Shown piece after piece: positions 1 to 64,000 of a DNA stretch of 64,000 bases; position 1 is the first letter of the stretch, and each line of letters begins with the position of its first letter. The notes under the pieces are model-generated. The model had not been told where the DNA came from, ran no database searches, and saw nothing but the letters and a program-made list of their open reading frames with translations. The DNA comes from an uncultured Ignavibacteria bacterium (GTDB taxonomy: Bacteria; Zixibacteria; MSB-5A5; DSPP01; RBG-1): positions 116,124 through 180,123 of the forward strand of contig CAYNPJ010000002.1 of the NCBI GenBank assembly GCA_964399055.1. The letters are read 5' to 3'. The position numbers and the translations under genes were made by a program.

Positions 1-92
1 AATCTTTTTGGGGATAATGCAGGTTTAATTACTTAGACCTTTTTCTATCATTTCAGTACTGATTTGCTTGTAGGTTTATCAACCTAGGAGGA

Positions 93-554
93 ATGATGTT
101 TGAATTCAAAGTAAGACAGGCCCCTCTGGGATTCAAGCTCTTGGTCACGGTTTTTCTCATCGGATACTCTTTAGCCCAGATTTTAGGGTTGACCATGGCT
201 TACTTAGAGACCAGAGTAGTCAATCCTTCGGCTGAAGAATATTTTTTCTATCTGAAGCCGACCAAGCTAATCTCATTGTCCCATCCACATTTTTTCGGCT
301 ACGCCACCTTATATTTTCTGACCGGCTTGCTCTTCTTATTCACCGAGCGGGGAAGATTTTTGAAAACCTGGCTGCCGGCGGTAACCGTGTTAGCGGCTCT
401 GTTGGACATCTGCACCTGGTGGGGGATAAAGTACATTTCGCCTAAGCTGGAGATTCTGACGGCTCTTTTCGGGATAACCTTTACCGGCGGATTTGCGATT
501 ATGGCTCTGACCGTTCTGTATGAGATGTGGCGAATGAAGGAGGAGGCCGGTTAA
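93..554 (+). CDS. hypothetical integral membrane protein (3-4 predicted TM helices)
   Basis: 153-aa ORF with hydrophobic segments; AGGAGG-like RBS (ctaggaggaatg) before ATG; no recognisable family. Confidence 0.5.
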   Translation: MMFEFKVRQAPLGFKLLVTVFLIGYSLAQILGLTMAYLETRVVNPSAEEYFFYLKPTKLISLSHPHFFGYATLYFLTGLLFLFTERGRFLKTWLPAVTVLAALLDICTWWGIKYISPKLEILTALFGITFTGGFAIMALTVLYEMWRMKEEAG

Positions 555-571
555 ATCAAACGCAACGCATA

Positions 572-593
572 GGCGGGGTTCTATTACCCCGCC
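572..593. repeat. REP-like hairpin GGCGGGGTTCTATTACCCCGCC (family 2; second copy at 28186-28208)
   Basis: near-perfect 8-9 bp inverted repeat, almost identical 21-22 nt sequence recurs at 28.19 kb. Confidence 0.5.
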
Positions 594-704
594 GGATTGA
601 GCAGGGCCTTTCATTCCTCTGCAAGGTAGAAAAGTCAATTTCATGACCACTCCTTAATCCTCCCCGGTTTTATGGTGAGCGAAGTCGAACCAAGGGGGGA
701 GATT

Positions 705-1514
705 TTATTCCCTCTCCTGCAGGAGAGGGTGGGGTGAGGTCAATCTTTTCATCTTCTCCACGAAGTCCTTCTGCCGGGACAGGCCCCAAATGTAATAGTA
801 GGGATGCAGCACCTTGTGAGTCAGCTTTTCTCTGGATAAGTAACCCAGGGTCTTCCTCAAAGTCTGCCAGTCCCCCAAGCCGTACTCTTGTCTATCTTCC
901 ACAGAACCGTAGACTAAGATGGCCAGTTTATTGAAGTCTATCTGACTTTTCAGCATCTGTTCGTAGAATTTAGCACACTCCCCGGCCAATTCTTTTTCTT
1001 CCTCACTTAATTCCTCATAGCCTTTCTTGGACTTTACAAATTTTAAAATGTTTTCCTCTTTTTTGTTATCATTGTTTACATGGTTAACCTTGTTGTATAT
1101 TTCTTTTTGATTTACCTCTGAATTATCTTTGATTTGTTTTTGATTTTTCCCATCCTTTTTATCCATAGGTCTATCATGAGGTTGACCCCACTGATAATCA
1201 GACCAGCGACTGATTCTTATACGGGTCATCTTGTTGGTAGTGTGATACTCCAACTCACCGGCTTTGTGCATCGCGTCAAGGAAATTATAGACTTTGGTAA
1301 CTGACCATTTCCACTCCCGGCTAAGTTGTTTTAAGGAGGTGATTATTTCCCCTTCTTCTACGGTCAGGTAACCATTATCAAAGTTAATATCATGCTTTTC
1401 GTGGGCCGCTGAGAGCAAGAGATAGACAAAAGCCGAGCGGGTATCAAAAGGTCGGTTAGACCTCCAGAAAGACCTTTTCTGGATAATCCGGGGTAATCTA
1501 ATCCACCCTTGCAC
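705..1514 (-). CDS. hypothetical protein, low-GC gene; N-terminal winged-helix-like region, central K/N/E-rich low-complexity linker; possible mobile-element/replication-related origin
   Basis: 269-aa ORF; AT-rich (esp. 1020-1200); N-terminal segment FVYLLLSAAHEKHDINFDNGYLTVEEGEIITSLKQL...VYNFLDAMHKAGELEYHT resembles wHTH replication/DnaD-like DNA-binding folds (weak, by eye). Confidence 0.4.
   Translation of the reverse strand: MQGWIRLPRIIQKRSFWRSNRPFDTRSAFVYLLLSAAHEKHDINFDNGYLTVEEGEIITSLKQLSREWKWSVTKVYNFLDAMHKAGELEYHTTNKMTRIRISRWSDYQWGQPHDRPMDKKDGKNQKQIKDNSEVNQKEIYNKVNHVNNDNKKEENILKFVKSKKGYEELSEEEKELAGECAKFYEQMLKSQIDFNKLAILVYGSVEDRQEYGLGDWQTLRKTLGYLSREKLTHKVLHPYYYIWGLSRQKDFVEKMKRLTSPHPLLQERE
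710..729. repeat. perfect 20-bp palindrome CCCTCTCCTGCAGGAGAGGG (REP-like family 1)
   Basis: seen directly; related copies CCCTCTCCT-n2-3-AGGAGAGGG at 14646-14665, 28080-28100, 28139-28158. Confidence 0.5.
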
Positions 1515-1784
1515 GACGAATGTCCCTCCATAAATAGGGCCTCCCCTCCCCCCTGGTGGCGATTCGGTAGCAGGGTTAAGTTCAAGATATTGAGAAAGTA
1601 AGCTTGAAAAGAGCCCTTTTACGGCAGATTCTTGTGCAGGCTAAGTCGTTAAACTACAGAAAGTTAATTTTCATTGACCAGAGCCCGCGGATGAAAATGC
1701 TGTTACTTAAGCCAATTCTATTAGAAGATTTTCTTGATTGTGAGGATTAACTCGTTGTAATCCAACGAGCCTTTGAGCGAAAAG

Positions 1785-4127
1785 TTATTCCTGGGCAGTT
1801 ACCTTTGAGGCGCTCTTTACCCCCACGAAGGCGGCCACGAACTGCTTCAGCTGAGCCGAGACTTCTGCGGCTGTCTGGTAACGTTCCTCCGGGTCTTTCT
1901 TCAAGCACTTCTCGCAAATCCGGTCAAAGATATTCGGCGCTCGGTTGTTCATCTGTGATGGAGGCGGGGGGTTGTCATTCAAAATACTGTAAATCAGAGA
2001 AGAGATAGTCGGTCCCCGGAAGGGTCTCTTGCCGGTTAGAAGTTCATAGGTCATAATCCCCAGAGAGAATATATCACTCCGCTTGTCGGCGATTTTCCCT
2101 TTCAGCACCTCCGGAGGCATGTAATTGGGTGTCCCCATGGCCATGCCGGTCTGGGTCAGGTTGGCCTGGCCGAATCTGGCGATTCCGAAGTCCATCACCT
2201 TGACCTGAAAGTTATCTAAGACCATAATGTTGGCTGGCTTGATGTCCCTATGCACGATGCCGTGGGAGTGGGCGTAATCTAGGGCGTCGCAGACTTGAAT
2301 TAAAATTTGAGCCATTATCTTGAAGTTAATCTCGGTCTTCTTGCGGATGTATCTTTCCAAGGTGGTTCCTTCCAGATACTCCATGGCGATGTACTGATAC
2401 CCTTCCTCCTGGCCGGCGTCGTAAATGGTGACGATGTTGGGATGTGATATTTTGCCGGCGGCCCGGGCTTCCCGCAGGAGCCTCTCCTTCATCTCTTCTA
2501 ATTCTTCCGGATTGGCGGCAAAATCCAGGCGGATGGTTTTCAAAGCCACTAAGCGGTCAATGGCCGGGTCTAAGCCTTTGTAAACCGTACCCATGGCGCC
2601 TCTGCCAATCGGCTCTAAGACCTGATAGCGGCCAAATTGCTTGACGTGAATGTCCACCGGGATGGGAAGGTCAGTAGAAGTGGTCTTCTTCTTGGGCTCT
2701 TCTGGCGGAGCCTCTTCTTCCTCCGGCTCAATCGGCACCTGACTTTCGGTCATGTCCACTGAGGCAGTCAAAGATTCTTCCTGCTCGCTGTAACGTGTTG
2801 ACCTGGCCGGCTCCCAGCGCCGGGGAGCCTCCGCGCCCAGGCGGACGATGCGGAACTTAAACAGCCCGCTTAATTTTTCTGCCAGCCTGGACTTTTTCCT
2901 GGTTACTAACTCTTTCTGCGGCTTGATGGCCGGGCTGACTAAAAGAAACAGGAGAATCTCCAAGGTGGGATAGAAAGTCTTGGATATTATCCCCATGGAG
3001 CGAAAGAGGAAGAAATTGACATTGACCAGGGCAAACATTAGGGCCAGAAGTAGCATGAAGCGGTAGATCAGAGTAACCCTGGGCAGAAGGAAGGCCGAAA
3101 AGACCCCGATGCCGATAATCCACAGAAAGCCTAAGAAATTCCCCCGATCGGTGCGGATGAACTTACCGGAAATGATGTTGGCCGCCACGGTGGCAGTCTT
3201 CTCCACCTCGGGCAAATCTTCTTCCAGCGGGGTACTGACCGAGTATCTGGTGCCGGTGGCAGTCAGCCCTACTAAAGCGATTTTACCGGCCAGTTCCGCG
3301 GGATTGTAACTGCCGCTGATAACGTCTGCGGCTGAGACATAGCGGAAGGTCTGCCTGGGCCCGTAGTAGTTGATCAAATATCTGCTCTTGCGGTCGACCG
3401 GAACCTCGACTCTGCCTATGGAAATGTCCGTGCCGGGATTAAGTTTGATGGCCTCGGTATTGATGCCCATGTAAAATTTGACGGCCTGCACCGCCAAAGC
3501 CGGGTAGTAGTTCTCCGAGTAGCCAATCACCAGAGGCTCTCTTCTCAGTTTCTGGTCGGGGTCGTAGTCATTCAGGACAAAACCTATATCGGCTGCAGCC
3601 CTGGCGAATTCCACAGGGGGATATTGCATCTGGACGGCCCACAGGGGAGGGTTGGCTCTCAGCTTGTGGAAACTGTCATAGGTGAAATAAGAAGATTTCA
3701 AAACTTCAGGAGGAACCTGGTCCCCGGCAGCAGGTATGTCGGTCAGGACCAGCTCCACCGGCAGAACCACATTGCCTGCTGCAGACAGGTTGTTAGCAAA
3801 GACCTTTGCGGCAGAATCGGCCCGAGCGACCTGAGGCAGGGGAGTCTGGAAGACAATGGCCCTGGGATGGGCTTCGGCCAAGTGATAAAGGAGCTGGTTA
3901 AGTCGGGAATAATTCCAGGGCCAGAATCCGACCTGATTAAAGCTTTTGTCGTCTATGGCCACAATTACCAATTCCGTGCCCGGGTTTTTGCTCCCTGACA
4001 TTTTGGAGAGCCAGTCCACCAACTTCTGCTCATAGCGCTCCAAGGCGGCGTGCCGGTCCACGTACAGGGAGAGGACCAGGACCGTTATCAAAATGTAGAG
4101 CAGAAAGGCCGAAATCTTGTTGTACAT
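1785..4127 (-). CDS. CHASE2-domain sensor fused to Ser/Thr protein kinase
   Basis: N-terminal CHASE2-like extracytoplasmic region with TM helices; C-terminal Hanks kinase motifs (VALK, HRDIKPANIMV, DFGIA, GTPNYMPPE). Confidence 0.9.
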   Translation of the reverse strand: MYNKISAFLLYILITVLVLSLYVDRHAALERYEQKLVDWLSKMSGSKNPGTELVIVAIDDKSFNQVGFWPWNYSRLNQLLYHLAEAHPRAIVFQTPLPQVARADSAAKVFANNLSAAGNVVLPVELVLTDIPAAGDQVPPEVLKSSYFTYDSFHKLRANPPLWAVQMQYPPVEFARAAADIGFVLNDYDPDQKLRREPLVIGYSENYYPALAVQAVKFYMGINTEAIKLNPGTDISIGRVEVPVDRKSRYLINYYGPRQTFRYVSAADVISGSYNPAELAGKIALVGLTATGTRYSVSTPLEEDLPEVEKTATVAANIISGKFIRTDRGNFLGFLWIIGIGVFSAFLLPRVTLIYRFMLLLALMFALVNVNFFLFRSMGIISKTFYPTLEILLFLLVSPAIKPQKELVTRKKSRLAEKLSGLFKFRIVRLGAEAPRRWEPARSTRYSEQEESLTASVDMTESQVPIEPEEEEAPPEEPKKKTTSTDLPIPVDIHVKQFGRYQVLEPIGRGAMGTVYKGLDPAIDRLVALKTIRLDFAANPEELEEMKERLLREARAAGKISHPNIVTIYDAGQEEGYQYIAMEYLEGTTLERYIRKKTEINFKIMAQILIQVCDALDYAHSHGIVHRDIKPANIMVLDNFQVKVMDFGIARFGQANLTQTGMAMGTPNYMPPEVLKGKIADKRSDIFSLGIMTYELLTGKRPFRGPTISSLIYSILNDNPPPPSQMNNRAPNIFDRICEKCLKKDPEERYQTAAEVSAQLKQFVAAFVGVKSASKVTAQE

Positions 4128-4856
4128 TTATCTCCCCACGGCCAAGCGCTCGGCTAAATACTGAGACAGGCCCGCCTTTTTCATCTTCTTCTGGGCTTTC
4201 TTGACGTCGTAGGGAACCCGGCGCAGCTGGGCTATTTTGGTCTCGGTGTCATAGATTAAATAACTGGCATCCGGATTGCCGTCCCTGGGCTGGCCCACTG
4301 AGCCGATGTTGATCAAGTAACGAAAATCCTCTTCCAGGCCGACTTGGGTATCGTTGTGAATGAAGCAGTGCCGGTCCCCGTATTTTTTGATGATTACCGG
4401 CCGGTGGGAATGGCCTATCAGACAGACTCTCTTGGTGAAGTAGTCGAAATTCTCCTCGGCTTCGCTTAAATTCAAAATATAATGCCAGGCCTCCGGCTCT
4501 TTGGGGGTGGCATGGACTAAGTGAAACTGGTCGAACTTATAGGTCAGATAGAAACTCGACATGACTTCATGGCTGCCGTTCTGGAGGATGGTCTTGGTCC
4601 ACTCGATAGACTCCCGGGCGTACTGGTTGAAGTAGTCGGTCTCCATCAGGCCTAAGGCGGCGTAGTCGTGATTTCCCATCAGGCTTTTGTTGGCTAACTT
4701 CTGAATTAACTCCAGGCACTCATTTGGAGAAGCGCCGTATCCGACCGCATCTCCCAAAAACATTAGTTGGTCTAATTTCTGCTCCTGGAAATCGGCAGCC
4801 GCGGCTTCCAAGGCTTCTAAGTTGCCGTGCACATCCGAGAAAAACCCGTAGCGCAC
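4128..4856 (-). CDS. metallophosphoesterase (calcineurin-like / PPP-type phosphatase fold)
   Basis: motifs SDVHGN (GDxHG), GDAVGYG (GDxxDRG-like), GNHD; stop abuts kinase start, start abuts FHA gene (4856). Confidence 0.8.
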   Translation of the reverse strand: MRYGFFSDVHGNLEALEAAAADFQEQKLDQLMFLGDAVGYGASPNECLELIQKLANKSLMGNHDYAALGLMETDYFNQYARESIEWTKTILQNGSHEVMSSFYLTYKFDQFHLVHATPKEPEAWHYILNLSEAEENFDYFTKRVCLIGHSHRPVIIKKYGDRHCFIHNDTQVGLEEDFRYLINIGSVGQPRDGNPDASYLIYDTETKIAQLRRVPYDVKKAQKKMKKAGLSQYLAERLAVGR

Positions 4857-5554
4857 TAAGCTCCTCCGTCTAAGAAACGGAAGACCGATTTCCCCACCTG
4901 GATTAGGTCGTCATTCTTTATCGGCTGGCGGTCTGAGACGTTTTCGCCGTTGAGCCTGGTTTTGCCTGATTTGCCTAAGTTGACTATGGCATAGCCGTCC
5001 GGCTCTTTGACTATTTTGGCCTGCAGTCCGGAGACGAAGAAGCCCTTGACCTTGATGTCGGCAAAATCGGCCCGGCCTAAGGTGGTGACCGTCTTGGCCA
5101 ATTTGTATTCGCCCAGTTCAGTGCCGTCTTCACCTAAGAGGACTGAGGTGCCGGCCCGGGTGACAATCTCGGCGGCTATTCTATCTTTATCCATCAGTTC
5201 TTTGTGTTTCTTGGTCTTTAAGACCATGGTCCCTTCCAGGCTGGCCGCTTGCAGCTCCTCCTTAGGGGCGTCCTGGTGGTAGACTAAGGTGAACTTGCCG
5301 ATGTTGATGACGTCGTTGTCCTTTAAAACTTCTTCGCTAATCTTGCGGTTGTTGACAAAGGTGCCGTTTAGGCTCTCGTTGTCAATGATTAAGGCGGTAT
5401 TGTTGTTGAATTCTATCTGGGCGTGCTTGCGCGAAACCCCCCGGTTGTCTAAGACAATGTCGTTGTCCGGAGTGCGCCCGATGGTGATGCGCTTTTTCTC
5501 GCTCACCACCCGCTCGATTATTTTGTCCTCGAATTTGACCACTATCTCTGGCAT
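4856..5554 (-). CDS. dual FHA-domain protein
   Basis: two FHA-like modules (ITIGRTPDNDIVLDNRGVSRKHAQI...NGTFVN and TTLGRADFADIKVKGFFVSGLQAKI...GKTRLNGENV). Confidence 0.85.
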   Translation of the reverse strand: MPEIVVKFEDKIIERVVSEKKRITIGRTPDNDIVLDNRGVSRKHAQIEFNNNTALIIDNESLNGTFVNNRKISEEVLKDNDVINIGKFTLVYHQDAPKEELQAASLEGTMVLKTKKHKELMDKDRIAAEIVTRAGTSVLLGEDGTELGEYKLAKTVTTLGRADFADIKVKGFFVSGLQAKIVKEPDGYAIVNLGKSGKTRLNGENVSDRQPIKNDDLIQVGKSVFRFLDGGA

Positions 5555-5624
5555 AGTAACGCTCCTGCCTGTTTAAGGCAAATGAATTTCGCTCTTCTTT
5601 AGCAAGGGCCTGTCCTAAAAAAAC

Positions 5625-6452
5625 TTGTCTAAGTATTTTGACTATCTTATATTTCGACTCAAGCGTAAGAAACTTAAGCGCCCCGCCTTAAGGGGCTATG
5701 AGTCAATGCAGCCGAGCCGATTGTTAAGACTGTTACAGCAAGTGAAATCCGGCACTATCTCGCCGCAAAGGGCTTTGCAGGATTTGAAGAAGCTCCCCTT
5801 TGAGGATTTGGGTTTTGCCCGTCTGGACCACCACCGCCACTTGAGAAAAGGATTTCCGGAGGTAATTTATGCTCCGGGCAAATCTCTTCAGCAGATTGTC
5901 GGCATCGCCAAGGCTTTAAGAAAGAACGGCTCCACTGTCTTAGTGACCCGGGCCGGAAAAGAGGTCTATCAAGCGCTGAAGAGAAATTTCTCTGCTGCCA
6001 AATATAATGACTTGGCCAGAGCAGTGGTGATTAAGGGCAAAGAATTGCCTAAAAAGGTCGGCTTAATTGCCGTGCTCTCTGCCGGCACTGCGGATTTGCC
6101 AGTGGCTGAGGAATCTGCTTTAACCTGTGAGATTTTGGGCAATAACGTGGTCAAGATATATGACGTGGGGGTGGCCGGCCTGCACCGTCTGATGGCGCAC
6201 TGGGAGCAGATTCAGAAGGCTAAAGTAATAATTGTGGTGGCTGGTATGGAAGGGGCTTTAGCCTCTGTGGTGGCTGGTCTGGTGGATAAGCCGGTAATTG
6301 CGGTGCCGACTTCAGTGGGATACGGCACCAGCTTCGGGGGGGTAGCGGCCCTTTTGACTATGCTGAACTCTTGCGCAAATGGAGTAACAGTGGTAAATAT
6401 AGACAACGGTTTTGCAGCCGGCATTTCCGCCGGCATGATTAATAAACTTTAG
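5625..6452 (+). CDS. larB: LarB, nickel-pincer cofactor biosynthesis (PurE-like P2CMN synthase); true start possibly at the internal Met near 5706
   Basis: PurE/LarB-like core (IIVVAGMEGALASVVAGLVDKPVIAVPTSVGYGTSFGG); followed by larC. Confidence 0.75.
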   Translation: MSKYFDYLIFRLKRKKLKRPALRGYESMQPSRLLRLLQQVKSGTISPQRALQDLKKLPFEDLGFARLDHHRHLRKGFPEVIYAPGKSLQQIVGIAKALRKNGSTVLVTRAGKEVYQALKRNFSAAKYNDLARAVVIKGKELPKKVGLIAVLSAGTADLPVAEESALTCEILGNNVVKIYDVGVAGLHRLMAHWEQIQKAKVIIVVAGMEGALASVVAGLVDKPVIAVPTSVGYGTSFGGVAALLTMLNSCANGVTVVNIDNGFAAGISAGMINKL

Positions 6453-6484
6453 AGGGAGGATGTGTGTTTAAAGCTTTATTCAGT

Positions 6485-6604
6485 ATGGTCGGCAATATGT
6501 TTCTGGGCCTGGGAATGTTAGCCCTGGCTATCTTCGGCCTGGTGGCTGTTGCTATAATCGCGGCCCTGCTCTTTGCCGACCAGATTTTGAAGCTGATTTT
6601 TTAG
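6485..6604 (+). CDS. 39-aa single-TM hydrophobic peptide (MVGNMFLGLGMLALAIFGLVAVAIIAALLFADQILKLIF) between larB and larC
   Basis: hand-translated; ATG at 6485, TAG at 6602-6604 immediately followed by larC ATG at 6605; below ORF-track size cutoff. Confidence 0.3.
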   Translation: MVGNMFLGLGMLALAIFGLVAVAIIAALLFADQILKLIF

Positions 6605-7777
6605 ATGAGAATCGGCTATTTCGACTGCTTCGCCGGAATCTCCGGGGACATGATTTTAGGAGCCTTATTTGACGCCGGCTTAGACCAGACATCCTGGCAT
6701 AAGGAACTGGCTAAACTTAAACTATCCGGCTATGAAGTGGAAATCAAGAAAGTCGAAAAACAGCATATCTCAGCCACTCAAGTTAAAGTAAAAATAAAAG
6801 AGGGCCATCATCACCGTAAGCTCTCGGATATTTTTTCACTGATTGACACCTCTGGGCTTAATTCAGAGGTCAAGCAGAAATCCAAACAGATATTTGACCG
6901 CTTAGCCTCAGCCGAGGCTAAAGTTCACGGAACCAGCAAAGAGCAAGTCCACTTCCACGAAGTCGGCGCAGTCGACGCCATTGTTGACATAGTCGGCTCA
7001 GTAATCGGATTGGAACTTCTGCAGATTGGAGAGATTTACGGCTCTAAACTCCCTTTGACTTCCGGCTTTACCAAAACCGAACATGGTAACTTTCCTGTTC
7101 CTGCGCCAGCCACTCTTGAGCTTATGACAAATTGGCCCACTCAATCCAAAGATATTGAGGGAGAAATTGTTACTCCGACTGGTGCCGCCATCCTTACTAC
7201 ATTGGGCAAATATGCACTCAATCTTGACTTTGTCCCAGAAAAGACCGGCTATGGCGCCGGACAGAAAAACTTCAAGGAATCCCCCAATGTCCTGAGAATA
7301 TTGATTGGAGAAAGGGTCGGCCATTTTGAACAGGATGAGGTCGCCGTCTTAGAGACAAATCTGGACAACACCGAGCCTCAGCTCTTGGGCTATCTGCTGG
7401 AAAAATTGATGGACAAAGGAGCCAAAGATGCTTTCTTCACTCCCGTGGTGATGAAGAAGAACCGCCCCGGCACTCTTCTGACAGTCTTAGCCGAATCAGG
7501 TGACCTATCCCGATTATCCGAAATCATCTTCCGTGAAACCTATACCTCCGGTCTCAGAATACGCCGGGAATCCAGAGTGAAACTCCCCCGGCGCATCGTG
7601 GAAATTCAGACCGACCTGGGAAAGGCTAAAGTGAAATTATTAGGAGAAGATTCTAACCTGGAGGTCCTGCCTGAATTTGAGGATTGCAAAACTATTGCTC
7701 AACAGCATAATCTTCCGTTAAAAATAGTCTATGAGAGAATCAAAGCCGCTTACCTGAACCAGAAGGAGAAAAAATGA
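6605..7777 (+). CDS. larC: LarC, nickel insertion protein (DUF111 family)
   Basis: N-terminus MRIGYFDCFAGISGDMILGALFDAGL is the characteristic LarC/DUF111 start; ~390 aa. Confidence 0.8.
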   Translation: MRIGYFDCFAGISGDMILGALFDAGLDQTSWHKELAKLKLSGYEVEIKKVEKQHISATQVKVKIKEGHHHRKLSDIFSLIDTSGLNSEVKQKSKQIFDRLASAEAKVHGTSKEQVHFHEVGAVDAIVDIVGSVIGLELLQIGEIYGSKLPLTSGFTKTEHGNFPVPAPATLELMTNWPTQSKDIEGEIVTPTGAAILTTLGKYALNLDFVPEKTGYGAGQKNFKESPNVLRILIGERVGHFEQDEVAVLETNLDNTEPQLLGYLLEKLMDKGAKDAFFTPVVMKKNRPGTLLTVLAESGDLSRLSEIIFRETYTSGLRIRRESRVKLPRRIVEIQTDLGKAKVKLLGEDSNLEVLPEFEDCKTIAQQHNLPLKIVYERIKAAYLNQKEKK

Positions 7778-8790
7778 GCGCAGTCAACATAGCTGATTAC
7801 AAGAACATCTGGGTTTTTTGCGAACAGAAGCAGGGGAAATTGTCCAATACAGTGTACGAGCTGATTGGCGCCGGCCAGGGATTAGCTCAGAAAAGGAAGT
7901 GCCAGCTCTGGGGAGTCCTGATTGGACACAATCTGGAACAGCAGGCCTCATCACTCTTGGAATACGGCCTGGATAAGGTCATTTTAGCCCAGAATCCGAA
8001 ATTAGAAAATTTCATCGATGGTGATTATGCCAAAATCTTAGCTGAGCTGGCTGCCGAATACAAGCCTGAGCTGATTTTAGGCCCGGCAACTTTTTACGGC
8101 AAATCTTTATTCCCCAGAGTAGGCATTAAGCTGAAGACCGGCATTGCTGCTGATTGTATTAAGATAGAGATTGATGCGAATTCAGGAGACATCACTGCCA
8201 TCCGGCCCACTTATGGCGGCAACGTCTTAGCTGAAATTACCTTTGCCCAGGTCAGGCCACAGTTGGCAACCTTAAGACCCAAGGCTTTCAAGGAGGCTGG
8301 CAAGAATACCAACAAGAGCGGTGAAATCATCAAGAAAGATATACCTGATGACAAATTGGAAGGTAAATCTCAGGTCAAAGAGGTGGTCAAAGAGGCATCG
8401 ACCATGGCCAATCTGACTGAGGCAGATATAATTGTCTCCGGCGGCAGAGGCTTAAAGGGCCCGGAGAATTTCCACTTAGTGCAGGAATTAGCGCAAGTTT
8501 TAAGCGGGGCCTGGGGAGCCACCCGGGCCGTGGTGGATGCCGGCTGGGTTCCTTATGCCCATCAGGTCGGTCAGACCGGAAAAACGGTCAATCCTAAATT
8601 ATACATCGCCTGCGGAATTTCCGGAGCGATTCAGCACTTAGTCGGAATGCAGTCCTCCAAGGTGATTGTGGCCATCAACAAGGACAAGGACGCCCCGATT
8701 TTTAAAGTGGCAACTTACGGCATCGTGGGAGACGTGTTTGAGATTCTGCCGGCTTTGACCCAGAAGTTGAAAGAAGTTTTGAAGAAGTAA
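7774..8790 (+). CDS. etfA: electron transfer flavoprotein alpha subunit (EtfA/FixB family)
   Basis: EtfA FAD-binding signature LYIACGISGAIQHLVGMQSSKVIVAINKDKDAPIF; ATGA overlap with larC stop; no etfB in window. Confidence 0.85.
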   Translation: MSAVNIADYKNIWVFCEQKQGKLSNTVYELIGAGQGLAQKRKCQLWGVLIGHNLEQQASSLLEYGLDKVILAQNPKLENFIDGDYAKILAELAAEYKPELILGPATFYGKSLFPRVGIKLKTGIAADCIKIEIDANSGDITAIRPTYGGNVLAEITFAQVRPQLATLRPKAFKEAGKNTNKSGEIIKKDIPDDKLEGKSQVKEVVKEASTMANLTEADIIVSGGRGLKGPENFHLVQELAQVLSGAWGATRAVVDAGWVPYAHQVGQTGKTVNPKLYIACGISGAIQHLVGMQSSKVIVAINKDKDAPIFKVATYGIVGDVFEILPALTQKLKEVLKK

Positions 8791-8865
8791 TCTTATCCAA
8801 AGGATTTATTATTTGCAAGGAGTGCACTGATTGGCAAGGTCAGTGCCTTTCTTTTATTAGCTCGT

Positions 8866-10041
8866 ATGGGAAGAGTTTATCTGAAACAAAAGGAAGAGCG
8901 CCGGATTCTATCCGGCCACCTTTGGGTCTTCAACAACGAAATCGCCAGCATCGAGGACTTACAGGAGAACGGCGAAATCGTCGACCTTTTCACCTGGGGC
9001 CAGAAATTCATCGCCAGAGGCTATTACAACCGCCATTCCCTCATCTCGGTCAGAATCCTCACTTACCAGAAAGAAGAGATAGACTCCGCTTTTATTGCAA
9101 AGAGAATCCTCCGGGCTTACCAGTTTCGCCAGCAACTCTATCCTGACCTGAACTCCTATCGCCTGCTCTTTTCTGAAGCAGACCTCCTCCCCGGACTGAT
9201 TGTGGATAAATATCAGGACTATCTGGTAGCACAGTTTTTGACTTTAGGTATAGAAAAGCTCTCTGCCCAAATTATCGAAGCCCTGGCAAACGTTCTCAAT
9301 CCTAAAGGCATCCTGCTCAGAAACGACTCTCCTGCCCGTGAGCGGGAAGGCTTGCAGCAGAAAGTAGAACTTGCTTACGGAGAAATACCGGATAAAGTAG
9401 TCATTGACGAGTACGGCCTCAAATTTCAGGTCGATTTAAAATCCGGCCAGAAAACCGGCTTCTTCTTCGACCAGAGAGAGAATCGCCGGACAGTTAGAAA
9501 TATGTCCAAAGATAAAAAAGTTCTGGACTGCTTCTGCTACAGCGGAGGATTTGCCCTGAATGCCTGTCAGGGAGGTGCAACTTCAGTATTAGCGGTGGAC
9601 GAATCTGAATCAGCTCTGCAATTGGCCCGCACTAACAGTGAGTTAAATGGCTTTGGCGGTAAAGTGACTGTTCTTCAGGCTGATTGCTTTGAAAAGTTAA
9701 GAGATTTACACAAGAGAGGCGAAAAATTCGATTTGATAATCTTAGACCCGCCCGCCTTTGTGAAGAGCAAAGAAAAACTCGGCGAAGCACTCAAAGGCTA
9801 CAAGGAAATAAATCTGTCGGCCATGAAACTTCTGACACCTGAAGGGATTCTGGTCACCTGTAGCTGCTCCTATCAGCTCTCAGAGCAAGAGTTTCTGAAA
9901 ATGTTGCGCTCTGCAGCCAGAGATTCTAAGCGCAGTTTCAAACTTCTCAAATTCACCTCTCAGGCCCCTGACCATCCGGTTCTTTTATCCATGCCGGAGA
10001 CTAAATATTTGAAAAGCGCCTTCCTGCAGGCTTTGGACTAA
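8866..10041 (+). CDS. class I SAM-dependent rRNA methyltransferase, RlmI/RlmK-like (PUA + MTase)
   Basis: N-terminal PUA-like region, DPPAF motif and SAM-binding LDCFCYSGGFAL; ~390 aa as in RlmI. Confidence 0.75.
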   Translation: MGRVYLKQKEERRILSGHLWVFNNEIASIEDLQENGEIVDLFTWGQKFIARGYYNRHSLISVRILTYQKEEIDSAFIAKRILRAYQFRQQLYPDLNSYRLLFSEADLLPGLIVDKYQDYLVAQFLTLGIEKLSAQIIEALANVLNPKGILLRNDSPAREREGLQQKVELAYGEIPDKVVIDEYGLKFQVDLKSGQKTGFFFDQRENRRTVRNMSKDKKVLDCFCYSGGFALNACQGGATSVLAVDESESALQLARTNSELNGFGGKVTVLQADCFEKLRDLHKRGEKFDLIILDPPAFVKSKEKLGEALKGYKEINLSAMKLLTPEGILVTCSCSYQLSEQEFLKMLRSAARDSKRSFKLLKFTSQAPDHPVLLSMPETKYLKSAFLQALD

Positions 10042-10042
10042 A

Positions 10043-10960
10043 ATGAGAGCTGCCGCCATCGACGTAGGCACCAATTCAGTCCTGCTGACGGTTGTAGAGA
10101 TGAAGCCTTCGGGTGAGCTATCAGGCATATATGAAGCTCAGAAAATCACCAGGCTCGGCAGAGATACACACACCACCAAGAGACTTGCAGCAGAACCAAT
10201 TCGTAAGACCATCCAGGTTATAAGTAACTTTCAGAGAATTGCTCAGAAATTTGAAGCTGAAAAAATCTGGCTGGTCGGCACCAGCGCCCTCCGCGAGGCA
10301 AGAAATAGAGCAGATTTTGTAAAACAGTTGAAGGCTGAAACCGGTCTGAAAATTAAAATCATCTCCGGGAAAAAAGAGGCAGAACTTGGACTACTCGGCG
10401 CTTTATCTGATTTAAAACTTAATAGGCGGAAGATTACTTTGTTAGACATCGGTGGTGGCAGCACTGAAATAACTTTGTCTGAAAATAAAAAACTTCTGTC
10501 CAGCACCAGCCTCAATTTAGGCGCAGTCCGCCTCACCGAAAAATTCTTCCCTAAAAACATTGTGACACAGCCCGGACTTCAGGCGCTTTTGAAATCTCTT
10601 TCTTTCCCTTGGAAGAGTCTTAAAAACTGGAACTTTGCCAGTTCAGAATTAGTCGGTACCGGCGGTACCGTCACCACCTTAGCCGGTCTAGATTTAAACT
10701 TGAAAAAATACCAGTCCAAAAAAGTGCATGGTCACATTCTTAAGTTGACTGCTCTGGAAAGAATTTTGCAAAAAATTAGTCATCTTAATCTTGCTCAGAG
10801 AAAGAAATATCTCAAAATAGACCCAAATCGCGCAGATATAATCACCGCCGGCGCAGCCATACTTTTGTCTTTTATGCGGCATTTCGGTTTTGATGAGATT
10901 AAGGCATCTGATAAAGGTCTTCGCTGGGGTTTACTCTATTCAAGAATGGGTCAAAATTAA
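10043..10960 (+). CDS. Ppx/GppA-family phosphatase (exopolyphosphatase / guanosine pentaphosphate phosphohydrolase N-terminal domains)
   Basis: MRAAAIDVGTNSVLL... actin-like ATPase fold typical of Ppx/GppA; 305 aa. Confidence 0.8.
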   Translation: MRAAAIDVGTNSVLLTVVEMKPSGELSGIYEAQKITRLGRDTHTTKRLAAEPIRKTIQVISNFQRIAQKFEAEKIWLVGTSALREARNRADFVKQLKAETGLKIKIISGKKEAELGLLGALSDLKLNRRKITLLDIGGGSTEITLSENKKLLSSTSLNLGAVRLTEKFFPKNIVTQPGLQALLKSLSFPWKSLKNWNFASSELVGTGGTVTTLAGLDLNLKKYQSKKVHGHILKLTALERILQKISHLNLAQRKKYLKIDPNRADIITAGAAILLSFMRHFGFDEIKASDKGLRWGLLYSRMGQN

Positions 10961-10962
10961 AC

Positions 10963-10991
10963 TTGACATAGCCTGATTCTGTGCGTATATA
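10963..10991 (+). promoter_or_regulatory. sigma70-like promoter (TTGACA -17 nt- TATATA) upstream of BNR/T9SS cargo gene
   Basis: TTGACA at 10963-10968, 17-nt spacer, TATATA at 10986-10991; ~110 nt upstream of ATG 11102. Confidence 0.4.
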
Positions 10992-11101
10992 GACGCAGGA
11001 GAAAGCCTATAAAACTATAGCTAAAGGTGAACCAAAGACTTGGCAGGTTTTGTAGGCACTTGGCCGATGCCGGGTGTGAAACTCGGTTTTTTATTTGACT
11101 A

Positions 11102-12709
11102 ATGAGAAAAATACAGACGCTCATTTTATTCTTACTGACGGCTAAGTTAAGCTTGGCCGCTCTCCCCTTATCCTTTCAGGCTCAGTCCAGCCAGAGAATC
11201 TCCGGCAACAGCATCGTGGAGATTATATTTGACGGCACAGCTCTCTGGGTGGGAACCAACAACGGGATTAGCAGGACCACTGACGGCGGTTTGACCTGGG
11301 AGATTTTCAACAAATCCAACGGCCTCACTTTCGAGGAGATTTCTGCGCTGGCATTTAAACCCGGCTCGATTTTAGCTGCCGGCGCGCACACAGAGATAAT
11401 CAGCGGTTTTGAAGTACCGGTGGGAGAAGGTTTCAATATCTCTACTGACACAGGACAGACCTGGTTTGGCTCCCTACCCTTTCAAGCCGCCTCGCCGGGA
11501 ATGTTAGCCTACGACCTCACCGCAGCAGACACCATTTTTTATGCCGCCTGTTTTTTAGGAGGGTTGATTCGCTCCTTTGACAACGGCTCCACCTGGGAAA
11601 ACGTCTACGTGGACACTTTAGCCCAGATAGATTTTGAAGACAGCCTTTTTGAAGATTACCGCAACCGCTATTTCGCCGTGGCAGCAGACTCCCTGAATCC
11701 TGACACCCTGTTCCTCTGGGCCGGTACTGCCGCGGGAATTGAACAATTTATCTACACTGACAGCCTTAAGTTCGACCAGGTGGTCTATTATCAACAAATA
11801 GACACCTTCACCTGCATCAGACAGAAATCCTATCTCTGTACCCCGGCTGATTCAATTCTGGGGTATCATCTGGAGATAGATACCTTCTTTTGCGGCAATC
11901 GAGTAATAATTCGAGAAGATACTATCTACTGTCCTACAGCAGACACGGTGATTGACCGCGACTCAGTAGTGGTTTATCCGCAGATCAGCGGTAATTTTGT
12001 GGTGGCATTGGGCGTTCAGAAATGGCCTAACGGGCGGGCAATCTGGGCTGCTGCCAGACCAACCTTCAGCGGGACTATGGCGGTCAACTTTACCCGGGAT
12101 GAGGGCAACACCTGGGATACTGCCCTGACTGACGAGCTGGTCTGGGATTTCGCCTTTCAGGACACAATTGTCTGGGTCGCTACCAGCTCAGGACTGAAAC
12201 GCTCTTCAGACTGGGGTCAGACCTGGCAGAATTTTGTTGGGATGGAGGATTTTTCAGATACCTGTGAAAATAAAATCTTCAGCCCGGAATTTTTCGCCCT
12301 TGAAACAGTGGGTGAAACTCTCTGGGCCGGAGGGGCGGACGGTCTGGTCAGGACTACTGATGGCGGTTCGACCTGGAGGGTCTATCGCGCCTATCAGCCG
12401 ATTGGAACTCCCGGCTCTACCTCTGCCTATGCCTATCCTTCTCCTTTTTCTCCCCGGATTGGCGCCGGAGTTACGCGCATTCATCATAAGCCCTTGCAGA
12501 CCGGCAGCGTGACCGTGGAAATCTTTGATTTTGCCATGAATAAGGTTGTAACGCTGGTGAATAATGAGCAGAAAATCGGCGGCCAGGAATGTGACGAGCC
12601 CTGGGATGGTCGTGACAAAGATGGCAATGAAGTGGCTACCGGCGTTTACTTTTTCAAAGTGCAGAGTCCGGGCCAGACTCAATGGGGAAAAGTGGTGGTG
12701 CTGAAGTAA
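11102..12709 (+). CDS. secreted BNR/Asp-box repeat protein with C-terminal T9SS sorting domain (CTD)
   Basis: signal peptide; five S-x-D-x-G-x-T-W Asp-box repeats (TDGGLTW, TDTGQTW, FDNGSTW, SSDWGQTW, TDGGSTW); C-terminal FlgD-Ig/por_Secre_tail-like end ...GVYFFKVQSPGQTQWGKVVVLK. Confidence 0.75.
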   Translation: MRKIQTLILFLLTAKLSLAALPLSFQAQSSQRISGNSIVEIIFDGTALWVGTNNGISRTTDGGLTWEIFNKSNGLTFEEISALAFKPGSILAAGAHTEIISGFEVPVGEGFNISTDTGQTWFGSLPFQAASPGMLAYDLTAADTIFYAACFLGGLIRSFDNGSTWENVYVDTLAQIDFEDSLFEDYRNRYFAVAADSLNPDTLFLWAGTAAGIEQFIYTDSLKFDQVVYYQQIDTFTCIRQKSYLCTPADSILGYHLEIDTFFCGNRVIIREDTIYCPTADTVIDRDSVVVYPQISGNFVVALGVQKWPNGRAIWAAARPTFSGTMAVNFTRDEGNTWDTALTDELVWDFAFQDTIVWVATSSGLKRSSDWGQTWQNFVGMEDFSDTCENKIFSPEFFALETVGETLWAGGADGLVRTTDGGSTWRVYRAYQPIGTPGSTSAYAYPSPFSPRIGAGVTRIHHKPLQTGSVTVEIFDFAMNKVVTLVNNEQKIGGQECDEPWDGRDKDGNEVATGVYFFKVQSPGQTQWGKVVVLK

Positions 12710-12710
12710 T

Positions 12711-13655
12711 ATGAGAAGAATCTTCCTTATCTTGACTCTGACTGTTTTAATTCTTTTGGCCTCCCAGAGCAAGGCTGAGACTGAAGGCGGCGGTATGGCC
12801 GGCGCCTTCTTGCAGTTAAGCTACAGCGCCCGGGCCGCCGGCATGGGAGGAGCCTTTGTGGGGGTGGCTGACGACGCCGAAGGAGGTTTAATCAATCCGG
12901 CTGGAGTGATAATTCTGGATAAAAAGTATGCCACCGCCTCTTACCGTAAGATGGACCAGGATCGCAAATTGAGTTTTGTCTCCTATGCCCAGAACTTAAA
13001 AGATAAAGATGCCGGCCTGTCGGTCTCCTGGATAAATGTAGGGGTGAGTGAAATTGAAGAGAGAAATTCCAACGGAGAGGTAACCGGAGACATCAGGTAT
13101 TATGAGAATCTGATTGCCATGACCTTTGGCAAACGCATAGGTCAAAAACTTCTGCTCGGCGTGAATCTGAAATACGACCAGGCTAACTTAGCCAATGTCT
13201 CGGCCAACGGCCTGGGATTCGATTTCGGAGTTCTGTGGGGGGAGAATACCCCCTATCGCTTCGGACTGGCAGTGTATAATGTCGGCTTATCGCACAAATG
13301 GACCACTGGCGACTACTGGGTGAATTTCGGCTCCAGCGGCTCCAACACAACTGACCAGTTTCCCATCTCGGCCAAATTAGGCGGCTCGTACCGCTTTTAT
13401 CAGAATAAGATTTTAGTGGCGCTGGACTTAGAAAAAAGAGAAAAACAGGACCTTCTGCTGCATGCCGGTGCCGAAGGCTGGGTCAATCAGTATCTGGCAC
13501 TCAGGGCAGGCTACAACCGGGACGTGGTCACTATTGGAGCGGGAATTAAGGTCAATTGGCAGAAGAAGGTAGCTTTTACCCTGAACTATGCCTTTAACGC
13601 CAGCTCCCAGGATTTGGACCCGGATAACTTAATCTCTGTTTCGGCTGAGTTTTGA
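12711..13655 (+). CDS. PorV/PorQ-like T9SS-associated outer-membrane beta-barrel protein
   Basis: signal peptide; N-terminal motif ARAAGMGGAFVGVADDAEGGLINPAG typical of PorV/PorQ family; alternating beta-strand pattern; C-terminal Phe. Confidence 0.55.
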   Translation: MRRIFLILTLTVLILLASQSKAETEGGGMAGAFLQLSYSARAAGMGGAFVGVADDAEGGLINPAGVIILDKKYATASYRKMDQDRKLSFVSYAQNLKDKDAGLSVSWINVGVSEIEERNSNGEVTGDIRYYENLIAMTFGKRIGQKLLLGVNLKYDQANLANVSANGLGFDFGVLWGENTPYRFGLAVYNVGLSHKWTTGDYWVNFGSSGSNTTDQFPISAKLGGSYRFYQNKILVALDLEKREKQDLLLHAGAEGWVNQYLALRAGYNRDVVTIGAGIKVNWQKKVAFTLNYAFNASSQDLDPDNLISVSAEF

Positions 13656-14542
13656 TGTACAGGTTTATCAACCTACTTATCTTAATCTTAGTTGTTGCCA
13701 ATACTGCCTCAGCCAATACCGGCTTGCAGTTTCTCACTTTCAGCCAGTATCCCCGGGGAACTGCCTTGGGCGAAGCCTTTACTGCCGGGTATGGAGATTT
13801 GACCGCCTCTGCTTTCAATCCAGCCGGTCTGGCCAAGATAGATAAGATCCAACTGGCCATCATGCACAATAGCTGGTTTTTAGACATCTATTCCAACCAG
13901 GCAGGAGTAGCTCTGCCGGCCGGAGAGAACGTCTTCAGTCTGGGACTGACCTGGCTGACTGTGCCGGGAATTCAAATCAGAGATGCCGCCTCTTCCCAGC
14001 CTCTGGGTGAAAGCGATGCCCAGGACATGGCCTTAAGCTTGGGCTGGAGCCGGGTGATAAAGGGTTTCAGTGCAGGACTGGCCGGAAAATTCTTATATGA
14101 GAAGATTCATCTCAATTCTACGACCAGCTGGGCTGCTGATTTAGGGGTACAGTATCAGCATAAGAATTATACTTTTGGCGCCTCAGTTCTCAACTGGGGT
14201 CCGGATTTGAAATTCGTGACCGAAGATTTTTCCATCCCCACCCAGTTCAGAGCAGGCGTAGCTTATCAGCCCCAGAAAGAATTTTTGCAGGCGCACTGGC
14301 TGCTTTTGGCTGATGCAGTCAAGCCGAAGAGTTTTGACGCCTATCTGAACTTCGGGGTTGAGGCCGCTTTCCAGCAACAGTATAAAATCCGCCTGGGCTA
14401 TAAATCGGCCAAAGACAACCAGAGCAACTTCAGCTTCGGGGCCGGAATCAAGTACAAGAGATACCTGGTCGATTACGCCTTTGTCCCCTTTAAGGAGAAT
14501 TTAGGCTCCAGCCATCAGATAGCATTGATAGTGGAGCTGTAG
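13652..14542 (+). CDS. PorV/PorQ-like T9SS-associated outer-membrane beta-barrel protein (second tandem paralog)
   Basis: signal peptide; motif GTALGEAFTAGYGDLTASAFNPAGLA; overlaps upstream gene by 4 nt. Confidence 0.55.
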   Translation: MMYRFINLLILILVVANTASANTGLQFLTFSQYPRGTALGEAFTAGYGDLTASAFNPAGLAKIDKIQLAIMHNSWFLDIYSNQAGVALPAGENVFSLGLTWLTVPGIQIRDAASSQPLGESDAQDMALSLGWSRVIKGFSAGLAGKFLYEKIHLNSTTSWAADLGVQYQHKNYTFGASVLNWGPDLKFVTEDFSIPTQFRAGVAYQPQKEFLQAHWLLLADAVKPKSFDAYLNFGVEAAFQQQYKIRLGYKSAKDNQSNFSFGAGIKYKRYLVDYAFVPFKENLGSSHQIALIVEL

Positions 14543-14645
14543 AGTGCATATCTCCCCAAATAATGTCTTCCTCCCCTAAGAGGGGAGGATAAAAGGAGGG
14601 GTTTTGTATTTCTCACCAAAAGTACAAAACAAAACCTCATCCCTG

Positions 14646-14665
14646 CCCTCTCCTTTAGGAGAGGG
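14646..14665. repeat. REP-like palindrome CCCTCTCCT-tt-AGGAGAGGG (family 1); adjacent hairpins at 14569-14589 and 14601-14634 in convergent intergenic region
   Basis: seen directly; cluster of three inverted repeats between convergent genes. Confidence 0.45.
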
Positions 14666-14693
14666 TGACCAGTTAGCCTGCTTATTACGGATT

Positions 14694-15554
14694 CTAAGTT
14701 TTTCTATTCTTCAGCCTCTCATAATTAGCCCCCACCTCAGCGCCCACAATCAATATATAAGAAGAGTAGTAAACCCACAGCACTAAGATGACAATTCCAG
14801 CCAGAGAGCCATAAATCTTATTCATATCCCCATATTCCTTCACATACAGGTCGAACAGAATCTTAAAAATCTCCCAAGAGATAGCGGCAAAGCCTGCTCC
14901 TACAACACAGGCAGTAACTGAGGGCTTGTGGCTGGGCAAGACCTTGTAGATGAAGAAAAAGAGAAGAAAACTCAAGAAGGCTGGAAAAAAATACGGGAAA
15001 AATCCGGTAAAAAAGAAGGTCTCCCCTAATTTCACTTCGGCAATCGGGAGGGTGGTCTCTTTAGCCAGGCTATTCAAGGCGGTCCAGCTGAAAGAAAAGA
15101 CCAGTATTACGGTTGAGAAAGGGACTAAACCGAAAGTTAAGAGCCGGCTCTTCCAGTAGGGTCGCCGCCTCTCCGGCTTCCAGATGATGTTCATAGCGCT
15201 CTCAGCCACGTTGAAGATGCGGGAGGCCGACCAGGCCAGGGCTAAGATGCCGATTATCCCGAACAGATGTCTCTTGTTGATGATTCCGGAGATGAGCTCA
15301 AAGGCCTGAGCAGTCGTGGCCGGAAAAGTCGTGTTCAACAGAGTGAAAAGCCCTAAGGCAACTTCATCTGAGGAACGAACTACAAAACTGGAAATGGAAA
15401 TCAGCACCAGGACTAAAGGCACAAAAGAGAGTATCGAGTAAAAAGAAATAGCCGCCGCCAAAAGGGCGGCATTGTCTTTGTAAAAAGTATGCGCAAAAAC
15501 TTCTTTGGCCAAAAGAAAGAGAAAATCTGCTTTTTGTTTGAACCAGTTCAACAT
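14694..15554 (-). CDS. YihY/BrkB (ribonuclease BN-like) family membrane protein
   Basis: multi-TM 286-aa protein with the N-terminal region and topology typical of YihY/virulence factor BrkB family. Confidence 0.75.
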   Translation of the reverse strand: MLNWFKQKADFLFLLAKEVFAHTFYKDNAALLAAAISFYSILSFVPLVLVLISISSFVVRSSDEVALGLFTLLNTTFPATTAQAFELISGIINKRHLFGIIGILALAWSASRIFNVAESAMNIIWKPERRRPYWKSRLLTFGLVPFSTVILVFSFSWTALNSLAKETTLPIAEVKLGETFFFTGFFPYFFPAFLSFLLFFFIYKVLPSHKPSVTACVVGAGFAAISWEIFKILFDLYVKEYGDMNKIYGSLAGIVILVLWVYYSSYILIVGAEVGANYERLKNRKT

Positions 15555-15607
15555 TTATTCAGTGGAAATTCTATCCGGAAGTGTAAATTCAACTAGATCG
15601 AAATACT

Positions 15608-16774
15608 TCAAGCTTTTTTCCCGCCTAAAAGCAGTCCGATTGGTTTTAAGGTCTCCACGTGGTCGCAGAATACCTTTATGGCCGCAGTAATAGGAACAGC
15701 CAGGACCACTCCAATACCTCCCCACAGCCAGCCCCAGTACATCGATGCCACGATGACGGCTAAAGGAGAGAGATTGACCTTATCCCCCATTATTTTCGGG
15801 GAGACTAAGTTGCTTTCAATCAGCTGAATGACGGTGAAGAAGACCGCCACTAGAATCGGCTTTAACAGCCCCTCGCTGGCTATCCAAGCCATGATGATAG
15901 GCGGGACTGCGCCCAAGACTGAGCCCACAAAAGGAATCAGATTTAATGCTCCGGCTAATGGCCCCCAGATGTAGGGATAGTCCACCCCCAGTAAGAGTAG
16001 TCCCCCAGTAAAAACTATGGACAGCACTACCGTGATCCAGAACTTGACCTGGATGAAAGTCCGAATTTGACTGTTGATTTCAGTGATGATGTTCTGAGCC
16101 GCCTCGCTCTGGCCTGAGCCGAAAGCCTGAGTGAGCTTATTTTTTATCGTTTTCTGGTCATTGAGAATGAAAAAGGCGATGAAGAAAATCAGAAAGCTGG
16201 CAAACAGAAAGGAGAATATCGAGCCCACCCCTTTGAGTGCATACTGTCCGGCTTTGGTCAAAAATTGGGGGTCTATCTGTGAAGGCTGAAGCTGGTCTAA
16301 TTGCTGGCTGAAAAGACCCCCGGCAGTCCCCATCAGAGCCGCTTTGGCCTTCTCGACCAATTGCAGCACCTCTTCCCAGTACTGGGGCAGATTCTTAGCC
16401 AGATCATTTAACTGCAGAAAGATTAAGTAGCCGACTCCGACCAAGATTAGCAAAGCCAAGAGCAAGACAATGGCCACGGAAAGAAAATGGGGAATCTTGA
16501 GACGATTTAATAACAGGACAAAGGGATTCAAACTGTAAGCCAGAGTCACCGCAATGATGACCGGGACAACTATGGGAGCCGCATAGTAAAAGAAAGCGGT
16601 CGCGCCTGCCACAGCCAGCATCGGCAGTGCAACCGACTGTAAAGTTATCAGTTTTCTTTCCGCCACTACTTTATTTTGAAGAATTTCAGAAACTTCTGCA
16701 AGGGAAAAGTATTGACCACGTCCTTTTTCTCTAACCATCCCCGCCTTCCGTAAGCCACCCCGTAGCGCATCCAC
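15608..16774 (-). CDS. AI-2E family transporter (PerM/UPF0118); annotated start probably too far upstream (overlaps polX by ~108 nt)
   Basis: 8-TM architecture and conserved C-terminal region typical of AI-2E family; internal Met candidates downstream. Confidence 0.75.
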   Translation of the reverse strand: MDALRGGLRKAGMVREKGRGQYFSLAEVSEILQNKVVAERKLITLQSVALPMLAVAGATAFFYYAAPIVVPVIIAVTLAYSLNPFVLLLNRLKIPHFLSVAIVLLLALLILVGVGYLIFLQLNDLAKNLPQYWEEVLQLVEKAKAALMGTAGGLFSQQLDQLQPSQIDPQFLTKAGQYALKGVGSIFSFLFASFLIFFIAFFILNDQKTIKNKLTQAFGSGQSEAAQNIITEINSQIRTFIQVKFWITVVLSIVFTGGLLLLGVDYPYIWGPLAGALNLIPFVGSVLGAVPPIIMAWIASEGLLKPILVAVFFTVIQLIESNLVSPKIMGDKVNLSPLAVIVASMYWGWLWGGIGVVLAVPITAAIKVFCDHVETLKPIGLLLGGKKA

Positions 16775-18378
16775 TCTTGCAGATGCACGGTGCGGTGCGA
16801 ATCCGTGGCGATGGAGATTTTAATTCCTTTATCTTTGGCTTTTCTGACCCAGATGTCGGGCAAATCTAATCTGTCCGGACTGCCGTTTAATTCTAAGACC
16901 TTGCCGTTGGCTAAAGCCGCATCAATGACCTTATCCAAGTCGACTTCATAGGGGTCTCTTTTGCCTAATAACCTGCCAGTCGGATGCCCTAAAATGTCCA
17001 CTAACGGATTTTCTAATGCTTTGACAATTCTCTTGGTCATTTCATCCTTAGGTAGATTGAACCGGCTGTGCACTGTAGCGACTACGATGTCTAACTCTCT
17101 CAGAATTGATTCCGGCAAATCCAATTTGCCATCGCCCCGGATATCTACTTCTATGCCGGAGAGGACTCTGAACTTTTTGAGTTTTTTATTCACTCTTTTA
17201 ATTTCTTCAATCTGTTTTCTTAATCTTTTTTCATCCAATCCACCGGTAATTCCTACCAGAGGTGAATGGTCTGTAATAGCAATGTATTCATATCGCAGAG
17301 CTTGGGCCGCTTTAGCCATCTCTTCAATCGTATCCCGGCCATCTGACCAGTTGGTGTGCATCTGCAGGTCCCCTTTGATGTCTTTTTCCTGAATCAAACG
17401 AGGAATCTTATGCTTGGCTGAAAGCTCCACTTCCCCCCAGTCCTCCCTGATTTCCGGCGGCATCCACTGCAAGCCTAAAGCCTCATACATGTCTTCTTCT
17501 GTGCGGCTGGCTAAGAGCTTCTTACCTTTCCACAAACCATACTCATTGACCGAGAGCCCTTTCTTAACTGCCAGAGTTCGCACTTTGACATTGTGACTTT
17601 TCGAGCCGGTAAAATAGTGCAGAGCCGCGCCCCAGGATTCCGGCTTGACTACTCGCAGGTCTACTTGAAAATTGTCTTTGGTTATGATGCTTGATTTTGT
17701 TTCACCGTGTGATAAAACTCTTTCCACCTGCGGCAGTTTGACAAAAGCCTCCATTATCGGCCCGGCTTTGAGCGCTGAAACTAAAATATCCCCGTCAGCA
17801 ATAGTCTCTTTCATTCTTCTGAGACTTCCGGCCAGGGCAATATTTCTTACCTCCTTGACTTTTTTCAACTCTTCGACAATCATCTCCGCTTTGGGAAGAA
17901 TCTGTCCTAAGGGAATCCTCTCTTTATGCCTGAACAGTGCGGTTATACCTTTTAAAATATTCTCTTCCGACTTAGCCCCCATTCCGGGCAGGTTTTTTAT
18001 CTTCCCCTCCTTAGCCGCCTTCTCCAAATCAGTAACAGTTTTGACTCCTAATCTTTCATACAGCATCCGGGCATGCTTGGGACCGACTGAAGGAATCTGC
18101 AGTAAATCCACCAGAGGAGCGAATTCGGATTTTTTCAGTTCCTCGTAGTATTCTAATTTCCCAGTGGTAGCCAAGGAGTGCACTTTCTTAGCTATTGCCT
18201 CGCCAATGCCGGGAAGCTCCCGCAATTCTTCTTCCGCCATAGTGGAAATCTCTTTAGGCAGATTGGCCACCGTCTCCACTGCCTTACGGTAAGCCCTCAC
18301 CTTAAAGACAATTTCCCCCTGAATCTCCAAGATATCTGCAATTTCTTCTAAGATTGTCGCAATCTGCTGATTGGTCAT
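16666..18378 (-). CDS. polX: DNA polymerase/3'-5' exonuclease PolX (Pol beta-like NT + PHP domain)
   Basis: N-terminal HhH/pol-beta palm, C-terminal PHP motifs (HTNWSDG, DHSP, ATDSH). Confidence 0.9.
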   Translation of the reverse strand: MTNQQIATILEEIADILEIQGEIVFKVRAYRKAVETVANLPKEISTMAEEELRELPGIGEAIAKKVHSLATTGKLEYYEELKKSEFAPLVDLLQIPSVGPKHARMLYERLGVKTVTDLEKAAKEGKIKNLPGMGAKSEENILKGITALFRHKERIPLGQILPKAEMIVEELKKVKEVRNIALAGSLRRMKETIADGDILVSALKAGPIMEAFVKLPQVERVLSHGETKSSIITKDNFQVDLRVVKPESWGAALHYFTGSKSHNVKVRTLAVKKGLSVNEYGLWKGKKLLASRTEEDMYEALGLQWMPPEIREDWGEVELSAKHKIPRLIQEKDIKGDLQMHTNWSDGRDTIEEMAKAAQALRYEYIAITDHSPLVGITGGLDEKRLRKQIEEIKRVNKKLKKFRVLSGIEVDIRGDGKLDLPESILRELDIVVATVHSRFNLPKDEMTKRIVKALENPLVDILGHPTGRLLGKRDPYEVDLDKVIDAALANGKVLELNGSPDRLDLPDIWVRKAKDKGIKISIATDSHRTVHLQEWMRYGVAYGRRGWLEKKDVVNTFPLQKFLKFFKIK

Positions 18379-18404
18379 TTTAAAAGGGATTTCAGCCGGT
18401 TAAC

Positions 18405-20706
<2,302 letters not shown>

Positions 20707-20762
20707 AAATACCTCGCAGTTTAATCGAAATCTACTAAATGGACTTATAGTGTCAAATAGAA

Positions 20763-20795
20763 AAAGCCCGCTTTAAAACTAAAGGCGGGCTTCTG
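20763..20795 (-). terminator. rho-independent terminator downstream of small lipoprotein gene
   Basis: AAGCCCGC...GCGGGCTT stem followed (minus strand) by TTTTTCTATTT. Confidence 0.5.
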
Positions 20796-20819
20796 TCTAT
20801 GCTTCGGCTTACTTTAGTC

Positions 20820-21017
20820 TTATTTGGTCGTATCCTGCACGGCCGCCGCGGTGTCGGTCATGGCCGCACCGGTGTCAGCCGGCATACTCTGCTCAGCCGG
20901 AGGTGTGGTCTCCTCCATGGCCGGTTCCTCCTGCTTCTGTCCGCCGCAGCCGGCTAAAAGAGACAGAGCCAATAGACCCACTAACACTAAAACTACAAAA
21001 CGTCTCAACATTTTCAC
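20820..21017 (-). CDS. small lipoprotein (lipobox LLAGC), Glu/Thr/Ala-rich
   Basis: signal peptide + LAGCGG lipobox; 65 aa. Confidence 0.4.
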   Translation of the reverse strand: MKMLRRFVVLVLVGLLALSLLAGCGGQKQEEPAMEETTPPAEQSMPADTGAAMTDTAAAVQDTTK

Positions 21018-21289
21018 CTCCTTACACGTCGAGTCTGTACACTTGTTCGTGATTTAGATTGCTTGAATCTTGAGGACGTAATAAATGACTGTTCTGTCGT
21101 GTGTCAAGAGAAAAAATTAACTTTTTGAGATTGTCTATCTTTCTGGGCTTCAATGTCTTATTGCGATACACTCCGGTTTTTGTGACCTTCCACCTCCTTA
21201 ACTTCAACTCTATTCATCTCTTAGGGATTTGCCCCCTCACAAGCTGCGCCAGATCCGAACTCCATCCCAATCTTCCTACAAATGCAAAA

Positions 21290-21315
21290 GGGCGAGACAA
21301 TTCCAAGTCTCGCCC
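21290..21315 (-). terminator. rho-independent terminator downstream of HMA-domain gene
   Basis: GGGCGAGAC-8nt-GTCTCGCCC stem, followed on minus strand by CTTTTGCATTTG. Confidence 0.45.
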
Positions 21316-21338
21316 TAATAATCTAAAACAAGATAAAA

Positions 21339-21815
21339 TTAGGTACTCCCCTTTTTAACCTTCTTGTCAGCACAGCAGGCTTTGCCCTGGCCGCTGGTCA
21401 TCTGGCCCGTGGCGTGGGGGCAGACCTTGGCCGACATATCACAGGCCTTCCCCGAGGAGGTCTCGGTCTGGGCGGTTACCTCTTTGACGACCGTAAAACC
21501 TGTGGTCTGGGCGGTGGTGAGAAGCTGGTCGGAATTGACCTTTTCCGGATTGTATTCCACTAAGGCTCGGGAATCTTCAAAGGAGACGATGACATTCTGC
21601 ACTCCTTCTACTTTGGAGAGGGCTTCCTTAACGTGCGTAGCACAGTTGCCGCAGTGCATGCCGGTCACCTTAAATGAGGCAGTAGAGCAATTGGCCGAGG
21701 CCATAGACATCTCCTGACTGGCCTGTTTGTCCTTGCCGCAGCCCAAAGCCGCCACTGAAGCGATTAACAGAATCATCCCCGCCATCAGCATCACAGATTT
21801 GAATCGCATTGCCAA
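21339..21815 (-). CDS. heavy-metal-associated (HMA) domain lipoprotein, Cys-rich C-terminus
   Basis: lipobox (AALGC); HMA fold with GMHCGNC metal-binding motif; C-terminal CxxxxxxC...CC. Confidence 0.7.
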   Translation of the reverse strand: MAMRFKSVMLMAGMILLIASVAALGCGKDKQASQEMSMASANCSTASFKVTGMHCGNCATHVKEALSKVEGVQNVIVSFEDSRALVEYNPEKVNSDQLLTTAQTTGFTVVKEVTAQTETSSGKACDMSAKVCPHATGQMTSGQGKACCADKKVKKGST

Positions 21816-21965
21816 ACCTCCTCTATATGGTTTTAAGGTTAAAATTTATCTACCGCTGCCATTGGTCGAAATCCCGAGAGGGGGGCTAGGGAACTCGAAA
21901 TCTCGATGCGGCAACGGTAGAAATTGTAATATAATCTTTCCAATCTAAGTGTCAAGATAATTTCC

Positions 21966-22490
21966 TTAACTTTTCCCTTTTTTCTGCTCTTTTTCCTTGA
22001 TGTACTCATCCAAGCGCATCTCTTTTTCGTAGGCCTTGTCTTTGACATAAGATAGAACATTGACAAAGTGGTCAGGTCCGGTATAGCCCGGCAGACAGGC
22101 AATTCTCTCGCCGTTTGGTTTTAAGAAACAAGTGGTGGGATAGCCGCTTACCTTAAAGTCCTGAGCTACCTGCCGTTCGGTGAGGCTCTTGCCGTTGACG
22201 CTTAGGCTCCGGCTGGACTCGGCATTCAGCTTTACAGTCACGTAGTTGTCAGACAATAATTTCTTGACATCCTTGTTGGCATAAGTATCCTTATCCATCT
22301 TTTTACACCAGCCGCACCAGGTGGTGTAAAAGTCCACCAAGATATGTTTGTTCTGCTTCTTGGCAGTTTCCAGTCCCTGGTCATAAGATACCCAGGTAAC
22401 CTCGCCTGATTTAGGGCCCTGGCTCCAGGTCAAAACCGGTGTCAAGATTAAGAGTGCCAGAAGGTAAAAAACCATCGACTTTTTGAGCAT
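21966..22490 (-). CDS. secreted thioredoxin-fold protein
   Basis: signal peptide; WCGWC active-site motif (YTTWCGWCKKMD). Confidence 0.75.
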   Translation of the reverse strand: MLKKSMVFYLLALLILTPVLTWSQGPKSGEVTWVSYDQGLETAKKQNKHILVDFYTTWCGWCKKMDKDTYANKDVKKLLSDNYVTVKLNAESSRSLSVNGKSLTERQVAQDFKVSGYPTTCFLKPNGERIACLPGYTGPDHFVNVLSYVKDKAYEKEMRLDEYIKEKEQKKGKS

Positions 22491-22604
22491 ACTTACACCT
22501 CTTTGCGCTTTTGTATTATCCTACGAGGCTTTATCAGCACTGTTTGCCGATTATATTCATTTTTTTTCTGGTTAACTTTCTGACTTCCTTGAACATTGTC
22601 GGCT

Positions 22605-25600
22605 CTAACTGTGACGCCTGAAGCCGTTTTTAGGATTAATCTCCAGGCGGACGTTTTCCTCCCCTAATAAGGCGCTCAACCGGTTATACAGAGTCCGATT
22701 AGGGGTGATTTCCGCATCTTTTAACTTTAAGGCGAGCTTATTCTCTAAGCTATTTACGTGCAGGACCACCGGCATCTGGCCGGGATATTCCTTTAAGGTC
22801 TCTTTAAGATTGCTGATGGCAGCAGAATCCAGCTCTCCGGAAGAGAGCTGTAAATGCAGACTCCCGCCGATATTTTTCCAGGCTTCTAGGAGCGAAATGA
22901 CTTCCTGAACTATGATTTTGGGCTTCTCCCCTTCCCGGGTTGAGCTGTTGCCTTTGACCAGTACCAGAGAATCAACCAGGATCAAAGACCTGAAGCGCTC
23001 CAAGACATCCGAGAACAGAATCAACTCCACCCGTCCGGTAAAATCTTCCAAAGTGGCAAAGGCCATCTGTTTACCTTTGCGGTCTATATTGGTTTTGACG
23101 GCAATGATTATTCCTCCCATTACTACCTGCTGATTATCGGGAATTTCTTCCAAGGAAAGGGAGTCTTGGCTGGCAATCTGTTTCAGCTCAAACTGATAAT
23201 CTGCCAAAGGGTGTCCGGAGAGATAGAATCCTAATGTCTCTTTTTCGCGAGAGAGAATATCATAGCGTTCCCAGGCAGGAACCTCTGGCAGAGTGGGCTC
23301 AACTGAAGATTCCTTTACTCCTCTGAGACTGAAAAGCGAAGTCTGCCCTCCAGCTTCCTCTCTTTGTTTGGCCTGACCATACTGAATGGCCATGTCTAAG
23401 CCGGCCACTAAAGCGGCCCGGTTAGGATTAAGGGAGTCAAAGGCTCCGGCCACAATCAGGCTCTCCTGGGCCTTGCGGTTGACCAGGCGTAAATCGACTC
23501 TGGAGCAGAAATCGAACAGAGAGACAAAGGGGCCGCCTTTTTCCCTGGCTGTAACGATTGATTCTACCGCCCCTAGGCCGACATTCTTGATGGCGCCCAG
23601 GCCAAATCTGATTCTATCTACCACCACTCTAAAATCGGCAAAGGATTCATTCACCTCCGGAGGAAGAACTTCAATTCCCATCCGTTTGCATTCATCCAAG
23701 AGGACTACAATCCGGTCGGTATCTGTAACTTCCGAAGTCAGGGTAGCGGCCATAAATTCTAAAGGATAATGAGCCTTCAGGTAGGCGGTCTGGTAAGCAA
23801 CCAAGGCATAGGCCAAACTGTGGGACTTGTTGAAGCCGTAGCGCCCGAAAGTGATTATCTGCTCGAAGATTTTCCCGGCAGTCTCTTTGGGTATTCCGCG
23901 CGACTTGGCCCCTTTGATGAACTCATCCTGCTGTTTTTTCATCAGCTCGGCTATCTTTTTCCCCATGGCTTTGCGTAGAATGTCGGCCCTGCTTAAGGTG
24001 TAGCCGGCTATTTCGGAGGCGATGCGTATCACTTGCTCCTGATAGACTATCACCCCGTAGGTCTCTTTGAGAATCGGCTCTAAAGAGGGATGCTCATATT
24101 TTATTTCTTTGAAACCTCGTTTGCGGTCGATGTATTCATCCACCATATGGGCGTCTAAGGGACCCGGGCGATACAGGGCGTTCATGGCGGTCAGGTCATC
24201 CAAGACTTCCGGCTTTAATTTTTTGAGGTATTCCCGCATGCCCGGAGATTCAAACTGGAAGACCCCTATGGTTTCACCCCGTGAGAAAAGATGATACACT
24301 CTCTGGTCATCTGAAGGAATCTGGTCTATATTGATATCGACCCCTCTATCTCTTCTTAATCGGGACAAAGCGTCATCAATCACCGTGAGGGTCCGCAGGC
24401 CCAAAAAATCAATTTTCAAGAGTCCGATGTCTTCAATTCCGACCATGTCGTACTGAGTGGTGACTTCATCCTTGTTGGATTTGTACAGAGGGACAAAGTC
24501 GGTCAGTTTGGAAGGAGCAATCACCACTCCGGCGGCATGTGTGGAGGCATGCCGGGATAGACCTTCTAACACTTGCGAATAGGAAATCAACTTTCCGACT
24601 GTGGAATTTGAATCGACCAATTTTTTTAACTCCGGCTGGACCTGAAGCGCCTTTTCCAAGGTCATTTCCACTTCCGCGGGAATCATTTTAGCGATTCTGT
24701 CGACTTCCGAGTAAGGCATGTCCATTACCCGGCCAACGTCGCGGACCACTGCGCGGGCTGCCATGGAGCCGAAAGTGATTATCTGGGACACATTCTCTTT
24801 GCCGTATTTGTTAATTACATACTCGATGATTCTGTCGCGGCCTTTGTCAGAAAAATCGATGTCGATATCCGGCATGGAGATTCTGTCCGGATTCAAAAAG
24901 CGCTCGAAGATTAAGCCGTACTTTATCGGGTCAATACTGGTAATCCCCAGCGCGTAAGAGACCAAACTGCCGGCAGCCGAGCCCCTGCCCGGACCGACGG
25001 GAATTTCTTTGGAGCGGGCGTAATCTATGAAATCTTTCACAATCAAAAAGTATCCCGCAAACCCCATCTGTTTGATGACCGAGAGCTCGTAAGCCAGACG
25101 CTCTTCTATACCTGGAGTAACTTTGTGATAACGACGGGTTAACCCTTTCTTGGCCTGATATTCCAGATAATCATCCAAGCTTGTGAAACCCGATGGGATG
25201 GGGAGATAGGGGAGGTGCAATTTACCGAATTCCAACTGCAGATTACATTCTTCCGCCACCCGCAGAGTATTCTCGATGGCAGTAGGAAACTCCGCAAAAA
25301 GCTCCTTCATCTCCAGCGGAGACTTGAAATAGACCTGGTCGGTACCGAATCTAAGGCGGTCAGTGTCGGAAATCGACTTGCCGGTCTGAATGCAGAGCAA
25401 AGCATCATGCGCCTGGGCATGCTCTTTTTTAAGATAGTGGCAGTCATTAGTGGCGACCAAAGGTATGCTTAACTTCTGGGATAGCCGAGCTAAGAGATTC
25501 TTAACCCTTTTTTCATCTTCTAAGTTGTGATCCTGCAGTTCAATGTAAAAATTCCCTTCCCCGAAAACGTCCAGAAACTGCCGGGCAATCTCTTCTGCCT

Positions 25601-26072
25601 CTTTTTCTTTATTGTCGAGTAAATTGACCGGAATCTCGCCACTTAAACAGGAAGAGAAGGCAATCAAACCTTCCGCGTGTTGTTTGAGTACTTGCTTATC
25701 AATGCGCGGGCGGAAGTAATAACCTTCCAGATAGCCAATCGTAGCTAATTTTATCAGATTTTTGTAGCCGGTCAAATTCTTGACGAGGAGGACAAGATGA
25801 TAGCCGGTATCCGGCAGCCCCTTGATTTGCTCTTTGGTGTGCAAATCATGCGGGGCAACATACGCCTCCATCCCCAAAATCGGTTTGATGCCGGCCTGAA
25901 TCGCCTTCCTGTAAAATTCAATCGCCCCGAACATGTTGCCATGGTCGGTGATGGCCAGAGCCGGCAGTTTGTACTCCTTGGCTAAAGCCAGAAGGTCATT
26001 CACCTTGCAGGCGCCGTCTAGGAGGGAGTACTGGGTGTGGTTGTGTAAATGGACGAAGTCAGCGTGTTGCAT
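22605..26072 (-). CDS. dnaE: DNA polymerase III alpha subunit DnaE
   Basis: PHP domain N-terminus (HLHNHTQYSLLDGA), pol III alpha core, OB-fold; 1155 aa. Confidence 0.95.
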   Translation of the reverse strand: MQHADFVHLHNHTQYSLLDGACKVNDLLALAKEYKLPALAITDHGNMFGAIEFYRKAIQAGIKPILGMEAYVAPHDLHTKEQIKGLPDTGYHLVLLVKNLTGYKNLIKLATIGYLEGYYFRPRIDKQVLKQHAEGLIAFSSCLSGEIPVNLLDNKEKEAEEIARQFLDVFGEGNFYIELQDHNLEDEKRVKNLLARLSQKLSIPLVATNDCHYLKKEHAQAHDALLCIQTGKSISDTDRLRFGTDQVYFKSPLEMKELFAEFPTAIENTLRVAEECNLQLEFGKLHLPYLPIPSGFTSLDDYLEYQAKKGLTRRYHKVTPGIEERLAYELSVIKQMGFAGYFLIVKDFIDYARSKEIPVGPGRGSAAGSLVSYALGITSIDPIKYGLIFERFLNPDRISMPDIDIDFSDKGRDRIIEYVINKYGKENVSQIITFGSMAARAVVRDVGRVMDMPYSEVDRIAKMIPAEVEMTLEKALQVQPELKKLVDSNSTVGKLISYSQVLEGLSRHASTHAAGVVIAPSKLTDFVPLYKSNKDEVTTQYDMVGIEDIGLLKIDFLGLRTLTVIDDALSRLRRDRGVDINIDQIPSDDQRVYHLFSRGETIGVFQFESPGMREYLKKLKPEVLDDLTAMNALYRPGPLDAHMVDEYIDRKRGFKEIKYEHPSLEPILKETYGVIVYQEQVIRIASEIAGYTLSRADILRKAMGKKIAELMKKQQDEFIKGAKSRGIPKETAGKIFEQIITFGRYGFNKSHSLAYALVAYQTAYLKAHYPLEFMAATLTSEVTDTDRIVVLLDECKRMGIEVLPPEVNESFADFRVVVDRIRFGLGAIKNVGLGAVESIVTAREKGGPFVSLFDFCSRVDLRLVNRKAQESLIVAGAFDSLNPNRAALVAGLDMAIQYGQAKQREEAGGQTSLFSLRGVKESSVEPTLPEVPAWERYDILSREKETLGFYLSGHPLADYQFELKQIASQDSLSLEEIPDNQQVVMGGIIIAVKTNIDRKGKQMAFATLEDFTGRVELILFSDVLERFRSLILVDSLVLVKGNSSTREGEKPKIIVQEVISLLEAWKNIGGSLHLQLSSGELDSAAISNLKETLKEYPGQMPVVLHVNSLENKLALKLKDAEITPNRTLYNRLSALLGEENVRLEINPKNGFRRHS

Positions 26073-26084
26073 ACTAGGTTTTGT

Positions 26085-26396
26085 TTATCTCTCTTTATTT
26101 GCCCATTCGCCGCATTCTCTATCTACGTCAAGCTCTTGTTCTAAGTAATCTAAAAAAGGGCTCTGAACGATACTCCTGAATATCCTGACAAATTTCTTTT
26201 TCTCTCTGTCCGTTACTTGCCAGGTTGTCTCATGAAATCTTCGCTGATTAAGGTCTACTCTAAATTCCGATAAGATAGTATTAAGGTTATTGATATGAGA
26301 ATGCCTTTTGGTTCTTTTACAAACCGCGATAATCGTAAGGGAATCCTTTTTAGTGTCTAATCTGAATATATAACGCTTTCCAGCCAGTGTCTGCAC
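26085..26396 (-). CDS. hypothetical small protein; N-terminal segment resembles RelE/ParE toxin core strand (weak)
   Basis: 103 aa; KRYIFRLDTKKDSLTIIAVCKRTKRH resembles YRIIYRIDxxxxTVxILRVGHRK motif; low-GC; 9 nt after upstream gene, 12 nt before dnaE. Confidence 0.35.
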   Translation of the reverse strand: MQTLAGKRYIFRLDTKKDSLTIIAVCKRTKRHSHINNLNTILSEFRVDLNQRRFHETTWQVTDREKKKFVRIFRSIVQSPFLDYLEQELDVDRECGEWANKER

Positions 26397-26407
26397 AGAC
26401 GATCCTC

Positions 26408-27319
26408 TTAAATGTCGCTTGCGTATTCTCTCCTAAACTCTTCGTATACCACGCGCAATACCTTTTCTCTGTCTTCTCTATCTTCAAACTGTGAGGCCAA
26501 TTTAAGCAAATCATTCTTATCGATAGACTGAATTTTCATATCTATTAGGTACTTTTTGATTTCCTTGCTGATATCATCGATTATCAGAATTACCTTTCCA
26601 TCATCCAGTCTCTCCTTATCGAAGTTGGTTTTAAGTTCCTTGTAGATGTTCTTCGCTGCGCTGAGATTCGTGACCTTCAGCTTTTTAATTTGATAAACCA
26701 CACCAAAGTTGGTTGATAAATCAACTCCTGCGTCGTGAGCAGAAGTACGAGTGTCTCTATATATCTTGCAGGCAAACTTTTCTAAGTGAACTCTAATAAT
26801 AGCAAATCCTAAAATTTCGAAATTGGCTGCACTCGTGTCTATGTGTGCTCTGATAGCTCTCACAAAATCTGACGGGCTATCTGCTATTTTCGCTCTTGTC
26901 TCTTGCGCTGCCAACTTTGTTACAATCCCTAGCTTCGAGTCGATATAGTTCCTTATTCTCTCTACCAGCCAATGTTGTAATTCCTTAGCACAATCTTTGA
27001 ACAGAGGATTTAGCTTATATTTTTTCTCTCCCAGCACTTGTACGACCTTGTGCGCCGGGAGATTTCTGGAAGAGTAAGCGTCATAGTATTTTCCACCTAT
27101 ATGAAGGTCATGACCGAGTAATTGCTTTAACTCTTGAACAGATTTCTCATAGATGCGTCTGATTTCTAGGTCAGAAAACACATCCTTGTCATCCTTTACA
27201 TAAGATTTAACTAGTCCCCACGTAATTACTGGAAAGAGAATCTTAGTTTGAGATCGTTTCAGCATCCTCTCAACCGCATTTGCCACTGCTGGTGGTATCT
27301 TGCTTGACTTCTCAGTCAT
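26408..27319 (-). CDS. hypothetical protein, low-GC; possible PD-(D/E)xK-like nuclease (D-x12-QxK)
   Basis: 303 aa; HDAGVDLSTNFGVVYQIKK fits D...(E/Q)xK spacing; composition clearly more AT-rich than flanking dnaE/rhomboid (by eye). Confidence 0.4.
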   Translation of the reverse strand: MTEKSSKIPPAVANAVERMLKRSQTKILFPVITWGLVKSYVKDDKDVFSDLEIRRIYEKSVQELKQLLGHDLHIGGKYYDAYSSRNLPAHKVVQVLGEKKYKLNPLFKDCAKELQHWLVERIRNYIDSKLGIVTKLAAQETRAKIADSPSDFVRAIRAHIDTSAANFEILGFAIIRVHLEKFACKIYRDTRTSAHDAGVDLSTNFGVVYQIKKLKVTNLSAAKNIYKELKTNFDKERLDDGKVILIIDDISKEIKKYLIDMKIQSIDKNDLLKLASQFEDREDREKVLRVVYEEFRREYASDI

Positions 27320-27323
27320 GACT

Positions 27324-27995
27324 TTAATCTCTTAAAAGTTTCATCACCTTAAACAACCCCATCCCCGCCACAAACCCTCCGATATGCGCAAACCAGGCCA
27401 CCCCGCCGGTAATATTCGCCCCAATCGAAGGCAGCCCATTCAACAGCTGAATAATAAACCAGAAACCCAACACATACAGCGCCGGAATCGCCACTATCCT
27501 AGCAAAAAAGCCAAAGAAAATCAAAGTCAAGACCCGGGCCCCAGGGAAGCGAATCATATAGGCGCCCAAGACGCCGGCAATCGCGCCAGAAGCCCCAATC
27601 ATCGGAACCTGCGAACTCGGATTCGCGGCAATATATGTGAAAGAAGCGATCAGACCGGAGAGAAGATAGAAAATCACAAACTTGAAATGCCCTAACTTAT
27701 CCTCCACGTTGTTACCGAAAATCCAGAGATACCACATGTTGCCGATCACATGCATCCAGCCCCCGTGCAAGAACATAGCCGTAAACAAAGTCAGAGGAAT
27801 CGGAAAGGCGGCCTGATAAGTCACTTCCTGGCCGTGAGTTATCTCAAAAGGAATGGCGCCATATTTGAATAACAGGAAGTCAAAGTTTTCTCCCATCGAA
27901 AGCTGGTAGAAGAAGACCAGCACATTGGTCAGAATAATCGCCACCGTGACGACCGGCTTCTTATCTGTGGCAATGTTGTCTTTGAGCGGAAACAT
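27324..27995 (-). CDS. rhomboid-family intramembrane serine protease
   Basis: 6 TM; GASGAIAGVLGAY (GxSG) and HIGGFVAG catalytic His. Confidence 0.85.
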   Translation of the reverse strand: MFPLKDNIATDKKPVVTVAIILTNVLVFFYQLSMGENFDFLLFKYGAIPFEITHGQEVTYQAAFPIPLTLFTAMFLHGGWMHVIGNMWYLWIFGNNVEDKLGHFKFVIFYLLSGLIASFTYIAANPSSQVPMIGASGAIAGVLGAYMIRFPGARVLTLIFFGFFARIVAIPALYVLGFWFIIQLLNGLPSIGANITGGVAWFAHIGGFVAGMGLFKVMKLLRD

Positions 27996-28079
27996 ACTTC
28001 AATTTGGATTGAGAGCATAATAGAGACAGGTTCAATCTCTGTCAACCTGTGTTTATAAAATTCTTCTAACCCCTCCCTA

Positions 28080-28243
28080 CCCTCCCCTAAAAGGAGAGGG
28101 TAAAAAGTACTCTCCCTTCTTAAGGAGGAGAATTTTCACCCTGTCCTAGAGGAGAGGGTTGGGGAGAAGTCACATCTTTTCTCGTAGGCGGGGTTCTTTA
28201 CCCCGCCTCTTTTCTTTTTGGCCGAGGAAGGGACCCTCGGCTA
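28080..28243. repeat. cluster of REP-like palindromes in 440-bp intergenic region (two family-1 variants, one family-2 copy, plus GC hairpin 28221-28241)
   Basis: family-1 variants CCCTCCCCT-aaa-AGGAGAGGG at 28080-28100 and CCCTGTCCT-aga-GGAGAGGG at 28139-28158; family-2 copy AGGCGGGGTTCTTTACCCCGCCT at 28186-28208 followed by T-run; plus GCCGAGG-n7-CCTCGGC hairpin. Confidence 0.45.
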
Positions 28244-28439
28244 CGGCGGTGCCGTTTGATTTGGCCAAAAGCATCGGTATCACTCTCGCATAACAGGAAA
28301 ACATTGGATTTGAGCTCCTAAGCCGTTATAAATCCTGTCCAAAATGTACTTGCAAAGATGGCTCTAGACGATATATTTACAGGTTGAGTCAGTCTACCCT
28401 GAAGTAGATAAAAATAGATATTAGGAGGATTATTTTTTT

Positions 28440-30260
28440 ATGTTAAAGACCATGCGCAAGATGACCAAGCCCATCATGTGGTTTGTGGCCATAATCTTTG
28501 TAGCCTTTTTGGGTTGGCAGGGAGTATTCACCGGCCCGAATACGGGCAATACCATCGCCAAAATCAATGGAGAGGATATCTCCTATCAGGTTTATGATGT
28601 CTTTTATCAGCGCAGTTATCGCTTGGCCCAGCAGGAATTCGGGGATACGGTCGAATTCGATCAGTACATCGAAGAGCAAATTCGCAACCGCACCTGGGAG
28701 GATCTGGTAACTCAGATTCTTCTGACTCAGGAGGCCAAGAAAAGAGGCGTGGTGGTGACTGACAGAGAAGTATTCGAGTACCTGAGGCGTTTTCCCCCTT
28801 TTGACATTCTCGACATGAGCGCCTTTCAGACTGACGGTAAGTTTGATTACAACAAATATGCCCAGGCCCTGGTGGACCCCCGCCTGGCTCAGGCCTGGGT
28901 GCCGGTGGAATCTTATGTCAGAGAAAGACTCCTGATGGGGAAGTTGCAGATGATGGTCACCTCTCTGGTACGGGTTAGCCCGGACGAGCTGAAACAGCAG
29001 TGGCTCAAAGAAAATTCTTCCCTGGACGTAAAATTTGTCCGCTTCCCGGCAGAGCGCTATCTGGACGCTATCCAGTACACGCCCCAGGAGCTGGAGCAGT
29101 TTTATCAAAACAATAGGCAGCGATTTCCCAAGCCGGAGAGAGCCGAACTCTATTACGTCGAATTCTTGAAAAAGCCTCAGTCCTCAGATGAGCTGGAAAC
29201 CCAGAAGAAATTAGAAGAAATCAAGGCTCAGATTAAGACCCAGGACGACTTCGCCAAAATGGCCCGGCAGTACTCTGAGGACCAGGCTACTAAAGAAAAC
29301 GGCGGAGACCTGGGCTGGGTGGAGACCGGCAGTTTTATACCGGCTTTCGACGATGTTTTAAAGAAGATGCAACCCTTAGAGATTTCCGAGCCTCTGCGGA
29401 GCAGCTACGGCTGGCATCTCTTGAAGTTACATCAGAAATCAATCGGCGGACCCAAAGTGCAGTTTCACATCAGCCATATACTTCTTAAACCCAAGCTGAG
29501 TGAAAAGGGATTAAAAGAGCTCCAGGAGCAGGTTAATCAGCTCTACCGCGAGGCCAGAGCTTCAGACCTGGAAAAGGCCGCGGCTAAGTTGAACCGCTCC
29601 GTGGTCCAGACCGGCTGGTTCAATAAAGGAGGCTTTATACAGGGTCTGGGCAATAATCAGGATGCTCAGAAATTTGCCTTCAGTGCCAGTCAGGGGCAGG
29701 TGAGTGAGATTATCGAGACTCCCAATGCTTATTATGTTCTGCAATTGAAAGAACGCCTTCCTGCTGGTCCGGCTACTTTTGAGGAAATTAAAGCTCAGCT
29801 AGTCTTAGAATACAAGCGGGTTAAGGCCTTGGAGAGATGTAAGGAGGAGGCCAGGCAGTTTTATCAACTGATTCAAAAGGGACAGAATCTGGCTCAAGCT
29901 GCCAAAAGCGCCAAAGAGACTGTCGTTTCCACTGGCAAGTATAAAGCCAATGAGCCACTGATTCCTCAGGTAGGAAGTATTCCTGAATTCACTGAGGCAG
30001 CTCTTAAACTGACTAAGCCGGGCCAGATTAGTTCCCCGGTGGAGACCCCTATCGCGGTCTTTGCCCTGGAGTTGGTCTGGCGTGAGACCCCGGCAGATAC
30101 GCTTTACACCGCGGTTGAAGATTCCCTTTATCAGACCGCCTTGCAGCAGAAGCAGAGCCAGATTTATAGCCAGTGGTTTGCCCAGTTGAGAGACAGAGCC
30201 AAGATTGAAGACTTTCGTAAGGAGTTTCTCAGAGAGGAAGAGCCTGCCGAGGAAGGATAA
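28440..30260 (+). CDS. periplasmic peptidyl-prolyl isomerase, SurA/PpiD-like with parvulin domain
   Basis: N-terminal TM/signal, chaperone region, parvulin PPIase motif (DLGWVETGSFIPAFDDVL...GWHLLKL). Confidence 0.8.
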   Translation: MLKTMRKMTKPIMWFVAIIFVAFLGWQGVFTGPNTGNTIAKINGEDISYQVYDVFYQRSYRLAQQEFGDTVEFDQYIEEQIRNRTWEDLVTQILLTQEAKKRGVVVTDREVFEYLRRFPPFDILDMSAFQTDGKFDYNKYAQALVDPRLAQAWVPVESYVRERLLMGKLQMMVTSLVRVSPDELKQQWLKENSSLDVKFVRFPAERYLDAIQYTPQELEQFYQNNRQRFPKPERAELYYVEFLKKPQSSDELETQKKLEEIKAQIKTQDDFAKMARQYSEDQATKENGGDLGWVETGSFIPAFDDVLKKMQPLEISEPLRSSYGWHLLKLHQKSIGGPKVQFHISHILLKPKLSEKGLKELQEQVNQLYREARASDLEKAAAKLNRSVVQTGWFNKGGFIQGLGNNQDAQKFAFSASQGQVSEIIETPNAYYVLQLKERLPAGPATFEEIKAQLVLEYKRVKALERCKEEARQFYQLIQKGQNLAQAAKSAKETVVSTGKYKANEPLIPQVGSIPEFTEAALKLTKPGQISSPVETPIAVFALELVWRETPADTLYTAVEDSLYQTALQQKQSQIYSQWFAQLRDRAKIEDFRKEFLREEEPAEEG

Positions 30261-30486
30261 TCTCTATATAAACTGACGCAGAGTTTTGCAGGGGATTTTC
30301 TCCACAGGTGAAGAGGAAATCCCTTTCTTTTGAGGGGAAGATTTTTCTCCTGTTTAATTGGCTGAGATTTACACACTTCACTATTTCATTTTCCATCAAG
30401 AAGCTAACCGCAACTGAAACCGATTGCGCACGGCGAGGCACTTTTCTTGCTCAAATGTCAAAGTAAACAGGTTGCAAGGAGAGAAG

Positions 30487-31101
30487 ATGACGGTGCACAG
30501 AAAATTAGCAATTTGGTCGGCAGTAGTAATCCTTTTGACCCTGGCACTCATCTCAGGCTGTGCCCAGCATAATCCGCTCGGTCCTGATTACTCAAATCCT
30601 CAAGCACAGCAAAGACCAACTCCGGGCAGTGCCGCCTCCTCGCCTGAACAGGCGGAGGGCCAATCCTCTGAAACCGATCTCAATATGACTCAGGTTGAAT
30701 ATGTGGGTCCAAGGATTTACCGTCTCCTCGGAATATTAGGCGGGACTATTTCAATTCCTTGTAAGGACTATCTGAGTTACTTCTATGTCCCCTCTTTGGC
30801 TCTGGAACTGAACCTTACGATTTCAGTGCAGGCCATACAGGGGAGAAACAGCCAAGGGGATTTAATTACTGAATACGACTTCTGGCCGGACGGTCTGATT
30901 TTTGAGAAGACCACATATTTGGACCACCGCACTTTGGCCAAGGATGGAACTCTGGCCCAGCTGTGGTGGTTTGACCCGGATAAGGCTGAGTGGACACTGA
31001 TTCAGCAGGGGAAGATAAGAGACGGTAAGTTTACTTTCCCCATTGAACATTTCTCCAAATACCGGGTCTATGAAGGCTCGGTCTCTGCCAGCGGACAATA
31101 A
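30487..31101 (+). CDS. hypothetical lipoprotein
   Basis: ATG 30487 with AAGGAGAG RBS; lipobox LISGC; no family recognised. Confidence 0.5.
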   Translation: MTVHRKLAIWSAVVILLTLALISGCAQHNPLGPDYSNPQAQQRPTPGSAASSPEQAEGQSSETDLNMTQVEYVGPRIYRLLGILGGTISIPCKDYLSYFYVPSLALELNLTISVQAIQGRNSQGDLITEYDFWPDGLIFEKTTYLDHRTLAKDGTLAQLWWFDPDKAEWTLIQQGKIRDGKFTFPIEHFSKYRVYEGSVSASGQ

Positions 31102-31137
31102 AGAGTTTTGCCTCCCTCACCTCCTTTTAAGGATAAA

Positions 31138-31167
31138 GGCCGTCAAGATGACGGCCTTGTTTTTTGG
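31138..31167 (+). terminator. rho-independent terminator (bidirectional position between convergent genes)
   Basis: GGCCGTCA-aga-TGACGGCC stem followed by TTGTTTTTTGG. Confidence 0.6.
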
Positions 31168-31187
31168 TCCTGAATCCGATTTAGCTA

Positions 31188-31409
31188 CTAAGCCGAGAGG
31201 CCGGGATGATTTTTCTGCTGGCCGGTAATCTGGCTCTGCAGAAATTGCAGTTTTAACTTTCCGGTCTTGTGTCGGCAGGCCATAACTCTTTTATACTTTG
31301 CCGGCGAATCTGCGAACAGCTCCAGTTGATGGCTCAATTCCGGGCCTAACTGCTTGAAGTCTAAAAGCTTTTTCAGGCGAGGGTTGAATGAGGAACTTTT
31401 CTCAGGCAT
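31188..31409 (-). CDS. hypothetical small protein
   Basis: 73-aa ORF with GAGGAG RBS 7 nt upstream of ATG; no family. Confidence 0.35.
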   Translation of the reverse strand: MPEKSSSFNPRLKKLLDFKQLGPELSHQLELFADSPAKYKRVMACRHKTGKLKLQFLQSQITGQQKNHPGLSA

Positions 31410-31533
31410 GGCTTACTCCTCTATCATTTTAAGACAATCTAAGTATCGACTAACCAGGAGCCGAACTTGAAGAATTTATGCTATTTTTTTATTGACATTT
31501 AAGAAAAAATTCACAAATTGGAACTGTTTTAAC

Positions 31534-31893
31534 ATGCTCGAAAAAAGAACAACCCGGGGAGTCTATGGCTGGCTCTTACAGCGTCTCACCGGGCTTTTTT
31601 TGGCCTTCTTCTTAATAGTGCATCTCAACGTGATGCATTTCTCCGAGGGGAGCTTAGAGATTGACTTTCAGACCGTGGCTGAACGCTTGCAGAGCTCTCC
31701 CTTCTGGGCGGTGTTCTATTTCCTTTTTGTCCCCTCAGTGGTCTTTCACGGGCTGAACGGTATCTGGGGTATCTATATGGACTATCAGCCCGGCCCCAAA
31801 GCTAAGAAGGGCGTTTTAATTATACTCTGGTTAATAGGAATCGCTCTCAGTCTTTATGGAGCCTGGGGTTTAGTCCCCTTGTTTTACGCTTAA
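31534..31893 (+). CDS. sdhC: succinate dehydrogenase/fumarate reductase cytochrome b subunit (SdhC-like); ORF-track TTG start at 31492 probably spurious
   Basis: 3-TM heme-b type anchor with conserved His; directly upstream of sdhD/sdhA/sdhB. Confidence 0.7.
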   Translation: MLEKRTTRGVYGWLLQRLTGLFLAFFLIVHLNVMHFSEGSLEIDFQTVAERLQSSPFWAVFYFLFVPSVVFHGLNGIWGIYMDYQPGPKAKKGVLIILWLIGIALSLYGAWGLVPLFYA

Positions 31894-31896
31894 GAG

Positions 31897-32292
31897 TTGA
31901 ATATGAAGGTAAGCGACTTCTGGATGAGCCTGATCAAAGAGTGGAAGAGAAATCCCAATGTGGGGACTTTCTCCTGGATACTGCACCGGGTCACCGGCGT
32001 GATTCTGGTTCTTTATCTTTTCCCTCACTTCTGGTCTATTGCTTCTTCAAGATGGGGAGCCGAGGCCTTCACGCATAAGATGCAGTCTTATGAGACTCCG
32101 CTTTTCAAATTTTTGGAGATGGGCTTGGTCCTTTTGGTGGCGATGCACATGCTTAACGGCCTGCGCATAACCATAGCCGACTTTTTCTTCCTAACCAAAT
32201 CTCAAAAAGCCCTCTTTTGGGTGGCAGTGATTTTGTTTTTAGCTGTGCTGATTGCTTCAGTAATTGCTTTCTTCCCCAAGATTTTTGTATGA
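31897..32292 (+). CDS. sdhD: succinate dehydrogenase membrane anchor subunit (SdhD-like)
   Basis: 3-TM small subunit; ATGA overlap with sdhA start. Confidence 0.65.
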   Translation: MNMKVSDFWMSLIKEWKRNPNVGTFSWILHRVTGVILVLYLFPHFWSIASSRWGAEAFTHKMQSYETPLFKFLEMGLVLLVAMHMLNGLRITIADFFFLTKSQKALFWVAVILFLAVLIASVIAFFPKIFV

Positions 32293-33992
32293 CTATTCAT
32301 CACGACATAATTGTAGTGGGGGGCGGCTTGGCCGGCATGCGGGCCGCCTTGGAGGCTAAATTCCGTGGGGCTGACGTGGCCTTGATTTCCAAGGTGCATC
32401 CTTTGCGCTCTCATTCAGGGGCGGCTGAAGGTGGGATTAATTCGCCTCTAGCCAACCATCCGGATGGCGCCCAGGACAATCCGGAAGCGCATGCCTATGA
32501 CACGGTCAAAGGGGCTGACTTCTTGGCTGACCAGGATGCAGTAGATATTTTAACCGGAGATGCTCCGGAGATTATCTATGAGACCGACCACTGGGGTTGC
32601 CCTTACTCCCGATTTGAGAATGGCAAGATTGCCCAGAGATATTTTGGAGGGGGAAGATATCCCAGAACTTGTTATGCCGCGGATAGAACCGGACATTTTC
32701 TCCTGCACACTCTTTATGAACAAGTCTTGAAACATCAGCTTAAAATTTACGAAGAGTGGATGTGCCTGGCTTTAGCTGTGGAGAATGGCGTCTGTAAGGG
32801 TCTGCTTGCTTACAACATCAGAGAAGGCGTTCTGGTGCCCATGAGTGCCCAGGCAGTAATCATGGGGACCGGCGGCCATGGCCGAATTTATCGCAACACC
32901 ACCAATGCACATATCAACACCGGTCTGGCCATGTCAATTGCCTATTGGGCTGGTGTGCCTTTAAAGGATATTGAGTTTGTGCAGTTCCATCCTACCAGTC
33001 TGGCCCGGACTAACATCTTGCTGACCGAAGGGTGCCGCGGCGAGGGCGCCTATCTGATTAACAAAGACGGGGAGCGCTTTATGAAGCGCTACGTCTCAGA
33101 GAAAGTGATGGAGCTGGCGCCCAGAGACATAGTCTCCCGCTCGATTATGACTGAAATCGGGGAGGGCCGTGGAATTGACAATGCCTACGTCTATCTGGAT
33201 ATGCGCCATTTAGGGCAGAAGAAAATTGACGAAAGACTGCCCGGCACGCGCGAGCTCTGTCTGGAATTCATAAATTTAGACCCGGTCAAAGACCCGATTC
33301 CCATTCAGCCCGGCCAGCACTACACCATGGGAGGAATCGACACTGACTCTTGGGGTGAAACCAAGATGCCCGGCTTTTATGCTGCTGGCGAATGCGCCTG
33401 TATCTCTGTGCATGGCGGGAACAGATTAGGCGGCAATGCCCTTTTGGAGACCTTGGTATTTGGCAAGAGAGCCGGTCAGAGGGCGGCCGAATTCATCAAA
33501 CAGAAGTCTAATTCTCCATCGCCCAAGGCCCTGGATGAGGCCTTGAAGAAATTAGAGGCCAAACAGCAGGAGTTATTCAAGGGTAAAGGGACTGAAAATC
33601 ACTTTGACATTAAGAATCAGCTGGCTCAATTGATGGTGGAAAAAGCCGGCATATTTCGTACCGAAAAGGATTTACAGGAAGGCAGAGCTAAGTTGCAGGA
33701 TCTCAAGCAGAGAGCCAGAAATCTAGCTCCGGTGGCGCAGGAAAAGAGGTTCAACTTTGATTTCATCTTTTCAATGGAACTGCAGGGTAATCTTGAAATC
33801 TCTGAGGCGATATTTACTGCCGCTTTGGAGCGCAAGGAATCCCGGGCAGCTCATTTCAGAAAGGACTTCCCCAAAAGAGACGACGCCAACTGGCTCAAAC
33901 ATATTCTGGTGAACTGGTCGCCAGAGGGACCCAAACTCTGCTCGGAGCCGGTTAAGATATTAAGATATCAGCCGGAAGAGAGGAAATATTAG
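32289..33992 (+). CDS. sdhA: succinate dehydrogenase/fumarate reductase flavoprotein subunit
   Basis: MTIHHDIIVVGGGLAGMRAAL FAD-binding start, covalent-FAD His (RSHSGAAEGG), active-site HPT/RxEG motifs; start re-set to ATG 32289. Confidence 0.95.
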   Translation: MTIHHDIIVVGGGLAGMRAALEAKFRGADVALISKVHPLRSHSGAAEGGINSPLANHPDGAQDNPEAHAYDTVKGADFLADQDAVDILTGDAPEIIYETDHWGCPYSRFENGKIAQRYFGGGRYPRTCYAADRTGHFLLHTLYEQVLKHQLKIYEEWMCLALAVENGVCKGLLAYNIREGVLVPMSAQAVIMGTGGHGRIYRNTTNAHINTGLAMSIAYWAGVPLKDIEFVQFHPTSLARTNILLTEGCRGEGAYLINKDGERFMKRYVSEKVMELAPRDIVSRSIMTEIGEGRGIDNAYVYLDMRHLGQKKIDERLPGTRELCLEFINLDPVKDPIPIQPGQHYTMGGIDTDSWGETKMPGFYAAGECACISVHGGNRLGGNALLETLVFGKRAGQRAAEFIKQKSNSPSPKALDEALKKLEAKQQELFKGKGTENHFDIKNQLAQLMVEKAGIFRTEKDLQEGRAKLQDLKQRARNLAPVAQEKRFNFDFIFSMELQGNLEISEAIFTAALERKESRAAHFRKDFPKRDDANWLKHILVNWSPEGPKLCSEPVKILRYQPEERKY

Positions 33993-33995
33993 AAA

Positions 33996-34724
33996 TTGAA
34001 CCAGATTACCTATAAAGTTCAGAGATTTAATCCGGATAAAGATTCCAAGCCCCACTTTCAGACTTATACCTTTCCTCTGAAACCTGCCATGACCGTTCTG
34101 GAAGGGTTATATCACATCTTAGAGTATATCGACCACACTCTTTCCTTCCGCTCTTCCTGCCGGATGGCGGTCTGCGGTTCCTGCGCCATGCACGTCAACG
34201 GCAAATACCGGCTGGCCTGCAACACCCAGATTACCTCTTTGAAATCAGGCACTGTGACCATAAGGCCTCTTCTGCATCTGCCGGTTATGAAAGACTTGGT
34301 AGTCGACCACACCGGCTTTTTTGAAAATCTGATTGCCCTGAAACCCTGGCTGATGGGTAAGGAGCCGCTGCCTGAACAAGAATTTCATCAGACACCCCAG
34401 CAGAGGAAAAAGCTCGACATTGTGGCAGATTGTATCATGTGTCAGGCCTGCTATGCCTCCTGCCCGGTGGCCGGCACGGACAATAAATACTTCGGGCCGC
34501 ATTCCTTTTTGAAGGCTCTCCGCTTCGTGAACGATTCCAGAGATTCTGCAACTATAGAAAGACTGGCCCAGGTGGCAGGAGAAACCGGAGTCTTTCGCTG
34601 CCACACGATTTTCAACTGCCAGGACGTCTGCCCTAAGCATCTGGACCCGGCTGGCGCCATTGCCAAATTGAAAATGGCTGCGACTCTGTATAAACTTAAA
34701 GGAAAACTGAAAGTCAAAGCCTAA
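33996..34724 (+). CDS. sdhB: succinate dehydrogenase iron-sulfur subunit
   Basis: 2Fe-2S (CRMAVCGSCAM), 4Fe-4S/3Fe-4S cysteine clusters (CIMCQACYASCP, CHTIFNCQDVCPK); TTG start. Confidence 0.95.
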   Translation: MNQITYKVQRFNPDKDSKPHFQTYTFPLKPAMTVLEGLYHILEYIDHTLSFRSSCRMAVCGSCAMHVNGKYRLACNTQITSLKSGTVTIRPLLHLPVMKDLVVDHTGFFENLIALKPWLMGKEPLPEQEFHQTPQQRKKLDIVADCIMCQACYASCPVAGTDNKYFGPHSFLKALRFVNDSRDSATIERLAQVAGETGVFRCHTIFNCQDVCPKHLDPAGAIAKLKMAATLYKLKGKLKVKA

Positions 34725-35222
34725 GTGCCCAGAACAGCCTTTATACTTCTCTGCACCACTTTACTCTTCGTTTCCTGTATTAAGAAAAAAGAGGTCGCCT
34801 ACGTCTCGGATGAGTCCTTAATCCGCCAGCAGCTTACTCATTTCGAAGAGGCTTTAAAACAGATGACTCCTGAACTTTTTGCAGATTATTATGCCCGGGA
34901 CAATATCAGCGTCTTTCCCTTATGGGAAAGAGATAGCCTCTCTTCCTGGGAAGAGGTGATGAACTACTGGAAAGATTTTTTCAATAATCATCAGCTGACC
35001 GAATTCTCTCTGAGTTCAGTTACGGTGAATTCCGCCGGCCGTGTAGGCTGGGCAAATGGTAATTGGCAGATGAAGCTCGAAAAAAAGAGCTTTCCGAAGA
35101 AGAAGACTCAATACTTCACCCTGAAGGGGCGTTACACAGCCATATTTGAGAATAAAGAGGGGAGCTGGCAGGCGGTGCATGAACACATGTCTCTGGCAGA
35201 CTCGAATCTGACTGCTGAATAA
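34725..35222 (+). CDS. lipoprotein with SnoaL/NTF2-like (DUF4440-type) fold, co-transcribed with sdh
   Basis: GTG start right after sdhB TAA; lipobox FVSC; W/F-rich NTF2-like pattern. Confidence 0.5.
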   Translation: MPRTAFILLCTTLLFVSCIKKKEVAYVSDESLIRQQLTHFEEALKQMTPELFADYYARDNISVFPLWERDSLSSWEEVMNYWKDFFNNHQLTEFSLSSVTVNSAGRVGWANGNWQMKLEKKSFPKKKTQYFTLKGRYTAIFENKEGSWQAVHEHMSLADSNLTAE

Positions 35223-35234
35223 GAGAATTCCCTC

Positions 35235-35381
35235 TCATCTTTTATGCAGCCGTAATTCTCCGTTGATTATTTTGTTAACTATCTCGATGAACTTTTGAGG
35301 AGTCAGTTTCTGTAAAGAGAACTTGTGCCAAAGTTCTTTAGCGGGTTTTTTGAAAGGTTTGGGCTTCTTTTTCCTCGGCAT
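35235..35381 (-). CDS. 48-aa basic mini-protein, paralog 1 (MPRKKKPKPFKKPAKELWHKFSLQKLTPQKFIEIVNKIINGELRLHKR)
   Basis: AGGGGG SD + ATG at 35381; ~65% nt identity but conservative aa changes vs paralog 2 indicates purifying selection on protein. Confidence 0.5.
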   Translation of the reverse strand: MPRKKKPKPFKKPAKELWHKFSLQKLTPQKFIEIVNKIINGELRLHKR

Positions 35382-35494
35382 CTCAACCCCCTGGCTATTG
35401 AGATGTTGGTTTGGGCGCACTTCATAAACAACCTTTTCTTGTATGTAGGTTAAACGAAGGTGAGGAAAAATTATTTGTAACAAATGATGGGACT

Positions 35495-35530
35495 TGATTG
35501 AATATCAAATAGTTGTGAATTCTATCACAA
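35495..35530. promoter_or_regulatory. dual-palindrome element copy 1 (TGATTGAATATCA + TTGTGA-N6-TCACAA), upstream of mini-protein paralog 1
   Basis: perfect CRP-type TGTGA-N6-TCACA box at 35513-35530 preceded by 4-5-4 palindrome; ~115-150 nt upstream of ATG 35381. Confidence 0.45.
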
Positions 35531-35747
35531 TGACCTGTAAGAAAAATACCAGCTACGTCAGGTTTTGGAGAGACAGCAAGTATAGTACATCAACAACACA
35601 AAATAGGTCCTAGAATGATTCACAAATAAAAGATTACCCCACTCTTAGGAAAATAAAACTTTCCTTAAAACCCCCTGACCTCCTGCTTTTACTACCTTTG
35701 TTCTCCTTTTGAAAACTTTGAAGCCCGGGCCGAGCAAAAACCTTTAG

Positions 35748-35891
35748 CTATTTGACCAGGCGCAACTCCCCGCGGATTATTCTGTTTACCACCTGGATGA
35801 ATTTCTTAGGAGCCAGGCTCTGGAGCGAATATTTGTCCCACAGCTCCTTGGCCGGCTTCTGGAAAGGCTCAGGCTTCCTTTCCTTTGACAT
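35748..35891 (-). CDS. 47-aa basic mini-protein, paralog 2 (MSKERKPEPFQKPAKELWDKYSLQSLAPKKFIQVVNRIIRGELRLVK)
   Basis: AGGGGG SD + ATG at 35891; paralogous to 35235-35381 including 5' stem-loop. Confidence 0.5.
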   Translation of the reverse strand: MSKERKPEPFQKPAKELWDKYSLQSLAPKKFIQVVNRIIRGELRLVK

Positions 35892-36002
35892 CTCAACCCC
35901 CTGATGTTGAGATGATTGATCGGGCGCACTGTTAATACTGCCAGGCTCTGTCACAAATTAAACGAAGGGGGTGGAAAATGTGTTTGGAAAAAGTAATGGA
36001 AG

Positions 36003-36038
36003 TGATTGAGAATCAGGGGGTTGTGAAAAACGTCACAA
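36003..36038. promoter_or_regulatory. dual-palindrome element copy 2 (TGATTGAGAATCA-GGGGG-TTGTGAAAAACGTCACAA)
   Basis: perfect 13-bp and 18-bp palindromes; ~115 nt upstream of paralog 2 (minus) and ~245 nt upstream of membrane-protein gene (plus); embedded in 21/27-aa mini-ORF. Confidence 0.45.
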
Positions 36039-36281
36039 ATGGCGCGGATATACTGTTCTGATTTCTGAAGCGGCAGCATTAGATTCAGGATTAGGAGGGA
36101 CAAGTCAACTATGGATTCTGAAATGCAAGCGGACTTAAGACTCTAAAGAAGAGCGGATTAAAATATCAATCTTTGTCAACTCAGGATGGCTTGAACGACC
36201 AGAAAAGTATATCTTAAGTTTTGCATATATAGTCAAAAGGATAATGATGAGGTACAATAGATTAAAAAATAGGAGTGTCAT

Positions 36282-36824
36282 ATGGCCCAGAATGAAATTA
36301 ACGACAGCAGTGCCGTACGAACCATAGCGAACCGCCCCGGTTGTTTGGGAAAAGTGGGTTCGATATTGGCGCTGATTACAGATTTTTTTCGTCAGCTCAC
36401 CAGGGCTTTAAACACCTTAACCTATCAGTATGAATCAAGGCGGAAATTCCTGGGGCTGCCTTGGCTCTCAATAAATTTAGGTTTTGACACTCCAAATGGG
36501 AAAATGCGTCATGCCAAAGGCATCATTGCCATCGGCAGCCGGGCCACAGGTGTTTTTTCATTCGGTTTCTTTCTGTCACGCGGGCTGATAGCTGTCGGCG
36601 GGGTAGCCATAGGTCTTGGTTCAGTCAGCTTAGTCGGCCTGGCGCTGATTTCAGTGAGCGTGATTGGATTTGGGGTTGTGTCCGTGTCGGTTTTTGCCTT
36701 CGGGTATATCGCGATTGGGGTGCTGGCGCTGGGCTACAAAAGCATCGGGATTATAGCCATAGGCAAGGAGGTGGTGGGTATTATTGGAATAGGGCAGGAG
36801 GTTAATTCACTTTTCACTCCTTAG
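36282..36824 (+). CDS. membrane protein with C-terminal glycine-zipper/(I/V)AIG repeat region
   Basis: AGGAG RBS; N-terminal ~75 aa soluble part then repeated GIIAIG/GLIAVGGVAIGLG/IGFGVV/YIAIGVLALG/IGIIAIG/VGIIGIG motifs. Confidence 0.6.
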   Translation: MAQNEINDSSAVRTIANRPGCLGKVGSILALITDFFRQLTRALNTLTYQYESRRKFLGLPWLSINLGFDTPNGKMRHAKGIIAIGSRATGVFSFGFFLSRGLIAVGGVAIGLGSVSLVGLALISVSVIGFGVVSVSVFAFGYIAIGVLALGYKSIGIIAIGKEVVGIIGIGQEVNSLFTP

Positions 36825-36871
36825 AGAGGGGCTTTGGGAGGGAAATCTGTCTCAAAAGAAAGTGATGAAAT

Positions 36872-36907
36872 TAATTGAGAATCAGGGGGTTGTGAAAAGT
36901 GTCACAA
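36872..36907. promoter_or_regulatory. dual-palindrome element copy 3 (TAATTGAGAATCA-GGGGG-TTGTGAAAAGTGTCACAA), upstream of small ORF/protease
   Basis: perfect TGTGA-N6-TCACA box at 36890-36907; ~175 nt upstream of GTG 37082. Confidence 0.45.
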
Positions 36908-37081
36908 ATGGTGGAGAGGTCTCCCCTCTCCGCCTTTTTCTCTTGCTCGCGGAAAAATCTCTCCCACCCTTATTATCCAGAGTATTACGTATTATTATTA
37001 AAGAACCTTATTTTTTCTACCGATTACACTTGACAAGAAACGTTGACTGCGTTTATCTTGCCCTTGGAGGTGAGACCACCT

Positions 37082-37285
37082 GTGAACAGCGAGATACTTA
37101 AACAAGTACAGGAATACCGTAAGCGTCATCCAGATATTGATGCGATGCTCAAAAAACTCCGCATGACCCAGGAGGAATATGAGCGGGCCCTCGCTGCTAT
37201 CTCAGTGAGAGTGCCTAAGCACGAGCCTACGTTTAGCACAACGCTGAATCAATCCTATAATGCCAACGTTTCAACATCTACTTGA
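37082..37285 (+). CDS. hypothetical 67-aa helical protein (start GTG with GGAGGTGA RBS), overlaps protease start by 26 nt
   Basis: VNSEILKQVQEYRKRHPDIDAMLKKLRMTQEEYERALAAI...; RBS 8 nt upstream; translationally coupled position. Confidence 0.4.
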   Translation: MNSEILKQVQEYRKRHPDIDAMLKKLRMTQEEYERALAAISVRVPKHEPTFSTTLNQSYNANVSTST

Positions 37286-38249
37286 TAGCCTCCAAAACCC
37301 CCAACAACACAAGCAGCTTCGCCTCCAGAAAATAGCAGCGATTGAGACCATTACTGGCCGCCCGCTGATTGTATATGCAGCAAAAAGGGCGGCTGGCTTT
37401 TTTATCCCCAATGCTATTGATGATTCTGATATTACTGGTTTCAGTGACCTCATCGAGGGGATCACCGAGAAAAAGCTCGACGTATTACTGGAAAGCCCCG
37501 GTGGTCAGGCCGAGTCTACAGAGCGCATTGTTAATCTACTGAGAGAAAACTTCGAAGAAGTTCGGTTTATAATACCTCACTCCGCTTATAGTGCAGCAAC
37601 CATGCTGTCACTGTCAGGAGACCAAATTCTAATCGATGACAGGTCAACATTAGGCCCAATTGACCCGCAAATCCTCATCTCCTCTCCTAACGGCCCGACT
37701 ATGGCTGTACCGACTCAAGATATCCTCGACGCATTTAAAGAACTACGGAAAACACTGAAAAAAGAAGGAGCGGGGGTCTTGCCAGCTTATTATCCCATGA
37801 TTATTAAGTACGACCTGCATATATTTGAAATCTGTAAGAAAGCCCAACGCCTCTCCACCACACTTGTTCAGAATTGGCTTCAGCGGTTTATGTTCAAGAA
37901 CGACCCGAAGAGGAAACAAAAAGGAAGTAAAATTACGAAGCGATTCGCGGACCGGCGGAAGAATCTATCCCACAGCAGGAGTTTAGGGGTTACAGAACTC
38001 AAGCAACTTGGTCTTCAAATAGACGACCTGCGAAATACTCCTAACCTGCGAGGCACTGTATGGGAACTTTACTGTTTAATTGAACTCTTTTTTGACAGAA
38101 CTACTGCAATAAAGTTGTTTGAGAACTCGCGTGGAGTGAGCTGGTCAAGAAACTTTCAGCAATTCATATCCATCCCACTGTCAGCTCCCCAACCACCTCC
38201 ACAGATGCCACAGCAACCTCCGGTTACGCTTCCGCCGGCATCACCCTAA
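37260..38249 (+). CDS. ClpP-class serine protease of the SDH (serine dehydrogenase proteinase)/S49-like family with Pro/Gln-rich C-terminal tail
   Basis: ESPGGQAEST oxyanion-hole motif and HSAYSAATMLSLSGDQILI Ser-nucleophile region as in ClpP/SppA/SDH_sah; tail PQPPPQMPQQPPVTLPPASP. Confidence 0.65.
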   Translation: MPTFQHLLDSLQNPQQHKQLRLQKIAAIETITGRPLIVYAAKRAAGFFIPNAIDDSDITGFSDLIEGITEKKLDVLLESPGGQAESTERIVNLLRENFEEVRFIIPHSAYSAATMLSLSGDQILIDDRSTLGPIDPQILISSPNGPTMAVPTQDILDAFKELRKTLKKEGAGVLPAYYPMIIKYDLHIFEICKKAQRLSTTLVQNWLQRFMFKNDPKRKQKGSKITKRFADRRKNLSHSRSLGVTELKQLGLQIDDLRNTPNLRGTVWELYCLIELFFDRTTAIKLFENSRGVSWSRNFQQFISIPLSAPQPPPQMPQQPPVTLPPASP

Positions 38250-38278
38250 TAACTTTATACCTTTGCCAGGCACAAATC

Positions 38279-38300
38279 TCTCACTTTGGGTAAAGTGAGA
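38279..38300 (+). terminator. hairpin terminator between convergent protease and fumB genes
   Basis: TCTCACTTT-gggt-AAAGTGAGA followed by AATATTTCCTCT. Confidence 0.45.
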
Positions 38301-38418
38301 AATATTTCCTCTGCTTCTGCATCATTTGTGTAATGTAACCTCGCCCAAAGAGAAATTTATATCGCTGTAAAATCAAACAGTGCAAAACAACAGGTCCCAA
38401 ATTGAGATACCACTTACT

Positions 38419-38988
38419 TCAGCCCGTCTCCAGCAAGCTAAATCTCTTCCTCCCCTCCACAAACAAATTCCCCCCGTGACAATCCTGGGCCACAATCACC
38501 GGAAAATCCTTCACCGTAAACTTCCGAATCGCCTCCGGCCCCAGATCTTCATAAGCCACAATCTCGCTGTTAACAATATGCTCCCTCAAAAGCGCGCCTG
38601 CCCCGCCCGTAGCCAGAAAATAAACCGCCTTATGCTGTTTCATCGCCTCCTGGGTCTCGGGCGAAACTGCTCCTTTGCCTATCATCCCTTTTAAGCCTAA
38701 AGCAATCAAACTCGGTGCATACTTGCTCATCCGGTAGGCTGTAGTAGGTCCGGCTGAGCCGATAATTTCTCCTGGAGGAGCAGGGGTGGGGCCCACGTAA
38801 TATATTACCTGCCCCTTAATCTCAAAAGGGAGTTTTTCTCCAGTTTCAACTAACTGAATCAATCTCTTGTGTGCGGCATCCCGGGCCGTGTAGAGCGCCC
38901 CGGAAATTAAGATTCTGTCGCCGATTTTAAGCGAATCTACCAGTTCATTGGTGAAGGGTGTGAAGATTTTTTTGGCTCCGTTAGACAT
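38419..38988 (-). CDS. Fe-S hydro-lyase beta subunit (class I fumarate hydratase FumB / tartrate dehydratase beta-type); start re-set to internal ATG with GGAGG RBS
   Basis: MSNGAKKIFTPF...GDRILISGALYTARDAAHKRL...YYVGPTPAPPGEIIGSAGPTTAYRM...VIVAQDCHGGNLF matches FumA/TtdB C-terminal domain; no alpha subunit adjacent. Confidence 0.8.
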   Translation of the reverse strand: MSNGAKKIFTPFTNELVDSLKIGDRILISGALYTARDAAHKRLIQLVETGEKLPFEIKGQVIYYVGPTPAPPGEIIGSAGPTTAYRMSKYAPSLIALGLKGMIGKGAVSPETQEAMKQHKAVYFLATGGAGALLREHIVNSEIVAYEDLGPEAIRKFTVKDFPVIVAQDCHGGNLFVEGRKRFSLLETG

Positions 38989-39285
38989 GGCAACCTCCAG
39001 ACTGGCCTGTGTGCAAGGCTTCTTTATTTTAGAATAATTGATTCTTCTGCAGAAGTCAAACCCTAAAGAAAAACGCCTCTGTGTGGAATAAGACCGCTGC
39101 TCCTGTAGCTTATTTGAAACGCCATCTGGCAGTAAGAGAATCAGTCTCAGGCCGGAGCACTGCCCTGCTTGCCTTATAAATAGATTGCTTGCAAACCCGG
39201 AAGATTTTATTATCTTGCCATATGAACTTATAGTGAACCTCAATACATAAGCATTGAGTAAAATAGCTCAAAAAAGGAGGTGTGT

Positions 39286-41115
39286 ATGGTTTTAACTATG
39301 CAAGTTAGCAAGCATAAGAAGTTGATGGAATGGGTAGAGGAATGGAAACAGCTCTGCCGACCGAATGACGTTCACTGGTGCGATGGCTCTAAGGCTGAGT
39401 ATAAGGCGCTGATGAGTCTGATGGAAAAAGACGGGCTGGCGGTTAAATTAAACGAAAAGAAGCGGCCAAATTGTTATCTTTTTAGATCTGATCCCTCTGA
39501 TGTGGCCCGCGTGGAAAACAGAACCTTTATCGCCTCTGAAAAAGAAGAGGACGCCGGTCCGACCAATAACTGGATTGAACCCTGGAAACTAAAGGCCACT
39601 TTGCGCGACCTGTTTCGAGGCTGCATGCAAGGTCGCACCCTGTACGTGATTCCCTTTTCCATGGGGCCGATTGGCTCGCCCATCTCAAAAATCGGAATTC
39701 AGATTACCGATTCTCCCTACGTGGTGGCAAACATGCACATTATGACCCGTGTCGGCAGCAAAGTTCTTGAGGTCTTAGGTGAAAATGGTGAGTTTATCCC
39801 GGCCGTGCATTCCGTGGGTAAACCCCTGGCCCGGGGCCAAACCGATAAAGGTGTCTGGCCCTGTGCCCCGCTTGAGCAAAAATACATTTCCCACTTCCCG
39901 GAGACGCGCGAAATCTGGTCTTACGGCTCAGGATATGGCGGCAATGCGCTTCTGGGCAAGAAATGCCTGGCCCTTCGCATCGCCTCGGTGCAGGCTCGCG
40001 ATGAAGGCTGGCTGGCCGAGCACATGCTCATTCTAAAACTCACCAGTCCGGAGGGTAAGGTAAAGTATATCACTGCAGCCTTCCCCTCAGCCTGCGGCAA
40101 GACCAATCTGGCCATGCTTATTCCCGCTATTCCGGGCTGGAAAGTAGAAACCATTGGCGACGATATTGCCTGGATGAAATTCGGCCAGGATGGCCGTCTG
40201 TATGCCATAAACCCGGAAGCCGGATTTTTCGGCGTGGCTCCCTATACTTCCCTGGACTCTAATCCCAATGCTATGCATACCATCGCCAAGGATACGATTT
40301 TTACTAACGTGGCCCTGACCAAGGATAATGATGTCTGGTGGGAAGGTATCGGCTATCCGGCGCCGGGTAAGCTGATAGACTGGAAAGGTAATGAATGGGA
40401 AGAAGGCACGGCTAAGGCCCCTGCGGCTCATGCCAACTCTCGTTTCACCGCGCATGCTTCCCATTGCCCCTCTATTGCCCCGGAATGGGAAGACCCGGCC
40501 GGGGTCCCCATCAGCGCCTTTTTATTCGGGGGTCGGCGTCCCAGTACAGTTCCTCTGGTGCATCAGGCTTTTGACTGGAACCATGGCGTATTCATCGGCT
40601 CAATCATCGGGTCAGAAGTTACTGCGGCGGCTCTGGATCTGAAGGCCGGCACTATTCGTTTTGACCCCTTTGCCATGTTGCCCTTCTGTGGCTATCACAT
40701 GGGTGATTATTTTAAGCACTGGATTAACATCGGCCGGAAAACTACCCCGGACAAACTGCCAAAGATTTTCTATGTCAACTGGTTTAGAAAGTCGAAGGAT
40801 GGCAAGTGGCTCTGGCCAGGCTACCGAGATAACATTCGGGTTCTGAAGTGGATATTTGAACGATGTGACAACCGAGGTAAGGCGGTTGAAACTCCCATCG
40901 GTTATATACCTACTGTCGATAGTATCGATCGTTCTGGCCTGGAAGATAAGGTGTCCACTGCCGATATGGAAGAGCTGCTGAAAATAGATAAGGAAGGTTG
41001 GCTCAAAGAAGTCGAGCTAATCAGGGAGCACTATGCCAAGTTCGGAGATAAACTGCCTTCAGAGTTACAGGAGCAGTTCCAGGCTCTAAAAAGCCGGTTG
41101 GCAAACTATAAATAA
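39286..41115 (+). CDS. pckG: phosphoenolpyruvate carboxykinase (GTP)
   Basis: GTP-PEPCK motifs ([13 protein letters not shown] kinase-1a, GDDIAWM); AGGAGG 7 nt upstream of ATG 39286. Confidence 0.9.
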
Positions 41116-41406
41116 GGTTACGAAAGTTTATCTGTTTGCTTTTTTAAGGACTGTATCTTCCATATAGAGAGATATAACAAGAAATCAAACTTCTGTTCTT
41201 ACAATACTTCAAAGGTTCAGAATCGAAGTAGGGGCTGGATTTGGGCCAGCCGCCATCGGTTATAAACCCATTCAGTTAGGCTTTGTTACTTCTTACGATT
41301 CTAATCAGTGCGAATGGAGACAAAAGACTAACGTGCGGGGTCCGAATTCGTTAGATTGGGTGAGCCAAAAACAGGCAGGGAAAAATCCTTTTAATTTACC
41401 GCTTCT

Positions 41407-41664
41407 CTAATTAGGGCTGAAAACCGAAACGACCTTCTTCTCTTTGCCTTTGCGCTCAAATTTCACCACCCCATCGGCTAAGGCAAAGATGCTGTCATCC
41501 TTGGCTAAACCCGTATTCCGTCCCGGGAAGATTCTGGTCCCTCTCTGGCGGACGATGATAGTCCCGGCAGTGACCATCTCCCCCCCATAGGCCTTGACGC
41601 CCAAGCGCTGCCCCTGGGAATCTCTACCGTTCCGGCTGGAACCTTGACCTTTTTTATGTGCCAT
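41407..41664 (-). CDS. rpmA: 50S ribosomal protein L27
   Basis: [24 protein letters not shown]... canonical L27. Confidence 0.95.
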
Positions 41665-41746
41665 CTTCTACTCCTTTACTAGATAATAGTACAGAGCTAA
41701 TCTATGATGCTCTTTAAATCTTTAAGAGGTTTGAAGTCTGCCGGCT

Positions 41747-44206
41747 TTAAGCCACGAACTCCTTACTCTGGGGCGGGTGCGCTCCCACCACCACTTTGAA
41801 AGATAACTTATCCCCCTGGTCCTTGTCAATCAAAACTTCGCAGTCTCCGGCGAACTGTCCTTTGAGGATTTCATCGGCCAGAGGGTCTTCCAGGTACTTC
41901 TGTAGCGCCCTGCGCAGAGGCCGGGCCCCATAGTTGATATCAAAGCCTTTTTGGGCCAAGAATTCTTTGGCCTGGTCAGTCAGAGTGAAGGAGATGCCTC
42001 GCTCGGCCAAACGCTTGGCTAAATCGACTAAGAGAATGTCTACAATTTTGAGCACCTCCGGTATGTCCAGCGAGTGGAAAACTATGATTTCATCGATACG
42101 GTTCAAGAGCTCGGGGTTAAACATCTTCTTAGTCTCTTCCATAAGCTTCTGTTTCATCGACTCATAGGAAGTCTCGGTATCGGTCTTCTGAAACCCTAAG
42201 CTCTTGCCGGCTTTGATCTCTCTGGCGCCGATGTTGGAGGTCATAATTACCACTGTGTTGCGGAAGTCCACTTTGCGGCCAAAAGAGTCAGTCAGATGGC
42301 CGTCATCTAACATCTGCAGCAATATATTAAAAACTTCGGGGTGGGCTTTTTCGATTTCATCTAAGAGGACCACCGAGTAGGGTTTTCTGCGCACTCTCTC
42401 GGTCAGCTGGCCTCCCTCTTCGTAGCCGACATAACCCGGAGGAGCTCCGATCAAGCGGGAGACCGAGAACTTCTCCATGTATTCGGACATGTCGATGCGG
42501 ACTAGGTTGCTCTCATCTTCGAATAAAAAAGAGGCTAAGGCCCGGGCCATTTCGGTTTTACCGACGCCGGTAGGACCCAAGAAGATGAAAGAGCCAATTG
42601 GCCTCTTGGGATCTGAGAGTCCGGCCCGGTTGCGGCGGATGGACTTAGCCAAAACAGAAATGGCCTCGTCCTGCCCGATGATACGCTTACCTATCTCCTC
42701 TTCGATTCGCAGCAACTTCTTGGACTCCGCCTCTTCCAGCCTGAAGACTGGGATGTTAGTCATCTTGGAGACCACTACCGCCACGTCTTCGGGAGAAATT
42801 TCCCGCACTTCTTTAGCCCTCTTCTCTTCCCATTCTCTTTTTCGCTGCTCTAACTCTTCCTTTTTGAGCTTGATTTCGTCTCTCATCTGGGCCGCTTTTT
42901 CAAATTCCTGATTTTTGACGGCCTGTTCTTTCTCCCTCTGCAGTTCAACTATTTCCTTTTCACTTTCGGCGAATTCCTGCGGTTTGGTGCTGCTCATCAG
43001 ATGAGCGCGCGAGCCGGTCTCGTCAATCACGTCAATGGACTTATCCGGCTGAAACTTGCCGGAGATGTAGCGGTCGGCCAAATTGACCGCAGTCACGATG
43101 GCCTGGTCTGAAATCTTAATATGGTGATGCTCTTCGTATCTGGGCCGCAGTCCTTTCAATATTTTTACCGTGTCCTCGGTGGTGGGGGGGTCGACAATCA
43201 CCATCTGGAAACGCCGCTCCAGAGCGCCGTCCTTCTCGATGTACTTGCGGTATTCATTTAAAGTGGTGGCGCCGATGCACTGCAGCTCGCCCCGGGATAG
43301 GGTCGGCTTGAAGATATTGGAGGCGTCTAAGGAGCCTTCGGCTCCGCCGGCCCCCACAATGGTGTGCAGCTCGTCGATAAAGATGATTACGTCCTTGGCG
43401 TTGATGATTTCATTCATGACCGCCTTCATTCTCTCTTCGAACTGACCCCGGTATTTAGTGCCAGCCACTATGGCGGCCATGTCTAAGGTGACAATTCTTC
43501 GGTTCTCCAAAATCTGGGGGACTTTCCCTTCCACAATTCTCTGGGCCAAGCCTTCGGCGATGGCCGTCTTCCCCACTCCCGGCTCGCCGATTAGCACCGG
43601 ATTGTTCTTCTTTCGACGGGAGAGAATCTGAGCTACTCTTTCGATTTCATTCTCCCTGCCTATGACTGGGTCTAATTTTGCTCTGCGAGCCAGCTCGGTC
43701 AAGTCCCGGCCAAAGTGGTCTAAAGCCGGAGTCTTGCTCTTTTTTCTCTTACGGGCGTAAGCTGAAGGCTTGCCGGAACTTATGTTTTTCAACTCCTCGT
43801 AGACTTCTTTATAGTCAACTTCATACATGGAGAGGACCTGGGCGGCTACCCCCTCTTCGTCTTTTAGCAGGGCCAATAAAATATGCTCGGTGTCGATGTC
43901 CTTGGAACGCAGAGCGCGCGCCTCCTGACCGGAGACCTCTAAGGTCTTCTTAGCTCTGGCAGTCAGAGGCAGTTGCCCCATGGTCATGGTTCCGCCGGAT
44001 GGCTGGACCACGTCCTCGATAGACTGCTTCAATTCACCCAGGTCGATGCCGATGTTATTCAAGATATCAACTGCTCTTCCCTCGCCTAATTTTATCACTC
44101 CCAAGAGCAGGTGTTCGGTGCCGATGTAATCGTGGCGCAAACGTGCGGCTTCATCCCGGGCAAATTCGATGGCCCGTCGGGCGCGCTCGGTAAACATCTC
44201 ATTCAT
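41747..44206 (-). CDS. clpC: ATP-dependent Clp protease ATP-binding subunit ClpC
   Basis: two Clp-N repeats, two AAA+ modules with Walker A ([16 protein letters not shown]), UVR-like middle domain; 819 aa. Confidence 0.95.
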
Positions 44207-44281
44207 AAATACTTAGCCTCCTTCCAGCCAAGCCTAAACTGTCACTCATTACTATTAAATTTAAGTCAAAAAACGAATTTG

Positions 44282-45379
44282 TCAATTATCTTTCTCCTGG
44301 CCAGGTCTGGGTCTTCTCCGTCTGGAGCCATTCTTAGGGCCGGCCAATTTGTTTCTGACTAACTCCGCTCTTGATACGTCTCTTTCCTGCTCATTCATTT
44401 GTTTGTTGTAATATTTCTGTAGATGGGCCGGCTGAGAGAGGAACAAGACCTCATTAATCTGCGGTAAGCTTAAGTCTGCTAATACCTTCCTTCCTACGCC
44501 TAAGCGTAAAGCCGAAAGCAGGTTCATTACTTCGGAAGAGGATAAAAGCCGGGCATGCCGCAAGATTCCATAACTGCGCCAGATTTTATCCTCGATCTCA
44601 TCCTTAGCCTCTTTGAAAATGGCGTTTCTGGCATTCTCTTCATCGGCTATTACCTCCTGGGCCAGTTTATCCAAATCAGAGAGAATCTCCTCTTCGGTGT
44701 GGCCCAGAGTGTTCTGATTGGAGATCTGGAACAAATTGCCAGCCACATCGGTCCCCTCTCCGTAAAAACCTCGCACTGCAAAGCCCGCCTTACCGACCCG
44801 GGCAATGAATTCATCTATTTTGCGGGTGAGGACTAAGCCGGGCAAATGGATTAAGAGAGAGCCGCGCAGACCGGTGCCCACGTTGGTAGGACAGGCGGTC
44901 AGGTATCCGAATTCCCTATCGTGCTCAAAATTGAGATATTGGGACAGTTCCTTCTCTAAGCCGCTGATCTCCTGATAGCATTCTTTCAGCTGAAAACCGG
45001 ATTTCAAAGCCTGGATGCGCAAATGGTCCTCTTCGTTGACCATGATGCTGACTGATTCATTCTCACTGATGAAAACTCCTTGCCCGTCCTTTTCCCGCAT
45101 AAAATCAGGGGAAATCAGGTGGCGCTCTACCAAGAAGTCGCGGTCGATTCCCTGCAGCTCGGTCGAACTCACCAGAACTCCCTGGTGATTGGAAATCTTC
45201 TTTAAGGCTGCCTGCAGTAAGTCCAGAACTCTTTGCCGCTCTGAGGCAGCCGAACGGGAGGGGAATATCATCCCCTTTAGATTCCGGGCCAGACGAACCC
45301 GGGTAGAGAGGACAATCCCGGCCTGCGGTCCGTCACCTAAGAGCCAGGGGGTCGGTTTTTTGGCCAATTCTTCGAACAT
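44282..45379 (-). CDS. mcsB: protein arginine kinase McsB
   Basis: phosphagen-kinase-like core (CPTNVGTGLRGS), 365 aa, between mcsA and clpC. Confidence 0.9.
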   Translation of the reverse strand: MFEELAKKPTPWLLGDGPQAGIVLSTRVRLARNLKGMIFPSRSAASERQRVLDLLQAALKKISNHQGVLVSSTELQGIDRDFLVERHLISPDFMREKDGQGVFISENESVSIMVNEEDHLRIQALKSGFQLKECYQEISGLEKELSQYLNFEHDREFGYLTACPTNVGTGLRGSLLIHLPGLVLTRKIDEFIARVGKAGFAVRGFYGEGTDVAGNLFQISNQNTLGHTEEEILSDLDKLAQEVIADEENARNAIFKEAKDEIEDKIWRSYGILRHARLLSSSEVMNLLSALRLGVGRKVLADLSLPQINEVLFLSQPAHLQKYYNKQMNEQERDVSRAELVRNKLAGPKNGSRRRRPRPGQEKDN

Positions 45380-45380
45380 G

Positions 45381-45890
45381 CTATTTTTTCTTCTCTGGCT
45401 TTGCGTTCTTAATCTTATCTCTCAGTTGAGCGGCTTTTTCAAAGTCTTCCGCCTTTATGGCTTCCCTTAGTTGCTCTTCCAAGCTCTTTTGCTGCTTGAC
45501 TTGGGTGGCTAAGTCTATCTTGGCCGGGACCGGCATCTCTCCCTTATGCTGGGTAGTGCCGTGTATTTTAGTCAACATCTGTAACAGTTGAGGTCGGAAG
45601 GCAGAGTAGCATTCTCCGCAGCCGAAGCGCCCGGTTTTGGGGAATTCGGAAAAGAACATTCCGCAGCGTGGACATTTGAGCGCGCCGGACTGACCCCCCT
45701 TCTTTTCGATTATCCCGCTGGTCACGCTGGCCAACATCTCTCCCAAGGGGAAGGTACCTCCTGAAAAGGGATTGTGAAAACCCCTCCTCTCCGCGCATTC
45801 CTGACACAGACTTAAGACCACCTTTTGATTGTTTATAATCTGGGTCAGTTTGACGGTCGCTTCATTCTTTTTACAGTCCTGACAGCGCAT
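45381..45890 (-). CDS. mcsA: McsA, zinc-finger activator of McsB with UVR motif
   Basis: four CxxC pairs N-terminal; C-terminal UvrB/C motif (EAIKAEDFEKAAQLRDKI). Confidence 0.8.
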   Translation of the reverse strand: MRCQDCKKNEATVKLTQIINNQKVVLSLCQECAERRGFHNPFSGGTFPLGEMLASVTSGIIEKKGGQSGALKCPRCGMFFSEFPKTGRFGCGECYSAFRPQLLQMLTKIHGTTQHKGEMPVPAKIDLATQVKQQKSLEEQLREAIKAEDFEKAAQLRDKIKNAKPEKKK

Positions 45891-46592
45891 TTAGTTCAAC
45901 TCCGCCGGGCTTTTGGGACTAACTCTGCCCTCGGCCAGATGATAGATATAATCGGCTCTTCTGGCTATTTCCAAATTATGGGTCGCCAGCACAAAGGTCA
46001 ACCTCTTTTCCCGCTTCAGGTTCATTATCAGCTCTACCAATTCTTCGCTGCTCTTTCTATCCAAGTTGCCGGTGGGCTCATCGGCTATCACTATCTTAGG
46101 ATCGTTGGCCAGAGCCCGGGCTACGGCCAGTCTCTGTTGCTCCCCGCCGGAGAGTTCTGCCGGACGATGGGAAGACCTCTCCTTTAAACCTACTTCTTCT
46201 AATAAATGATACGCCTTTTCTCGGGAAATTGAGTTGTTTTCTCGGGCAATCAGAAGCGGAATCATCACATTTTCCAACGCGTTAAATTCAGACAGAAGAT
46301 GGTGGAACTGAAACACGAACCCTATGCTCTGGTTGCGAAAATCAGACAATTCTACGTCGTTCAAAGTGAAGATGTTGATGGAGTCGAGGTGAACTTCCCC
46401 CTCCTGCGGGGTATCCAGCCCTCCTAAAATGTGCAAGAGGGTAGACTTTCCTACACCAGAAGCGCCTATGATAGTGGTTAAAGTGCCTTCAGGGATTTCC
46501 AAACTCACTCCTCTTAAAACCTTCAGCTCCTTTGGGCCGCTTTGAAAGCTTTTCTTTATCTCTATGGCCCGTAAAATGATAGGTTCATCCAT
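45891..46592 (-). CDS. lolD: lipoprotein-releasing system ATP-binding protein LolD (ABC ATPase)
   Basis: Walker A GASGVGKST, signature LSGGEQQR, Walker B; stop abuts mcsA start. Confidence 0.85.
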   Translation of the reverse strand: MDEPIILRAIEIKKSFQSGPKELKVLRGVSLEIPEGTLTTIIGASGVGKSTLLHILGGLDTPQEGEVHLDSINIFTLNDVELSDFRNQSIGFVFQFHHLLSEFNALENVMIPLLIARENNSISREKAYHLLEEVGLKERSSHRPAELSGGEQQRLAVARALANDPKIVIADEPTGNLDRKSSEELVELIMNLKREKRLTFVLATHNLEIARRADYIYHLAEGRVSPKSPAELN

Positions 46593-46686
46593 GACGGCTT
46601 CTATTTTCGAATTGAGTCCTTATTCTTATATTCGCCATTTTACCGAATATATTTACTTTTCGCCTGTGAAAACTGTTGGAAAAAAC

Positions 46687-47919
46687 TCATTCATAACGAA
46701 TGGCCTCCACCGGGCTGAGATTAGCCGCCTTGCGGGCCGGATAGAGCGTGGCGGCAAAGGCTATTATCAGAGCGGCTAAAGAGACTAAGATTAAGTCTAA
46801 AGGGCGCATGTCTATGGGGAGGGAATTGATGAAATAGATGTCTGCCGGCAAAGAGATTATCTTGAAAGTCTGCTGTATCCAGCACAAAACACAACCCAAG
46901 ATAGTTCCCAGGAAAGCACCGATGACCCCAATTATCACTCCTTCTAACATGAATATTTTGCTGATAGAGGCTTTGCTAGCTCCCATTGATTTCAAGATTC
47001 CAATCTCTTTTTTCTTCTCCAAGACTATCATCACCAAGGTGCTGACGATGTTGAAGGCGGCCACGGCCACTATCAGGCTCAAGGCCAAAAACATGGCATA
47101 TTTTTCCAGAGATATCCAGGAGAAGAGATTTTTGTGCATGTGCATCCAGTCCGAAGCCACGTACTCGCTCCCCAGTTCCTTTTCTACCTTTTCTGCCACT
47201 TTATCCGCGCGATAGAAATCTTCTACTTTTACTTCTAAGCCGGTGACACTTTCTCCCATATTCAATAAATTCTGCGCTTCCGACAGGGATATGTAAGCTA
47301 AAGAGGCGTCATATTCGTACATCCCGGTCTCAAACAGTCCGGCTACTTTAAACTTTGTCGCTCGTGGTGTGGTCGAGATTCCGGAGATAGAATTCTGGTC
47401 TAGCGAAAATAAAATGGCAGTATCATCCACTACCAGGCTTAGATTATCAGCTAAAATCGAGCCTAACAGAATTCCGGGAAGGCTGTCCGGCGAAGTTCGG
47501 TCTAATTCCAGACTGCCGCGGTAAAGATATTTCTTAAGCTGGGAGACTTTTTCCTCCTGCTCCGGAATGATGCCCCGCAGGACGATTCCGTCGGACTGAC
47601 TTCTGGAGGCAATCGCGACTTTGGCGTAAATGAAAGGGGCCGCTGCTACCACCTCCGGCACCGCTTCGACTTGGGGAATTAATTCGTCGTAATCGGACAG
47701 GCCGACCTGGTTCCAAGGAAGGACATTGACATGGGCCATGGTGCCGATGATTCTCCCTCTGACCTCTTTTTCAAAGCCGTTCATCATGGAGAGGGTGCAG
47801 ATTAAGGCGGCCACCCCGATGGTGATGCCGGCAATGGAAATGAAAGTGAAAATGGAGACCGAGCCGCTTTTTCTCTTGGAGGCTAAGTAACGCCGGGCTA
47901 TGAAAAACTCATATCCCAT
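46687..47919 (-). CDS. lipoprotein-releasing system permease LolC/LolE (FtsX-like)
   Basis: N-terminal TM, large periplasmic domain, C-terminal 3-TM FtsX domain; 410 aa. Confidence 0.8.
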   Translation of the reverse strand: MGYEFFIARRYLASKRKSGSVSIFTFISIAGITIGVAALICTLSMMNGFEKEVRGRIIGTMAHVNVLPWNQVGLSDYDELIPQVEAVPEVVAAAPFIYAKVAIASRSQSDGIVLRGIIPEQEEKVSQLKKYLYRGSLELDRTSPDSLPGILLGSILADNLSLVVDDTAILFSLDQNSISGISTTPRATKFKVAGLFETGMYEYDASLAYISLSEAQNLLNMGESVTGLEVKVEDFYRADKVAEKVEKELGSEYVASDWMHMHKNLFSWISLEKYAMFLALSLIVAVAAFNIVSTLVMIVLEKKKEIGILKSMGASKASISKIFMLEGVIIGVIGAFLGTILGCVLCWIQQTFKIISLPADIYFINSLPIDMRPLDLILVSLAALIIAFAATLYPARKAANLSPVEAIRYE

Positions 47920-49381
47920 CGGTCTCTGGCTTCATCTGGGGGAACAATATCACGTCCCGGATAGAGCGCTGGTCGCACAAGAGCATTATTAGACGGTCGA
48001 TGCCCACTCCTAAGCCTCCAATTGGAGGCATGCCGTATTCCATCGCCCGCAGGTAGTCTTCATCTAAGACCTGCGCCTCTTCATCGCCAGCCGAGCGCAT
48101 TTTCATCTGCTCTTCGAAGCGTTGTCTCTGGTCTAAAGGGTCATTTAATTCAGAGAAGGCGTTGGCGATTTCTCCTGTCCCGATAAAGAGTTCAAATCTT
48201 TCGGTCAGTAAGGGATTGGAGCGGTGCTTCTTGGCTAAAGGAGACATCTCCACCGGATAGTCGGTGATAAAAGTCGGGGCGATTAGAAAGGGCTGGACCT
48301 TCTCTTCAAAAATTGCCTCGATTAATTTGCCTTTGTTTTTAACTAAATTAGCCCGCAGGTCTAAGTTAGTGGCAATCTCCCAGATATCCTCTGTATTCTT
48401 GCTTAAGAGATTCACGCCGACCTTCTCTTCGATGGCTCCCAAAAGGGAGATTCTTTTCCAAGGAGGAGACAAATCAATTTCTTGCTGGTTGTAAGTGATG
48501 ACATTGCTCCCCAAAGCAGTCTTAGTCACCCAGTTTAACATTTCTTCAAACAAATTCATTATGTCATTATAGTCCCAGAAAGCCACATACAGCTCCAGCA
48601 TGGAAAATTCAGGATTGTGGTTGCGGTCCATCCCCTCGTTGCGGAAATCTTTGCAGAATTCATATACTTTCTCGAATCCGCCTGCAATCAGGCGCTTGAG
48701 ATAGAGCTCATCCGCTATGCGCAAGTATAAATCAATGTCCAAGGCGTTGTGATGAGTGACAAAGGGCCTGGCTGATGCGCCTCCATAAAGAGGCTGTAGA
48801 ATCGGAGTCTCGACTTCGATGAAATCGTGGCTGTCTAAATAGTCTCTTATCGTTTTTATAATCCTGGCTCTTTTAATGAAAACTTCTTTGACTCCCGGAG
48901 TGGTGAATAAATCCAGGTAGCGCTGGCGATAGCGCAGCTCCTTGTCCTGCAGGCCATGCCATTTTTCCGGCAGAGGGCGCAAAGACTTGGAGAGCATCAC
49001 GAAATCAGTGGCTCGGACCGTAATCTCGCCGGTCTTGGTCTTGAAAACTGTCCCAGTCACCCCGATGAAATCCCCCAAGTCGAACAAATCAAACAGTGCA
49101 TATTTTTCCGGGCCTACCACGTCTGATTTCACATAGACCTGAATCTTTCCTTTGTCGTCCAGGCAGTGGAAGAAAAGTGATTTGCCATGCCCCCGCAGAG
49201 TCAAGATTCTTCCGGCAATTTTGACTTCCTGCTCAGGTGAGGAGAGGGCTTCGAAATTGGAGATAATTTCAGTGGAAAAATGAGTGCGCTGGTAGGAATA
49301 AGGATAAGGATTTATCCCCAATTCCCTTAGTTTAGCTAACTTCTGCAGCCGGACTTGAATCAGTTCGCTTTGTTCGGACAT
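47909..49381 (-). CDS. lysS: lysine--tRNA ligase (class II); start re-set to MSEQSELIQ... (ORF-track start 49453 likely too long)
   Basis: canonical LysS N-terminus MSEQ..., class II motifs (FRNEG, GGLGVGIDRL). Confidence 0.95.
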   Translation of the reverse strand: MSEQSELIQVRLQKLAKLRELGINPYPYSYQRTHFSTEIISNFEALSSPEQEVKIAGRILTLRGHGKSLFFHCLDDKGKIQVYVKSDVVGPEKYALFDLFDLGDFIGVTGTVFKTKTGEITVRATDFVMLSKSLRPLPEKWHGLQDKELRYRQRYLDLFTTPGVKEVFIKRARIIKTIRDYLDSHDFIEVETPILQPLYGGASARPFVTHHNALDIDLYLRIADELYLKRLIAGGFEKVYEFCKDFRNEGMDRNHNPEFSMLELYVAFWDYNDIMNLFEEMLNWVTKTALGSNVITYNQQEIDLSPPWKRISLLGAIEEKVGVNLLSKNTEDIWEIATNLDLRANLVKNKGKLIEAIFEEKVQPFLIAPTFITDYPVEMSPLAKKHRSNPLLTERFELFIGTGEIANAFSELNDPLDQRQRFEEQMKMRSAGDEEAQVLDEDYLRAMEYGMPPIGGLGVGIDRLIMLLCDQRSIRDVILFPQMKPETDGI

Positions 49382-49495
49382 AAAAGAAATTTCAATATAG
49401 AACCCCTCCCAGGCAGAGTCAAGTTTTTGCCCAAAGTAAAACGTCCGAGGCAAGCTCGGACGCTACAATCAAACACTATCTTTTGCGCCTAAATG

Positions 49496-49885
49496 CTATT
49501 TAGCGTTAGGGTCATCTTGATAAATTCCGAAAATGTTCCCTTCTGTGTCCTTAAAGTAAGACAGCCATCCCACCCCTGGAATCGGCATCTTCGGCACCAC
49601 CATCGTGGCGCCATTCTTGCTGGCGCTCTCCATATACTTCTCTAAATTGTCTACTCCCACGGTACAGACAAAGGCATTCACTGCCTGATTCTCCTGAGGT
49701 GCCTGGCCTTTACGCATCATCAGTCCGCCGTTTATTCCCGGTTTTTCATTGGGGCCGGTGGTCAGCAGCCAGTAATCTTCCGGACCTTCCCATTTGTCAG
49801 CTTTCCAGCCGAATACGTTCTGATAGAATTTCACTGCCCGCTCCGGATTCTCGGCGTGAATTTCAAAATGGACAACTCTTGACAT
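49496..49885 (-). CDS. VOC-family (glyoxalase/bleomycin-resistance fold) protein
   Basis: 129 aa, VHFEIHAENPERAVKFY... typical VOC beta-alpha-beta-beta-beta. Confidence 0.75.
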   Translation of the reverse strand: MSRVVHFEIHAENPERAVKFYQNVFGWKADKWEGPEDYWLLTTGPNEKPGINGGLMMRKGQAPQENQAVNAFVCTVGVDNLEKYMESASKNGATMVVPKMPIPGVGWLSYFKDTEGNIFGIYQDDPNAK

Positions 49886-49946
49886 AGTTGCTCCACTTCT
49901 GGTTTGAAGGTTAAAGTGAATTCGTCAGGCTTTTTTTAGAAATACG

Positions 49947-50426
49947 TCAGTGCCCGAACTTCTGTTTCAGCTTTTTTTCTACAATCTTAGGAACGAATAA
50001 GGAGACATCCCCTCCGAAGCGGGCCACATCTTTTATCAAGTTAGAAGAGAGGAAGACATACTTAGCCGAGGGCATCAAGAAGACGCTTTCGGCCCCGTGG
50101 TATAATTTCCGGTTCATCAGAGCCATCTGAAACTCATACTCAAAGTCCGAGACCGCCCGCAGACCCCTGATAATGGCCACGGCTTTGAGCTTTCTGGTCA
50201 AATCTGCCAGGAGTCCGGGAAAGGAAATCACCGTCACCCTTTTTTTATTTTTGGTCAGCTGCTTGACCATCCCGACCCTTTCTTCAATCGAGAAGACCGG
50301 CTCCTTGACCGGATTGACTGCTATGGCCACGTAAAGCTTGTCGAACAAAACTAAAGCCCGGTCTATCAGGTCTAAATGGCCGTAGGTGATGGGGTCAAAA
50401 CTCCCCGGATATATGGCGACTCTCAT
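49947..50426 (-). CDS. coaD: phosphopantetheine adenylyltransferase
   Basis: MRVAIYPGSFDPITYGHLDLI (H/TxGH motif); ATGA overlap with rsmD stop; start re-set from ORF-track 50510. Confidence 0.9.
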   Translation of the reverse strand: MRVAIYPGSFDPITYGHLDLIDRALVLFDKLYVAIAVNPVKEPVFSIEERVGMVKQLTKNKKRVTVISFPGLLADLTRKLKAVAIIRGLRAVSDFEYEFQMALMNRKLYHGAESVFLMPSAKYVFLSSNLIKDVARFGGDVSLFVPKIVEKKLKQKFGH

Positions 50427-50992
50427 GTTTGCTCCTGTTGGGTATATAAGAGAATGGAAACCAGATTGTCTCCGAATTTTCTGCGGCGCACCAATTGTAA
50501 ATTCTCCCACTCCGATTCTACTCTTTCATTTTGGTGGTGATGCACAATCACCAGGGCTTGATGGGCCAGCAATTTTCCCTCCATTAACTTTTCCAGAGTC
50601 TTCTGGCATAAATTGGCCGCAAAAGGAGGGTCGACAAATGCGATATCAAATTTCCGGTTCTCTTGGGAAAAATCAGTTAAAGTATCATTGACCTTGCGGC
50701 AGAGAACTGTGGCTTTTTCTTCCTGCTGAAGAATTTTAAGATTTTCTCTCAACAAACGGCAGGCTTTAAAGGAAGAATCCACAAAGGTTGCCTCTTCTGC
50801 ACCCCGGGAGAGCGCCTCCAGACCGAAACTGCCCGTGCCGGCAAACAAATCTAAGACCTTTTTCCCTCCAATCTCTCCGGCCAACATATTGAAGACCGAC
50901 TGCTTAAGCTGGTCTAAAGGTGGCCGAATTTTAAGCTTTCCAGGAGATTTAAGCCTTCTCCCTTTCAGGCTGCCGGTGATGATGCGCATCAC
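50423..50992 (-). CDS. rsmD: 16S rRNA (guanine966-N2)-methyltransferase RsmD
   Basis: ITGG.. RPT motif region, VLDLFAGTGSFGLEALSRGA SAM-binding, DPPF. Confidence 0.85.
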   Translation of the reverse strand: MMRIITGSLKGRRLKSPGKLKIRPPLDQLKQSVFNMLAGEIGGKKVLDLFAGTGSFGLEALSRGAEEATFVDSSFKACRLLRENLKILQQEEKATVLCRKVNDTLTDFSQENRKFDIAFVDPPFAANLCQKTLEKLMEGKLLAHQALVIVHHHQNERVESEWENLQLVRRRKFGDNLVSILLYTQQEQT

Positions 50993-51417
50993 TCTAAGAT
51001 AAGATAATCCCTGATTACCGCCAAGTTCTTCTTCCCTATCCCTTTTACCTCCAGAAGCTCCTCTACCCTGCTAAAACCCCCCTTTTCGTAGCGATAATCG
51101 ATTATTCTCTTGGCCAGGACCGGCCCGATGAAAGGAAGGTTTTGTAATTCTTCTTGAGTGGCGGTGTTGAGATTAATTTTCGCCAGTGGTTGGATGACGT
51201 TAGGATTAGAACCAGCCACGTTTTTGTTTCTCTCTGCGTTGGAAGAAGTAACCTGATTGCTATATGACTTGAATTGTTTTGAATCAGAACTCCCCCGTAG
51301 CAGTTCTGGCGCAAATTCTGGGTTGTACTTCTGGTAGCTCAGAACGCCGGTGCCTACTATCAGAGTAATGACTACAAAGAGAATGGCTCTTTTCTCAGCA
51401 GGTGTGAAAACCAACAT
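50989..51417 (-). CDS. ComEA-like helix-hairpin-helix DNA-binding protein
   Basis: N-terminal TM; C-terminal tandem HhH (INLNTATQEELQNLPFIGPVLAKRIIDYR...LEVKGIGKKNL). Confidence 0.7.
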   Translation of the reverse strand: MLVFTPAEKRAILFVVITLIVGTGVLSYQKYNPEFAPELLRGSSDSKQFKSYSNQVTSSNAERNKNVAGSNPNVIQPLAKINLNTATQEELQNLPFIGPVLAKRIIDYRYEKGGFSRVEELLEVKGIGKKNLAVIRDYLILE

Positions 51418-51429
51418 ATGCCTCTTGGC

Positions 51430-52308
51430 TCAATCGTAAAGCAGTGCCACTAAGAGTCTTCCGATTTTTTGCAGGCTCTCTGCCGAGCATTTGTCCGGTG
51501 TATCCTGGGTAGTATGCCAGTAAGGATAGTCAAAGTCAATTAGATTAGCACAGGGAATCCCTATCTGCAGTAAGGGAACGTGGTCATCGTAGACTATGGG
51601 CCCGGTAGAGTCAACCAGAAAGTCCAATTGTAATTGCTTAGCCTTATTCCATATCAGTTCAACCGTAGTTGAGGCATAGCGCTCTGAGAACTGCTCTTTG
51701 TAAATTCTCAATTCTTTATCCCCCACCATATCCAAAAGAATGGCAAATTCCGGTCGATAATTGGCGGTGCTCCTGGCAAAATATTGAGAGCCTAAGGCGT
51801 AACTTTCGGAGACCCCCTCCTGGCCCAGATCCTCCCCGTCGAAAAAGACCAGATCCACTCCGAATTTAGGCTTGTGCCGGCCAATCAATTCAGCTAAATG
51901 GAGCAGAACTGACACGCCGGAAGCACCGTCATTAGCTCCTAAAATCGGCTGGCTATGTTTAGAGCTGTCCGGGTCAAGGTCTGCCCAGGGCCGGGTATCC
52001 CAGTGGGCACACAGCAATACCCGCCGCTCTTCCTCAGGATAGAAAGTAGCCAGGATATTTTTCAGTTCCATGCTATCGTGAGTAACCGGATTCTGGACCG
52101 TGAATGATTGAACCTTTACCCGTGTGGTATGTTTAGATAGTTCTGATTGTAAGAATTCCTGGGTCTTTTTGTGACCGGCTGAACCGGGAAAACGAGGGCC
52201 AAAATCGCACTGTTTTTGCAGGAAAAAAAAGGCTCGCTCTCCTTGAAAATTTGGTTCAGGAACAGATTGACATCCCCAGGTGACAATAAAAACGACCAAG
52301 CCCAGCAC
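51430..52308 (-). CDS. M28-family glutaminyl-peptide cyclotransferase-like enzyme (glutaminyl cyclase)
   Basis: HWDTRP, GANDGASGVSVLLHLAELI, LVFFDGEDLG, ILLDMVGD, VYDDHVPLLQIGIPCANLIDFDYPYWHTTQD match animal/Bacteroidota-type QC motifs; signal peptide. Confidence 0.65.
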   Translation of the reverse strand: MLGLVVFIVTWGCQSVPEPNFQGERAFFFLQKQCDFGPRFPGSAGHKKTQEFLQSELSKHTTRVKVQSFTVQNPVTHDSMELKNILATFYPEEERRVLLCAHWDTRPWADLDPDSSKHSQPILGANDGASGVSVLLHLAELIGRHKPKFGVDLVFFDGEDLGQEGVSESYALGSQYFARSTANYRPEFAILLDMVGDKELRIYKEQFSERYASTTVELIWNKAKQLQLDFLVDSTGPIVYDDHVPLLQIGIPCANLIDFDYPYWHTTQDTPDKCSAESLQKIGRLLVALLYD

Positions 52309-52328
52309 CTTAACCGAAGCAAGCGACT

Positions 52329-55300
52329 TTAGAATTTTACCTCCACCCAGAAACCCAATTCCCGGTTGTGGGTCTTGGCTCCGGTGATCCGGTCATGCCG
52401 GTCTGACCAGCGGGCCAAAAAGCCTCCATTGATTTGAGAGGAGAAATTGTAACCCCCCCGGGGGGAAATGGATAATTCGGAACTGCTGGCGCTGAGGCTG
52501 AAATCGTCAGTGCCGCTGGCTGATTTCCTGGCGCTGGAGCGCCACCGGACGTCTAAGGAGAGGTTAAGATTAGATTGAAACTTAAGCCGGCCAAACAGAG
52601 GAATCTTTATCCCGTGCGGCGAGCTAAAACTGTAATTGGAGGCAAAAGACACCGCAGTACTATTAGTGATATAGGCAGTCCGCTTACTGACTTCGGCTCT
52701 CAGTTCCCGTCCCTCTTCTTTACCTTTGTCGACCCGGATGCTGGAGTTAATTCCATTTTTCCAGTTCAGAGTTATCCCGGCCAAGGGTGAAAAATTATTA
52801 GTCACTCCTCTTTTTTCCACCGCTCCGGTGGCTCTATTCCCCTCCTCTGAAATATCATGAGCGTAGCGGAACTCATAGGACATATTGTTGATATAGCGGT
52901 TTAAGAGGGGAGGGATTTTAACTTTGCTCCACTGCAGCGTAAATTCTGGATAACTTTGCAGGCGGCGAAAGCGCGGCTGGTTTGTGCCCTGCGTCATTCC
53001 CTGACTGTAAGTGTAGCCGAAGGTAGTACTGATTGTGCCGAATAAAATCACTCCGCTTTTGAGACCAAATCGTTCGGTAATGTTCGACCCCTCCACATAG
53101 GACTGGAGCGGGTCGATGTCTGATAGCCGCAAAACGTCGGTCTGGGTCTGAAAACCTAGACGGTACCACAAAGAGGGACGCTCCAACAGCCCGGGCCGGT
53201 TGAAACTGCGGTCTTTGGAGTAATTGTAGACCAAGGGGCTTATGTTTTTGGGTATGGAGGCCAACTCCTTGAAAAAGATTTTTATTAAACCGGGTTTCTG
53301 TGGAGTTGCTTTCTTCTGAGTCGTGTCGCTGGCAACCTGGCTCTTGGTTGTATCGCTGGGGGGCTTAGTTTTAGTCGTATCGCTGGAAGATTTCTGAGGG
53401 GAACCGGGCTTGGGCAGAAGTTTTTGGAATATGTAGGATAAATTGAAGCTGCCGTTTACCGCATAGCCGCTGGAATTGGTGACATTGCGGGCACCTCGGC
53501 TGACCTGGTTGCGGTCGGCGTTTTCGCTGTAGCTGGCCTTATATGAAAAACTCTGGGTCATGAATTTGAACCAGTTAGGGCTGTAACTGGTGTTAAAGCT
53601 CTCTCTCATGCCGGTCTCAAATCCGAATTTGGCTTTTTTTGGGTTCAAGGAAAATTTGATGTCAGAATCATTTCTGAGGTCGCGGGTGGTGCTGTAATTG
53701 TAATTCAGGGGAATGCCGGGGACTAAATCCATCTGGGCGCCTATCCCCCCGCTGAAGCCGCGGGTAAAGTTATCCGTGACTACGCCGGCACTCGTAACCG
53801 AGTAAACCTTGCTGCCGGATAAGCCTCCTGAAAAGGTGAGGGTCTTGGGGAATATGCCGAATTTGGTATCGGCTAATTTCTTGGGCACTCCTAAGGCACC
53901 GACCCACTTGAAAAAGGGAATCCCCAACTGCTTCCCCGGAGAAGCATTGTAGGCAAAGCTAGTGCTGTAGCTGCTCTTACGATTAATTGGCACGCTTAAT
54001 GAGTAGCTTTTTTCATCGTTCCAGGAATAGGAAATGCTGCCCCGCTTTAAGGTCAGATTATATAGCCAGTTTTTGGTATTCTTGTTAAATCTAGGTGCAA
54101 TGGAAAACCCCCGGCGGGTGGATTCGGTTCGATAGACCTGACGCTGGTCTTCCGGCAGTACAATATCAGAACCTGTGACTAAACGGGGAATGGTCAAGCT
54201 CCGGCTGTAATTGAAACTAATGGGTAGGCTCATCTCCCAGCTGGGAGGCAAAAACCTATGGGCTTGTAGACTGCCGCTTAATCCAAAGGCTGTGGAAGTC
54301 GCGCCTGAGGCTCTGGCAGTCAGATTATGGAACTCACTGTCAATCCGGGTAAGGTTAGTATTTAGAGTTAAGACATCCGCAAAAACAAAATTGGCCTTCG
54401 CCTCAGTAGCCCAGCCCGGCTTTTTACGGACATCCGTGGAGGTCATCTCGTCCACCCAGATTTCTCCGGAAAGACTCTGCAGACTGTCTGTATTCTGGAT
54501 GCCGACCGCCAGCCATTGAACCCTTGAAAAACTGGGATTTCCTTTGACTCGATAATTGCCCTCACTGTATTCATTCAGACTGGTGCTATCCTTCTTGAGC
54601 TCCTGCAGAGTCAGCTTCAGAGCCGAGGCAGCGGCAAAATCTAATTCCACCCAGTTACGCTCGTCCCATAACGGATAAATGTTAGTATGATACTCGTAGA
54701 AATTAAGAGAGTCATTGCCAATTCGATAGAAAAATCGAACCGGGCCTGGATTGTCAGGCCCATGCACAAACATCTTAATCTTGCCATAGTAGGTGTAGTC
54801 CTCGGCCTTATAAAAGGTACGATAGGCGTACAGACTTTTTCCGGGGGAGATATTTTCATAGATTATCGCCAGGGATTGCTCGGCCTCTCTGACATTCTGG
54901 TCCGGGTCATAATTTCCGGCTATGCCGGGCGGAGGGACATAATCCGGATGTTCGTAGGTGTTCTTGGTGGCTACGTCAAAGGATTCGCCAAGGGCCAAAG
55001 AATCCGAAGGTTGCGTCTCCCATCTGTTCCCTACCAATCTAATCTCGGCGATAGAGATGGTGGTGGTGCTGTCCACTCCAGTCACCCAGATTCTGGCATA
55101 ATCGATAAAATCCCAGTTTGAGTTTCCGACTGTGCTGTAGTTAAGACTATCTTTCAGAGGAACCCGATACAATCTCCAGCCATTATTTTCGGTGCCGGGG
55201 ACAAAATAAGTAGAATCATCCAAATCGACTGCGAACGCGAAGTAATCGTTAATCACATCCACGCTCTGATTGCGGTTCAAATCTTCAGTGTCCGGGATAT

Positions 55301-58300
55301 AGCCCCGGTCCGGGTCATTGGCGTTCCTTTCGGTCCCGTTGATATGGCTGTAGTCATCCGGGTTGTTGGAGTCATAAAACCAGTTGTCTCCGTTAGGGTC
55401 TGGGTTAGTCACCAGGTCATAGCCCTCTTCTTCGTAATCCCATTTTCCGTCAATGCCTTTATCCTCTTCTTCTTCTAAAACTCCGTTGTAACGTCCGCCT
55501 CTTAGGCTGTCTTCAGTATTAAGTTTTCCATCTGCATTGGCGTCCTCTGATATCCGGCCTAAGTCGACATGCAGAACCGGGTTATTCTTATTTTTATTAA
55601 TTTGCACCCAGATTTCTAAATATTTGCTTCTGCTCTGCTTTTCAGTGCCTGGTAGCATGGCCCGCATTACCCCTCCCCAAGAAGAAGAGCGCGGGCCTGG
55701 AAGACTATCCGGAGTAAACCTGAGGCTTAAGACATTGACTCTTTCCTCGCTGCGGCCGGCCTCCCGATTGGGCCAGATTTCTTTGATTGGTATCTGGTTG
55801 TAGGGATTGAACCAGATAAGCTTCCCCCGACTGGCAGTATCAAGACCGGCCGGGGGAGAGGAAAACGTCCAGGTGGCACGCCGCACCCCCAGGTCTGTGT
55901 ACGTCGCCACGCCCTCAAAGTCATCCATATATATTTTATTGCGGGTATTTGGATCGGAAAGACTCTGAGCTATTTCTCCGGCAAACGTAAGCCGGGAGGG
56001 TGCGGAAGTGGAGACCATCGGCAGGGCATCAATCAAGCTGGTCATCCATTTCGGCTCGAATTGGCTCTGTAAGTTCACGTCCCACACAAAAGTGCGATTG
56101 GGCTCGTTTCCGATGCGGGGCCGGCTCTCATTGGGCTTGACGCTTTTGTAAAGGGCATTGAAGCGCAGGGTCAGCTGTTTGCTGAAGGCTTTCTCCCCCT
56201 GAATGCCGTACAGGCTCTTTTTCTGGGACTGGATAAAATCCAAAGATTGATAATCGACAGTGATTTCAGCATTGGGGTCTTGGGCCGCCTCAGTTAGGAA
56301 GGTAATCTCTCCAAATTCGTAATTTATGTTGTAATCCGTTCCCGCTCTTAAAACTTGGCCATTTAATTTGACCACTTCCGACCCCTCTAAAATCGCCTGA
56401 CTCCCCAGACTATAGGTGGTTTTCCTCTGGGTGGTGTGAAAATAGATGTAATAAGTCGTGGCCGCTCTGATATGGTCAATATCGTGGGAATAGTAAATGG
56501 AATCAGGCTTAATCTGAAGAGTATCAGCCAGGTTGCCGGTGTAGCTGGTATCGGATATGAAGGGGAGTCGTTCTGGAAACACCAGGTACCCGTCGTGGAG
56601 CAAAATCCGGGTCAAATCGACTTTGTTGTCCGGGACACTATCGCCGCTCAAGTCTATGGCATCCAATCCGGTGATGCGGATAAAGGGGATACTGTCCTGG
56701 CTGTTTCTATCCAACTGTATGTCCTCTGCCCCTTCCGGCCCTTTGTAAATGTCGATGGTCAGCGCTTCCGGGTCGATGTCTTCAATTCCCAAATTATACA
56801 CGTTTTTCCACTCATAGTCCCAGGTGACAAAAGGATGGGTCGGGTCAGCTGCATTATTGTAGGTGGGTTTCTCCATCTTCAGCAGCTTCAACAAATAGGC
56901 CACCAGCGAATCTTCGAAATCTTTGTAGGTGGTATCCAAGTTTCCTATTGTATCAATTAGCCCGTCTGCCCGTTTCACTTCCATGTAGGCTGCCAGGACA
57001 TCCAGTTGTGACAATTGACGATTCAATTTTATCCAATATTGTTTGGGTGAAAGAAAATAGTCTCGGTCGGGAATCAGTCTGCGAAATTTTTTCTTTGCCC
57101 ATTCACCCCTCCGGTAATCCGGCGTAGCGGTATCTGCATCCTGAAAACTGTCCATAAAAATTTTCGGGTCAACCACGGCACGGCCCCACTTTAGGGTGTC
57201 ATCGCTGTAACTATTCTGTAAGTACTCATCCGCCACATACAGGTCAAGGAAGATGATAGAATCACCGGCGAAAAAATCACTGGTGTCGTGGCCGAAGTTT
57301 TTGCTTCTGCCCAAGTAATAGAAAGTCCGGGGAAGATATTGATAGTCCCGGATGGTGTCGCTCAAAGCCTCTGCCCCGGCCCGAAAAGTGGAGACATTGC
57401 TGGCTCCCTTTTCCTGGCTCATGATCATGGTCAGATCCAAGCCTCCTAACCTGGCCGTGCTCTTGAAACCGAACAGCCCCTGCAGACTCTGGCTGTAGCC
57501 CACGAAGCGCGCCCCTCCAATAGAAAGATTAGTGTTCCCGGCCTCAATGGTCTGGATAATTTCCTCAGGTTCGCCGTTGTAACGGAGCTGAATGTTGTTC
57601 TCCAAATCATTCAGGCGCTTGGAGTCCTGGTCTACCTTTACCGTGATTTTGCTGCCTATGTTCCCGTCGATGGTGAAGCGTGAAGTTTGCTTCATATCCA
57701 GGGAGGGGAATTTGGACTGCCGACTGGTGGCGGTACTCCTCTGGCCGGAGATCCAGGTGCTCTTGCCCGAGAACTCTATTCTACGATAGCCGGTGACTTT
57801 CAAACCCGGACCTCCCTCCCCTATGATGCTTTTAATTAATTTAGGGAACTTGATGGGAATCTCATACTGGAGCAGGCTTCCTTTCTTGGTATCTGCCAGA
57901 CGTGTTTTGGTAATTTCCTGATTGCGGCTCAGCCAGAGATTCTCCAACTGCTCTCCCCTGGAAACGGCCAAATAGTCTCCCAAACCTAACCAGGCCGGTG
58001 CAGCCACCTCCTGAGTGCCGCTAATGGTTTCGATTCTTACTGAGGTGTGATTCTCGTCGGTCTGAATTACTCTTGAGGCAAACGCCTTCACCCTTAGCAA
58101 CGGAATGGAATCTCTTACGATACTCAACCCGGGATAAGGAGGTAGGAACTCATAGTTTATGCTGGTGGAAATGGAGGAGTTCAACGCAAGTGTTAACTCC
58201 GCTGCAGCTGAACCAAAGGACAAGCAATAGAAAACCGCCGTAAGGCAGATTTTAAATTTTGTCAAAGTCAGACTTGCTCCGCACCTGCCCGGGCGGGTAT

Positions 58301-58313
58301 TTGCATTCTTCAA
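52329..58313 (-). CDS. giant outer-membrane protein, SprA/Sov-like T9SS translocon candidate
   Basis: 1994-aa secreted beta-rich protein (Y/N/S/T/G-rich alternating pattern), size class and T9SS context (QC downstream, PorV/PorQ and CTD cargo elsewhere) fit SprA; not verified by motif. Confidence 0.55.
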   Translation of the reverse strand: MKNANTRPGRCGASLTLTKFKICLTAVFYCLSFGSAAAELTLALNSSISTSINYEFLPPYPGLSIVRDSIPLLRVKAFASRVIQTDENHTSVRIETISGTQEVAAPAWLGLGDYLAVSRGEQLENLWLSRNQEITKTRLADTKKGSLLQYEIPIKFPKLIKSIIGEGGPGLKVTGYRRIEFSGKSTWISGQRSTATSRQSKFPSLDMKQTSRFTIDGNIGSKITVKVDQDSKRLNDLENNIQLRYNGEPEEIIQTIEAGNTNLSIGGARFVGYSQSLQGLFGFKSTARLGGLDLTMIMSQEKGASNVSTFRAGAEALSDTIRDYQYLPRTFYYLGRSKNFGHDTSDFFAGDSIIFLDLYVADEYLQNSYSDDTLKWGRAVVDPKIFMDSFQDADTATPDYRRGEWAKKKFRRLIPDRDYFLSPKQYWIKLNRQLSQLDVLAAYMEVKRADGLIDTIGNLDTTYKDFEDSLVAYLLKLLKMEKPTYNNAADPTHPFVTWDYEWKNVYNLGIEDIDPEALTIDIYKGPEGAEDIQLDRNSQDSIPFIRITGLDAIDLSGDSVPDNKVDLTRILLHDGYLVFPERLPFISDTSYTGNLADTLQIKPDSIYYSHDIDHIRAATTYYIYFHTTQRKTTYSLGSQAILEGSEVVKLNGQVLRAGTDYNINYEFGEITFLTEAAQDPNAEITVDYQSLDFIQSQKKSLYGIQGEKAFSKQLTLRFNALYKSVKPNESRPRIGNEPNRTFVWDVNLQSQFEPKWMTSLIDALPMVSTSAPSRLTFAGEIAQSLSDPNTRNKIYMDDFEGVATYTDLGVRRATWTFSSPPAGLDTASRGKLIWFNPYNQIPIKEIWPNREAGRSEERVNVLSLRFTPDSLPGPRSSSWGGVMRAMLPGTEKQSRSKYLEIWVQINKNKNNPVLHVDLGRISEDANADGKLNTEDSLRGGRYNGVLEEEEDKGIDGKWDYEEEGYDLVTNPDPNGDNWFYDSNNPDDYSHINGTERNANDPDRGYIPDTEDLNRNQSVDVINDYFAFAVDLDDSTYFVPGTENNGWRLYRVPLKDSLNYSTVGNSNWDFIDYARIWVTGVDSTTTISIAEIRLVGNRWETQPSDSLALGESFDVATKNTYEHPDYVPPPGIAGNYDPDQNVREAEQSLAIIYENISPGKSLYAYRTFYKAEDYTYYGKIKMFVHGPDNPGPVRFFYRIGNDSLNFYEYHTNIYPLWDERNWVELDFAAASALKLTLQELKKDSTSLNEYSEGNYRVKGNPSFSRVQWLAVGIQNTDSLQSLSGEIWVDEMTSTDVRKKPGWATEAKANFVFADVLTLNTNLTRIDSEFHNLTARASGATSTAFGLSGSLQAHRFLPPSWEMSLPISFNYSRSLTIPRLVTGSDIVLPEDQRQVYRTESTRRGFSIAPRFNKNTKNWLYNLTLKRGSISYSWNDEKSYSLSVPINRKSSYSTSFAYNASPGKQLGIPFFKWVGALGVPKKLADTKFGIFPKTLTFSGGLSGSKVYSVTSAGVVTDNFTRGFSGGIGAQMDLVPGIPLNYNYSTTRDLRNDSDIKFSLNPKKAKFGFETGMRESFNTSYSPNWFKFMTQSFSYKASYSENADRNQVSRGARNVTNSSGYAVNGSFNLSYIFQKLLPKPGSPQKSSSDTTKTKPPSDTTKSQVASDTTQKKATPQKPGLIKIFFKELASIPKNISPLVYNYSKDRSFNRPGLLERPSLWYRLGFQTQTDVLRLSDIDPLQSYVEGSNITERFGLKSGVILFGTISTTFGYTYSQGMTQGTNQPRFRRLQSYPEFTLQWSKVKIPPLLNRYINNMSYEFRYAHDISEEGNRATGAVEKRGVTNNFSPLAGITLNWKNGINSSIRVDKGKEEGRELRAEVSKRTAYITNSTAVSFASNYSFSSPHGIKIPLFGRLKFQSNLNLSLDVRWRSSARKSASGTDDFSLSASSSELSISPRGGYNFSSQINGGFLARWSDRHDRITGAKTHNRELGFWVEVKF

Positions 58314-58364
58314 AATTTACTGCTCCTGTCTTACTCCTTATCTATTCGCCGTCTTTTCCTCCTT

Positions 58365-59324
58365 TCAGTTTTCAATGCCCTGCTCTCCTAAAAAGCGTAC
58401 TTCTTCTTCTAATTCTATCCCGAATTTGGACTTGACCCTTTCTTTCATAATACGGGTAATCTTCCACACCTGACTGGCCTTTGCCTGACCTAAATTAACT
58501 ACGATATTGGCGTGCTTATGGTAAACCGAGGCATCTCCCAAATGCAGCTCTTTGGCCTCGATCTGCTCCAATAACATGCCGGCCGGAATGACCTTTTCTC
58601 CATTTCTGATATTTTTGAAGAAACAACCAGCCGAGCCTTCCTGGGTGGGGTGTTTAGTCTGGCGTAATTGCTCGATTTCCTCCATCTTGGCCCGGATTTG
58701 TTCCTTATGGCCGGGTGATAAATTGAGAGTACAGGACAAAACCACTTCTCGGTTCTTCTTCAGTCTGCTCCCCCGGTAAGCAAATTCAAAATAGCCATTA
58801 TCCACCACTCTTAACTCTCCCTTAGGAGTAAATATCACCGCCGATTCCACAATCTCCGCTATTGAACGCCCGAAAGCACCAGCATTGCCGTATATTGCGC
58901 CGCCTAAGGAGCCTCTTATGCCGGTTAAGCACTCCATCCCGCTTAAAGAGTTCTCTAAGGCCAGGTTACACACTTTTTGTAATTCAATTCCGGTCTCCGC
59001 GGTAATCTTGCTACCGTTGACTTCCATATCCTCACATTCGTTTCTGATAATCAGGCCGCGAAATCCCCGGTCATTGATTAAAAGGTTGCTGCCCCCGGCT
59101 AGAACGAAATAATTTATGCCTATCTCTTCGGCGGTCAGAATGGCGTTGCAAAGTTGCGAGGAAGTTCTGGCCGGGTAGAAGTAATCTGCTGGCCCACCGA
59201 TTCTGAAAGTAGTGTAAGGAGCCAGGATTTCATCTCTCTTCAGAGATTCACCTAATAGTTCCTGCAATTTATAAAACTCCTGCGCTGGCTTTGAAACTTG
59301 TCTTCTGGCCTGGGTCAAGGGCAT
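58365..59324 (-). CDS. murB: UDP-N-acetylenolpyruvoylglucosamine reductase
   Basis: FAD-binding PCMH domain (TTFRIGGPADYF, AGGSNLL), MurB C-terminal domain. Confidence 0.9.
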   Translation of the reverse strand: MPLTQARRQVSKPAQEFYKLQELLGESLKRDEILAPYTTFRIGGPADYFYPARTSSQLCNAILTAEEIGINYFVLAGGSNLLINDRGFRGLIIRNECEDMEVNGSKITAETGIELQKVCNLALENSLSGMECLTGIRGSLGGAIYGNAGAFGRSIAEIVESAVIFTPKGELRVVDNGYFEFAYRGSRLKKNREVVLSCTLNLSPGHKEQIRAKMEEIEQLRQTKHPTQEGSAGCFFKNIRNGEKVIPAGMLLEQIEAKELHLGDASVYHKHANIVVNLGQAKASQVWKITRIMKERVKSKFGIELEEEVRFLGEQGIEN

Positions 59325-59468
59325 ACTACCTTATATAATTTAGGTTAGAACCCTGTAAAAGCAAGCGAAATTCTAAGGTTTTCACCGTTCCTATCTTATC
59401 TATCGGTCAAAAATTGAACAGATTCCAGGGGGTATGTCGGGCAATCAGGTCAGCCGTGGGCATTCAAG

Positions 59469-59780
59469 TTATTGAGACCCAGTTTCAGTAGAAGGACTGT
59501 TTTGTGAATTCGGAGCAACCTTTGGCTTATTGACCTCTTCCACATAATTCAGGCGCAGTTGCGATAAAACTCCCTCTAAATACCTCTGCTCCTCTGAGGT
59601 TAAATTCCCCTTGGTTTTCTCCTCTATCATCCCTAATATATCAATCGAGAATTTGGCCTGCTCCAAATTCTGCTCGGTTTTTCCGGTCAAGGGATTAATC
59701 AGCTTGCCCAACTGCTGCAAGGCAGCTGTCTCCAGCATCAGAATAAGCTGGTAGAAATAACCCGGCTCTCTTTGTTCCAT
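59469..59780 (-). CDS. small conserved hypothetical protein (DUF1844-like)
   Basis: 103 aa helical protein; resemblance to DUF1844 family from memory only. Confidence 0.4.
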   Translation of the reverse strand: MEQREPGYFYQLILMLETAALQQLGKLINPLTGKTEQNLEQAKFSIDILGMIEEKTKGNLTSEEQRYLEGVLSQLRLNYVEEVNKPKVAPNSQNSPSTETGSQ

Positions 59781-59792
59781 CTTGCTTCTCTT

Positions 59793-61898
59793 TTAACCTA
59801 TGGCCATAAACCCGAATTTGTGGCGATATTTTTGATTAAATACTTCTGCGATGATGCGGTGCTCAGGTTGAGTCAATGACGGGTCTTGGGTCACGATTAT
59901 AAAGGCGCTCTCTCTGGCCGAAAACAGGACCTTCATGTCCTTGACTAAATCGGCCACTCTTAGCTCCGGCAAGCCATGTTGTCTGGTGCCGAAGAACTCT
60001 CCTGGACCGCGCAGTTGTAAGTCAGTTTCGGCAATTTTAAAGCCGTCTGTGGTGGTGACCATAGCCTGCAATCTAATTTTTGCCTCCTCAGATAAGGGCC
60101 ACTGGGCAATCAAGAAGCAGTAAGACTGGTCGGCGCCTCTACCAACTCTCCCCCGCAACTGATGCAATTGGGATAGGCCGAATCTCTCCGCATGCTCTAT
60201 AATCATTACCGTAGCATTGGGAATGTCTAAGCCTACTTCGATTACGGTTGTGGCTACTAGAATATTGTACTCCCCCTGTCGAAATTTGTGCATTATCTCT
60301 TCCCGCTCTTTGCGCTCCAAGCGCCCGTGAATCAAGGCGAGCCTGAATTGCGGAAATGTCTCCTTCTTGAGTTTTTCATAGGCCTCAGTGGCCGCCTTTA
60401 AATCAGATTTCTCTGTCTCCTCAATTAAGGGATAGACAATGTAAACCTGCCTTCCTTCCTGAATTCTATTCTGAATGAAGTTATAGACTTCTGGCAAGTC
60501 TTTCTCGCCTTTTAAAATGGTTTCCACCGGCTTTCTGCCCGGCGGCATCTGGTCAATCACCGAAACGTCCAAATCTCCATAAAGCGTAAGCGCCAGAGTC
60601 CTGGGTATGGGGGTGGCAGTCATTATCAGGACATCCGGCATCTCTCCTTTCTGCTTCAACAATCCTCTCTGCATTACGCCGAAGCGATGTTGCTCGTCTA
60701 TCACGCAAAACCCCAGTCTGTGGAATTTAACCTTTTCCTGAATCAGAGCCTGCGTGCCGACTACCAGGTCAATCTCGCCTCCTGCAATTCCTGTTACAAT
60801 CTCCTCCCGTTCAGCCCTGGAGACCGAACTGGTCAAAAGGGCTACCTTTACTCCGGACCGCTCTAGCAGGCGGTGGATATTGATAAAGTGCTGCTCTGCT
60901 AAAATCTCAGTGGGGGCCATGAAGGCTGCCTGATAACCGGATTCTACTGCGATTAAAACTGCTATCAGGGCGACTATAGTCTTGCCGGAGCCGACATCCC
61001 CCTGCAAGAGTCTGCTCATCGGCTTAGAAGAGGTCATATCCGCTCTGATTTCGCGCAATACTTTTTTCTGGCTTTCGGTTAGTTCAAATTTCAGATTGCT
61101 GAGGAGTGATTTGACCAGTTCCCCCGGACTTTTGAAAGTTATGCCCAATTCAGGTTCTTGCTGGTGTTTTTTGCGCAAGGCCAACATCAGCTCCAGATAG
61201 AACAGCTCATCAAATGCCAGCCTCTGGTGTGCCCTTTCGGCTTCCTCCATACTTTCCGGAAAGTGAACATTTTCCAGAGCCTTCATTAGCGGCATCAATC
61301 TTAATTCTTTGAGCAGATATTCTGGCAGAGTTTCCGGAATATATTTCAAGACTTTATCCAGGGCCGGCTTCAATACCCTCCTGAATCCCCGGCTGTCCAT
61401 AAAGACCTTTTTCAGGCCTGCGGTGGAAGGATAAAGCGGTATTACTCGTCCAGTATGAATCAAGTTTTCGCCGTTGCCGGAGACGATTTCATATTCCGGA
61501 TGGGCCATCTCTAAGCCGTTGTAGAAACGCACTTCACCGGAGACAATGACTGTGTCCCCGGGTCTGAAAACCTTATGCATGAATCTCTGATTGGCAAACC
61601 AGACCAAAGTGAGAAAGCCGGTTTCATCTTTTAAAATCACCCGAAAGGTCAGTTTTCTGCCCCGGACTATCCCTAATGCTTCTACTTCACCGATTACCGT
61701 GGCCGGAGAGTTTATTTTTAGTTGATTGATGGGCGTAAAACTGGAGCGGTCTAAATATTTACGGGGGAGGTAGTAAAGCAAGTCCTCGACAGTTTCGACG
61801 CCCACCTGGCTTAAGGCATAAGCCTTTTTAGGGCCAATGCCTTTGAAGTACTGGACCGGGGAGGTTAAGACCTCAGCGGCTTTATCAGGTCCCATCAA
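59793..61898 (-). CDS. recG: ATP-dependent DNA helicase RecG
   Basis: wedge/OB domain, SF2 helicase motifs (GDVGSGKT Walker A, DEQHRFG), 701 aa. Confidence 0.9.
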   Translation of the reverse strand: MMGPDKAAEVLTSPVQYFKGIGPKKAYALSQVGVETVEDLLYYLPRKYLDRSSFTPINQLKINSPATVIGEVEALGIVRGRKLTFRVILKDETGFLTLVWFANQRFMHKVFRPGDTVIVSGEVRFYNGLEMAHPEYEIVSGNGENLIHTGRVIPLYPSTAGLKKVFMDSRGFRRVLKPALDKVLKYIPETLPEYLLKELRLMPLMKALENVHFPESMEEAERAHQRLAFDELFYLELMLALRKKHQQEPELGITFKSPGELVKSLLSNLKFELTESQKKVLREIRADMTSSKPMSRLLQGDVGSGKTIVALIAVLIAVESGYQAAFMAPTEILAEQHFINIHRLLERSGVKVALLTSSVSRAEREEIVTGIAGGEIDLVVGTQALIQEKVKFHRLGFCVIDEQHRFGVMQRGLLKQKGEMPDVLIMTATPIPRTLALTLYGDLDVSVIDQMPPGRKPVETILKGEKDLPEVYNFIQNRIQEGRQVYIVYPLIEETEKSDLKAATEAYEKLKKETFPQFRLALIHGRLERKEREEIMHKFRQGEYNILVATTVIEVGLDIPNATVMIIEHAERFGLSQLHQLRGRVGRGADQSYCFLIAQWPLSEEAKIRLQAMVTTTDGFKIAETDLQLRGPGEFFGTRQHGLPELRVADLVKDMKVLFSARESAFIIVTQDPSLTQPEHRIIAEVFNQKYRHKFGFMAIG

Positions 61899-61999
61899 TC
61901 ATTAAATTAAAACATAAGCTGCCCCTTTTGGCAATCAAAAAACTGCTTGCCTGTCTGACCCCGAATTCATATATTAGCGGCCTGAATTTAGGAGGATAG

Positions 62000-62191
62000 A
62001 TGGCCGTCAGCTGTGAAATCTGTGGAAAAAGTTATCTGAAAGGCAACAAAGTCTCCCACGCCAATAACCGCACCATCCGGCGCTGGATGCCTAATTTAAG
62101 AAGGGTGCGGGCAAAAGTAGGAAACACAACCCGCTATGTCCGGGTCTGCGCCTCCTGCCTTAAAGCAGGCAAAGTGGTCAAAGCGGCTTAG
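62000..62191 (+). CDS. rpmB: 50S ribosomal protein L28
   Basis: [36 protein letters not shown] canonical L28. Confidence 0.9.
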
Positions 62192-63330
62192 CCGTTCTTT
62201 CTTCTCATAAAGGCCGGCACTTCGTAGTCTTCCCCGTTAGAAGAGCCGGCTGCCACCCGCTGAAAAACGTCTTCCTGGATGGCCGGACCTTTTTTGCCGC
62301 TCAGCTTCTGGGTTAAGATTTTCTCCGGATTGAATGTTTCACTGATGCCTTCCAAGGCATCGGGAATCCTCTGCTTCGGCTCTAAGCCTGTAGCGATAAC
62401 GGTGACTTTGATTTCGTCCTTTAAACTTGGGTCGAGAACTGCTCCAAAAATGATGTTAGCTTCGTCTCCGGCTTCCTGCAGGATAATGTTGGCCGCTTCA
62501 GTTACCTCATGCAAGGTCAGGTCGTTCCCGCCGGTGACATTCACCAAGACCCCTTTGGCTCCGGTGATGGAAATGTCCTCTAAGAGAGGAGAGGCGATGG
62601 CCTTGATGGCCGCTTCCTTGGCTTTATTCTCGCCGCTGGAGCGTCCGGTTCCCATTAAGGCGTCTCCCATCTCGGACATCACTGTGCGCACATCGGCGAA
62701 GTCCAGATTAATCAGCCCCGGTACCGTGATTAAGTCAGAAATTCCCCGCGTGGCCTGCAGTAAAACGTCATCTGCCAGGCGGAAGGCATCGGTGAATAAG
62801 GTCTGTTTGGAGGCGATGGAAAGTAATCTCTGATTAGGAATGACAATCAGCGTATCAACTCTCTCTTTTAGTTCCTTGATTCCCTGCAGGGCATTGGCCA
62901 TGCGCTTCTTACCTTCGAAGTCAAAGGGCTTGGTCACAATGGCGACTGTCAGGGCACCTGACTGTTTGGCTATCTCTGCTACTATGGGAGCGGCACCGGT
63001 GCCGGTTCCGCCCCCCATGCCGGCGGTGACAAAGACCATGTTGGCCCCAGCCACTGCTTCAGCCACTAAGTCTCGGGATTCTTCAATGGCCTTGCGGCCT
63101 ACGGCCGGGATTGAGCCGGCTCCCAGACCCTTGGTCACCTGCTCCCCGATTTGAATCTTGTGGCCGGCTTTATTGCAGTCCAAGACCTGGGCGTCGGTAT
63201 TGATGGCAATGAAATCTACCCCGGCCAGGCCGGCTTCAATCATCCGGTTGACTCCGTTGCCGCCTGCGCCGCCTACTCCGACTACTTTCATATCCGTGTA
63301 ATTGTGGTTGTTGAGATCGAGCTCTATCAC
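62188..63330 (-). CDS. ftsZ: cell division GTPase FtsZ
   Basis: tubulin signature GGGTGTG ([12 protein letters not shown]), N-terminal GVGGAGGN; 380 aa. Confidence 0.95.
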
Positions 63331-63347
63331 CTTACCCTCCTGGTGGT

Positions 63348-64000
63348 TTAAAGATATTCATTTATCCAATCTTTGATTCTCCCCATAAAACCGGGGGAAT
63401 GTTTTTTACCGTTATGGTTGGCTATTTCCATTTGTTTTTGATTTAAACCGTAGAGGACTAAGCCGACTGCCGTGGCATAGACCGGACTGGCGGCCACCTC
63501 CTCTAGTCCTGAAAATCCCTGAGAATTCCCCAGACGGGCGGGCATGTCAAAAATCTGCTCGGCTAATTCCACGCTCCCCTCTAACAGGGCTCCTCCTCCG
63601 GTAATGATTACCCCGGCTGCTAGAAGTTGAGACAGGCCGGTTTTTTTGACTTCTCTCTGGGCTAAGCTGAAGATTTCTTCCATGCGGGGTTCAATGATTC
63701 CGGCCAGGACCTTGCGGGAGACTTCCTTGGGTGGCCGGCCTCCCACTCCGGGAACTGCGACCATCTCACCGGCTTCAACCAAACCGGCTAGAGCGCATCC
63801 GTAATTTTTCTTTAATGCCTCAGCCTGCTCAACCGGAGTGCGCATCCCTATGGCCAAGTCGTTGGTTACGCTATTTCCGCCTAAACCCATTACTGCTGTA
63901 TGTCGAATAGAGCCATCGTAGAATATTGCCAGATCCGTGGTGCCTCCGCCCAGGTCGATTACAATGGCACCCAGCTCCTTTTCTTCGGCTGACATGACCG
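63348..64000 (-). CDS. ftsA: cell division protein FtsA, C-terminal part (5' end beyond window)
   Basis: actin-like ATPase C-terminal motifs ([26 protein letters not shown]); adjacent to ftsZ. Confidence 0.9.

Follow-up and report, generated by a model that had tools for sequence, protein, structure and literature searches.

The window (the whole 64-kb stretch of DNA that was analysed) contains a ~3-kb region flanked on one side by sdhCDAB and a gene for a SnoaL-like lipoprotein, which also follows sdhB in the relatives L091, L099 and L176, and on the other side by fumB and pckG; profile searches confirm these flanks as originally described. Between them lie two genes for tiny basic proteins (hereinafter mini genes 1 and 2) with a palindromic leader, a gene for a glycine-zipper membrane protein, and a two-gene cassette coding for a small protein and a ClpP-fold serine protease (Table 1). 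All the sequence features listed in the original prediction exist in the region; we favor assigning them to three separate units instead of the single module that it envisaged.

Table 1. Features of the region and its immediate flanks, with positions in the window
Feature	Position	Strand	Basis and remarks
SnoaL-like lipoprotein gene, end of sdhCDAB block (context)	34725..35222	+	PF13474 SnoaL_3, 6.5e-14
Mini-protein gene 1, 48 aa, basic, convergent to SnoaL	35235..35381	-	ORF list
Start-codon/SD hairpin of mini gene 1 (CATCTCAA...GGGGG...TTGAGATG)	35379..35405	-	Read from sequence
Element copy 1, in the diverged leader of mini gene 1	35494..35530	-	TTGAT-N5-ATCAA + TTGTGA-N6-TCACAA; palindrome at -148 from ATG
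Mini-protein gene 2, 47 aa, basic	35748..35891	-	ORF list
Full conserved leader of mini gene 2	35892..36056	-	Start-codon hairpin 35889-35914, C-rich blocks, element copy 2
Element copy 2, in the leader of mini gene 2	36002..36038	-	TGATT-N3-AATCA + TTGTGA-N6-TCACAA; at -146
Stand-alone glycine-zipper membrane-protein gene, 180 aa	36282..36824	+	Ten h-[AGS]-h-G motifs
Orphan leader fragment: element copy 3 (36871-36907) + GC-rich hairpin	36836..36980	-	Leader alignment
Cassette promoter-like site, TTGACA-18-TATCTT	37030..37059	+	10 of 12, consensus match only
Small partner ORF, 67 aa, GTG start after GGAGGTGA	37082..37285	+	Homologue directly upstream of protease in 68/86 loci
SDH-family ClpP-fold serine protease, 329 aa	37260..38249	+	PF01972 5.8e-18; phrog_11747 9.2e-50
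Terminator-like hairpin 3' of protease gene	38279..38300	+	Consensus scan
fumB, class I fumarate hydratase beta subunit, right conserved flank (context)	38419..39243	-	PF05683 5.6e-55

The mini-protein genes and their leader

The two mini-proteins are indeed diverged tandem copies (66% identity; pI 10.9 and 10.3), with a repeat unit of ~510 bp, and belong to a real family conserved beyond this locus, whose 230 clusters at 50% identity consist almost entirely of small stand-alone proteins. In all relatives found, the mini genes and their ~170-nt leader are convergent to sdhCDAB–SnoaL: they adjoin SnoaL/sdhB in L091–L102 and L176, the tandem pair is present in L091/L092/L093, L097 and L176, and an orthologue of mini gene 1 with 81% identity occupies the same position in L176 and L097. 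Because of this constant placement, the mini genes belong to the core of their lineage, probably the Zixibacteria, and are not the accessory genes for which they had been taken.

The conserved leader belongs to the upstream gene of the mini pair. When that of mini gene 2 is aligned with six other leaders, the mean column identity is 84%, and the start-codon/SD hairpin is kept in all copies of the sdh clade. At -146 to -148 from the start, nine leader copies carry TGTGA-N6-TCACA, with invariant half-sites and a variable spacer, a pattern that extends to the diverged copy 1. Within the window, the palindrome TTGTGA-N6-TCACAA is perfect in all three direct copies (3 matches versus 0.12 expected, with 0/100 shuffles reaching three), and all its occurrences in the 64 kb fall in the region. 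The original count of three element copies therefore stands but their description as two perfect palindromes each does not, as the second palindrome alone is perfect throughout: the first differs between copies 1 and 2 (Table 1), is imperfect in copy 3 (TAATT...AATCA), and has lost its palindromy in several relatives. What recurs in three direct copies is the mini-gene leader, and not a free-standing element placed ahead of each gene. Copy 3 lies in an orphan fragment with 86% identity to the L176 leader, and can be aligned with the hairpin and element of L091, L099 and L101 up to 12 nt from the stop codon of the membrane-protein gene, where the homology ends. In relatives, the GC-rich hairpin of this fragment adjoins the leader on its 5′ side; in + orientation, it is the terminator-like hairpin with a T-run found by the consensus scan for terminators at 36910-36934.

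We suggest that the palindrome might be an operator for a dimeric regulator, while a C-rich, SD-complementary stretch of the leader may contribute translational control. Invariant half-sites, a variable spacer and a fixed distance to the mini gene are all reminiscent of CRP/FNR-type operators, and the half-sites with their 6-bp spacer match the Escherichia coli CRP consensus, TGTGA-N6-TCACA, a likeness that serves as a lead and not as a test. The presence of this motif at a conserved position across the leaders marks it as a candidate CRP/FNR-type site, which lies ~67 bp upstream of the sole conserved -10-like motif (counted from the sequence). Alternatively, the dual palindrome could be a structured 5′-UTR RNA instead of an operator, in which UUGUGA/UCACAA would pair as a hairpin in the mini-protein mRNA and CAACCCCCUG would sequester its SD region CAGGGGGUUG. 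This reading draws on the complementarity of CAACCCCCTG in the mini gene 2 leader to the SD region CAGGGGGTTG, which is retained over 10–12 nt in six of the seven leaders (with a G-U wobble in L099) and forms a helix within the predicted minimum-energy fold of five of the six full leaders, as well as on conservation that spans the full 170 nt. It is at odds with copy 1 of the window, where the SD complementarity is gone yet the TGTGA-N6-TCACA half-sites are still perfect, with the likeness to CRP sites, with the lack of compensatory changes in the leader alignment, and with Rfam 15, which gave no credible match (E ≤1–5) in window positions 34500-39500 or in L001, L089, L090 and L091. Since the stems never vary, and hence show no covariation, the two readings are inseparable in the alignment; we consider the RNA alternative possible, though the operator is the reading that we prefer.

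The variable interval between the leader and fumB

Homology between the window and L176 breaks off at 36062 and returns at 38429. Between the mini-gene leader and fumB, L176 holds three unrelated Pfam-less ORFs and L099 a gene for a 444-aa TPR lipoprotein, the protease cassette being absent from both. Thus, this interval is a variable hot-spot, which in the window is occupied by the glycine-zipper membrane-protein gene followed by the protease cassette. The comparison of synteny with these relatives upholds the proposed accessory island for the DNA between the leader and fumB, but not for the mini genes.

The 180-aa membrane protein displays the predicted hydrophobic stretch (91–161) with ten [hydrophobic]-[A/G/S]-[hydrophobic]-G motifs and has no match in Pfam. 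Full-length orthologues with 46–74% identity are found in Calditrichia, KSB1 and Bacteroidales MAGs, in three unrelated contexts that contain neither the mini genes nor the palindrome, and the protease is missing at all three loci. Conversely, a screen of 86 protease loci returned no convincing homologue of the membrane protein nearby (best E=0.63). Both results speak against its suggested role as the partner of the protease. The gene is flanked by a leader copy on each side, of which the distal copy is truncated; it might have inserted within a duplicated leader, an event that would leave the truncated third copy behind and bring the terminator hairpin to the 3′ side of the membrane gene.

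The protease cassette

The other occupant of the hot-spot encodes a protease with Ser111/Asp135/His238, a C-terminal helical domain and a Pro/Gln-rich tail. As anticipated, it is recovered by the PF01972 SDH_protease profile (65.3 bits versus a gathering score of 31.3; 5.8e-18), but it misses the cut-off of the NCBIfam equivalog NF047768 (64.5 versus 250), which makes it a member of the SDH family without being the curated equivalog. Across 26 homologues (46–100% identity), S111 in the motif AYSAAT, D135 in GPIDPQ and S237 are invariant and H238 in LSHxR is nearly so, a conservation that suggests a catalytic role for Ser-Asp-His. The AlphaFold model (pLDDT 86, pTM 0.82) matches ClpP and NfeD 1510-N in Foldseek with a probability of 1.0, and its best matches in BFVD are ‘serine dehydrogenase proteinase’ models (TM 0.5–0.6).

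As originally predicted, the 67-aa ORF runs into the protease gene; the overlap is 26 nt. Its product has a helical N-terminal half and a C-terminal tail rich in Ser/Thr/Asn, and profile searches gave no family match above threshold. A small ORF of a recognizable family is found at 68 of the 86 protease loci, where its end lies between -179 and +56 nt relative to the start of the protease gene; these small partners form at least four diverged sequence groups. The cassette has a promoter-like site and a terminator of its own and is a self-contained two-gene unit. The copy 3 palindrome, which could bind a regulator, lies ~125 nt upstream of this promoter-like site, with the 36910-36934 hairpin between the two. 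TM-like segments are absent from both proteins of the cassette, and this leaves the proposed membrane-associated module with an NfeD/stomatin-like logic unsupported. The same holds for profile and neighborhood evidence: NfeD1b_N scores below threshold on the protease (19.6 bits versus a cut-off of 40), and no SPFH gene is present in the ORF list of the island or among the neighbors of the protease (107 from 58 loci, best 25 of 75 families).

We found 1865 homologues of the protease, and its pairing with the small ORF recurs in many phyla, being seen in bacteria, archaea, phages, prophages and plasmids. Seven phage records and 40 plasmid records contain homologues of the protease, and 170 IMG/VR stretches encode a relative. 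For example, the homologue in a Klebsiella lambdoid prophage is located in the replication-to-antiterminator region, that of a P. aeruginosa element stands beside an integrase, and in Bipolaricaulota the cassette lies between mtnA/aldolase and NIF3. The 107 immediate neighbors from 58 loci represent 75 different Pfam families with no other constant neighbor; among the best 25 of these 75, phage integrase is the sole family seen three times. We infer from this distribution that the cassette may travel horizontally. The closest homologue with context (66% identity, L001/L121) also has a mini-protein gene ~600 bp away, in other genomic surroundings, and therefore the protease and mini genes may be linked or share an insertion preference.

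We posit that the cassette is a protease/cognate-partner conflict module, either toxin-antitoxin-like or phage-related. Gene order, overlap and tail composition suggest that the small protein might be a cognate inhibitor or substrate of the protease, with its tail in the substrate groove, and the pair would then serve as a toxin-antitoxin-like or phage-conflict module and not in housekeeping proteolysis. The literature searched offers no function for an SDH-type protease cassette. In PADLOC-DB 2.0, the protease, mini-proteins and membrane protein have no match at E≤0.1, the small ORF has weak coiled-coil-type matches only (E≥0.006), and the cassette has no model.

The absence of a match to defense models would also fit a conventional cellular protease whose small subunit regulates it or serves as a chaperone, acting in quality control or peptide turnover with no role in conflict, as would its presence beside metabolic genes on the chromosomes of many free-living bacteria and archaea and a G+C content close to that of the flanks. 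We nevertheless find this rather unlikely given the patchy spread of the cassette, which is missing at the same locus in close relatives, its presence in phages, plasmids and the accessory parts of prophages, at times next to an integrase or IS element, and the split of the small partner into sequence groups.

Its occurrence in phage genomes and the shared fold class recall the ClpP-like/S49 prohead proteases of tailed phages, and the cassette might accordingly be pictured as a remnant of prophage head morphogenesis, combining such a protease with a scaffold-like small protein. Weak matches to head-maturation proteases (NF045542, 7.9e-08; phrog_1684, 5.9e-09) and the location of the gene between portal and neck genes in Porphyromonas phages point in this direction. 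However, these matches are sub-threshold (32.4 bits versus a cut-off of 120 for NF045542), the best PHROG, phrog_11747 (Table 1), is of unknown function, and there is no capsid, scaffold, portal or terminase gene nearby in the window, nor a capsid, portal or terminase gene at most of the 86 loci. The phage copies lie mainly in accessory regions, away from the head genes in Mu-like, lambdoid and Gordonia phages, and the isolated pair is common in archaea and CPR genomes, all of which renders a head-morphogenesis origin very unlikely.

The region as a whole and comparison with known systems

Our preferred reading, to which we assign a probability of about 0.62, is that three independent units lie side by side in the ~3-kb region as a mosaic: the tiny basic-protein gene pair with its palindromic leader, the lone membrane-protein gene and the mobile two-gene protease cassette. 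The original prediction of one membrane-associated protease module, in which mini-proteins, glycine-zipper protein, small ORF and protease share a triplicated operator, can appeal to the adjacency of the genes, to the confinement of all three palindromes to the region, to the position of copy 3 between the membrane gene and the cassette, and to the protease near a mini gene in L001, but it is the least credible of the alternatives and is largely refuted by comparative context, since its components do not co-occur at other loci, the mini genes and leader are kept in relatives that lack the remaining genes, all element copies have the orientation of the mini-gene leader, with copy 3 being a truncated leader that a terminator separates from the cassette promoter-like site, and the protease has no TM segment.

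If the conflict-module proposal is true, the cassette would represent an undescribed and very widespread two-gene system across bacteria and archaea, found on phages, plasmids and chromosomal hot-spots, with a protease ‘toxin’ or effector that is restrained by, or works through, a fast-evolving partner. Separately, the mini-proteins would be regulators governed by a conserved palindrome and an SD-sequestering leader. That both hold at once, namely that the 47-aa basic proteins form a new small-regulator family lying antisense within the 3′ part of the sdh operon and that the small-protein/protease pair is an undescribed conflict system, is a doubtful prospect.

Among known enzymes, the window protease is comparable to the SDH-family Clp-fold serine proteinases (PF01972; NF047768; PHROG 11747), with which it shares a ClpP-like fold and Ser-Asp-His in the same order. 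It differs in that its match is limited to positions 90–259 of the PF01972 profile and in that its subfamily is cytoplasmic, with a C-terminal helical domain, a Pro/Gln tail and a translationally coupled small partner, of which we found no description in the literature searched. By sequence, the solved structure nearest to the window protease (E=2e-4) is that of the NfeD/1510-N stomatin-specific membrane protease (PH1510; PDB 2deo, 3bpp, 3viv), which is also one of the top fold matches and whose nucleophile serine in SAASAG aligns with Ser111. While 1510-N uses a Ser-Lys dyad, the window protease family keeps Ser-Asp-His. The window protease has neither a membrane segment nor the C-terminal OB domain of NfeD, no stomatin/SPFH gene occurs in the ORF list of the island or in the best 25 of the 75 neighbor families, and the glycine-zipper protein encoded next to it shows no relationship to stomatin and no co-occurrence with the protease.

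Toxin-antitoxin and protease-regulator pairs differ from the cassette in that it has no homology to a known toxin, antitoxin or defense protein and its small protein has no recognizable DNA-binding domain. In architecture alone, it resembles type II toxin-antitoxin and ImmA/ImmR-like protease-partner pairs in having a small upstream gene that overlaps a larger enzyme gene. It is further like mobile toxin-antitoxin and protease-regulator pairs in being mobile, patchily distributed and placed in prophage accessory regions, with a small partner that diverges rapidly.

The mini-protein genes and their leader

The region between sdhCDAB–SnoaL and fumB/pckG is best read as a mosaic, in which conserved small-protein genes with a likewise conserved regulatory leader adjoin a hot-spot; the latter contains a membrane-protein gene that stands alone and a mobile SDH-protease cassette of two genes. 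The observations behind the original prediction are largely correct, as the ORF listing and direct reading recover each of its protein-coding genes (see table); however, the comparisons do not support joining them into a single protease system that is co-regulated and membrane-associated. Its view of the whole island as accessory holds for the membrane gene and the cassette, which are hot-spot cargo, but fails for the mini genes. Between sdhB–SnoaL and fumB, where direct adjacency in relatives had been considered, the mini genes and leader are instead retained, and it is the intervening cargo that differs.

Features of the region (window coordinates)
Feature	Position	Strand	Description	Source
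Mini gene 1	35235-35381	minus	48-aa basic protein, pI 10.9	ORF listing, direct reading
Mini gene 2	35748-35891	minus	47-aa basic protein, pI 10.3	ORF listing, direct reading
37-nt element, three direct repeats	35494, 36002, 36871		copies 1, 2 and 3	Repeat finder
Membrane-protein gene	36282-36824		180 aa	ORF listing, direct reading
Promoter-like site of cassette	37030-37059			Consensus scan
Small partner ORF	GTG at 37082		67 aa; preceded by GGAGGTGA; overlaps the 329-aa ORF by 26 nt	ORF listing, direct reading
Protease gene	37260-38249		329 aa	PF01972 (SDH_protease), 5.8e-18, above gathering score
Terminator-like hairpin of cassette	38279-38300			Scan

The two mini-proteins are 66% identical to each other, and a tandem unit of ~510 bp, detected with a repeat finder, holds both genes. 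A profile search of a word-indexed collection retrieved 16 relatives and an exhaustive search 230 clusters at 50% identity, nearly all of them stand-alone proteins of 45–100 aa. The family has no match in Pfam, NCBIfam, PHROGs or PADLOC, and its profile found nothing meaningful among PDB sequences. The AlphaFold model displays only a disordered basic N-terminus and a single helix at residues 28–47 (pLDDT 71), too little structure to give a fold search any meaning; as a guess, the composition would fit nucleic-acid binding.

Across 80 metagenome loci (L103–L175) the mini genes show two contexts. In most of them, a ~46-aa mini gene immediately precedes a gene for an M23 peptidase, and the pair is often followed by cation-efflux and ECF sigma genes; this neighborhood looks like a conserved small-gene/peptidase arrangement that carries no annotation. 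In the window's own clade (L091–L102, with sdhB 82–90% identical), the mini gene, sometimes as a tandem pair, is convergent to SnoaL/sdhB. A closer relative, the locus L176, shares the window's wider synteny (rhomboid, PpiD-like, sdhCDAB, SnoaL ... fumB, pckG, L27) and keeps both of its mini genes, their order unchanged. On these comparisons, the mini-proteins are conserved rather than accessory.

A conserved leader of ~170 nt stands ahead of the first mini gene at each sdh-clade locus, with TGTGA-N6-TCACA at −146 to −148 from the ATG. In the window this palindrome belongs to the 37-nt element, which had been described as a triplicated pair of palindromes: three copies are indeed present, with TTGTGA-N6-TCACAA perfect in all three (3 matches in the window versus 0.12 expected by chance) and no further perfect TGTGA-N6-TCACA in the 64 kb, but the other palindrome of the pair is perfect in copy 2 only. 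The half-sites are invariant and the spacer variable; even in the diverged copy 1, where the flanks have changed, the half-sites are intact. Two further features of the leader are CAACCCCCTG, complementary to the Shine–Dalgarno region CAGGGGGTTG, and a hairpin that spans the start codon. Provided that the element is transcribed, the minimum-energy folds of five of the six full leaders use the long-range pairing. The leader displays no covariation, so that a DNA operator and an RNA structure are indistinguishable. No Rfam family matches it. Other readings of these sequences were set aside. A plus-strand peptide from the element (IENQGVVK[N/S]VTNG in copies 2 and 3) was rejected on two grounds: the ORF limits do not agree between copies (21 aa at copy 2, 79 aa at copy 3, out of frame or stopped at copy 1), and it is the spacer of the palindrome that has changed. 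Inspection also spoke against a sigma-54 promoter at the conserved CTGGCAGT...GCAGTGCG, the GG-to-GC spacing being 8 or 13 nt, not 10. In L001, a metagenome locus, a hairpin resembling a T-arm lies upstream of the mini gene; it was dropped as not conserved, with even GTTCGA present in only 3 of 86 loci.

Just beyond the leader, four clade members (L091, L098, L099 and L101) have a GC-rich hairpin with a T-run on the sdh-sense strand. In the window, the terminator scan found no plus-strand terminator-like site from SnoaL to 36910; thus, the sdh operon transcript may run antisense through the mini genes before terminating. The same pattern, with no terminator-like site on the sdh-sense strand from SnoaL up to the GC-rich hairpin past the leader, was noted for the window (35222–36934, plus strand), L099 (5675–5700) and L092 (232–270), and the mini genes may thus sit antisense within the 3′ region of the sdhCDAB–SnoaL transcript. 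The relatives' contigs L091, L097, L100 and L102 stop within 250–410 nt on the upstream side of the first mini gene; assembly that broke at the repeated leader, or at cargo differing between strains, would fit this. The window's ClpC falls into one 90%-identity cluster with a protein of "candidate division Zixibacteria bacterium RBG_16_50_21", and the window thus probably derives from a Zixibacteria MAG. Taken as a family—230 clusters, absent from Pfam, with a strongly conserved leader and adjoining the sdh operon convergently in a candidate phylum—the mini-proteins illustrate how many conserved small genes stay unannotated.

The hot-spot between the leader and fumB

Read on the minus strand, window positions 36836–36980 align with the hairpin-plus-element of the relatives, being 86% identical to the L176 leader, and this homology is lost 12 nt from the stop codon of the membrane gene. 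Together, these observations indicate that copy 3 is an orphan leader fragment in mini-gene orientation. On the plus strand its hairpin is terminator-like in the terminator scan, lying after the membrane gene, between the element and the promoter-like site of the cassette. With such a fragment and such a hairpin ahead of the cassette, the proposed co-regulation of all the genes by the repeated element is unsupported.

Homology between the window and L176 ends at 36062 and restarts at 38429. The L176 hot-spot (8811–11442) holds three consecutive ORFs (226, 232 and 427 aa), none with a Pfam match, and that of L099, which has only one mini gene, holds a 444-aa TPR lipoprotein. This break and the differing contents show that the leader–fumB segment is variable and that the membrane gene and the cassette are both cargo within it. 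An ORF upstream of fumB in L099 (1689–3320) resembles, by eye, a PckA-type PEP carboxykinase, the ATP-dependent kind; at that position the window and L176 carry PckG, which is GTP-dependent, and the flank of the hot-spot is thus variable too. Neither an RNA gene nor a tRNA that could serve as an att-like target came up at the island in tRNA/tmRNA and Rfam scans. A mild G+C dip (38–45% versus 45–55%) covers the mini-gene and leader part, and the cassette is not marked by composition. Of an inverted repeat that flanks the cassette (I6, 37081/38561), one arm falls within fumB, and the repeat seems fortuitous.

The membrane protein has no match in Pfam, NCBIfam, PHROGs or PADLOC. Its residues 91–161 are hydrophobic, with ten [hydrophobic]-[A/G/S]-[hydrophobic]-G motifs, and full-length orthologues (46–74% identical) occur in MAGs named Calditrichia, KSB1 and Bacteroidales. 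In many other bacteria its C-terminal glycine-zipper region is also found behind a different N-terminal domain, an XRE-type HTH or a zinc ribbon, to which it is fused; this suggests that the region is a membrane anchor open to reuse. The protein had been taken as the membrane partner of the protease, but this pairing does not recur: three orthologue loci, in three unrelated neighborhoods, lack the protease as well as the small ORF, the mini gene and the palindrome, and the other protease loci screened have no convincing homologue of it near the protease (best E=0.63). Nor is there a transmembrane-like segment in the protease or the small ORF, contrary to the suggested membrane association. Set against its relatives, the predicted membrane protease system of several components falls apart, and with it any reason to pursue a module that is not there.

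The two-gene SDH-protease cassette

The assignment of the protease to the SDH/ClpP class is borne out by both its Pfam match and its AlphaFold model (pLDDT 86, pTM 0.82), for which a fold search of the PDB gave matches to ClpP and to 1510-N, the NfeD protease. The solved relatives by sequence are 1510-N entries only, with S111 aligning with the second serine of the SAASAG motif; S111, D135 and S237 are invariant in 26 homologues and H238 nearly so. In the BFVD, the model matches "serine dehydrogenase proteinase" models of giant viruses. The best of these are multiple paralogues from Klosneuvirinae, Mimivirus-like and Marseillevirus-like viruses, and the SDH family appears to be expanded in giant viruses. 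The best PHROG match is phrog_11747 (9.2e-50), annotated as of unknown function, and PADLOC gave no match. A large protein collection yielded 1865 homologues, with named sources including Thermodesulfobacteriota, Bipolaricaulota, Chloroflexota, Pseudomonadota and unclassified MAGs, and a genome scan added Acidobacteriota, Patescibacteria, Nitrosopumilus, Halorubrum, Thermoplasmata and others. No recorded contig came up when the window's own protease was looked up by exact sequence.

The predicted coupling of the small ORF to the protease by overlap also stands. In contigs with close homologues, the protease start is overlapped by a 66–70-aa ORF and the remaining neighbors differ; in iterative profile searches, a small-ORF relative lies directly upstream of the protease in 68 of 86 loci. 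These ORFs form four sequence groups, their ends lying between −179 and +56 nt relative to the start of the protease, with a helical N-terminal half and a Ser/Thr/Asn-rich C-terminal stretch common to all; distant viral loci have small upstream ORFs with such tails too, beyond profile detection. The small ORF found nothing meaningful among PDB sequences. The 107 immediate neighbors fall into 75 Pfam families, of which phage integrase is the only one seen three times. One cassette lies between mtnA/aldolase and NIF3. Another (L003 1–5441, GCA_040960625.1) is immediately downstream of a 5,686-aa protein with InPase, SNF2-related and helicase domains. Phage homologues are found in Gordonia phage BeeGee, Porphyromonas phages (beside HicAB) and a Shewanella Mu-like phage; a Klebsiella lambdoid prophage has one between replication and antiterminator genes, with an annotated 67-aa upstream ORF, a P. 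aeruginosa element has one beside an integrase, and IMG/VR contributes 170 stretches that code for a relative.

Among the protease homologues with context, the closest (66% identical; L001/L121 1–1832, JGI Ga0184627_10000096) lies ~600 bp upstream of a mini gene of the other clade (mini gene, M23 peptidase, CDF, ECF sigma); the mini/M23/ECF arrangement recurs in L089, where no protease accompanies it. The proximity reflects either chance or a shared insertion preference beside mini genes.

Nearly always, the SDH-family protease has ahead of it a tiny partner gene that diverges rapidly, and the pair is scattered across bacteria, archaea, phages and plasmids. Literature searches turned up nothing on this protease family or the two-gene module. 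On the basis of its architecture, mobility and mobile-element association, we propose that the cassette is a protease/cognate-partner conflict module. Being so scattered and having no recorded function in the databases and literature searched, the pair is a reasonable candidate for toxin–antitoxin or phage-defence screens.
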